Below are positions 1 to 64,000 of a stretch of 64,000 nt of DNA, piece after piece. The position numbers and the translations under genes were made by a program. Origin of the DNA: the human T2T-CHM13v2.0 reference genome, Homo sapiens; the NCBI RefSeq assembly GCF_009914755.1, contig NC_060928.1; one strand, given 5' to 3'. Below the pieces are notes generated by a model. The model searched no databases and had not been told where the DNA came from. It was given only the letters and a program-made list of their open reading frames with translations. Every line of letters starts with the position of its first letter. Positions within the stretch are counted from its first letter, which is position 1.

Positions 1-533
1 TTTGAATAGAAAGGCTTATGAGGCCAATAGTCTGTTCATCACAGGTGATAAAGTTTTTTTTTAAAGTCAATAAATTACTTTTTACTACAGGAGAAACGTA
101 TGCTTTATATGCCAACAAAGAGTTGAAATGCCAGAAGCACTTGAGGACTAAATTACGGAGCACTTATTTCATCACAACAGAACGCTAACGCCGGTGCTTG
201 ATTACAACAAGCCATCCAATTGCATGAATTTGGGCTGCAAGGCACCCAGGCTTTTATATTCATTAGCAAAGTTATTGATTCTGGAAAGTTACCTCTAATA
301 AAACTACACCATTTTCTCAGGCCTGTTATATGGGCGCAGACAAATTATTTGATCAACGATATTGAGCAAAAGGAAAAGCATTCATTGTCTCTAATCTCTT
401 TTCCCTCCTCCCAGAATTGTACATGGCGATCATCAGCAGTATGAAGAGGAGCTGTGGGGCCAGGTCTGATTTGGTTTTATATAGCTATATAAATATTTGA
501 TAATTAAATCACATTGTTTCAATAAGAATATTA

Positions 534-857
<324 letters not shown>

Positions 858-1169
858 GACAAAATAGTATAATATTATATTCATAAAAATAATTTTACAT
901 TTACACAAAGGTGTAATTCACTGTACATTAGCTTCAACAAAACATCCATAAGTTATTCAATTCCCAGTTATCGGCTGCTTGAACTTTTATGCCCTTTAGC
1001 TCCATCTGTTAAAGAACGCATACCTCCATAGAGCTCCCATAAAATAGTTTTTAATTAATTTAATCAAAGAATATTGTTCCAAGAATATAGTTAATACACT
1101 GAATGGAATTTTTATAAATAAAATTAATAAAGATGGAAATGTGTTACTTAAAAAATAAGATTCTAGCTA

Positions 1170-1460
1170 TTCTATCATTGTTTGTGTTTCCATTTAAATA
1201 TTAGAATCACCTTGCCAAATTCCACACAAAAATCCTGCTGATATTTTGATTGGAATTGCATTGAATCTATTGCATTAATTTGGGGAAAATTAATATTTAA
1301 AAATAGTGAGTTTTCCAATCCAATCACAAAGTATACCTTACCATTTATTAGAAATTTAATTTTCTCAGCAATGTTTTAGTTTTCAGTGTGGACATTTTCC
1401 ATCTATTTTCTTAAATTTATCTCTAAATATGACATATTCTTTATGTTCTTATATAAATAT
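1170..1460 (-). mobile_element. Old L1M ORF2 fragment
   Basis: Antisense L1 ORF2-like text (ttttgattggaattgcattgaatctat...ttccaatcca). Confidence 0.75.
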
Positions 1461-1484
1461 TTAAAGTTCACATTCATAAGAAAA

Positions 1485-2015
1485 TTCAAACCACCAACTG
1501 GGAGACATTATTTGTAAAATATATGTCTGACAAAGAACTTGTATCCAAAAGGTATAAATAATTTTTGCAATTAAATAATAACAATATAAAGAAAAATTGC
1601 AAATATGGAAAAGATTGAGATACATTTGAAAATAGAAAATACATGACCCACAAGCAGATTAAAAGCTGCTCAACACCATCAGTTATCAGGAAAATGCAAA
1701 TTAAAATCACAGCAATTTATCCATTCACACACTAAAATGATTACAATTTAAAACCCAATAGTAATAAGATTTGGCAAAAATATGGGGCAACAAAACTTCT
1801 CATATACTGCTGAACAGCTTTATAAAACGGTGCAACCACTTAGGAGAATTGTTTGGCAGTTTCTTAGGCTTAGATATTTGTCCCAAAGAATTGAAACCTG
1901 GTTCACAAAAATACTTGCCTAGAAATGGTCACAGCAGCTTGATTCATCATAGCCCCAGAAGAGAGACAACCCAAATGTCCATCACATCACAGACATGGGA
2001 AAATGAATCAACAAC
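1485..2015 (+). mobile_element. Old L1M (MB/MC-like) ORF2 end/3' region
   Basis: atatgtctgacaaagaacttgtatcc, caggaaaatgcaaattaaaatcac, caacccaaatgtccatca. Confidence 0.8.
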
Positions 2016-2074
2016 ATAGATCTCATGTTAGTCTCTTCTAAGTGGACAGGTTTTTATTTTCCAATCCAGTAAGA

Positions 2075-2190
2075 CAAATTCTCTAGAAAACGGCATAGTA
2101 CCCACCTCACAAGTTCACTGTGAGCATTAAATGAATTGGTTTATTTAACACATGTCAAACATTGTCTGGAAAATTCAGAGCACTATATAT
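2075..2190 (+). mobile_element. MIR fragment
   Basis: MIR core-like acctcacaagttcactgtgagcattaaatga. Confidence 0.6.
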
Positions 2191-2249
2191 TCAGAGTACT
2201 ATGTATATGAGTCTTGGTTATGAGTATTACTGAAACTTCTATGTGCCTT

Positions 2250-2950
2250 GCTTTTCCTGTATTTCTTGTCACCTCGCTCCCCTTCCTCATGGCTCCTTTT
2301 GAAGATAGTATTTAATTTACATCTCCATTACTGTTTGGAAGCTATGTCCTTTGTTATACTATTTTAATAGTCACCCTTAAAATTTGAATGTGTGTATAAA
2401 ACGTAAGTCCTAAAGTTAATCAATGTCTTTACTTTCTTCACCCTCAGATTCAAGGACCTAAGAATGATTTATTTCTCATCATTCCTTTCAAATCACATTT
2501 GCAGTTGTATTTTTAAAATTTCTGCCTTGCTTTTATAACCCACAAATTAGACATTGTTTGATATTAACAAAAGCAAGAGTCAGATCTCCTCTGTGTTCCT
2601 TGTCTCCCTTCCTTGATACATTTCAGACCTTCCTTATGGGACCTTATTCTTTGTTTGTTTTTGAAGCCCAACCTTTAGAAGCTGTTTTATGAGGCTTATT
2701 TAGAAGTAAACTCTTTCAAAATCTGCTCATTTGTCTTTATTTTGTCCTCATTCTCGAAAGATACTTTAGCCGTATAAACTATTCTCCATTGCCCATTATT
2801 TTCTCTGAACACATTGAGGGCGTTTCACTGTGTTCTTGCTTTGCTCATTGTTTCTGTGGCTCAGCTAGCTGTCAGTCTGAATGTTCCTTCGTAGGATGTG
2901 CGCTTGTTTCTTCTAGATCCCTTTGAGCACTGTAGACGCAGGTCCTCTTT
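2250..2950 (-). mobile_element. Ancient L1M/L1ME fragment
   Basis: T-rich degraded antisense L1-like text; boundaries approximate. Confidence 0.5.
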
Positions 2951-3863
2951 ATAGTACAATTTTGGCTTGTGTATTGAGGTTCGCATAAACAGTATGGGCT
3001 TAGGTTCCCAACCATGGCAGCCCAGTGGGTACCACATTAACAGGGGTGAAGTTTTTACTTTTTCTCCATCTTTATGAAAATTGAGACAGGAGTTAGGTAG
3101 ATTGTTTTTCCATTCTCAGGGGTCTGGCTTTATGCAGATGGTCTCAGGTTTGAACTCTAGGCCACAGGACACTGGGTGTGGTCCCAGGGAGTCTGGTGGC
3201 TTCAATGCTAGCTTTCCTCCCTGTGCTGTGCTCCTGCCTAGGTCCTGCCCACATGGACTTCCTTCACCTTCATGCAGGCTCATCCATGCTTTACACGTTA
3301 TGCATGCCCATTTGTGTGTCCCAACTTAGCATTTTGATTTGTTATATGAATAAAAATCAAGAGAGATGCAAGATCCGTAGTCAGTCATATTTGTGGAAAT
3401 CGAAATCCCCCACACATTTTTTCATCCATTTGAATTTATTAAGTTTGAGGAAAATGTCTTAACAAATAAGCAAGTTTGGCTAGTCCTAGAAACTATATCT
3501 CTAACTTCTAACTTGGGAGTTACTGTACCAATTATATGGTGAAAAAAATTATAGTTCATAATTATTTGGTATTAAAAGAGACCTAAAAATTATTTTTTAT
3601 TCATTCCTTTTACATCTATGAGGCAAAATGACAATGCAAAATTATATAAATGTGATTATCTACCAGCAAAATTTGGATTAAAGACTATTTTCATGTGAAA
3701 AATGTGAAAAAGATAAAACGTCACATAGACTGTGAGAAAAAATGTACTGTTTTCACATGTTCTTGTAAATATATTCTTATCCTTTTTATCTAACGTGTAG
3801 CTAAATATCAAAGGGCCATTGACTATATATATATATATAGCTGATGCTGAAAAAGGCTGTTGA

Positions 3864-4203
<340 letters not shown>

Positions 4204-4679
4204 CTTTCACATTTTATATCTTGTAATTCTCTATTCTGCTCTACACCATAGGGATGATCCTTCCAAAAGCATCCTATCTAGATTCTGCTGTTAAATCACC
4301 TTTGTTGGCCTGGCCAGTTATCAAACTCAACAGCCCCTTCATCATCAAAGACTCGCCCTCTATCCACATCTCATTCCTTGCTTCCGCCAATAATCTGACT
4401 AGTAAAGAAGTCACTGCATGCCACAAATTGTCAGTGCTGACTTCCTCAACAAGGAAGTTATTTATTTACTTATTTAATATATGAGTGACTCAGATGCAAA
4501 TTCCATCTTGAGAATACCAACTCCTGATGCCAACTGATTGTCAGTCATGGCTACAACAGGAGACTGGATTCACTCAAATAGTTCAAATAAACAGAACGTA
4601 ATAGAGGGACTACTTACAGAAGTGAAGCAGGGTTGAGGAAAGACACAGGGGATGTTGAGCTACTGAGAGCTGCAGTGAC

Positions 4680-5300
4680 AGCATGTGGAAATAGAATTAC
4701 TGAAGTTCCATAAGGCTGGAATTGTGAGAGTCTATCCAGGAGTAGCTGAATTTGCAGAGGAATGCAGCTGTCCACAGAAAAACAATGGCAAAGGAGCAAT
4801 GCAGCAGAGAAGACATAGTCTAATTTCTCTTTACTTTCTACTGTATGATATGGTAGAAGGCTTGCTTTTGGCTGTGCTGGAAAACATACAGAAAGGAAAA
4901 CCAAAAGATAAGCTTTATGTTTTAAAATCTCCACTCAAGATGCAGGTGGAAAATTAGAAAGCCACTGTGGTGATGTTAAAATATATCTTGTATGTCTGAA
5001 GTCAGCTACACAAAGGAGAAAACATCAAAACTAATTGCATTGATTGTGTAGTTTCAGTACCTGTTAAATGCATAATTCCATCGATTCAGTTTGGCAATGG
5101 CTGAGCAACTAACTGACTGTAAAGGAAAAGGACCCTAAGATTTAGTATGGCAAACCGAGATAAAGTTAAGAAATTCTAGCCCACCAATCTCCTGAAAGCT
5201 CTTTGTAGCCAGAATCACCTCTGCCTAAGTTGCTCTTGGCTTGAAGATCTGCTCTGAGAAGAGATACCATGTACGTCAATGGAACTACAAAATCTTGAAA
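4680..5300 (+). mobile_element. ERVL internal (gag-region) remnant
   Basis: ggcttgcttttggctgtgctggaaaac...aaggaaaaggaccctaagatttagtatgg resembles ERVL-int as I recall it; degraded. Confidence 0.5.
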
Positions 5301-5349
5301 ACTTATGCGAGAAGGAAGCTGGAAAGCATAAAAAAAATTAATTCTTATA

Positions 5350-6947
5350 AACTTTTTTTTTCTGCCTTCTCTTCCCTCTCTAGCTATAATTTTGGATTTG
5401 TCTATTTTTATTTTCATTTATATCAAATGTTGTCTCATATATTTTGAAGCTGTTATGTGATGCTTGCATTTAGGATTCTTGTGTCCTCTTGATGCATTAA
5501 CACCATTATAAAATGGCTTTCTGTACCCTGGCATCCCTCTTTTTCCTGATTTAATATGCCCACAGTAGATTTCTTATTATTAGAACTTATGTAGTACATT
5601 TTTGTTCTTCCTGTTACTTTTAAAGTGAATTTCTTTTAGATGGAATGTTGTTGTGTCTATGAAAAAACAGTCTATGTTTTAAAATTTAGTATTTAGACTA
5701 TTTACCTTTAATGTAATTATGGGCATAGTAGGGTTTAAATCTACCATCTTGCTATTCATTTTCTATTTGTTCCATATTTTTCTTATTTCTTTTGGGTTTC
5801 CACCTTTTTCCATGTTAATTGAATATTATTTAATGTTTGCACACTATGGCCTTATTAGCTACAGCTCTTTATTTTATTTTATAGATGTTGTTTATGGGTT
5901 TACAATCTTTAACTCATAACAATATACTTTCAAATAATATTTTACCACTTTGCATATAAGACCGTTAAACAGTGTACTTTCTGTCTCCTGTCCATTTTTA
6001 ATTTATCACAATGTACCTTCAAATCATATTATCCATTTTGAAAATAATATAAGAAACTTAAAACAGTATGTGTCCATTTTTCTCTTTTTTGGAGAATTAC
6101 CATGCATTTTATTTCTGCATATGTTATAAATTTCACATTACATTTTCTTCTTGTTTTAAACTGTTAATTTTATTCTAAATAATTTTTTTAAATGAGAAAA
6201 AAAATTGAATTTACCCCCAAGGTAGCATTCTTGTGTTCTATCTTTTTTGCATATTTTAAATCCAAGTATCTATTTGATATTATTTTCTTTTATTATAAAT
6301 AACTTATTTCTGCATTTATTGTAGTGTAAGTCTGCTGTTGACAAATTACCCCAGCTTTTTTTTTCTAAAAAGTTTATCCTTATTTTTGAATGATGGTTTT
6401 GCTGTTTGCTGAATTTACAGTTCTAGGTTGACAGTTTTTAAATTTTTAAAGTAAAATTCTAACACCTTGTTTTTGCTTCATTTCTGATAAGCTTCAGTCA
6501 TTCTCATTTTTGTTCCCCTGTGTGTAGTATGTATTTTTTCTCCAGTTGTTTTAAAGTTTTTTCTTCATCACTAGTTTACAGTAGTTTCATTTTTATATAG
6601 CTTGTGGTGCTTCTCTTTGTGGTTTGTCCTGATTTTAGTCAGCTGATTGGTGAGTGTATAGCTTTCATTAAACCAGTAAAATGTTTAGCTATTTTAAGTA
6701 TTTTCCTACCTCCTTCCTCCCCATCCTGCTCTTGCTTTCTCTTGGACTCTACTTGCATGTATGTTAGATTGCTGGCTGTTTTTCTACTGTTCACTGATTT
6801 TGTATCTTATTTTTAGTCTTTTTTTCTCACCTTGCTTCAGTTTGGATAGTTTCTGTTGCAATATTTTCAAGTATGTCCATCTTTCCTTTCACAGTTTTGA
6901 GTATGCTCTTAAATGCAGTGAATTTTTCAATTTAAATATTGTATTCT
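5350..6947 (-). mobile_element. Old L1M fragment (ORF2 endonuclease region and upstream)
   Basis: tattttgaagctgttatgtgatgcttgcatttaggattcttgtgtcctcttg and T-rich antisense L1 text. Confidence 0.7.
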
Positions 6948-6948
6948 G

Positions 6949-7530
<582 letters not shown>

Positions 7531-7799
7531 TCTATAGTTGATCTTTTACCATACCATGATCTTAGGAGACTAGGAAACAATAAAACCACAAGTAAGAAAA
7601 TGATTCTTTCTATACGTTTCAAACCAAATAGCTATCTAAGACAATTTATCCAGATAATCCAAGTCAAATAAAAGTATGCTTCAGTTCTCTGAATATTATA
7701 AGCAAAAGTGTAAAAGATAGCTTTGTGCCTCCAGTGAAGAGCAGTCAGGCAACCAGAAGGCATACCTAGCAATATAATATTTATTATTTCTTGAGCTTT

Positions 7800-8630
<831 letters not shown>

Positions 8631-8662
8631 TGATTTATCTTTAACATATTGTATTGCTACCT

Positions 8663-9237
8663 TGTGGTAGGCAGAACTTTGGTCGTCGTGATCTCAGCCA
8701 CCTAGCGTTACATCCTGTTATGTTACATGGCAAACAGGCTTTGCAGATGTAATTAATGTTACTCCTCAGTTGACTTTAAGATAGGGAGATTAACCTAGAT
8801 TATGCAGGTGAGCTGGATCTAATCTCATGAGCTCTTTAAACGTCGGAAGAGGAGGGTAGAAGAGAAAATCAGAGATTATAAGTGAAAAGGTTGGAGATGT
8901 CATTACTGGCATTTAAGATAAAGGGGGCCAAAAGCCACAGAATATGGGTGCCTTCAAAAGCTGAGCCAATAGCTGGCAAAATCATGAGAACACTCACTCC
9001 TGTAGCAACATGGAGCTGAATTCTGCCAACAATCTAAATGAGCCTGGAAGCAGGTTCTCCCTCAGAGGCTCCAAAGAAGAGCCCAGGCCAGCTGACAGCT
9101 TGACTTGCACCTTGTGTGGCCCTATATGGAGAACCCAGTCAAGCCATGCTGTACTCAGACTTCCAACTCATGGAACCTATGAGATAATAAATAGGTGTTG
9201 TGTTAATTTATTATGGCAGCAATAGCAGGCTAATACA
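8663..9237 (+). mobile_element. MaLR MLT1 (E/D-like) solo LTR
   Basis: TGTGGTAGGCAGAA...CTAATACA termini; 5-bp TSD TACCT/TACTT. Confidence 0.85.
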
Positions 9238-11469
9238 TACTTTAGGAACAATTAATTTCAAATTTTTGTGTGTGAACTCTCCTCATTCACTATCATGACA
9301 CACAAACACATTCACCCACACACTCTCAGAGATACTCAAGTTGTATACTTCCAGAAGAGGCTTTCTCTGTTTTTAAAGTCTGAAGTTCTCAGCATTCTCA
9401 CTGAGCCATGCTATCACTTTTGTGTCACTTTGGACAGCCTTCCCTGCTTCTGTCATCCTCAACTTTTTCTTGCATTGTCTGTTTTCCCTTTTCCCTGTTT
9501 GCACCTCAGTTCTTTTGTTTTCTGTTAATATTAGGACCTGATTATATACACAGCTAGTCCACAAACACATGTATAGTTTTCTTCACAAAAAATCAAGGAA
9601 GGACATTGCATTGTGTGAAGTGTTTGCATCTTTATATTTTTATTTTATACTTACTGCAAAGTGGCATGTGGATACTTTTCTACTGCTGGACACAAAGGTA
9701 TCTATTAAGATAGAAATATTCCTCATACACGTGCTGTAGGATTCTTGGAACTGAAGAAAATTTGGCCTCTAAAAAACTGTATTATCATAATCATAAGAAT
9801 TATATTTGATAGAGTTTCTAATATTTTATTAACAGGAGATTCGATTGAAGTCAACATTTGCAATTTAAATGTGGTATTAAGCACTTTGTTTAAAGGCAGA
9901 ATAATTATAATGCATCAATGTGTATGTTTCTACAAATTTGACAACTATAACACATGCCACTTAAAACCTTATTTACCATGCGCAGTCTCATATAAATACA
10001 AGCTGTAAGTCTAAGAGCCACCCTAGATTCCATTCTCTTCTTTACCTCCAGTGACTAGTCCGTCCCCAAGGTGAGCTTATTTTTCTTCCTGAATGACCCT
10101 AAGGGGTAAAAGTAGATTTGATAGTTGGGGACGATATGATTTGTGGTTATACAGAAAAACTTTTAACTACTGACACTATACAAAGCTCTAACTTGTCCTT
10201 TGGAGGAAAATATTTTTCTTACTAACATTTACTGATTAGACATTTAGTGGGAATATCAGGCAACGTGCTGGTTTCAAATGGTTGGTTGCAGGTCCCTTTC
10301 AAAAATGGGCATTTCCAATTCTGCGTCAACATCATTGTTTACACAGCTGCAGAGAGCACATTCTTCCAGGAGCACCTTCAGGGCTTTCCGGGAAGCTTCT
10401 GGGCTTCGTTTGTTTGGAATCCTAAAGCAAGCAGCCTTTCCTGAAAAGAATGTCCTCAGGAAATACTTTGGAATAAATTAAATGATATTTTTAGGCATTT
10501 TTATCGATCTGTTGTTTAGAGACGATTTTGAATCTGTTGACTTATTTTGTGATAAACAGAACTTTTACAGCATCTCAATGGAATCTGATTTCTAGATTGA
10601 CTTGCCACCTTGAAATGATAATTACATTGTTTTTGAGAAGTAACATCTTTGTTTCCATAACATAAGACTTTCAGTTTATAACACAATGTACAATTGGGGC
10701 TTACTTTTTTAAAAGCACTGATTTATTTGAAACCTGTCTAAATTTGGCTAGGTTTCATAATTGGAGCAATCATCAATATAGTATGAATGACCTTATACAA
10801 TATAATTTTATTAAATAAAATATTTTTATTAAAACTAAATGAAGTCATAAAAATTTGATTTTTTTTCTAAAGAAAAAGTGTATTGAAATCCATGGACCTG
10901 AAATGTGGCTTATTATTAAAAAAATCCTATTTAAATATACTTTTGAAATAGATACATGTTTCTAGCATATTTTATTCACCCTGTACTTACTCTCTTATGA
11001 GAATTACTCCACAGAAAGTCATCTTGTTTTATGAAAATAACTGAGAAAGTCATTGTTTTTCTTCCTGACAACATTTAAATGTTGGAAGCCACATCTTTAT
11101 TAAGTTACATTCAGCTGATTGCATTTATGAAATTAATCTATGAGGTCAAAAAAGAATGAAATTAGTATTCAAAAGATATCACTAATAAAAATCATTGATC
11201 AATTTAAAGAAGTTATTAACATATAACAATGTTAAGTAGTTCATTATACTTTAAATATTTCCAGTCTATTATTAGTTAAAAAGTAAATCTGCTAGTATTT
11301 CCCCCCCAGATTCATTATTTCACCGAATTCCTCTCATCTGAACATAGCTTAGCTGTATTAAGATGTTGCGTAAGACGGCTCTCAGAAGCTACTTAATTTA
11401 TTCTAATTAACAAATGTCTGCATTCTTAATGTGTTAATTATTAGGGCTCCCCAATCTCTTATTCGATTT

Positions 11470-11685
11470 TTTCATTCAACAAGTATTTATTGAATGCTTA
11501 TTATGTCAAACCCTCTTCTAAATATTGGAATAATAGTAATAAAACAAATCGAAGTTTATACTCTCAATAAGTTTATGTTGTAATGAAGGATGCAAACAGT
11601 ATATACACACTGCAATGTCAGCTAGTGATAACTTTTGAGAGAATAGTGAAATAACATACATACAGGGATAGAAAGTGATGGGAAA
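11470..11685 (-). mobile_element. L2 3' end
   Basis: ttcattcaacaagtatttattgaatgcttattatgtca. Confidence 0.75.
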
Positions 11686-11699
11686 GCCTTGTCTCCACC

Positions 11700-12045
11700 G
11701 TCCTTCTTTCCCTCTCAGAGCTCCAGCCAAGTACTTTCTCCAGCAGTCGTGTTAAACACACTCCCTTCTATTATTAGGCATGTCCTGACCCCTCTATCTG
11801 AAACACTTGCCCTTTGCCTAGCTAACTGCTATTCTTCAGTCACAGTCAAATACTGCTCCACAGGCAAGCCTTCCCCACTCCCAGCCATGCTCCCAGAGCA
11901 TCATGAAACTTCCATGAAATTTGACATTGTTTGTATGATGATTTGTTCACTCTATTCTCCTCACTAGAGCATGGGATTATATATATGTAATATTACTATA
12001 TATATGGCATAGAGTGAATGTTCAATAGAATTAGTTGAACGCATT
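11700..12045 (+). mobile_element. L2 3' fragment
   Basis: Ends ggcatagagtgaatgttcaatagaattagttgaa. Confidence 0.55.
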
Positions 12046-12074
12046 ATTTTAAGTATAATATATCAAGAAGACAG

Positions 12075-13127
<1,053 letters not shown>

Positions 13128-13149
13128 TAAAGTTCTTTTTTTTAAAAAA

Positions 13150-14470
<1,321 letters not shown>

Positions 14471-14686
14471 TAAACATAGGTTACACACATACTTAAAAGA
14501 ACATTAGAGTTCTTTTTTGTTTTTCTTTGATGTTTGGCTTTGATTTAATGGGATTTTACTATACACATTACTCTTAAGCAAGCCTTTAACACTCAGCACT
14601 TTAAAGTGCTTGGTACATAGTAGGCTTAAGTAATATTTTATCAAACTGAGCTGGAGAGTTCTTAGATATTGTTCTTATCTCAAATT

Positions 14687-15024
14687 CAGTCATCCCTTGG
14701 TATCTGCTAGGGATTGCTTCCAGGAACCCCATGAATTTTTTTACCAAAATCCACAGATGCTCAAGTCCCTTATACAAAACGGTGTCTTGTTTGCATGTCA
14801 CTGACACACATACTCCGTGTACTTAAACCATCTCTAGACTGCCTATAATACCTAACGTGATGTAAATGCTATGGAAACAGTTGTTTTACTGTATCGTTTG
14901 GGGAATAACATCAAGTCTGTACATTTTTCAGTAGAGATGCAATGATCATAGGCCTAACTGCCTTTTCAATCTGCACGTGGTTGAACCCATGGATGCAGAG
15001 CCCGTGGGTGCTGATTGCTAACTG
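14687..15024. mobile_element. MER2 (TcMar-Tigger) DNA transposon
   Basis: CAGTCATCCCTTGGTATC...AACTG ends followed by TA; reverse-complement homolog of 22137-23157. Confidence 0.85.
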
Positions 15025-15269
15025 TATATCCTACTTCTAATCCTTCTTTTGTATGGAGTGAGCTTCCAAAAACCTTCTGAAACATTAAGTCATGCTCTTC
15101 TTTGAAGTCTGTGAATCCTCAGGGCTGTCGGCGTGAGAACCAAAGGCTGCAGTGGTGCACACAATGTCCTTCATCCCAGTAGGTTGATTGTTCAGCATCT
15201 GTGTGACCCAACCTCTCCTATTGTCCTTGATTCAATAGCTGATCTACTGAACTATGTAGCTGAATTACA

Positions 15270-15970
15270 GCTCCTCAAGCACAGTGCTGTCTTGGCTTGG
15301 AATGCCCTACTGCTTCTGTTATTATTATGACGACACATTGGTGATTTTTTTCCTATGAGAATCTTCTCTAATTTCCCAAGTGTAAGTTAGCTATCCTCCT
15401 GTGTGTGCCCTGAACCCTGTACATCCCCATCATCACAGTAGTTCATTGCCTTGTAATTGCTTGCTTGCTTTTATGTTTCTCCCATTGGACAATATATTCC
15501 TTAAAGCCAGAGATTTTTCCCTGTGATATTATCCTCAGAACTTAATATAGTATATGTTGTCATACTAAAAGCTTGATCAATACAACATACATAAGTAAAG
15601 GAACATTATTCTTCTACATTAGAGAATACAGTTCCTAGGGAAAGTATGTATTTAGACCACACGACTGAAGCAACACGTCTGGGGAACACCCATACTCAAG
15701 GAATGGGGAGGAACAAAAGGCATTAGAAAAAAAAGAAATGGGATAGCCATGAAAGCGCAAGAACAATGTTCAGAGTGTTTATCACGGCCGTCTGGAAAAA
15801 ACAGAATTTCAAGAAATGAATGATCAGTCATGTCAAATGCTTATAAAAGTCAGGAATAATGGCTGTGAAATGTCCAATCAACTTGGCAATTAAAAATACA
15901 CTGATGACTTTATGAAGCAGTTTCAGTATGTTGGTTGAGACAGAAGCCAGATGATGGGGTGCTGCATAAT
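15270..15970. mobile_element. L2 fragments (both orientations)
   Basis: Degraded L2-like text; boundaries approximate. Confidence 0.5.
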
Positions 15971-16224
15971 AAATGGCACATCGCAGGCTGATGACAGCAC
16001 AGCCCTGCTTTAATACGGCAGGAAACACGATGGGTTCTGTGGCATCCTCCTACTCACTGTCTTCTGTGGATTGTGACTCCTGGTGACTGACAGATGTTTA
16101 ATTTCCTGAGGGCAAGCAAAGTCACGGCTTTAATATGCCCGAGAATAATGATGGATGATGCAACTTTGGATAAGCCTGTAGAAGAGACAAGAGAAAGGAA
16201 GAGGTGTAGAAAAGCTCTGAAGGG

Positions 16225-16568
16225 GTCTGGGCGCAGTGGCTCATGCATGTAATCCTAGCACTTTGGGAGGTCGAGGCGGGCAGATAGTGAGGTCAGGAGT
16301 TCGAGACCAGACTGACCAACATGGTGAAACCCCATCTCTACTAAAAATACAAAAATTAGCTGGGCGTGGTGGCGGGCACCTGCAATCCCAGCTACTCGGG
16401 AGGCTGAGGCAGGAGAATCACTTGAACCCGGAGGCAGAAGTTGCCGTGAGCTGAGATGGTGCCACTGCACTCCAGCCTGGGTGACAGAGCGAGACTCTGT
16501 CAAAAAAAAAAAAAAAAAAAAGAAAGAAAGAAAGAAAGAAAGAAAAAGAAAAGAAAAGAAAAGAAAAC
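16225..16568 (+). mobile_element. Alu (AluSg-like) with A/(GAAA)n/(GAAAA)n tail
   Basis: Exact 17-bp TSD AGAAAAGCTCTGAAGGG. Confidence 0.95.
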
Positions 16569-16639
16569 AGAAAAGCTCTGAAGGGAGAATTCTTGAGTGT
16601 GTGATGTTTGAAATACTAGACTAAAGGGCAGTTCAGTGG

Positions 16640-17068
16640 GACAGTGGGTGGAATTTGCAGTGGATACCAGAACAGAGTTTGGGAAGAGAGATTTGGCCAA
16701 GAGACTACACCCTGCAGATCTCCACTGACAGAGGAGTTAGTGACCAAGAGCCTGGCCACTGAGCTAAAATCCATCGTGCACTTGTGCTGTAACCACATTC
16801 CCATGGGCTGCTCTCCAGCCAATGACTGAATTGGAAGCAGGGATGCCTGTCCTGGGAGCCATGAGCTCCTCTGATGTCTGAGGTTGACTCGTGGACTTCC
16901 AGTAGCTTTGCTGAACCTTCCATAGACTGGAAAGCAGCCTAAGATGTTTTCTCGCAGACCCCTCTGGCTCCTTCACCGTTTTCCTTTTGCAGTAGTTTTC
17001 TTAATAACATCCTTGCATGTGTAATCCTGTGCTTATATCAGCTTCTCAGAGGGTCCAGACCGATATAA
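16640..17068 (+). mobile_element. LTR16-like ERVL LTR
   Basis: catgggctgctctccagccaatgactga...cttgcatgtgtaatcc...gcttctcagagggtccagac. Confidence 0.7.
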
Positions 17069-17177
17069 TATCTAATGGGTAGTTTTATTTTTGAAGGGAG
17101 GTGAATTGCTGTGTTATTAGTGTTGTACCCTTCTATCATTCGCTATCATTCATGTTTCTTTAAGATATATTCGGTAA

Positions 17178-17542
<365 letters not shown>

Positions 17543-18049
17543 TGAGGGGAGGGACAAAGTGAAATAATGAGAACTGCTCTGCAATGTCTTCTTCAGAAGA
17601 GAAGCTGCCCATAGAACAGAGTCCCATGTAGATGATACAGTGATATTAAATAGAACGTTCCCCACAGAAGTTTAACGCGATTAGTATCAAGGTGACGCTT
17701 ATAAATGCTAATGCAAGAATGCCATTCAGGAGTCTTGCTTTATACCTAAAAAAGCGATGTGTTCCTGATTGTGGAATATCTTTACAGGTAGAAGGCAGGT
17801 AATAGTTATATAGAAATAAAACAAAAATAACAATGTATAGGATACAGCCTCAAAGATTCCCAGAATATTAGAGCTACAAGGCACGTTAGAGACCATCTCC
17901 TAATTTTAAATGCTCTTTTGAATATTCTAGTGAGAGAAGCTGCAGCCTGTTGAGACTCCACAAGACTGAAGATATGAAAAGAGGAAATATGCATGAATGC
18001 CCGCACGGAGAACCACCCCCACCTGCTGCTCCCGCTCTAATGATCACGC

Positions 18050-18230
18050 CCATTATCAACTGGGGGATGGCTCTGTGCCTTGTCCTTGCATTACATGGAC
18101 CAAGAACACTTCACAGGACTCAGAGAGGTAAATGAGAGAAACCTATTCTTATAGAGGATGAAAATGAAGCACACAGGGAGGTAAAGTGCCCCAAAATCCC
18201 ATCTGAACTGGCTTTAGAAACCGTATATTT
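18050..18230 (-). mobile_element. MIR fragment
   Basis: ttatagaggatgaaaatgaagcacacagggaggtaaagtgcc. Confidence 0.6.
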
Positions 18231-19531
18231 ACTTTTTCATATAATTTGTTTATCTAAGGGAAAAAAATAACAGATGTGTTTAATGGCTTTAGAAACATTT
18301 AAACAGGTGGACCTCAAAATATGTGAAATGAACATATTGCCATTGTTTATTATAATTTTCCTTCCTTCTATTTTTGCTTAAAATTCCTCAAGGCCTTTGG
18401 ATATGCAAAAAAAAATGAGCATTTGTTTTATTATGTTGCTTAATAGAAACAATTTTTTAAAGTATTGATTTACGCAGTGACCAAAATACTGATTCTAAAC
18501 AACAAAACATGCAGCTGTTACGAATCCTGGACGAGCTCTGGAAATGTGTGGTATTGTCTTGCAAAGAAGCTGTTTTTGTTCTAGTCAAATATGGAAACTA
18601 GTTTAGAAACTTCATTTTAATATATAATTCTGATTTCAGTGTTACCAGTAAATATTAATGTCCTTTTCTAACAGTCTTAATTTCCTTTTCTCAACTCCCT
18701 TGAGTTATATATTTTATTGAAGCATTCATTTACCATCAAGAGAAAAGAATGACATAAGCATGTGTGCTGAAACGTGCGGCTTCCAGGCCACAGAGTTAAG
18801 GAAGCTACATTTGTTCTCCCAGCCCCTTACTTGTGCTATGCATTTAGAAAGAAAACTTTCGACGTCTATTGTTCTTACTTTTACAATTTATGATGTAGTT
18901 AATCCTATTCACCTTGTGTACTGAGGTAGGTCAGAATTTCTTCTCACCCTTTTCCTCTTCTAACATGACCTGTTCTTTCGCATCATGAGTCATAGAAATG
19001 TAAGCTAATACATAAAGTTTTTGAAAAGATGAGGAAAGAGCCAGAGAAATAATAATGCCCTGAGGTTGTGCTATAAGGTATGTTCCACATTGGCAAGAAG
19101 TCCCTTGCTTGGTAGATGTGTTCCTGTAAGCCCTAAAAGAAAGGGCAGGTGGCTGTCATACTCCCCTTATCCTCCGGACACAATCACCTGAGACCATTCA
19201 CTAGGCCTTCCAAGGGGAAGCCCAGGTGAAACTGAAGGACAACCCTTCTGAGATGGACAGAAAAAGAAAAACGTGAAATCTTATGGTAAGGGTAAAAGGC
19301 CAAAGAGACTTAGGAACTGTAAGGTAGGGAGGAAAGAATGTGGGAGCCCAGAGAGACGGGTCCTCTGTGGCCGTAACAGTAGACTTTCAGTGGAGCGAGA
19401 GAGAACATGAGGAAACTCAGGATATTCTGCACCATGGTTTGGACTCTAAAAATGTATTTGATCATATGATGGGTTTATAGTTTTTATTCTTGGCCTCGGT
19501 CTCTGTTTTTTTTTCTTCTTATATGTTGTAG

Positions 19532-20132
19532 TGTTGGGATTCACTCAGATGGTGGCAGAAATATTAAAGGGAAATACTAGGGAAAGTTATAGGGAATAGT
19601 CACAAACCTTTTGGAAGGCTGAAAGTTTACATAGCTTGTAATAATTGAACAGGCTGAGGCAGCCGGTTCTTACCTTAGAGCATTAGGTCTTAGGGTAAAT
19701 ACTAGGGACAACAGAGGCTTCCCCACTTAAGTCTGTTTACCCTACCTCCAATAACTAACCTTTGAGCCAGATGGCCCACTTGTGGGGAGGTTGACTAGGG
19801 ATATTGTCCCCTAATGGTATTTACCTTAGACCTTGGTACCTGAGCTTTAATCATTCCTAGAACTACTCTCTTAACCATGTTAATTATCCACAAGTGTGTT
19901 GACTCAGAGCTTCTGTTGTTAATTGTATACCAAATAAATGCCTGGAGTGCGAGCTGCTCAGGGCCAGCCACAGTGACAAACCACTCTTGGTGTGCAGGCG
20001 GTCGGACACTCAGCAGGACTGGCAAAGCAGAATATCTGTGTCAGTGTACGTTTTATTCGCCTGTCATTTGGGTCAGGGTCCATGGGCAGACCCCCGCAGC
20101 TAATGCCCTCAAGGGTGAGGAGCAATACCTCA
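19532..20132 (+). mobile_element. LTR22 (HERV-K22/HML-5) solo LTR
   Basis: TGTTGGGATTCACTCAG...GCAATACCTCA, internal AATAAA, 6-bp TSD TTGTAG/TTATAG. Confidence 0.85.
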
Positions 20133-20239
20133 TTATAGACTTAGTTGTGAAAAGTTTTTTTAAAATTAATGAGACAGTAATCAGGTATTTTAAACAACTG
20201 AATTTTACAAACCCTCATAACATTGAGTGGGAAAAAAAT

Positions 20240-20385
20240 TTAGATCTCACAGTCAACTCCTTGATCTTACACATAAAGAAACTGATGCTCAAAATATGAA
20301 AAGATTTTCCCAAGTTAATATTACACATGATCAGTGGATATGATACTAGAGCCAGTCTTTGATCTCCAATTCCAGTTTTCTTACT
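20240..20385 (-). mobile_element. MIR fragment
   Basis: cttacacataaagaaactgatgctcaaa...ttcccaagtt. Confidence 0.6.
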
Positions 20386-20562
20386 ATAATAAGGTGGATT
20401 TCTTGTGAGGGAACCAACCGGATAAAGTAAAAAACCTACAGTTTCTATGAGGATCCACATACTTTCCTGACAATGGAGTAAGAGAAAATGTGGCAAGTGA
20501 CCATTGGGCCCTCCAGGTGTCTTAGAGTGGTTGACATAGTTCCTGAACAAGAGTGGAAATCC

Positions 20563-20852
<290 letters not shown>

Positions 20853-21049
20853 AAGAGTGGAAATCTAGGTGGATTCAGGGATAGGGAATGGTAGCAAAAA
20901 GAGAGAGAGAGGAGAGAGAGGGAAGAGTAAGGAGCACAGAAATAGAAAGAGCATCTGGTAGTGAGATGAGCTGGAATCTGGGGAGAGGGACCTGTGTCCA
21001 GGCAGGCTTCTTACAGAGCTGTCTACTTACAGAGCTCCACACCCACAGC

Positions 21050-21745
21050 GCCAGGTCAGTGATTTGTCTGTCGGTGCGCACCCCCATTCTGTGCTCTTTT
21101 CTGTATCACAGGGGACTGGATATCTGCAAGCTACATTTTCCACACTGCCTTCTGACTGGTATTTAATAAGATTTTGATAATGGGAGGCACTGGCAAGAAA
21201 TGGGAAGGTGGGAGAAAGAGCAAATCCATATTTTTAGTCATTGTTTTTCCTGGTGGTGCCCTTGGCAGCAGTAACCACAGTGACAAGTGGATGCAAGCCC
21301 GGGTTCCCTCTAAGGTGGCACAGTTCCAATGGCAGCAGCAGCAGCAGCTGCTCTGACAGCTTTGTAACCACCAGTACTCCTGGGCCCTGGCTCTTGCTGT
21401 ATCAGGAGTGTGAGCTCCTGGCTTCCTGTGCAGTGGCAGCGGCAGTGCTCACTGCACCCGGCAGTGGCTAAAGAAGGACTCCAGCCTCCTCAGCCCACAG
21501 CCGCGTGGACTTGGGGCTACACCATTGCTCTTTGGGGTTGTTTTTGGCTCATGGGGTGGTTGTGGCATCCTGAAGTTACGAACAGCAGTTACGAACAGCA
21601 GTTCCTCAGGTACCAGTCTTTGGGGAGCCTCATCCCCTTGTTGTTCCTGCCTGGCTTTTTGTGACGTTTAAAACCAATGTTCAAATCCAATGTGTTTGGA
21701 ATGCTTAGAATTGGTTTTGTTTTCCTAACTGGACACGAGAGACAC
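21050..21745 (+). mobile_element. LTR41/LTR33-like ERVL LTR
   Basis: ctgtatcacaggggactgg...gctacattttcc...aatgggaggcactggcaaga; GCA-rich middle. Confidence 0.6.
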
Positions 21746-22136
21746 AAGCACTACGCGATCCTTCTACGTCATGCTCTTAAAAAATATGGCAAAGTTTTAC
21801 ATTATTCATCCATTTCTGCTGTTCCCGTGAAACTGACAATATACAAAGACCAGCGTGTGTGGGGCCCTGGAATATGTCAGTTTATATTTCTATTGTGTCA
21901 GTTTTCTTAGGGTATATGGCGAATATAAATATGACTATTATAATTAAGTGGCTGTGCATTTTCATATTAGAATTCATTATGTTGCCTTCTCAGTAGAAGC
22001 ACTTTCTATGTAGTGCTTGAGCATATAGGTAAGTCAGGTGGCCACCTGCACAGTGTGATTTGAAGGTGTGAAGGTATCTCTCTGCCTCAAATAGCGATTA
22101 AATTTAACAGGTTCATATTCTGTAGTGAAAAAAATA

Positions 22137-23157
22137 CAGTTGGCCCTCCATATCCACGGGTTCTGCATCCATGGATTCAACCAACCAAGGATAAAAATAT
22201 TTTTTAAAAATTGCATCTGCAAGTTAATTATAATATAATGCTCAAGAAAATTCACAACATGAATGAAATGTTACAGAAGTTATAAATCCATTGCATTTAT
22301 CAGTAGCTCATTTTTGAAAAGGGTCTTTGGATTATAGATTTCCACTTCTTTTACAAAGAAACATTGAAGTGAGAATTTTGTGGGTACTCTTTAAACAATA
22401 GTACATGAGTTTAATACATATTTTTTAAAGCCAGTAAATAACATTTTTCTGTGTCCACTTTAAAGTGTGTTGGGTATATAAGTGAATTGGACTGTATTTC
22501 TAATATGTGTGTAGGTTTAATTTTATATAGTTTTTAAATTGTTCTGTGATTAATCGGCCATTGAAAATGACCTTTTTAATTGTTGAGATTTACTGACTAG
22601 CCTTATATGGAAGGATTTGTATATCCTCACCATATATATATATGTATATATATATAAATATAAATATAAATATATATGGTGTATCTATATGGTGCATATA
22701 TATAGCGTGTGTGTATATATGTATTTGGTATATCTATGGTGCATATATTTGGTATATATATGGTGTGTGTATATACACATATACATACCATATATACACA
22801 CACATATATATACCATCTTTTATTTGTGTGGTGAAAAATACTCTTTTTTGGTGTAAAAAGTTTATTTTCTTTGCTAATAATGTCAGTTTGTAAAAAAAAG
22901 AATTCATCCTTACTGAATATCTATAGACCTTTTTGGTCAGTATTCCCTAAACAACGCAGTATAAGAACTATTTACGTAGCATTCACATTGTATTAGGTAT
23001 TATAAGTAATTTAAGGATGATTTAAAATATACAAGGGGATGTGCATAGGTTATATGCAAATACTATGCCATTTTATATCAGGGTCTTGAGCATCCACGGA
23101 TTTTGATATTAGCAGGAGGTCCTGGAACCAATTCCACATGGATACAGAGGGACGTCT
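22137..23157. mobile_element. MER2 DNA transposon split by a ~690-bp insert (22220-22910)
   Basis: TA|CAGTTGGCCCTCCATATCC left end, ggatacagagggacg right end; MER2 text stops at attgcatctg and resumes at tactgaatat. Confidence 0.85.
22630..22812. repeat. (TA)n/(TG)n low-complexity tract
   Basis: Directly visible. Confidence 0.9.
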
Positions 23158-23254
23158 CTCTCTCTCTTTGATATTGTTATATTATATCATATTATTTATA
23201 TTATATATTTATATATTGGTAATATTTATATATTAGTTTAAAGGATTGTTATAA

Positions 23255-23623
<369 letters not shown>

Positions 23624-23674
23624 TATGGTTGCTATCTTTAATAAATATTATGGACATAAGAGAGAGAGAGAGAA

Positions 23675-23766
23675 TGCTGCTAGGTCACTTAAAAATGGAG
23701 ATGTGATTTATGGGAATGTTCTTGTCTACATGTAATGCAACACGTGGAATCTTTATAATAGGTGTC
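23675..23766 (+). repeat. 92-bp dispersed direct repeat, copy A
   Basis: About 8 differences from 25557-25647 by manual alignment. Confidence 0.9.
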
Positions 23767-23873
23767 AAGAAATTTCCCATTCAGGAGAATTCTGTAGGTG
23801 AAGGTTCAGAGGGAGCCATGGCTAGATGCTGGGCAGGGGAGGGTTAGATGCAGCCTCACTGGAGGGGTCGTTT

Positions 23874-24741
23874 TCTGGAAGTGATATCTAACATCCCTCC
23901 ATTATCTGGAAGTGATATCTAAAATCCCCACCATTATCTGAAAGTGATATCTAACATCCACCCATTATCTGGAAGTGAATATCTAACTTTCCCCCATTAT
24001 CTGGAAGTGATAGCTAACATCCCCCCATTATCTGGAAGTGAATATCTAACTTCCCCCCATTATCTGGAAGTGATAGCTAACATCCCCCCATTATCTGGAA
24101 GTGATATCTAACATCCCCCCATTATCTGGAAGTGATAGCTAACATCCCCCCATTATCCAGAAGTGAATATCTAACATCCCCCCATTATCTGGAAGTGTTA
24201 TCTAACATCACCCCATTATCTGGAAGTGATGGCTAACATCTGCCCATTATCTGGAAGTGATATCTAACATCCCCCCATTATCCGGAAGTGATATCTAACA
24301 TCCCCCATTATCTGGAAGTGTTATCTGACATCCCCCATTATCCGGAAGTGAATATCTAACATCTCCCCATTATCTGGAAGTGTTATCTAACATCCCCCCC
24401 ATTATCTGGAGTGATATCTAACATCCCCCCATTATCTGGAAGTGATATCTAACATCCCCCCATTATCTGGAAGTGATAGCTAACATCCCCCCATTATCTG
24501 GAAGTGATAGCTAACATCCCATTATCTGGAAGTGAATATCTAACATCCCCCATTATCTGGAAGTGTTATCTAACGTCACCCCATTATCTGGAAGTGATAT
24601 CTAACATCCACCCATTATCTGGAAGTGATATCTAACATCCCCCCCATTATCTGGAAGTGATAGCTAACATCCCCCTATTATCTGGAACTGATAGCTAACA
24701 TCCCCCCATTATCTGGAAGTGATATCTAATTTCCACCATTA
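23874..24741. repeat. Minisatellite VNTR1, ~28 x ~31 bp (CCATTATCTGGAAGTGATATCTAACATCCCC)
   Basis: Manual count of 28 cores; units vary in C-run length and GATATC/GATAGC/GAATATC/GTTATC. Confidence 0.97.
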
Positions 24742-24792
24742 GTGACACTCCTCCATGTTTCAAGGTATGTATTTCAAGAAAGCCCTTGTTAG

Positions 24793-25326
<534 letters not shown>

Positions 25327-25556
25327 TTATTTTCTAGCCTAAGATTAAAGTGCTTTTTGCTCCTGCCTAACTTTAGGAAAGTGAGGAAACAGCATTCACA
25401 GACAAAGGACAATTGAGCATGAGCTCCAGGGGACCATCAGCAAAACATTTTCAGAAGATGTGAAGAGTAGGATGCGTAAGTCATGGAGCAGATCAGAGGC
25501 CTGTGGATAAGGTACCAAGGACAAGGAAGACTCTGTCGGTTGATGATCTTGAGCAG

Positions 25557-25647
25557 TGCTGCTAGGTCACTTCAAAATGGAGACGTGATTTATGGGCATG
25601 TTATTGTCTACATGTAATCAACACATGGAATCTTTATAATACGTATC
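25557..25647 (+). repeat. 92-bp dispersed direct repeat, copy B
   Basis: Matches 23675-23766. Confidence 0.9.
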
Positions 25648-26080
25648 TATATTTCTATGAATTAAAGTTTTCCTATGGCCTATAGTTAAGTGTTCTTGCG
25701 AGGTGTGTGAGCAGGTGCACCTATGCTGTACATGGGGGAGGATGCTAGATAAAGAATATTATCTACTCTGTCTTACAGATCATTCCCAGACGGGGTGGTA
25801 GAAACATACCATACGAATGTAAGGAGGTTCCTAAAAATGTTCACTTGGGCCATAAGCACCATACAATTGAGCAAGGTTGCACATTTATGAAGCTCTACAA
25901 AGCACAGGTTGGTTTAGCATTATCTGCTGAGCCATTGGGCAATACCCCGTGAGGGGCACAGAGAGATGGGACAAGGCGCACAGAGGGCATCTGGGGAGTC
26001 AGGAAACAGCATGAGGACAGGGGGCCCCTGGGAATAGAAGGAGACTTGTTCAAGGGAAGAAACTGAAAAACAAAACACAA

Positions 26081-29000
26081 GGGAGATGATAGGGAAAATC
26101 AGGGTCTCTGTGTAGTTATCTGTGTGACTCAGCATGGGGAGACGATAGGGAAAATCAGGGTCTCTGTGTAGTTATCTGTGTGACTCAGCATGGGGAGATG
26201 ATAGGGAAAATCAGGGTCTCTGTGTAGTTATCTGTGTGACTCAGCATGGGGAGACGATAGGGAAAATCAGGGTCTCTGTGTAGTTAATCTCTGTGACTCA
26301 GCATGGGGAGACGATAGGGAAAATCAGGGTCTCTGTGTAGTTATCTGTGTGACTCAGCATGGGGAGACGATAGGGAAAATCAGGGTCTCTGTGTAGTTAA
26401 TCTCTGTGACTCAGCATGGGGAGACGATAGGGAAAATCAGGGTCTCTGTGTAGTTAATCTCTGTGACTCAGCATGGGGAGACGATAGGGAAAATCAGGGT
26501 CTCTGTGTAGTTAATCTGTGTGACTCAGCATGGGGAGACGATAGGGAAAATCAGGGTCTCTGTGTAGTTATCTGTGTGACTCAGCATGGGGAGACGATAG
26601 GGAAAATCAGGGTCTCTGTGTAGTTATCTGTGTGACTCAGCATGGGGAGACGATAGGGAAAATCAGGGTCTCTGTGTAGTTATCTGTGTGACTCAGCATG
26701 GGGAGACGATAGGGAAAATCAGGGTCTCTGTGTAGTTAATCTGTGTGACTCAGCATGGGGAGACGATAGGGAAAATCAGGGTCTCTGTGTAGTTATCTGT
26801 GTGACTCAGCATGGGGAGACGATAGGGAAAATCAGGGTCTCTGTGTAGTTAATCTCTGTGACTCAGCATGGGGAGACGATAGGGAAAATCAGGGTCTCTG
26901 TGTAGTTAATCTCTGTGACTCAGCATGGGGAGACGATAGGGAAAATCAGGGTCTCTGTGTAGTTAATCTGTGTGACTCAGCATGGGGAGACGATAGGGAA
27001 AATCAGGGTCTCTGTGTAGTTATCTGTGTGACTCAGCATGGGGAGACGATAGGGAAAATCAGGGTCTCTGTGTAGTTATCTGTGTGACTCAGCATGGGGA
27101 GACGATAGGGAAAATCAGGGTCTCTGTGTAGTTATCTGTGTGACTCAGCATGGGGAGACGATAGGGAAAATCAGGGTCTCTGTGTAGTTAATCTGTGTGA
27201 CTCAGCATGGGGAGACGATAGGGAAAATCAGGGTCTCTGTGTAGTTATCTGTGTGACTCAGCATGGGGAGACGATAGGGAAAATCAGGGTCTCTGTGTAG
27301 TTATCTGTGTGACTCAGCATGGGGAGACGATAGGGAAAATCAGGGTCTCTGTGTAGTTATCTGTGTGACTCAGCATGGGGAGACGATAGGGAAAATCAGG
27401 GTCTCTGTGTAGTTATCTGTGTGACTCAGCATGGGGAGACGATAGGGAAAATCAGGGTCTCTGTGTAGTTATCTGTGTGACTCAGCATGGGGAGACGATA
27501 GGGAAAATCAGGGTCTCTGTGTAGTTATCTGTGTGACTCAGCATGGGGAGACGATAGGGAAAATCAGGGTCTCTGTGTAGTTATCTGTGTGACTCAGCAT
27601 GGGGAGACGATAGGGAAAATCAGGGTCTCTGTGTAGTTATCTGTGTGACTCAGCATGGGGAGACGATAGGGAAAATCAGGGTCTCTGTGTAGTTATCTGT
27701 GTGACTCAGCATGGGGAGACGATAGGGAAAATCAGGGTCTCTGTGTAGTTATCTGTGTGACTCAGCATGGGGAGACGATAGGGAAAATCAGGGTCTCTGT
27801 GTAGTTATCTGTGTGACTCAGCATGGGGAGACGATAGGGAAAATCAGGGTCTCTGTGTAGTTATCTGTGTGACTCAGCATGGGGAGACGATAGGGAAAAT
27901 CAGGGTCTCTGTGTAGTTATCTGTGTGACTCAGCATGGGGAGATGATAGGGAAAATCAGGGTCTCTGTGTAGTTATCTGTGTGACTCAGCATGGGGAGAC
28001 GATAGGGAAAATCAGGGTCTCTGTGTAGTTATCTGTGTGACTCAGCATGGGGAGACGATAGGGAAAATCAGGGTCTCTGTGTAGTTATCTGTGTGACTCA
28101 GCATGGGGAGACGATAGGGAAAATCAGGGTCTCTGTGTAGTTATCTGTGTGACTCAGTATGGGGAGACGATAGGGAAAATCAGGGTCTCTGTGTAGTTAT
28201 CTGTGTGACTCAGCATGGGGAGACGATAGGGAAAATCAGGGTCTCTGTGTAGTTAATCTGTGTGACTCAGCATGGGGAGACGATAGGGAAAATCAGGGTC
28301 TCTGTGTAGTTAATCTCTGTGACTCAGCATGGGGAGATGATAGGGAAAATCAGGGTCTCTGTGTAGTTAATCTGTGTGACTCAGCATGGGGAGACGATAG
28401 GGAAAATCAGGGTCTCTGTGTAGTTAATCTGTGTGACTCAGCATGGGGAGACGATAGGGAAAATCAGGGTCTCTGTGTAGTTAATCTCTGTGACTCAGCA
28501 TGGGGAGACGATAGGGAAAATCAGGGTCTCTGTGTAGTTATCTGTGTGACTCAGCATGGGGAGACGATAGGGAAAATCAGGGTCTCTGTGTAGTTATCTG
28601 TGTGACTCAGCATGGGGAGATGATAGGGAAAATCAGGGTCTCTGTGTAGTTAATCTGTGTGACTCAGCATGGGGAGACCATAGGGAAAATCAGGGTCTCT
28701 GTGTAGTTAATCTCTGTGACTCAGCATGGGGAGACGATAGGGAAAATCAGGGTCTCTGTGTAGTTATCTGTGTGACTCAGCATGGGGAGACGATAGGGAA
28801 AATCAGGGTCTCTGTGTAGTTATCTGTGTGACTCAGCATGGGGAGACGATAGGGAAAATCAGGGTCTCTGTGTAGTTATCTGTGTGACTCAGCATGGGGA
28901 GACGATAGGGAAAATCAGGGTCTCTGTGTAGTTATCTGTGTGACTCAGCATGGGGAGACGATAGGGAAAATCAGGGTCTCTGTGTAGTTATCTGTGTGAC

Positions 29001-30076
29001 TCAGCATGGGGAGACGATAGGGAAAATCAGGGTCTCTGTGTAGTTATCTGTGTGACTCAGCATGGGGAGATGATAGGGAAAATCAGGGTCTCTGTGTAGT
29101 TATCTGTGTGACTCAGCATGGGGAGACGATAGGGAAAATCAGGGTCTCTGTGTAGTTAATCTCTGTGACTCAGCATGGGGAGACGATAGGGAAAATCAGG
29201 GTCTCTGTGTAGTTATCTGTGTGACTCAGCATGGGGAGACGATAGGGAAAATCAGGGTCTCTGTGTAGTTATCTGTGTGACTCAGCATGGGGAGACGATA
29301 GGGAAAATCAGGGTCTCTGTGTAGTTAATCTCTGTGACTCAGCATGGGGAGACGATAGGGAAAATCAGGGTCTCTGTGTAGTTATCTGTGTGACTCAGCA
29401 TGGGGAGACGATAGGGAAAATCAGGGTCTCTGTGTAGTTAATCTCTGTGACTCAGCATGGGGAGACGATAGGGAAAATCAGGGTCTCTGTGTAGTTATCT
29501 GTGTGACTCAGCATGGGGAGACGATAGGGAAAATCAGGGTCTCTGTGTAGTTATCTGTGTGACTCAGCATGGGGAGACGATAGGGAAAATCAGGGTCTCT
29601 GTGTAGTTATCTGTGTGACTCAGCATGGGGAGACGATAGGGAAAATCAGGGTCTCTGTGTAGTTATCTGTGTGACTCAGCATGGGGAGACGATAGGGAAA
29701 ATCAGGGTCTCTGTGTAGTTATCTGTGTGACTCAGCATGGGGAGACGATAAGGAAAATCAGGGTCTCTGTGTAGTTATCTGTGTGACTCAGCATGGGGAG
29801 ACGATAGGGAAAATCAGGGTCTCTGTGTAGTTATCTGTGTGACTCAGCATGGGGAGACGATAGGGAAAATCAGGGTCTCTGTGTAGTTAATCTGTGTGAC
29901 TCAGCATGGGGAGACGATAGGGAAAATCAGGGTCTCTGTGTAGTTAATCTGTGTGACTCAGCATGGGGAGACGATAGGGAAAATCAGGGTCTCTGTGTAG
30001 TTATCTGTGTGACTCAGCATGGGGAGACGATAGGGAAAATCAGGGTCTCTGTGTAGTTATCTGTGTGACTCAGCAT
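26081..30076. repeat. Minisatellite VNTR2, 71 x 56/57 bp (GGGGAGACGATAGGGAAAATCAGGGTCTCTGTGTAGTTATCTGTGTGACTCAGCAT)
   Basis: 3996 bp = 50 units of 56 bp (first lacks one G) + 21 units of 57 bp by manual count; units near-identical. Confidence 0.99.
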
Positions 30077-31289
30077 ACATGGGTACCGCATGGATAGAAA
30101 AGCATGATAAAGTTTGAAAAAGTATTTTTAAGTGTTGATGATGATGATGATTTTGAATGCAAACATACTTTGATTGTGATGATCTCTTCAATTATGATGT
30201 TGTACAAAACCAAAAAAATAAAAAACAAACTGATGTTCATCTTCAATTTGAGGTTAAGAAAACTCATTATATTCCCAGCATACCTTTTTGTTGATTGAAT
30301 GATTGAAGAGTAATCAGCAAACAACCTAATTTCTAAATCCTTGACAGCCATAATGATAATGTGAATCTCACTTGGAGAAATTCTCATCCCAAATTGTGTT
30401 CCATTGCTTCATAGGAATGTACTGAATCCGTTTCAAAGATCAATGAAAATAATGGCATGCTCATATATTGGATTTAAACATCTTATATGATTGTGGTTAT
30501 TGTGTTTTTTTTTTTTTTTTTTAATTTCTGAAAACAAACAAAAGGTCCTAGGAGAAAAGTAAACCTCCGTCTCCTGTCAAGTCCCTTCTCCCATACCTGC
30601 GTCTCTCATTGAAAGGGTAGTACAGAATTCAGGTTGGGACCAACCCGTGTAACCAGCAGTGATAACTAGTCGCTTTATTCCTGAAAACTCCAGGCTGTGA
30701 TTACATAAGCACAGGTGAATGGGGAAAAGCAAAAGCCATGGAGGAAATCCACCTGCGCTTTCTTCCCCCTGCCAGCCCAGCTTTCACCCAGGACTGTTCT
30801 TCATGGGCTGCACGCCTCTTGCCACTGGTATTCTTAAGCAAGTGCTGGGAAGACTCGAAAGAAAAGTGTCAGAGGAGCAGCAGGCAGCGGGTTTGGGGAG
30901 GAATGAAAAGCAGAGATGGACAATCCTATGGTTTTGCCCCGAAAGAGGACAGAGACTTCACTTTACTGAGTCTGTACAAACATCTGGAATCAAAGCCAAG
31001 AGAATGACTGCGATCTAAGCCTTTCTCTAGGCCCCAAGTTTACAGCAGTTTATGCTCCTAGAAAGAGAATAATCACTGCATTTACCCAACTAAATATTTC
31101 TGTCTATTTCTCATGAAAAGTGAGGTTAAAGGTTAATGTAAGACCATTGCAGCCCATAAATTTAGGATGACTGTATAATCCTTCCAGCTTTGAAATTGTC
31201 ATACCTTTTTTACTTATCCAAAATATTTCTAAAAACAACAGAAAGGTCTTGACAACCTTGATGACTTTATGGAATGTGAGATAAAGGGC

Positions 31290-31470
31290 GATATATATAC
31301 ACATCACATATACACACACACATATACGTATATATACACATATATATGTATATATGTGTGCATATATCTATACATATATGGTGTGTGTACATACATACAC
31401 ACCATATATACACACAGGATGTGTATGTGTGTGCGTATATATATATTACATCTATTTACATATATATATA
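31290..31470. repeat. (TA)/(CA)/(TG) low-complexity tract
   Basis: Directly visible. Confidence 0.9.
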
Positions 31471-34400
31471 ACATTTCCTTTGATTCAATTTGCAGGCCTC
31501 AATCTTATTCTCAGAACTGATGTCACAACATCGTACAAAGCCCTCATAAGCATATTTGCCTTCCAAGGTAACTCACAGAATACATCTTCCATTTGTTATT
31601 CATATAGTCAGCTCTAGCTGCAATTGCCATTTACCAATTCCCATCTGTTAGAGGTTTTTCTTGCACCCGATGGCAGTTGAAGCAGATTGTGAATATAAAA
31701 GAAAATAGTTTCTTGGCACAGAAAAGGGATATTTGTTTTAATTGACAAGGTGTAACATTTATGAGATAAAAATGAATTTTAGACATCTCATTTATTTTTA
31801 TGTCGGTCTCTTCAAGACAATTATTGGCTCTTAGGCATACATACAGAAACCTCAGGAAATTAGGGAAAAGACAGAAAAACAACTCTTGGGAAAGTCAATT
31901 CAAGCTGATCTTAAGGCTCCCAGGGAAATGGCAGGTTTGGAGGGTGGAGAGAATTCAGGTGACAGTGCCAATTCTTAGTGTCTTCTGTGCTACCATGATT
32001 ATTTTAGAAAATAAAGGAGTGCTGATTTTTTAAAAAGCAATTTCCTCTGCTCAGCAATGATAAATAAATCATTTTGCTATAAATGAGTCTAGAGTCAATG
32101 CTTCAAATGAGAAAAAAAGCAATCCACTATTTCTCCTTAAGAATGATTATATATTTGATGAGTATCTTTCTTCTGATAATGATTTGTAAAATCTTATTTC
32201 TTGGTACTCCCATGAGTAGTAGAATATATTGAACAGTAAAATGTTAAACAGTTTTTGAGATGAAGGCACTGTTTCTATTCAACTTATCACAATTACTGAG
32301 GGTATCAGGTATGTACTGGATTGTCATAGCTTAAAGAGATACCAGGACGATGACAAAGGAAAGTTGAAGTTAGCTATTCTGATCAGTAGAAGGACACGCT
32401 TTTCCCCGCAAAGGAAATAAAAGTGTTAGTGTCGTTCTGTTGAGATAATTTTATCAAATAGAAAAAAGGAATAAAAGGAAAGTCATCTGTGCATTTGTAA
32501 CCCAGCGATTCTCATTAAATCATTATACCACGCTAACAAGAGAAAAAAGCGTCTACAGGTGGTACTCCATTTTCAACTGGGAAAAGAGCAGGTCTAATTT
32601 GAAATAACCCAAGGCTAAGGGTGCTATAGGATGGAAGGGGAATTTTTAATCAACACTATGGGCACACATCAGGTGTCCCCGAGGGCCACGCTATGAGGAA
32701 GAACCTATGATATGTTCTATCTTCTTGTAACAGTGCTACCCTCTGGGAGACTACTTGCCCAGGGCTGGGAATTTATCTTTGGAGTTAGTTTAGGACTCAG
32801 GGTGAAAAGGAGGAGCAGTAGGAAGTGAGGCTATTGGAAAGCTTCTGTAAAAAGTGGCCCCTTCATTATTATTCCATATTCTGACTAAGCAGAGAAATGA
32901 ACCTGTAGTTTCATCCATATTTTCAAAAGCAAAACTTCTTCTACTAAAATAACTTGCTACAAAAGGTATGTACTAGTTTGGGATTTTGTTTTTTTCTGTC
33001 AGTTTGATAAATGCTGTTTGGACTCTCATAATCCCCCTAATAATTGACTGGGGTCAGAGTATCTCTAGGGCGATGCTGCACATTTTAAAACCGCTTCACG
33101 GGGTGCTGGTATTCAGAGAATGCTCTTGAAGATCTGTTTCCCATTGACCTTTCAAATCCTGTTAATTGCTTATACAGTAAGCGTTAAAAGTCAGGCCTGG
33201 CAAAATCAAGGAAGCTGCAGGGAGCAGATGAAGTTTTCATGCGCAGGAGCACAGCTAGGATGAAACGAGAAGTAACTGCCGTGTCCAGTGTGGCCCAGGT
33301 GGAGAGCTGGGGGTGTGCCATGAGACTGTTAGGTCCAGAGGAAGTACGCTCGATTCGCTTGATCTCGGGGGTAACTGAAGAGATAGCAGCTCTCTCTAGA
33401 AGTCCTTTTCTGAAACTATTGAGACCTCTGTCACTTCAAATCCTTAAACGCAGGAAAAACTACCAATTGATTAGAATGCCCTTGAGAAGATTGAAGTATG
33501 AGATGGTGTTGGACTAGTGGTCATTTGTTTCAATCTCAAGATTCTGTATTTCCTATTCTGAAATTTCTATTTATTATAAATCTTATAATCTTTAAAATTC
33601 TATTTTTCTAAGTCTGAGATGTGGTTGAATTTCAGTTTATAAGAAGAAATAAGGCATATGTGAATTCCCTTAACAAATCACACAGTTCAATTCCTGATAG
33701 TTGTTACCTAACGTTTATAATGTTTCTTTTTATCAAATGATCTTCAATATTCCCTGCCATGAAATGGAAGATTAGTGAATTTTTTACTAAATTATTTTGG
33801 CCTTAAAGTCTGTTCTGCCAAATTGAAATACTTGGACAGAACTAACTTTTGCTGTACAAAGTGGACAGTTAGCCATGGAGTGAGCTATTGAGAAGAAAGA
33901 ATATTTTCTGAGCAGAAAACTCATTCTTCTTTTTCTAATAGCTGTATTAGGAGATTGAATTGGGGCCACTATGCTCTTTCTCTTGGGCAGGAAACATGTA
34001 CTTTTTTTGCAGTCAGTAATGTTTTCATAGCTGTTATCTGACCCTTACACTGAGCAGAAGAGTTTCTGGGACAGTTTCTTTAAGTTTACAAATAATCAGC
34101 CATGTATAGGCTTAAAAAATAAATAAAGATTTCTCATCCATATGAATGAGTGGAGCAAATAAATTAGATGAGGGAAGCTGGATCACAATCTTGAGAGGAA
34201 ACAAGAGGAAAATTCAGAAAACATTTCACCTATACCTGGTTCTGTTAATACCTTGCCACTACCATATTATGGATGCAGGCTGAATACATGTTTTCAGAGG
34301 TTAGCACTGCAGCCAAGCAAGCAAGCATACTGTTAATCTGATATATATAAGGACACACATAACTTACAATATAGTAAAGCAAATAGGCTTGAATGGCATT

Positions 34401-34694
34401 GCAGTTCACACACACTGCCATGGTGTTGCTATTCAACTTCTGAAACATAATTTTAGTTTTGTCCTCTTGCCTCCCTTGCCTTGCTATAGTGATTTAGCTT
34501 TAAAAATGCAAGCCTGCACCTGTCATTTCCCTGCTAAGCATCTCTATTGGCCCCCATGTCCTCAAGGATGCAGACCAAGTCCATTCCAGAACAGCTTCCA
34601 TGCTCCAGTCCTACCCACCTCAGTAGCCCTATCACTCTTCTTACTTTCTGCTCCAACCACAATACAATTCTAGTGGTTGATCAAAATGTTTCTT

Positions 34695-35007
<313 letters not shown>

Positions 35008-35389
35008 TGATACAAAGATTTCCCCTACACTGTAATGTTCCTCTAATCCTCCCTCTCATAACAGCTACTTATCCCTCGGGTTTCATCTTAAACTTTACAT
35101 TTAGGGAGAACCTTCCCCCACAGAGCAGACATATCAGGTCCCCTGTGTATTCTCTAATGGCAGTCTTGTATTTCTTTGTAACAAAAATTGAATTTATTTA
35201 ACATATGACTTTCCTACCATTAAGTCTTTTACTTGAACGAGGGCAGGTATTCAGTAAATGTTTCTTGAATAAATAAATGCATGGTAGTTCTTTATCATTT
35301 ATTATCATTGGTCTAGTCACAGACTCAGAAGCAGTTGGAGATACTAGTATGATTGAATTTCTCTATTTTTAGTTTCTTTCAAATACTTG

Positions 35390-35399
35390 CACACACACA

Positions 35400-35431
<32 letters not shown>
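35390..35431. repeat. (CA)n microsatellite
   Basis: ~20 CA units with one interruption. Confidence 0.95.
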
Positions 35432-35432
<1 letters not shown>

Positions 35433-35733
35433 CTTCCTTGCAGTTTCCCAGAAATACAATTCCAGAGCCACAGGTCCCTCATCTCACAACTTGTCCCCAT
35501 GTTCTCATTTGTCCCTCTGATCTTACTTGTCAGCCCTTCCCAGCACCTGGGGATCGTGCATTGTGAAGCAGCACACTCAGGGGTTCCCTGCTCCGTGTTT
35601 CCCTCCCTAATGCCAAAGGGCCAGGAGCCATTGTGTCGCAGAGTAGGCTGCTTCACTTGTGCCTGAGGGAGGACAGACAATATGCTCATCAGGATTCAGG
35701 GAGGAGAGTGTGGACGCTCAGACAGAGGAGTGC

Positions 35734-36028
35734 TGTCTTTGTTTCTCGCTGCTATATCAGAATGCCACAGACTGGGTAATTTATAATAAACAGAAATTTG
35801 CTTCCTCACAGTTCTGAAGGCTGAGAAGGTCAGGATTTAGGGGCCAGCATCTGGTGAGGGGCTTCTCACTGCATTCTTCCACGGTGCCAGGTGGCAGTGC
35901 AAGAAAGCACATAAGACACACAGCAAGAGGAGGCTGAACTCACTTTTATAACAAACCCACTCACCCCATAATGAATTTACTCCTGTGTTCAACACATAAA
36001 CTTTTGGAGACACATTCAAACCATAACA
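35734..36028 (-). mobile_element. MaLR MST (C/D-like) LTR
   Basis: ccacagactgggtaatttataa...cacattcaaaccataaca. Confidence 0.8.
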
Positions 36029-36768
36029 TGTACTATTGAAATGGAGCTCTGACAGGAGACACCTTGGGTGCCTCAAGCTGGAGATTCTGCTTTGCATCCC
36101 CAGTTAATAATTAGTAGATAAAAGAAAGAGACTCTTTGGGCACTGGGACCTGGGGTCTATGAATGTTGAAAAGGAAGAGCAAACCATGACATCAGGACCT
36201 GAGTTTCTCACACCCCTTTCTCCCACCCCCACCCAGGCAAAAATAGATACAAAAGAAGAAGGAATTACAGAAGAAGTCACATAACATTATTGCCTACAAC
36301 TGACTGTTTACCTTGAATACTTGAAGACCAGAATGAAGATTCTTGGGGTGAAGAATTACAGCCTTAGCATGGAGCAGGCCTCGGTGCATCGGCTTTCAGC
36401 TAGGCATGCCTGCCAATGTTCAACGTCCTCCTGGGATACGGAAGGCACCGTGATAGACATCTGGGCAAGTCAACAGGAAGGTGGATATCCAAATCTCTCT
36501 CTTCGCAATGAGTTTCCAGTTAGATGGAGGAGAGAGTAATAAAACACAGTAAGTGTGGAAAAGATTAAAATGCATGTTGTGATATACCACAGGAAATCAG
36601 AGGAGAGAGGTTCATTCTAAGGGGAATGGTGGAAACGTCAGTGAGAACATACCACCTGGGTGGTTCTTGTAAGATGATGTGGAAGAGAAAAGGTAAAGAT
36701 TGAGCAAAACAGTGCATGAGCGAAGGATGCAATGTGAGATGGTCTGAACAGTTTAAAAGAATAACCTG

Positions 36769-37169
<401 letters not shown>

Positions 37170-38012
37170 TCATTCAGGTCCTCAAGACCTTGAAAATAAG
37201 GCTACAGTTTTTAATATTATTATACTGCAGGCCATTGAAGATAATGCACTTGTTTTGTATTGTTTTTGTTTTTCAGAAGACAGAGTATTAACTTTTTTTT
37301 CAGGTTGTAGAATTCATCAATTCCATAACCATTTTTGAATGAGTATTACAGGTCAAGGACTTTTCTAAAAAGATGGATATGGTCTCTTCTGTCATGGGTC
37401 TTACATTCTGTGGGAGGAGACAAGCAATAACTACATACAATGAGCACAATAATTGAAGTGATTATGTGGGAATTAAAGGGGTGGGCTATTGACAACTTCA
37501 GACACCATGGTAATTAATGGCCTTCGATTTGTAACAGGAGCTGAGATTCCTGACTTCACAGATCCCTGAGGAGATGTTTACTAAAGGGAATCTTCTGGTC
37601 ACTGTTACCTTCCTCCGTACTTACCTGCCTCATGGAGTAAGCATGACAAAATTCTTGATTACATAGGGAAAATCACATCTTCGATTAATACTTTCCTGTT
37701 TTTATTCTTCATTACTACTTGCATGATATTCACATAATCTTTTCTCTTCTCCTGCTTCCTCCGTGCAATAAGCTGCTCAGGCAGCCTTTGCTCTTAAGAG
37801 CTTGTTTGTATCTGAGAACGAGTTAAGGCTTTACACTGGTAGTAAGTTTAAGTCATGCCAAAAAGGGGTAGAATACCTGATTCTCCTAGTTTCAAGACAA
37901 GCCAGGTTTTTTTTGTTTGTTTGTTTTTTAAAAAAGCAGAAACTTTCATTGCTCTCTCTCATCTGAAACTAGATGAGGCTATCTACTCTGAGTGGCCAGG
38001 TCTTCTGTAATT

Positions 38013-38974
<962 letters not shown>

Positions 38975-39554
38975 CTAGAATTTCATGCAAAACTCATAAT
39001 TTTCAAGTTGGTAATTAATTTTCAAATGTAAACATATTGTGGCTCGCAAAGAACAATAAGATCAATCAACCAATAAAGGCAAAAATAGAGAGTAAGGAAG
39101 AATCCACACTAAGAAGCGTGAAGACTTGATTAGAGACATAAGCCAAAGAAAGGAGATGTGTTCAGTGTTTACTGCCATGTGCCAAGCAGGGGCGGGTGAA
39201 GACAATGGCAATGTGAACAGCTAGGAGGAAGGCAATATCCGGTAAATTAGAGCCGATGACATATGAGTCCAAAGGAGAAAAGAGGACGCTGAACCCAAGC
39301 TTGATGATTGGGAGAATGGTGGTCCCGTGACTTGTCCCACCGAAGCCAAAGAAAGAACAGATCTAAGGGATGGTGATCTTTGAGCAAGCTCGTTTCCCTC
39401 ACACGTTCCAGCGCTGTTTCACGCCAGGCTCTGGGATTGAATGATACCCCTGGATCAGGTTCACTGGCGTCCCCTGCTGGCACAGAGCAGCACAAAGACT
39501 TCGAAACTGGATACGCTGATAAATTTATGAAATCTCCACAAACTAGAGAACACG

Positions 39555-39857
<303 letters not shown>

Positions 39858-40998
39858 ACTAGAGAACATGTTATTAAATAATAGAAAGAAAGAATGCCCA
39901 TCTGATAAAGGTACAAAACTGACCTTAAAATGACTTAGCACTGGAAAGAAAAAAAAAAGAGGCTGCAAATTTTTGGTTACTGAAGAGCCTTTTAAATAAG
40001 ATTATATTAAAACAGTGGGTAGATCTCTCCAAAGCAGAATAAGAAAACCCCTAATCTTCCTCCTAACTAAATGATTATATGATTTGATGAGTGAGGATTA
40101 AGTTCTGCTTTTAAATATAATTGCTGGGTAATATGAATATAAACCAAATATGTAAAATTTAAGATACAAAGATCAATATTCCCAATTCTATAAAATTTGT
40201 GTCAACTAATTGTAGATAATAAAATATTTTATGTATTTTTTAGAAGAAGATAATAGGCATAACAACTATTGTGAAATTATCCAAATTTGTACTCTTAGTT
40301 GCCAATTTTCAGTTCTTTAGAAAGTGCAATTATTCTTAGCAGTGAGAAACATGAGTCTCACAGAATACATTTAAGTCTTCACTTTGATTTACAACCTCCA
40401 GTGTTAATTAAACAAATGCCAACTATGCTAATAGTCTGGAAATCCTTTGACAAATACTGAAAGAAATGACAGGTCTGGCACATACACATATAGATGGAGG
40501 CTTGCCTGATTTTTAAGAGGCGTTTTACAGATTTGGCCTTATAATACTTATTCTATAACTATTCATTTTATCCTGGAAAATGTTGTCTATAAAGTTTTGG
40601 AGAGAAATTGCTCTGTAGAACAAATTGACATTTCACAGGAATAAGTCCACTATTGCTAAGAAAAATGGTACTGGGGATGGAGCCCCAAAATGGCAGAGGC
40701 AAACACAGCCCTATCAACCTCTCCCATCCCCCTGTGTACACATTAGTATAGACTTAGTCTGTCTTTAGGAACAACATTTTTACTGACCTGCTTTCTAAGT
40801 TGTTGGTCCCTCCTCTTCCCTGGGATCTACATATCAGGGTAGTTTCATAATTCTCTGTTGTCTCAGTTACGTGTTAAAAGTAAGCATGTTCACTGAGTGA
40901 TGATTTTACTTTTTAAACAACCTCATCTTTTACCGTACCATCAGTTATATTAAATATGACATTTAAGGTTTTAAAAGTGGAGTTAGAAAGCTACATAC

Positions 40999-41972
<974 letters not shown>

Positions 41973-44638
41973 TAAATATTAAACTTTTTACACAAAGAAT
42001 TGGTTCTTTAAAAAGGTTAGCAAAATTGAGAAATCTTTGCTAGAATGATTTAGGAAGAAAGAAGACTCAACTGAAAATCAGAAGTGAAAGAAGAGACATT
42101 ACTACCAATTTTGCAGAAATAAAAAGGATTGTAAAAGAGTACTGTGAACAATTGTATACCAACAAACTGAACATCTTAGGTGAGATGGACAAATTCCTAG
42201 AAACACAGAAATGGCCAAGATTGAATCACGAAGAATCAGAATATCTCAAGAGACTTACAGTAAGGAGATTAACTCTGTAATAACCCCCCAGCAAAGAAAA
42301 GCTAAGGGCTAGATGACTTCACTGGATAATTGTAGCAAACATTTAAAGAACAATTAAAACAAATCTTTCTCAAACTCTTAATAAAAAGCAAAGTGGAGGG
42401 AGTACTGCCAAACTCAATCTATGAGACCAGATTTACCCTGATACCAAAATCAGACAAGTATACTATGAGAAAAGAAAGTACAGACCAATATCCCTGATTA
42501 ATACTGATGCAGAAATCCTCAAGAAAATACTAGCAATCAGAACTCACAAGACATTAAAAGAATTTTACATCATGGCAAAGTGGGCTTTAGTCCTAGAATG
42601 CAAGAATGGTAAATATATGAAAATCAAAGTAATGCCCTACATTCACAGAATGAAGGACAAAAACCATGTGATGATATCAACTGATGCAGAAAGAAAAAAT
42701 TTGACAAGATGCTCTATTACAAAACACTCAACAACTAGTAATAGAAGGAAACTTCGTCAACACAGTAAAGGCCAAATATAAACACCCAGAACTAACATCG
42801 TACTCAATGGTTAAAGACTGAATGGTCTCCCTCTAAGATCAAGAGGAGCAAGACAAGGATGCTCTCTTTCACCGTTTCTGTTCTACTTAGTGTTAGAAGT
42901 CCTACCTGGAGTAATTAGGTAAGAAAAAGCAATAAAAGTCATCCACATGAGAAAGGAAGAAGTAAATTTATATCTGTTCACAGATCACATAATCTTATGT
43001 GTAGAAAACCATAACTATTACATAAAAATGAATTCAGCAAAGTTGCAGAATTCAAAATCAACACACAAAAATCAATTGCATTTCTGTGTATTAATGATGA
43101 GCAACCCAAAGGAAATTAAGAAAACAATTCAATTTACAATAGCATTAAACAGAATAAAACACTTAAGAACAAACTTAACCACTGAGGCAAAAGACTTGTA
43201 CTCTGAAAACTATAAAAGAAATATATACATAAGTGGAAAGACATCGATATTCATGAATTAGAAGACTTATATTGTTAAGATATTAGTGTTCCCCAAAATG
43301 ATCTACAGATTCAATGCAATCCCTATCAAAATCTCGACCTTTTTTGCAGACATGGAAAAATTCATTGTTAAATTCAAATGGAAATTAAAGGAATCTATGA
43401 TAGCCAAAATAATCTTGAAATAGAAAAACAAGGTTAGAGGTCTCGTACTTCATGATTTAAAAACTCACTGCAAAGCTACAGTAATCAAAACAGTGGTTAT
43501 TGTCATAAAGACAAGAGTATAGACCAACAAAATGGAATAGAGAGCCTAGAAATAAACCTTCACATACATGGTCAAATGATTTCAACAAGGGTGCCAAGAA
43601 TATTCAATAGGGAAAGGGCAGTCTTTTCAACTAGTGGTCCTGAGAAAACAAGATAACCACATGCAAAAGAGTTAAGTTGAACCATTACCATAGACTATAT
43701 ACAAAAAGTTAACTAAAAATGGATCAAAGACCTAACCCATAAGAGTTAAAACTATAAAACTCTTAAACAAAAATATAAGGGGAAAGCTTCATGTCACTGG
43801 ATTTGGCATTGATTATTTGGATATGACAATAAAAGCATAGATAACGAAGAAAAATAAGTAAATTGGACTACACCAAAGTTAAAAACTTCTGTGCAAAACA
43901 GGCTATAATCAACAGAGTGAAAAGGCAACCCATAAAATGGGAAACATTTGCAAATAATATAACTGATTAGAGTTATTCAGAATATATAAAGAACTCTTAC
44001 AACTCACACACACACACACACACACGCGAAACCCAATTAAACCATTGACAAAAGCCTTGAATAGACATCTCTACAAAAAAGATACACACATAGCTAATAA
44101 GCACATGAAGAGATGCTTGATACCACTAATTGTTAGAGAAATGGAAGTCAAAACCCTGACTGGCAAAACACTGTGACACCACTTGATACCCATTAGGATT
44201 GCTACTATTAAAAAAAATCAGAAAATAACAAGCATTGGCAAGGATGTGGATAAACTGGAAAACTTTTGCATTTTTGGTGGGAGATAAAATGGTGCAGCCA
44301 CTATGGAAAACAGTATGGTGGTTACTCAAAAAATTAAAAATAGAATTACCATATGGTGCAGTGATTTCACTTCTGGGTATATATCAAAAATAATTAAAAT
44401 GAAGCACTTGTACAGATATTTTTGCACTTATGTTCATAAGCAGCATTACTAACAATAGTCAAAAGGTGGAAGTAAGCCAAGTGTTCATTGCTGGCGGAAT
44501 AAACAAACTATGACATTTACTTACAATAAAATATTTTTCAGCCTTAAAATGGAAGGAAATTCTGACACATGCTACAACTGTAGGTCATTATGTTGAGTGA
44601 AATAAGCCAGTCATAAAAGGATAAATACTGTATGATTC

Positions 44639-45091
44639 TGAAACAGACCGAATAGTCCCATTTTTTAAAAAAAATTTTGATGAACATAGAAATTGACCCC
44701 TTTGGTATTAAAGTTTGAAACTTATATTTGTTTTTTCTGAGTTCCTTCTTCAGGAAATGACCTTCAGGCCTCTCAAAAAAAAGTATTAAAGAACTGAAAC
44801 TCAGCCAGTTACCACATCCAGACAATGAGATGCCAGACCCTTCATTCATCATGATGGCTTCCTTGCCCCTCACTAGTTCCTGTTTCCTTACACATTGTTA
44901 CATTCCTTCCCTGCTATATAAACTCCTAGTTGTAGTTGGTCAGAGAGATGGATTTGAGACTGAGTTCCTGTCTCCTCGGCTGCAGCACCCAATTAAAGCC
45001 TTCTTCCTTGGCAATACTCATTGTCTCAGTTCTTGGCTTTCTGTGCAGCCAGTAGAAGAACCTAGACTGAACTCCTGGTGTTTCACTAATC
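44639..45091 (+). mobile_element. LOR1(b)-like ERV1 solo LTR
   Basis: TGAAACAGACCGAATAGTCCCAT start; TSD ATTC/ATCC; inverted homolog of 12165-12612. Confidence 0.85.
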
Positions 45092-45324
45092 ATCCCACTT
45101 ACACAGTGTACTTAGAGTAGTCACATTCATAGAGACAGAAAATAGAATGGGGGTTGTCAGCAGCTGGTGGAAAGGCAATGGTGAGTTCTTGTTTAATGGT
45201 TAGAGTTTCAGTTTTACAAGATTGAAAGGGTTCTGGATATGGATATTGATGACGGTTGCACAACAATGTAATGATGTTCACTGAAGTGTACTTTTAGAAA
45301 TGTTAGGATGATAATTTATATAAC

Positions 45325-45912
<588 letters not shown>

Positions 45913-45959
45913 TAAAAATATTAACACATCTTAAGAAATTCAGCCAACCCAAATTGCTG

Positions 45960-47350
45960 AGATGGCATGGAGGTATGGAAAGAGCTTTTCAAGCTAGAAA
46001 GACCTAAGTTTGAAATGAGACCTAAGTTCTACTACGTTCTAATGCTATGACCTCAGAGATGTCATAGAGTCACGTTGACACTCAGCTTCCTCATATTATG
46101 CGATGACCACTTATAGAGGCATGATGAAGAGTAATTGAGATTATGTTATTTACAGTCTCTGGCACAGCCTGTGGCTCTCCACAGGTACACTGCAATGAAT
46201 CTTCCTTTGCATTTTCCTCAGGTAATAGTAAGGTGTAATTGACTACAAATAGGTCTCTATGCTTTAAATGTAAATATTAATTTCACTTAGATGATCTAAT
46301 TCAGTTTTTACAGCATGCTATGGTTTACACAATCCTTTATATAGTATTTTATTTTCCTAACTTTTGAGGTAAGCATTACGAATTATATTTTAACAATGGA
46401 TGATCTGAATATAAAAGAGATTACAGGATTTGATTAAGATCATATATTGCTGTGATTCAACACCATATTTTCTTAATTCAATTTCATCGTTATTTATATG
46501 GTACAATTAGGAAAGGAAAAAGTAATCCAAGCCCTATATTAAACCATACCTGTTGCTGAGTGTCTTCAAAATCATTTTATTTTCCTTCCTAAGATAAAAA
46601 AAAAATGATAGAATCCTACGTGCTTGTCTGATGATTCGTAACTTGAAGTCAGGGATTAGATCTCTGTTTCTTAGTTTTATTCTATAGCCCATGAATATAT
46701 TAAGCATTCAATAGACATTTGTTGAATTAAAATGGTATAAACTATTGATCTGAAATACTGCATTTGAAGCTTGGTACTTCATGCATTTTGTTCATATCAT
46801 TTATGTACTAAATTCAACTTTTTTTTAATTTTGCATCCTGATTGTGTTTTCATAAACATTTATTCTAATGCTAAAATTTAATATCAATAAATTATATCTT
46901 GGAGAAATAATTTAACAAACTCATATTTGCTTGGTGTGATTATCAAGACTGCAGAAACTTTGGCAATATAACATAATGGGGAAAAAATTGGACAGGAATC
47001 AGAACTAACCTTCATTATGGGTTCCTGGAATAGCTCCAATCTATTCAAGTACCCTTGAGCCAAACATTTAAATGCTCCCTACCTGGATTTCTGCATTTCC
47101 CCAATGGAGATGATAATATTTATCTGGCCTACGTTGTAAGCTTCCTTTTTCTACACCATGATACTCAGTATGACATAGAGGTTCAAATCACTTACTGTTT
47201 TCATAACCATAGGCAAACCTCTTCACACTTCCATCTGTAAAGCTGCCTAATAATAGTATCTGTGTTCTAGTTTATCATGAGGATTAAACGAGTGAATATT
47301 TATGAAGCGTGTAAAACAGTATTTGGCACATATGCAAATGTTGGTTAAAT
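45960..47350. mobile_element. Cluster of MIR fragments plus a short L2 end
   Basis: Several MIR-core matches (e.g. ttccatctgtaaagc...ttatcatgaggattaaacgag). Confidence 0.6.
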
Positions 47351-48056
47351 TTTATGTGCATAAGTGTGTGTGCGCACTTTGAAAAGTATAAAAATATATT
47401 TATAATATCAGGTCAATTAATATTTTTTCTCTCTAAATGCTACTCTAGTTATGTATATGCACTTCAAGTACTTGACTTTTAGTTTTCTCATCTGAAAAAT
47501 TGCATTATCTTTTATTTAACTTATATTTTTGATCATTAAATGCTCTTAAGTACTCCATGCTCAGTAAGACAGATAAATGGAGAAATGTAGCATGAAGCTA
47601 GAAATTAAGAAGGCATATTGTTTCTATAAAAAAGAACAATTTTAACGAGGAAAGACAGAAAACAAGAAACATACCATTGAGGCCAACTGGTTTATAAGGT
47701 GTTGTTACTCAGTCCCAGATTTTAAGGTGCAATTCTCACATATGAATTTTCATAGAGGCCTTTGAAGAAGAGAACAAAGTCTATGAAAATGCAGCCAGTA
47801 AAAGATCCTCCCCTTCCTTGAACTACACCCAACCTGACTTCAGATGCAGGTTGCCTTTACTTGGGGACGTGTGTGGCCGAGAGGCAAGAGGGGTTTCCCT
47901 TGAGTAGAATAGAACTTAAAGAGCCAACAGCAGACTCCTCAGATGCTAGTAACTTGCCACCAGTAGCGTACACTGTGTCCAACACGCAGAGGCAGGTTTG
48001 AGTGGAATTCCCAGATAGCTTGTGATCAAAGACTGGTCTCCAGTGAAGAAGACTTG

Positions 48057-48101
48057 GGATGGATGGATGGATGGGTGGATGGATGGGTGGATAAATGGAT
48101 G
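48057..48101. repeat. (GGAT)n microsatellite
   Basis: Directly visible. Confidence 0.9.
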
Positions 48102-49493
48102 AATTTAACATTGAGGTATAATTTGCTTAACAGTAAAATGTTCAGTTTAATAAGTTTAGGCCAATTAATATTAATTTTGATTAATCTCAAATTGTCTTGC
48201 TATCGAGTGTTTTTTTAAGACAGCACCAAGTGTAAAGGAAAATCTTGAGATCATTATGCCAAAGACAAATTGACTCCATAAGATTAGTCCAAATTATCAA
48301 GTATATTCCATCATTCTGAATACTCATAAAACATATTTTGATTTTTATTATTTTAAGTGAATATTTGGTGATTTCAAATAAGCAAATCCAAATTCAAGAA
48401 CTTTCACTGTGCAGAAATTTCCAAAGTCAAAACCAAATAGCGAGTGTGATAAGTTATACTCATTAGACAGCAATAGAGAGGCCCCCTGTAATGGAATATG
48501 GGGTGACTGTGAGGATGCTGAAGAAAAAATGGCCATGATTTTTTATCTAAAGGTGTGCTTAGTAAAGTAGGAATAGAAAATAAAGACAAATATGCAACTC
48601 CAGGAGTTATGAGAATGTATTCGGGACGTATTTTGAAAACAAACCCAACTGCTAAAATTGAGTCGACCCAGAAAAGAATTAAGCTGAGATATCTCTTAGT
48701 GATACTTTCACATCCAGATTTACGCTTAGATTCATGATGCATTACAACTAATAAAATTGTTTAAGTATGAGAAAGAGCAGACCAAGGGGCCATGAAGAAA
48801 ATATAATTAAATGCAGATTAAAGGGGCAGGGCTTCTGGTTTGGCAGACACTTACACTTCAAAGACTGGAACATTCTCTTTAATAATACTTCAGTTATCTA
48901 ATAAAAATGATCATTTGGAAATCATGCTGGTCACTTCTGTCTAGCTCAAGTGTCAATGTTCTGGATATACTGGGTACTTTATTCACACTGAATTGCTTTT
49001 ATACATCGAGAAAGGTGTTAACTCTTACTCTTCTTAAAATGGACTGTGGTAATTAATTCTGATGCCTGGAAGCAAATAAGTAAATCTTTGAAATATTCAT
49101 TTTATTTATACAGACTTAGATATCTACTTTTTAGGAAAATCACACTTAAATACCCCTTTCACTTTTGTACATATTTGACACAGTTTGGTATCAACTGTTA
49201 CTCGGATTATATAGAAATATTTTGTTGCAATGAATTTATCCAATTTCCTTAAAGGAAGAAGCAACAATGGATTATTTCAAGGAGAACATTATGTAATAGT
49301 CCATGCTAATGAACTGTTAAAAAAATATTATTGACACAGGCATGTTAATAGCAGTGTGGGTTTTGGTAATCAGCTAACATAATTAGTCCAGAATTATATG
49401 GACTTTTTAAGTAATAAAATTTACTGGAAACTTAAATGTAATTAATTAAAAGTTTGGTTTAGTTATAAATATGATTAAAGCATTTTTCTCTAA

Positions 49494-49792
<299 letters not shown>

Positions 49793-50228
49793 CATTTTTC
49801 TCTAATTTATACTTAAATTTGCATTATTATTTGCAAAACGTACCAAAATTTGGACATTTAAGCATCATTTATTCTGAAAAAAGTATAAGACATAGTAAAT
49901 AACATACCAATATGGGACATGGGAGATAAAAATTGATCACCCAGTAGATAAAGGGAAAAGCTCTTTCAGAAAAAAAAAGTAAATTTAATTGGCATATAAT
50001 CAGAATATGTATGAGCATTTTGGAGTTCTTGTTTTCTTGTTAACTAAGGTAGAATTTTACAGGTTTGTAGACCAAGGCTTCATCTCCATGAATGTGGCCC
50101 CATGATTAAGATGGCTTGGGGTCAGACAGACTCAGTCCTGCTGTTTGTTAGTTGTGTAACATCAGACATGCTCAAAGCCTCAACTTACTCATTTTGGGGA
50201 AATAATAATAATTATTAAGACTGGTGAG

Positions 50229-50538
<310 letters not shown>

Positions 50539-52239
50539 ACTGGTGAGGGTTATAATAAATATATGTGAATTAAATAAAAATGTGTTTTAAATGTCATCAA
50601 TTGTTTTATATTTCTTAATAAATTTCTCTTTTGTCAATTTCATTATTCAGCAAACGCAGAAACTTAAGATTTTCTGCTGTTTGTAGTAATGTAGTATATT
50701 TCATCATATGGCAAGTGCTACCAGAGAGAAGTAGGATTATTATTTATTGTGGTTTTTGCAAAACCAGAGGCCCATGCCAGGAGTTTTATTCAGCACGGCT
50801 CCTCTTTGATTCCTGTCACACCTAGACACAATGAAGGTGATTTGCAAAAAAGTAGAAGAAATAAAAGAAAAACAAAACAAAAACTCTTCTTGCCAAGATT
50901 TCTAAAGTAATGAAGAAATAACGTCACTTGTAAAAGGGGTTTCTAAAATTACCTATCTGGAACAGAAGAAAGCAAGAGTCCGGTACCCCTATCAAATCAA
51001 TTGGTTTAACATGTTTTCCCTTTTAAAGTAAAATAATAATTTAAATAATAAATACACATTTTTATTTATATAATGCCATTTTTAATATAGTATCATTTTT
51101 CTACTGGGATTTTATAGTTTAATAGACGTTCATCATTAGTGTGCTGTTTCAAATCCTGGCCCTGCTCTATATTTTTTGGTTGGTTTGTTTGGATATTATT
51201 ACCATAAAAACAAAAACAGGCTTGCAATGGCTGCAGATTCACAGAAGATTATTAGAAATAAAAGTTTATTGTTAAATATTTTGTCATAGCAAAATATATT
51301 TTTCTTTAAGAGAAAAAAGTTTTTATCTAAATATTATCAAATTTATTACTTTCATCACTTACGTAAGTTAACCAGTTCATATGCATCTGTATGTCTCAGT
51401 AGAGACCACCAACTTCAACATTAATGTGTTTTATTTTCTCAAAGTTGGACTTCAGACAAAAATTATAAAACTGGAAGATAGTAATATTTAAGGATGCCTT
51501 CCTAAAATTATCTTAAGTACATCGAATATTTCCAAAAAATGTTTTTCCTCTGAGAGTTTCCTATGCTGGTAAGAAATATTTTGGGAACAGAATAGACAAG
51601 GATTAAGTGAAAAATAAATGTCCCTTTTTACTCTTATTCCAGTTCTCAGAGGAAACAGTTTCTTGCACGGACTTCCAGTTATTTTCTATACATAGGAAGT
51701 ATATTATATATAACAATATAAAATTTATCATGAATGAACTACTCTATACACACTCTGACAGTTACTTTTTAAGTTAAACAATATCTCGAGTGTCTCACAT
51801 ATCTATACTCTCACAAGTATTACATATATATTACATACATACTTGCCTAATTAGTTTTTGGTGACAATATATTGTATTATTATATGAATGTACTATAATT
51901 TTTAATAGCAAGTCTCTTTGCAAGTGTAGCTCCAGCTTCTATTAGGAGTGAAATCCCTGGATAAAATATAACTTGTCTCCAAAGCTGATTCTCCAAAACT
52001 GTTTCAATTTCCATTCCCGCATGGTAATATCAATAGAATAATTGCCCATTGTCCCACAACCTGTTTAACATGGTCACACAGCGGGATTCTGACTTTGCCA
52101 AATGGCTCACTTCAATAAGCTTAATGAATGTTTAAATGAATGAATGTCAATTTATGAATGAGGATTACCATCTTCTCATACACGACTACTGAATGTATCT
52201 CACTTTCTGAATGGGAATCATCTTCTCATATACTACCAC

Positions 52240-52533
52240 TTTTTTTTTTTTGAAACAGGGTTTCACTCTGTTGCCCATGCTAGAGTGCAATGGCATGATC
52301 ATAGCCCGCTGCAGCCTTGAACTCCTGGGCTCAAGCTACCCTCCCACCTCAGCCTCCTGAGTAGCTAGGACTACAGGTGTGAACCACCATGCCCAGCTAA
52401 TCGTGTGTTTGTTTGTTTGTTTGTTTGTTTGTTTTAGAGAACACCAGGCTGGTCTCGAACTCTTGGGCTCAAGTGATCCTCCTGCCTCAGCTTCCCAAAG
52501 TGCTGGGAATCAGGCATGAGCCACTGTGCCCAC
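52240..52533 (-). mobile_element. AluJ
   Basis: gatcatagcccgctgcagccttgaactcctgggctcaag; (GTTT)n linker. Confidence 0.92.
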
Positions 52534-52545
52534 CCTTATACTACC

Positions 52546-52854
52546 TTTTTTTTTTTTTTTTTTTTTTTTGAGACGGAGTCTCACTCTGTTACCCAGGCTG
52601 GAGTGCAGTGGTGCAATCTCTTCTGACTGCAACCTCCACCTCCTGGGCTCAAGCGATTCTCCTGCCCAGCCTCCCGAGTAGCCTGGATTAAGGGCGTGCA
52701 CCACCACGCCTGGCTAATTTTTGTATTTTTTTATAGTAGAGACGGGGTTTCACCATGTTGGCCAGGATAGTTTTGAACACCTGACCTCAAATGATCTGCC
52801 CGCCTCGGCTTCCCAAAGTGCTGGGATTATAGGTGTGAGCCAGTGTGCCCAGCC
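52546..52854 (-). mobile_element. AluSx-like
   Basis: TSD CCTTATACTAC. Confidence 0.93.
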
Positions 52855-53037
52855 CCCTTATACTACTTTTATATGTCTTGCCTGGTTTTTTCTTCTGACC
52901 AGATTTATAATTAAATAACTGGTTTTTTTTCTTACTGACTTTCATGAAATTTTAATTTATCAGGAAATTAGTTCTGTTGTTAATTTATGTTGTACATATT
53001 TACTCTAATTTATCTCTCTTAAAATGTTTTGTTTTTT

Positions 53038-53324
<287 letters not shown>

Positions 53325-53385
53325 TTAATATATACATACTTTAGTGGGACATAAGAATGATTTAGGGCACTTCAATTTGGGTCTA

Positions 53386-53797
53386 TTTTTTCTTTCTTTT
53401 ATTATACTTTAAGTTCTGGGATACATGTGCAAGACGTGCAGGTTTGTTACAAAATAGGTATACATGTGCCATGGTGGTATGCTGCACTCATCAACCCGTC
53501 ATCTACATTAGGTATTTCTCCTAATGCTATCCCTCCCCTAGTCCCCCAGCTTCTGACAGGCCCCAGTGTGTGATGTTCCCCTCCCTGTGTCCATGTGTTC
53601 TCATTGTTCAGCTCCCACTTATGAGTGAATATGTGGTGTTTGGTTTTCTGTTCCTGTGTTAGTGTGCTGAGAATGATGGTGTCCAGCTTCATCCATGTCC
53701 CTGCAGAGGACATGAACTCATCCTTTTGTATGGCTGCATAGTATTCCCTGGTGTATATGTGCCACGTTTTCTTGATGCAGTCTGTCAGTGATGGGCA
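53386..53797 (-). mobile_element. L1PA (PA7/8-like) 3' end
   Basis: ttattatactttaagttctgggatacatgtgca...; ORF2 C-terminal peptide in ORF track. Confidence 0.92.
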
Positions 53798-53799
53798 CA

Positions 53800-54400
53800 G
53801 CCACTTGGGCCTGTTTTCTAGGGACACGTCTCTCTGCAGATGGTTACAGCCTCCTTCGGTTTGCGCAGATCGCCCTCAGACGAAATGTCAGCATGTCTCT
53901 CAATGAAGCTCTTTAATCCACAGTCTTTTTGTTTTCAGCTCAGTTGTTTCTGGTCGGTGCAAAGCTGACTGCAGTTTTTCTTCTCTTTTCAATGTTTGTA
54001 ACTTTTCTTCTCTGTGCTTGACCTCTAAATTAGGATTTGTGTTGAAGTAAAGAATTGTAATAACCTGCAGAGTCACCCTTAAATCTGGATACCCCCTCTT
54101 TCTCTTTCTCTCTCAGAATGGAGTACTCCAGAGCAATGTTCTCCACTTCTCCCACGGCATTATCGCACCCCTAAGTCTCTCTTCTAACTAGGATATTCTT
54201 CTCTGGGTTCTCAGGTCCCTGGAGGTCTCAGGGACATTGATGCCATGTTCAGGGTCTAAAAGGTAAGGTTTTTGTGCTTTGTACTTCTTCAGTTTGGCCC
54301 AGATGTCCTTGTATTCGTGAGATATTTTTCACAGTGATTCCTACAGTATTTTAAGATCAGTTCTCTCACCTGTTTTTACTCTTTTTGTCTACATAGGGGA
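53800..54400 (-). mobile_element. Possible ancient L1/HAL1 ORF1-region remnant
   Basis: Antisense reads as K/E/R-rich degraded coding-like text; family uncertain. Confidence 0.3.
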
Positions 54401-55775
54401 TATCAGAGACAGGATATAAATAGTAATATTTTATTCTTTCAGGAAGCTATAAATGTATTTAGATTATTACAATTTGTACAGACTCTAAGCAGAAATATAA
54501 TCACATCATTTATGATATTTATCTTCATAAATAGATATTTGAATTGGCTTCCAAAATGACCTTAGAGATGTACTTACTTAATGATGGTGGCCTTGATCTT
54601 TTTGTGATTAGATAATAGCCCAGCATGTGGCCACAGTAGCAGAAACACACAGTATGTGCTGGTTAATTGGCTCTACTCGCTTCATGCATTATTACAGCTT
54701 ATCTGCTGCTTGTGGACTGGTACATGTTGAGCTTCTCAATAATCAAAGAAGAAATCAGGTGCCAGGTCACAATCCAGACCCAAGAAGTGTCTGCTTTTCT
54801 GTTTTCCACATGAAGTCATCATTTAGCATTCTTTTCTTCTTTTTCAATGGTGGAGAAGCCTCTGGTATGTAAAACATGAGTAAAGTTCAAATAGGGTCAA
54901 ATTCCGGAAGGCAGCACAGAACTTTTCCTCCTAGCCGTGTTACTTTGGCCGTACATCCTTCTATCATCCCATGCAGCTGGGAATGGGGGCTGCCATTTTC
55001 ATTTTGATCAACCATTCCTCAAAAGGGCATTTAGAGAGTCATTAGGGTCTAGAGTCATGAAATGAGTAGAATAACAGAAGGTAGCATGTCAGAAGACCAT
55101 GGGCAGCCCCCAGGCTGTATTTGCAGTCCCCGTTCTGCATAATGTGTCCAGTTGGTATGTAATGATGCACGCACAGAAGAGAACCAAACACTCAAATGTT
55201 TTGGCTATAATCAAAATTATACCTTGAGTTTCAATGTACTTATGTCTTTGAAAATGGTATTTTAAGGACCAGAAATGTACACAGTGTTCTGTGTTTTCAA
55301 TACACAAAAATAAACCTTATGCACGTAAGTGTAGGCCTCACTGCTGGGCTGTATTCCTTCCTACCACGGACCCTGTAAATACTGTAGAACTATCCAAACA
55401 ACATCTAAACTTCAGATGTAAAATTCCTAACTCCTAATATTACAAACATTCAACTATTTTGATGGAAAAAATAGGAAGCATGACAATCATTTATAAGAGA
55501 AAGAAAATATATTTCTCAATGAACACAGATTCCTTGACATGGACACTTTCCTGCAGCTTCCGAAGACACCAGCAGTGGAAGGTTATACTATTCATCGATG
55601 GCCAGGGCTGGTTGCAGGAGATATTATGATGCTTTGAAGGTTGTCCTGGTCATCTTTATAAAATATATGTCAACCACACCTGCTGAGGCTACAGAGCACT
55701 GACAGAGGGTAAGAGACTAGAGAAGGAAAAGCTTTGATAAGATAGCTGAAGATAATCAGAAAAGATGGTAACTAA

Positions 55776-56196
<421 letters not shown>

Positions 56197-57199
56197 TGAG
56201 AATTTTAAAAAGAAGTAGAAAAGTGCTATTCTTGATTAAGCAGCTGTCATATCAGACACTGGAGAATGTGGCCCAAGCTCACATGGTTCATTTCTGCAAC
56301 AGCTCTTGCAATCTATACATTGTTGTCACCACTCTATGGGGAATCAATGAGAATGGTGGCAGAAAAGTACTCTGCTGAATGGTGAGGCAGATATAAATCT
56401 GGCCTAAGTGAAACAAAAAACTCTCCATTTTTAACTACACTTTACTGGCTCCAGGACTGGACATTTTCAGGGGTAGTATAGGGAAGGACTAAGGATATCG
56501 AGGGTTCTTGGATGAAATAATACATAGATTGTTGGTCCTGGCTGAGTGCAGAAACAAGGGAAAACAGCAGGGCTTGAAAGCTTAGGAGAAAATGGAGGGA
56601 GGCAAGAGGTTGGAGGACTTAGTGGATTCATGGAGAACAAATAGAAATACGGAAGTTAGAAGGAGAGTGATAAGAGGCAAGGCAAAGTAGGTGATGAAAT
56701 TACCCAAAGTATGACTCTGGGATTGGGTTGCTGAAGAAGAGATAATAAATTCTTTAAAGTAAGTAAGAGTGGTGAAGTGCTTATCCCATGTGACTTATTA
56801 GAGACAGAATCTGAAATATAATTTGGGTTTACATTATGAAATTTAGTGCATTATGCCATAAGAATGCTGTGTCTCCTAATCCATTATGTTCGTTAAGGTG
56901 GAGCTTTACATGTGTCTTGATATCTGAGTATAATCTTTTGCAATAAATTACAGAAGTTGTCTCATCACTAATTTGGGGTGTGCTGATTTTGTTTCTAAGT
57001 TTATAAAATGAAAGTCTTGATTTTTGTTGGTTAAATATTTTGAAAAATTGCAGTTCAAGAGCAAAGTTATGTTTTACTCATCAGTTTTTTGAATGAAAAA
57101 TTATGTGAACGAGATAACTTTTGTATGAATTTTTAATTTTTAGTAAAGTTACTTAAGTTATGTTTATTCTCCAAAATATTATCAGTCACATTTATTTAG

Positions 57200-57503
<304 letters not shown>

Positions 57504-58840
57504 AATTTTTTTAAAATTATGAAACTAGGAAACATTGTTCTATTAAAAATATTTTTCTCTATCTATTCACAGTAACACTGAAGAATGCAGTTTACTTACA
57601 TCTTTTTCTGTTTGACAGAAGACAGTTATTAGTAAGTATAATTATTAGATAAAGTATACTTATTTTCCATGTTTAAAATATGAAAAATATGCAATATAGG
57701 TTGGTACTAAGAGGGGAAATCTGCTTCTGATCAAAATTTTATTTTAAATATCATTTTTATTTCTTTTGTCCTAAGTTATATACTTTTTCTTCTATTACTT
57801 ATTGCAAAGTTACTTTAAAAGAAAACAAAATCAAAGAAAGCAATCAACCAAGATTTTAAAAATAATAATAGCAGAATCTCTCCTCAATTCTTTCCTCTTC
57901 TCCACTCCATCTTGCCTTCACAGCTTTTTTTGTTTCCAAAGGTAGTCAAAACATTTTAGATATTTATGCCAAAGGGCATGGATCTGTGATACCGTGGGTC
58001 CTGCCAAGCTGAAGGTTTTCCTTTGGCCAAGATAAGTTACTGTGGAAGGAAAGTAACTCTTCCAATCCACGGTTCTTAGAAAATTATACTTTTATACTTT
58101 TTAAATTTTAAATGAAATGCCCCACAGCTTTCAATGCATACCCAGTTCAGAGAATTTGAATATCATCCAACATGCTTCCACAGTGATCCCAGTCTGAGAG
58201 GACTGTGTTATTATGTAAATGCATAGCTTGCTTTCTAGGTAATAAATGATAAAACTCTTCATACAGGAGAATTTGGTCTTCGGTGTATTTCTATATGTAT
58301 TGAAGGTTTGCTGTGAAATCACTCTGGAATCTCTCAGCTGGTCTGCTCCACAGTATCCTACTGGTCTTGGGCTTTGTATATTAACTTTCCAGAACTCATG
58401 CTCACTACAGACTTGCTTTAGGGCCTCTAAATATTTGTTGCTTTTGCATGCCAAGCGTTTTATCCTTATTTTTGGAGACAGGAGAGGATGTGAGTGTTGA
58501 ATTGTATTTCAGGTTACCCTTGGGACATCAAAATGACCAAGGCAGTGTCTGCTAAGTATTTGCTGAGACTCTGCTATGATTCTTTCAAGTCTAAAGACAG
58601 TTATCTGAATGATATCCCCGTGACAGTGGACTCCTGCACATTCACAGTCCTGGAAGGAGCCTGTCCACATTGGCATTCTGGAAGTCCATAAAAGACAAAC
58701 GCATATGCAGTCCCCGAGAAAGCATTGTTGTAAACAAATCTGCACTAGATGGAAACTCTGTTATGTGGTGCCGGCATGCATGGAAGAGTAAGTCCAGAAC
58801 TACACCTGGAAGTTCTTTTTACTAAAAGAACACACAGTTC

Positions 58841-60609
<1,769 letters not shown>

Positions 60610-62011
60610 AGCATCACAATTCTATACACATTTCAGGAATGATTTTTTTAAAGAGACAACCTCAATTCTTAATGATTTTTAAATTTTTGTAAAATAATCA
60701 AATGCAACCAATGGACTGATTGAATAAATCTACTTTTCCCTTTTTGTTGATGGGCCCTAAATTTCCAAGTCTTCTGTGTATAAGGTGGGCTTAATTTTAC
60801 AAATAGTCATTTTGAAGTTAAAATAACTTGTTTTCTGTATACCCAATTTTAAAATTCAGAATGCCATATCAGCCACTTTATGGATAATTTCTCACATACT
60901 TCTTTCTCTGAATATGAGAATTTTAAAAATTTATGCAAAAATGTTTCAACTTACAATGGCATATTTTAATATAACATCTTCAATTTCAACTTTTTCCTTT
61001 TGGATATACTTTTATAGAAAGGAATTCAGTATTTATTAAACCACTATTTTCTTCATCTATTGGCAGTGTGTTTAAGGAATTCAGTTTATACCTTGTGGGA
61101 ATCTTTTTCAGATAAACTGTATATCAAGTAGTTTTGTGGTGTTTGAAGGAACTTTTTGGCATTCAGGGCCATTTCTTGTGCTGTACAAAGCAGCCCTTAG
61201 TGCTTTCTGGAGAGCAGACTACTTAAAATTCATATGAACACATTCGATGTGATGTGTATGTTTAGAATCACTATTGAAATATTTCTCTATTTAATTGGGG
61301 TGGTTCATGCTAATTCACCTGGCGGACATTGGCAGCTATTTTCAGTCTACCAATTTTTTCTTCGGGGGACATAGTAAAATCTCTGCTTCCATAAATGTTT
61401 CCACTTTCTGAATGCAGCAGTTTTCCCTTCTTCTTCTAGCTCTTTCTTAGTGGGCAGAGAGAACAGGAAATGCTAGTTGTTGCAATGCAAGCCTGGCAGG
61501 CAAGCACACCTCTCTTCCCCAGGAACTGAGTAAGCCACGATGCTCAACTCCAGTGACTGTTGAATTTCAACAGCTGCACCCTCTCTTTTTACCCCTGGTG
61601 TCACATAGAGCATATGCTCTTGGACATTCAGGAAATCAAGTATTGCTTCCATTCTGGCCATGGTGCTAGAAATGCAGGGTTGTATCTCTTTACCTCAACC
61701 ATTTCTGTCTCCTCCCTCAGCTCCTAGGAAGCTGCTGACTCACCCTTTTCTTGACAAGTCCTTCTGGGTAGTCTTCCTGGGTAGCATCTGAGATGAACCC
61801 CAAACTGGCACACTTTCTATCTCTTTCTGTCTGCCACATCTGGAATCACAATAAAGAGGACACTACTGGTAAGGACTTCAAATGCATGTCAAATGGTCAG
61901 AGCCATGGGCTCTAGGAACAGGTGCCAGCAAGTCACAACAAAGGGTTAAATGAGACCAATCTGCCCACTCCACAGTGGGCACCTCTGGACTCTGGGTGGA
62001 TCTGAGGACTC

Positions 62012-62371
62012 TTCTTTGGTCTGAATGTGTTGGAAACTTATTTGCCAGTGAAACAGTTTTGAGACATGAAACCTTTAAGAGGGCAGAGCCCTCATAAGTG
62101 GACTAACACCATTATCGTGGAAGTGGGTTCATTATTAAGAGAGTAGGCTTGTTATAAAAGCAAGTTCAGCCCCCTCTTGCTCTTGCTCTTGACCTCTTTT
62201 GCCGTTCCACTTTCTGTCATGACATAATGCAGCATGAAGGCCCTTGTCAGATGTCGGCATCATGCTCTTGGACTTCCAGCCTCCAGAACCATGAACCACA
62301 TAAACTTCTGTTCATCATAAATTACCCAGTCTGTGGTACTCTGTTACAGCAGCATAAAACAGACTAACACA
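62012..62371 (+). mobile_element. MaLR MST (C/D-like) solo LTR
   Basis: ggtctgaatgtg...aattacccagtctgtggt...agactaacaca; TSD GACTC/GACCC. Confidence 0.85.
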
Positions 62372-62873
62372 GACCCATCATCTCCTGACACAGATATAAA
62401 GTGAATCCCTAGCAGGCATCTTTGTCCCTCAGAAAAGTCCTGGAGGCCAAGTAGTGGAACAGCAGCATACCAATATCTTTCCCACAAAAAACCTTTCTAA
62501 TTTCGTGTCCAATATTTCTAAAAGAATGGAGGCAAGTGGTCTTCCGAGGGTCCCCAAATTATTCCCAGCCGCCTCCTTGGCAAGGTCTGCTTTGATGGAT
62601 TCACAGATTGTTCTGCAATATGAGTAGCATTGACAGTTACTATCTTTGGGCCTCAGTCAAAACAGAGACAGAGAATACCCATTTAACAGGCACTCCAACT
62701 TAGGTATCCACAGAACGTATAGTTTTGTTATTCTCTATCATGGGCCTGCTCTTGCCAATGTTTCAGCAGATAGCTGCGTAGTTTAGAATTTCTAGTTAAT
62801 AATATTTCAGTTTCAACTGTCTCCCTTCAGTTTAATATGGGGTGTATTTAAAATAAATACAACTCCCTATTAG

Positions 62874-63227
<354 letters not shown>

Positions 63228-63346
63228 TCACTCTCCTTTACTTCTCCAGGTTGGTGGCTGTGTCTATGAGGAGTACCCTTTCTATGTCTGCAGGAGGAGA
63301 GTGGGTCCTTGCATCCACACAGCAGCCTGGAGTGTCACTCTGGACA

Positions 63347-63539
63347 CTCTCTTGCCTCAGCCTCCCGAGAAGCTGGGACTACAGGCATGTGCCACCACAC
63401 CCAGCTAATTTTTGTATTTTTAGTAGAGACGGGGTTTCACTATGTTGGCCAGGATGGTCTTGATCTCTTGACCTCGTGATCTGCCTGCCTCGGCCTCCCA
63501 AAGTGCTGGGATTACAGGCGTGAGCCACTGTGCCTGGCT
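63347..63539 (-). mobile_element. AluSc-like, 3' part and tail missing
   Basis: Starts abruptly at ctcttgcctcagcctccc. Confidence 0.9.
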
Positions 63540-64000
63540 GATAGTTTCTTATACTGTGAAGAAGCTCTTTAGTTCAATTAGATCCCATTTGTTAATTTGT
63601 GCTTTGTTGCAATTGCTTTTTGTGTTTTTGTTATGAAATCTTTGCCACTTCCTATGTCCAGAATGGTATTTCCTAGGTTATTTTCCAGGGTTTTTATAGT
63701 TTTGGGTTTTATATTTAAGGCGTTAATCCATTTTGAGTTGATTTTTGTGTATGCTGTAAAGAAGGAATCCAGTTTCAGTCTTCTACATGTGGCTAGCCAG
63801 TTATCCTAGCACCATTTATTGAAATAAGAAGTCTTTTCTCCATTGCTTGTTTCTGTCATATTTGTCAAAGGTCAGATGATTTAGATGTCTGGTCTTATTT
63901 CTGGATTATCTATTTGGTTCTGTTGGTCTATGTGTCTGTTTTTGTACCAGTATCATGCTGTTTTAGTTACTGTAGCCTTGTAGTATAGTTTGAAGTCCGG
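63540..64000 (-). mobile_element. L1P ORF2 fragment (runs off window)
   Basis: gaagctctttagttcaattagatcccatttg...gtagccttgtagtatagtttgaagtc. Confidence 0.92.

What the first reader, a model, noticed from the sequence alone, without database searches (positions are those of the whole stretch)
26081..30076. 4-kb minisatellite that is an array of ~70 NF-E2/NRF2/BACH1 sites, most paired with GATA
Seen: 70 of 71 units contain GTGACTCAGCA (one has CAGTA). In 50 units TTATCT lies 2 bp upstream; the minus strand then reads CTG-N8-AGATAA. Established: RTGACTCAGCA is the CNC-sMaf (NF-E2, NRF2, BACH1) MARE/ARE consensus with an AP-1 core, AGATAA is the optimal GATA site, CTG-N6-8-WGATAR is the TAL1/LDB1-GATA composite, and NF-E2 plus GATA1 is classic erythroid/megakaryocyte enhancer grammar. 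Inference: this could be a copy-number-tunable, haem/oxidative-stress-responsive enhancer or a transcription-factor sink. The CTG overlaps the MARE, so TAL1 and CNC-Maf occupancy might be mutually exclusive. Short reads multi-map here, so standard pipelines could hide it.
Basis: partly seen in the sequence, partly recalled or inferred. Interest (0 to 1): 0.85.

Follow-up and report, generated by a model that had tools for sequence, protein, structure and literature searches.

The report
Polymorphic minisatellite of 70 MARE sites
A 4-kb stretch of human chromosome 4 repeats one 56-base unit 71 times, each copy carrying a near-perfect docking site for AP-1 and NF-E2/NRF2/BACH1-type regulators; its length varies between people and tracks with activity of the neighbouring non-coding gene LINC01060, but cause is not proven.

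Summary
Window 26081-30076 is a 71-unit, 56/57-bp minisatellite. 70 of 71 units carry GTGACTCAGCA and 50 of 71 carry TTATCT 2 bp upstream. The unit and both flanks occur only at this locus in T2T-CHM13. The array holds 70 of the genome's 5,535 perfect RTGACTCAGCA sites (1.3%), the largest such cluster found here.

The high count comes from tandem amplification of one seeded unit, not from 70 selected sites. Only 6 of 57 columns vary. The MARE is no better kept than the rest of the unit. The commonest variant (21 of 71 units) destroys the GATA site. No unit has a CANNTG E-box.

The locus is already catalogued. Lu et al. 2021 supplements list it at hg38 chr4:188444850-188449186 (mean 2.8 kb, SD 0.96 kb, 17 assemblies). 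There it is the lead length-eQTL for LINC01060, with positive slopes in 6-7 solid tissues. In their 2023 re-analysis the lead moved to the adjacent 31-bp VNTR, and nothing was fine-mapped.

Best reading: a length-variable multimerised bZIP response element that acts as an enhancer, like the LTR10 AP-1 VNTRs. The erythroid, TAL1 and transcription-factor-sink readings are untested.

The parts
26081..30076 (+). 56/57-bp minisatellite, 71 units (49 of 56 bp, 21 of 57 bp, 1 truncated to 55 bp). It has 70 perfect RTGACTCAGCA sites and 50 TTATCT sites.
   Evidence: TRF; unit dissection.
27028..27038 (+). Representative MARE/ARE/TRE site GTGACTCAGCA. The minus strand reads TGCTGAGTCAC.
   Evidence: Sequence. 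The match to the consensus is by recalled motif definitions.
27020..27025 (-). Representative GATA site (AGATAA on the minus strand), 2 bp from the MARE. Present in 50 of 71 units.
28149..28159 (+). The single degenerate unit, GTGACTCAGTA. The AP-1 core is kept but the Maf-side GC is lost.
26306..27209 (+). Two 100% identical 452-bp blocks of 8 units each (26306-26757 and 26758-27209). This marks a recent unequal exchange or slippage event.
27210..27937 (+). Run of 13 identical 56-bp units, the homogenised core of the array.
25792..26993 (.). RefSeq functional element 'enhancer' covering the left edge (289 bp of flank plus 913 bp of array).
   Evidence: Gene table supplied with the finding. 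Its experimental source could not be traced here.
28979..30180 (.). RefSeq functional element 'enhancer' covering the right edge (1,098 bp of array plus 104 bp of flank).
   Evidence: Gene table supplied with the finding.
23874..24729 (+). Adjacent 31-bp VNTR (27.6 copies) with 28 TTATCT and 21 exact TTATCTGGAAGTG (GATA site abutting an ETS-like core). It is the lead LINC01060 eVNTR in the 2023 analysis, so it is either a partner or a confounder.
36452..36548 (+). LINC01060 RefSeq exon 1, 6,376 bp downstream of the array. It is the candidate cis target.
   Evidence: Gene table supplied with the finding; distance; eQTL.

Best explanation
This is a locus-unique, length-hypervariable minisatellite. 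One 56-bp unit happened to carry a perfect TRE embedded in a CNC-sMaf MARE (TGCTGAGTCAC) next to AGATAA. Unequal exchange or replication slippage then amplified and homogenised that unit to 71 copies in CHM13.

The product is in effect a natural multimerised bZIP response element. Where its chromatin is open, it should be loaded by AP-1 (FOS/JUN), which is widely expressed, and by CNC/BACH-small-Maf dimers where those are abundant. GATA factors could co-occupy the 50 intact units. It would then act as an enhancer whose output rises with unit number. The likely cis target is LINC01060 (RefSeq TSS 6.4 kb away; the array is intronic in the Gencode model). It probably acts together with the adjacent 31-bp GATA-ETS VNTR.

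Shown: the sequence anatomy, its uniqueness in the genome, the length polymorphism and the length-expression association. Inferred: factor occupancy, causality, and any response to stimuli.
For: - Every unit has TGACTCA, and 70 of 71 have the full RTGACTCAGCA.
- The unit and both flanks are single-locus in CHM13: all 50 pattern hits at up to 3 mismatches lie in the array, and each flank matches only itself.
- The array holds 70 of 5,535 genome-wide RTGACTCAGCA sites. It also holds 49 of 95 TTATCT-N0-12-TGACTCAGCA composites.
- Recent expansion is visible as two identical 452-bp blocks and 13 identical units in a row.
- It is polymorphic. Lu 2021 supplements give 4,336 bp in hg38 and a mean of 2,827.5 bp with SD 956.9 bp over 17 assemblies (header).
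- The identity of that catalogue locus was checked two ways. Its 21-mer occurs once in the window, inside the array. The gap to the neighbouring VNTR is 1,352 bp in both assemblies.
- It was the lead eVNTR for LINC01060, always with a positive slope: +0.29 in visceral adipose (nominal p 2.3e-10), +0.29 to +0.31 in heart atrial appendage, +0.22 in thyroid, +0.20 in subcutaneous adipose, +0.20 in tibial nerve, +0.23 in aorta, and +0.24 in testis in the unfiltered set.
- RefSeq enhancer features lie on both edges (supplied gene table).
- There is precedent. [quoted passage not shown]
Against: - In Lu 2023 Supplemental Data S2 the lead length-eVNTR for LINC01060 is the neighbouring 31-bp VNTR. It appears in 14 rows, with slopes of +0.46 in thyroid (p 4.7e-30) and +0.44 in subcutaneous adipose (p 1.7e-27). 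That is about twice the slope reported for this array in the same tissues.
- This array's coordinates are absent from S2, S4 and the code archive, and LINC01060 has no entry in the fine-mapped set S4. The 2021 association could therefore reflect linkage disequilibrium.
- The paper states that only 137 of 346 of the 2021 eVNTRs were reproduced.
- There is no sign of selection on the motifs. Only 6 of 57 columns vary, the MARE carries 1 of them, and the commonest variant (21 of 71 units) breaks the GATA site.
- A MARE-seeded minisatellite is about what chance predicts. At least 6 other arrays carry TGACTCAGCA repeats.
- The array is not a CpG island (o/e 0.33) and 6 units show CpG-to-TpG decay, which suggests germline methylation.
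- No chromatin, ChIP or reporter data could be consulted.
Confidence: 0.5

Rival explanations
1. Functionally neutral minisatellite. The motif content is a chance property of the seeded unit. The array is methylated or closed in vivo. The LINC01060 association comes from linkage with the adjacent 31-bp VNTR or with SNPs. The RefSeq enhancer calls reflect only the activity any TRE multimer shows in episomal or edge-mapped assays.
For: - The 2023 lead eVNTR is the neighbour, with roughly twice the slope, and nothing was fine-mapped for LINC01060.
- The MARE is not preferentially conserved, and the GATA site is lost in 21 of 71 units.
- At least 6 other MARE-bearing minisatellites exist. By my hand estimate, about 1.7e-6 sites per bp times a 56-bp unit times 30,000-80,000 catalogued VNTRs predicts roughly 1-8 such arrays by chance.
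- CpG o/e is 0.33, with CpG decay in 6 units.
Against: - In 2021 this array, not the 31-bp one, was the lead of 19 (filtered set) or 23 (complete set) VNTRs tested for LINC01060. Its slope was positive in all 6-7 tissues.
- The paper says 70% of non-reproduced eVNTRs were dropped by stricter quality control rather than contradicted.
- RefSeq functional elements are curated from experimental data (recalled policy).
- Perfect TRE multimers are strong activators in most cell types (established knowledge).
Confidence: 0.3
2. One reading: an erythroid/megakaryocytic enhancer run by NF-E2 p45-small Maf together with GATA1 (and TAL1/LDB1), responsive to haem through BACH1 or to oxidative stress through NRF2.
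For: - TGCTGAGTCAC fits the NF-E2 consensus exactly, and AGATAA is the preferred GATA1 site (recalled definitions; counts).
- The neighbouring VNTR adds 21 GATA-ETS pairs. GATA plus ETS plus NF-E2 is megakaryocyte vocabulary (PMC4960521, abstract seen in the listing).
- LINC01060 appears in in-silico ferroptosis and iron-metabolism lncRNA signatures in osteosarcoma (PMC9273977 and PMC12650539, passages). This is a very weak lead.
Against: - The eQTL tissues are adipose, heart, thyroid, nerve, aorta and testis, and blood is not among them.
- No E-box occurs in any unit (0 of 71), and the CTG belongs to the MARE itself.
- The GATA site is lost in 30% of units.
- GATA plus AP-1 plus ETS is equally the grammar of endothelial and mesenchymal enhancers (recalled).
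- No erythroid gene lies nearby; the supplied gene table shows only lncRNAs and pseudogenes.
Confidence: 0.1
3. Transcription-factor sink or decoy. The array titrates small Maf, BACH1 or NRF2 (or AP-1) away from other targets, so its length acts in trans.
For: One 4-kb locus holds 1.3% of the haploid genome's perfect 11-mer sites (70 of 5,535). Its length varies by about ±17 units (1 SD) between haplotypes (arithmetic).
Against: - About 98.7% of perfect sites, and far more degenerate sites, lie elsewhere.
- Nuclear bZIP proteins are generally thought to exceed 70-150 sites in number (recalled, not checked).
- Accessibility is unknown.
- No trans-eQTL or trait association was found in the papers searched.
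Confidence: 0.05

Closest known systems
Internal VNTR of LTR10A/LTR10F endogenous retroviral LTRs (AP-1 motif arrays acting as MAPK-responsive enhancers)
   Same: A tandem unit of tens of bp, each carrying an AP-1 site. [quoted passage not shown]
   Different: The LTR10 unit is 28-30 bp with at most 33 motif copies in the reference, and it sits inside a dispersed ERV family. This array has 56-bp units and 70 sites. Its flanks are single-copy, so it is not part of a repeat family. The TRE is extended to a full CNC-sMaf MARE and is paired with GATA.
Beta-globin LCR HS2 tandem NF-E2/AP-1 sites with nearby GATA sites, and similar erythroid enhancers (recalled)
   Same: The same site type (TGCTGAGTCA) combined with GATA sites. 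Duplication of the MARE is known to be important for enhancer strength.
   Different: HS2 has two MAREs in a conserved, non-repetitive enhancer beside its target genes. This locus has 70 in a hypervariable minisatellite in a lncRNA-only region, with GATA abutting the CNC half-site at 2 bp. No occupancy data were available.
Catalogued eVNTRs (danbing-tk; Lu et al. 2021 and 2023), for example the CACNA1C intronic 30-bp VNTR
   Same: This array is itself one of the 346 eVNTRs of Lu 2021 (hg38 chr4:188444850-188449186), with length positively associated with a nearby transcript.
   Different: It is listed only in supplementary tables. The main text of that paper never names LINC01060 (0 occurrences), and its transcription-factor motif content is not described there. 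It was not the lead in the 2023 analysis.
Other MARE-bearing minisatellites in T2T-CHM13
   Same: They carry periodic TGACTCAGCA. chr16:96.081 Mb has 38 perfect sites in about 1.3 kb, chr16:94.399 Mb has 8 in 46-bp units, chr9:144.484 Mb has 6 perfect sites plus 16 TREs in 41-bp units, and chr4:8.28 Mb has 5 in 26-bp units.
   Different: All are smaller. The fetched pieces hold at most 5 WGATAR sites, and none was seen to carry a GATA site in every unit. The large chr16 array is much more degenerate (68-73% matches against 98% here).
Synthetic multimerised ARE/TRE reporter elements (recalled)
   Same: Head-to-tail copies of one bZIP site whose output rises with copy number.
   Different: Those are designed, with 3-8 copies and short spacers. 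This is natural, with 71 copies at 56-bp spacing, in chromatin.

Membership tests
Minisatellite / VNTR | Head-to-tail units of about 10-100 bp | tested here: met
   Period 56, 71.0 copies, 98% matches.
Minisatellite / VNTR | Copy number varies between individuals | tested here: met
   CHM13 has 3,996 bp. Lu 2021 supplements give hg38 4,336 bp and a mean of 2,827.5 bp with SD 956.9 over 17 assemblies.
Minisatellite / VNTR | Single locus, not a dispersed repeat family | tested here: met
   All 50 pattern hits at up to 3 mismatches lie in the array. Both flanks are single-copy.
CNC-small Maf recognition element (MARE/ARE; NF-E2, NRF2, BACH1) | Sequence match to RTGACTCAGCA / TGCTGAGTCAY and to the ARE core TGACnnnGC | tested here: met
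   70 of 71 units. The consensus definitions are recalled.
CNC-small Maf recognition element (MARE/ARE; NF-E2, NRF2, BACH1) | Occupancy by the factors in cells, and response to haem or electrophiles | not testable with these tools
   No ChIP, ATAC or reporter data were available. Paper searches found nothing on this locus.
TAL1/LDB1-GATA composite element | CTG half E-box 7-8 bp upstream of WGATAR | tested here: met
   50 of 71 units. However, the CTG is part of the MARE half-site TGCTGA, so it is not an independent feature.
TAL1/LDB1-GATA composite element | Full CANNTG E-box | tested here: not met
   0 of 71 units, including across unit junctions.
Transcriptional enhancer | Experimental annotation as an enhancer | not tested
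   RefSeq enhancer features at 25792-26993 and 28979-30180 come from the supplied gene table. The underlying assay could not be traced.
Transcriptional enhancer | Genetic effect on a nearby gene | tested here: inconclusive
   Lead eVNTR for LINC01060 in 6-7 tissues in 2021. In 2023 the lead was the neighbouring VNTR, and nothing was fine-mapped.
LTR10-type AP-1 VNTR enhancer | Tandem unit carrying TGACTCA | tested here: met
   71 of 71 units.
LTR10-type AP-1 VNTR enhancer | Embedded in an LTR10A/F element (a dispersed ERV LTR) | tested here: not met
   The 801-bp and 824-bp flanks match only themselves in the genome, apart from one 92-bp local duplicate.
Forensic/FSHD marker VNTR D4S139 (pH30) | Lies about 0.21 Mb proximal to D4Z4 | tested here: not met
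   PMC10092082 (passages) gives 0.21 Mb. The window ends 1.745 Mb from the end of chr4.

The most novel reading that the evidence does not exclude
The array, together with the adjacent GATA-ETS VNTR, is a natural enhancer of variable dose that responds to stimuli: MAPK/AP-1, haem through BACH1, or electrophiles through NRF2. It holds 1.3% of the genome's perfect CNC-sMaf sites at one address, and its length ranges over roughly 50 ± 17 units between haplotypes. When open, it would be the strongest single binding locus for these factors. It might nucleate a bZIP hub or measurably titrate small Maf or BACH1. An inherited length polymorphism would then modify stress or haem responses in trans as well as LINC01060 in cis.
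Probability: 0.06. Interest if true: 0.85.

Novelty: new member of a known kind. Interest (0 to 1): 0.5.

Why it matters
If the array is occupied in vivo, it would be a clean natural experiment in how enhancer output scales with the number of identical bZIP sites.

- Unit number ranges over tens of copies between people.
- The 57-bp variant provides an internal GATA knock-out in 30% of units.
- Public ChIP and ATAC data, once mapped to T2T, could settle the question quickly.

It also shows that the largest cluster of perfect NF-E2/NRF2/BACH1 sites in the human genome lies in a region that short-read pipelines see only at its edges.

If the array is not occupied, it is a useful caution. Perfect motif arrays arise by neutral amplification of one seeded unit, and eVNTR calls for closely spaced VNTRs can swap between analyses.

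Tried and rejected
1. Forensic and FSHD marker D4S139. I recalled a 31-bp unit at 4q35 and found that the HaeIII fragment around this array is 5,007 bp. This idea is rejected: D4S139 lies 0.21 Mb from D4Z4 (PMC10092082), whereas this window ends 1.745 Mb from the chromosome end.

2. My inference that the two 1,202-bp RefSeq features are contiguous in GRCh38, which would make the reference array about 36 units. This is rejected: hg38 has 4,336 bp.

3. Source of the RefSeq enhancer calls. I recalled the 1.2-kb HCT116 STARR-seq windows of Neumayr 2022, but that paper is not held (with the id confirmed), so the source is untraced.

4. Common origin of the 31-bp and 56-bp units. The alignment score (15) falls within the shuffled null (mean 12.5, maximum 26), so the idea is rejected. 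The units share only TTATCTG.

5. Transposable-element origin or other genomic copies. None were found. No proto-unit is present in the flanks (best local score 18).

6. Literature.
   - All 10 searches found no paper describing this array's motif content.
   - The 19-nt unit string occurs in 0 papers.
   - One search was badly designed and uninformative.
   - One search was a malformed query, corrected.

7. Papers not held: Sulovari 2019 and Garg 2021.

8. Supplements not readable: Lu 2023 Supplemental Data S3 (eMotifs) and S1, plus the PDF supplements of both Lu papers. These could show whether this array or particular unit variants are eMotifs.

10. No comparison with other primates was possible, because only the human assembly is held.
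Full report
**Observation**

TRF finds one array at window 26081-30076: period 56, 71.0 copies, 98% matches, no indel percentage, score 7663. The sequence was read directly.

Cutting at GGGAGA gives 71 units in nine sequence types:
- A, the 56-bp consensus: 43 units.
- B and C, 57-bp variants with TTAATCT: 10 and 8 units.
- D, 56 bp with CG changed to TG: 4 units.
- E: 2 units.
- F, G, H and I: 1 unit each. I is the last unit, truncated to 55 bp.

Motif counts over the 71 units:
- TGACTCA: 71.
- RTGACTCAGCA and the ARE core TGACnnnGC: 70.
- GTGACTCAGTA: 1, at 28149-28159.
- TTATCT, which is AGATAA on the minus strand: 50.
- The exact string TTATCTGTGTGACTCAGCA: 49.
- CTG-N8-AGATAA on the minus strand: 50.
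- AGATTAA instead of AGATAA: 21.
- CANNTG: 0.

All 70 TGACTCAGCA sites of the 64-kb window lie in the array. Only 5 TGA[CG]TCA cores lie outside it.

**Is it more than chance?**

As clustering, trivially yes. But the 70 sites are copies of one event. The alignment of all units has 57 columns, of which only 6 vary, apart from the truncated last unit:
- Column 7, C to T at the single CpG: 6 units.
- Column 8: 1 unit.
- Column 12: 1 unit.
- Column 38, an extra A inside TTATCT: 21 units.
- Column 43, G to C in the 2-bp spacer: 11 units.
- Column 54, C to T in the MARE: 1 unit.

The 11 MARE columns therefore carry 1 of 6 variable positions, which is about the proportional share. The commonest variant specifically destroys the GATA site. 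Within the array nothing indicates selection for either motif.

Homogeneity reflects recent concerted expansion. Units 5-12 and 13-20 form two 452-bp blocks that are 100% identical (26306-26757 and 26758-27209). Thirteen identical units follow at 27210-27937.

**Genome context**

- The 401-bp probe and the 45-nt unit pattern (up to 3 mismatches) hit only this array. All 50 pattern matches and all 16 BLAST pieces lie within it.
- The 801-bp left flank and the 824-bp right flank match only themselves, apart from a 92-bp local duplicate with 91% identity (23675-23766 against 25557-25647). The array is therefore not part of a transposable-element family.
- CHM13 contains 5,535 RTGACTCAGCA sites (2,753 on one strand, 2,782 on the other). 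The array holds 70 of them, or 1.26%.
- Of 95 TTATCT-N0-12-TGACTCAGCA composites genome-wide, 49 are here.

Searches for three closely spaced TGACTCAGCA sites gave 117 matches with gaps of 10-120 bp, most of them in this array. With gaps of 4-45 bp, which exclude this array, there were 35 matches at five other loci. The counts below come unless another call is given.

| Locus | Perfect sites | Notes |
|---|---|---|
| chr16:96.081 Mb | 38 in about 1.3 kb | degenerate 27/41-bp units |
| chr16:94.399 Mb | 8 | 46-bp units |
| chr9:144.484 Mb | 6, plus 16 TRE cores | 41-bp units |
| chr4:8.28 Mb | 5 | 26-bp units |
| chr16:71.77 Mb and chr17:39.996 Mb | 3 each | |

So this is the largest member of a small class.

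My hand estimate is as follows. About 5,400 dispersed sites in 3.1 Gb gives 1.7e-6 per bp. Multiplying by a 56-bp unit and by the 30,000-80,000 VNTR loci catalogued in the Lu papers predicts roughly 1-8 MARE-seeded arrays by chance. That matches what is seen.

A GATA site in this orientation within 12 bp accompanies fewer than 1% of dispersed MAREs (46 elsewhere). The pairing is mildly unusual, but it was picked out after the fact.

**Local context**

According to the supplied gene table:
- The array lies in an intron of the lncRNA LOC105377609 (minus strand).
- It ends 6,376 bp upstream of RefSeq LINC01060 exon 1.
- RefSeq 'enhancer' features of 1,202 bp each cover its two edges. I could not trace their experimental source.

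Other features of the locus:
- The array is not a CpG island: 64 CpGs, o/e 0.33, against 0.29 for the whole window. There is also no strong CpG island at the LINC01060 start.
- The six CG-to-TG units suggest germline methylation. Incidentally, each creates a canonical TGATAG site.
- HinfI cuts every unit. HaeIII releases the array on a 5,007-bp fragment.

**Published data on this locus**

None of the ten full-text searches found a paper discussing the array. The 19-nt unit string occurs in 0 papers.

However, the supplementary tables of Lu et al. 2021 (Nat Commun, PMC8275641) list it. I searched the supplements, read the header and read main-text passages. The entry reads:
- Locus hg38 chr4:188444850-188449186, with reference length 4,336 bp.
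- Mean length over assemblies 2,827.5 bp, SD 956.9 bp, n = 17. That is about 50 ± 17 units, against 77 in hg38 and 71 in CHM13.

I checked that this is the same locus in two ways:
- Their most informative 21-mer occurs exactly once in the window, at 29747-29767 inside the array.
- Their next locus, chr4:188442643-188443498 (855 bp), lies 1,352 bp upstream. The 31-bp VNTR at 23874-24729 sits at exactly that distance here.

In that study the array is the lead eVNTR for LINC01060, out of 19 VNTRs tested in the filtered set or 23 in the complete set. All slopes are positive:

| Tissue | Slope | Note |
|---|---|---|
| Visceral adipose | +0.29 | nominal p 2.3e-10 |
| Heart atrial appendage | +0.29 (filtered set), +0.31 (complete set) | |
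| Thyroid | +0.22 | |
| Subcutaneous adipose | +0.20 | |
| Tibial nerve | +0.20 | |
| Aorta | +0.23 | |
| Testis | +0.24 | complete set only |

LINC01060 is never named in the main text (0 occurrences). In Gencode the gene starts at 188400736, so the array is intronic in that model.

**Results against causality**

In the follow-up, Lu et al. 2023 (Genome Res, PMC10234305), I searched the supplements and read passages.
- Supplemental Data S2 (length eVNTRs) names the neighbouring 31-bp VNTR as lead for LINC01060 in 14 rows. Slopes include +0.46 in thyroid (p 4.7e-30) and +0.44 in subcutaneous adipose (p 1.7e-27). That is about twice the slope of this array in the same tissues.
- This array's coordinates do not occur in S2, S4 or the code archive.
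- LINC01060 has no entry in S4, the fine-mapped set with PIP of at least 0.8.
- S3 (eMotifs) and S1 could not be read.
- The paper states that 137 of 346 earlier eVNTRs were reproduced. It also states that 70% of the rest were removed by stricter quality control. Only 13 VNTRs were tested for LINC01060 in 2023, against 19 or 23 before.

The array may therefore have been dropped rather than out-competed, but I cannot tell. The honest summary is that a robust cis-eQTL for LINC01060 maps to this pair of VNTRs. Which of them, or which linked SNP, is causal remains open.

**The neighbouring VNTR**

The neighbour is interesting in itself. Its 31-bp unit carries 28 TTATCT, 24 GGAAGTG and 21 exact TTATCTGGAAGTG, which is an AGATAA site abutting an ETS-like core. 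The two units are otherwise unrelated: the alignment score of 15 falls within the shuffled null.

Together, the two arrays offer GATA-ETS about 21 times and GATA-TRE/MARE 49 times within 6.2 kb.

**Mechanism**

The best-supported reading is a natural multimer of a bZIP response element.

TGACTCA is the AP-1 consensus. The extension to TGCTGAGTCAC fits the binding sites of NF-E2, NRF2 and BACH1-small Maf (recalled definitions). AP-1 is active in most solid tissues, so it is the most economical candidate for the tissues that show the eQTL. CNC-sMaf or BACH1 occupancy would add responsiveness to stress or haem wherever those factors dominate.

The AGATAA lies 2 bp from the CNC half-site. Whether GATA factors cooperate or compete there is unknown. 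The 21 GATA-broken units provide a built-in test.

The closest precedent is the LTR10A/F VNTR. Its 28-30-bp units each carry an AP1 motif, with up to 33 copies, and motif number correlates with H3K27ac and FOSL1 signal in HCT116 cells (PMC466953, passages).

I put 0.5 on this reading. I put 0.3 on a neutral minisatellite whose association is due to linkage, 0.1 on the specifically erythroid/megakaryocytic reading, and 0.05 on a sink.

The CTG is part of the MARE, and no unit has an E-box.

**Novelty and verdict**

- The repeat, its polymorphism and its eVNTR status are already in public tables, and RefSeq already labels its edges as enhancers.
- Not found in print in the searches listed above: its motif anatomy, its rank as the largest perfect-MARE cluster in the genome, the GATA-breaking unit variant, and the pairing with a GATA-ETS VNTR.
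- It is a new member of a known kind, the motif-bearing VNTR enhancers.
- Interest is moderate. It is easy to test with existing data and would be a good model of motif dosage, but its only evident target is a lncRNA and causality is unresolved.

Noticed in passing
window 23874-24729: A 31-bp VNTR (27.6 copies, 89% matches) lies 1,352 bp upstream of the array. It carries 28 TTATCT, 24 GGAAGTG and 21 exact TTATCTGGAAGTG, which is a GATA site abutting an ETS-like core. It corresponds to hg38 chr4:188442643-188443498. It is the lead length-eVNTR for LINC01060 in Lu 2023 Supplemental Data S2, with 14 rows and a thyroid slope of +0.46 at p 4.7e-30.
   Followed up: partly
window 23675-23766 and 25557-25647: A 92-bp local duplication with 91% identity. 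One copy sits just upstream of the 31-bp VNTR and the other about 430 bp upstream of the 56-bp array. Its origin and meaning are unknown.
   Followed up: partly
L019 (G000:C16:96079500-96084500), about 1556-2886 in the locus: The second-largest MARE cluster in CHM13, near the 16q end. It has 38 perfect RTGACTCAGCA sites and 43 TGACTCA cores in about 1.3 kb of degenerate 27/41-bp repeats.
   Followed up: partly
L020 (chr16:94.399 Mb), L022 (chr9:144.484 Mb), L021 (chr4:8.28 Mb); also chr16:71.77 Mb and chr17:39.996 Mb: Smaller minisatellites whose units also carry TGACTCAGCA. L020 has 8 sites in 46-bp units at 99% matches. L022 has 6 perfect sites plus 16 TRE cores in 41-bp units (18 copies). 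L021 has 5 sites in 26-bp units. The last two loci have 3 sites each.
   Followed up: partly
window 26081-30076, unit column 7: The only CpG of the unit (GACGATAG) has decayed to TG in 6 of 71 units. Each decay creates a canonical WGATAR site (TGATAG) on the plus strand.
   Followed up: no
window 26081-30076: Every unit (71 of 71) also contains GGAAAA within GGGAAAATCA, an NFAT/Rel-like core by recalled motif. Three units span 168-171 bp, close to a nucleosome repeat length. Neither point was examined further.
   Followed up: no
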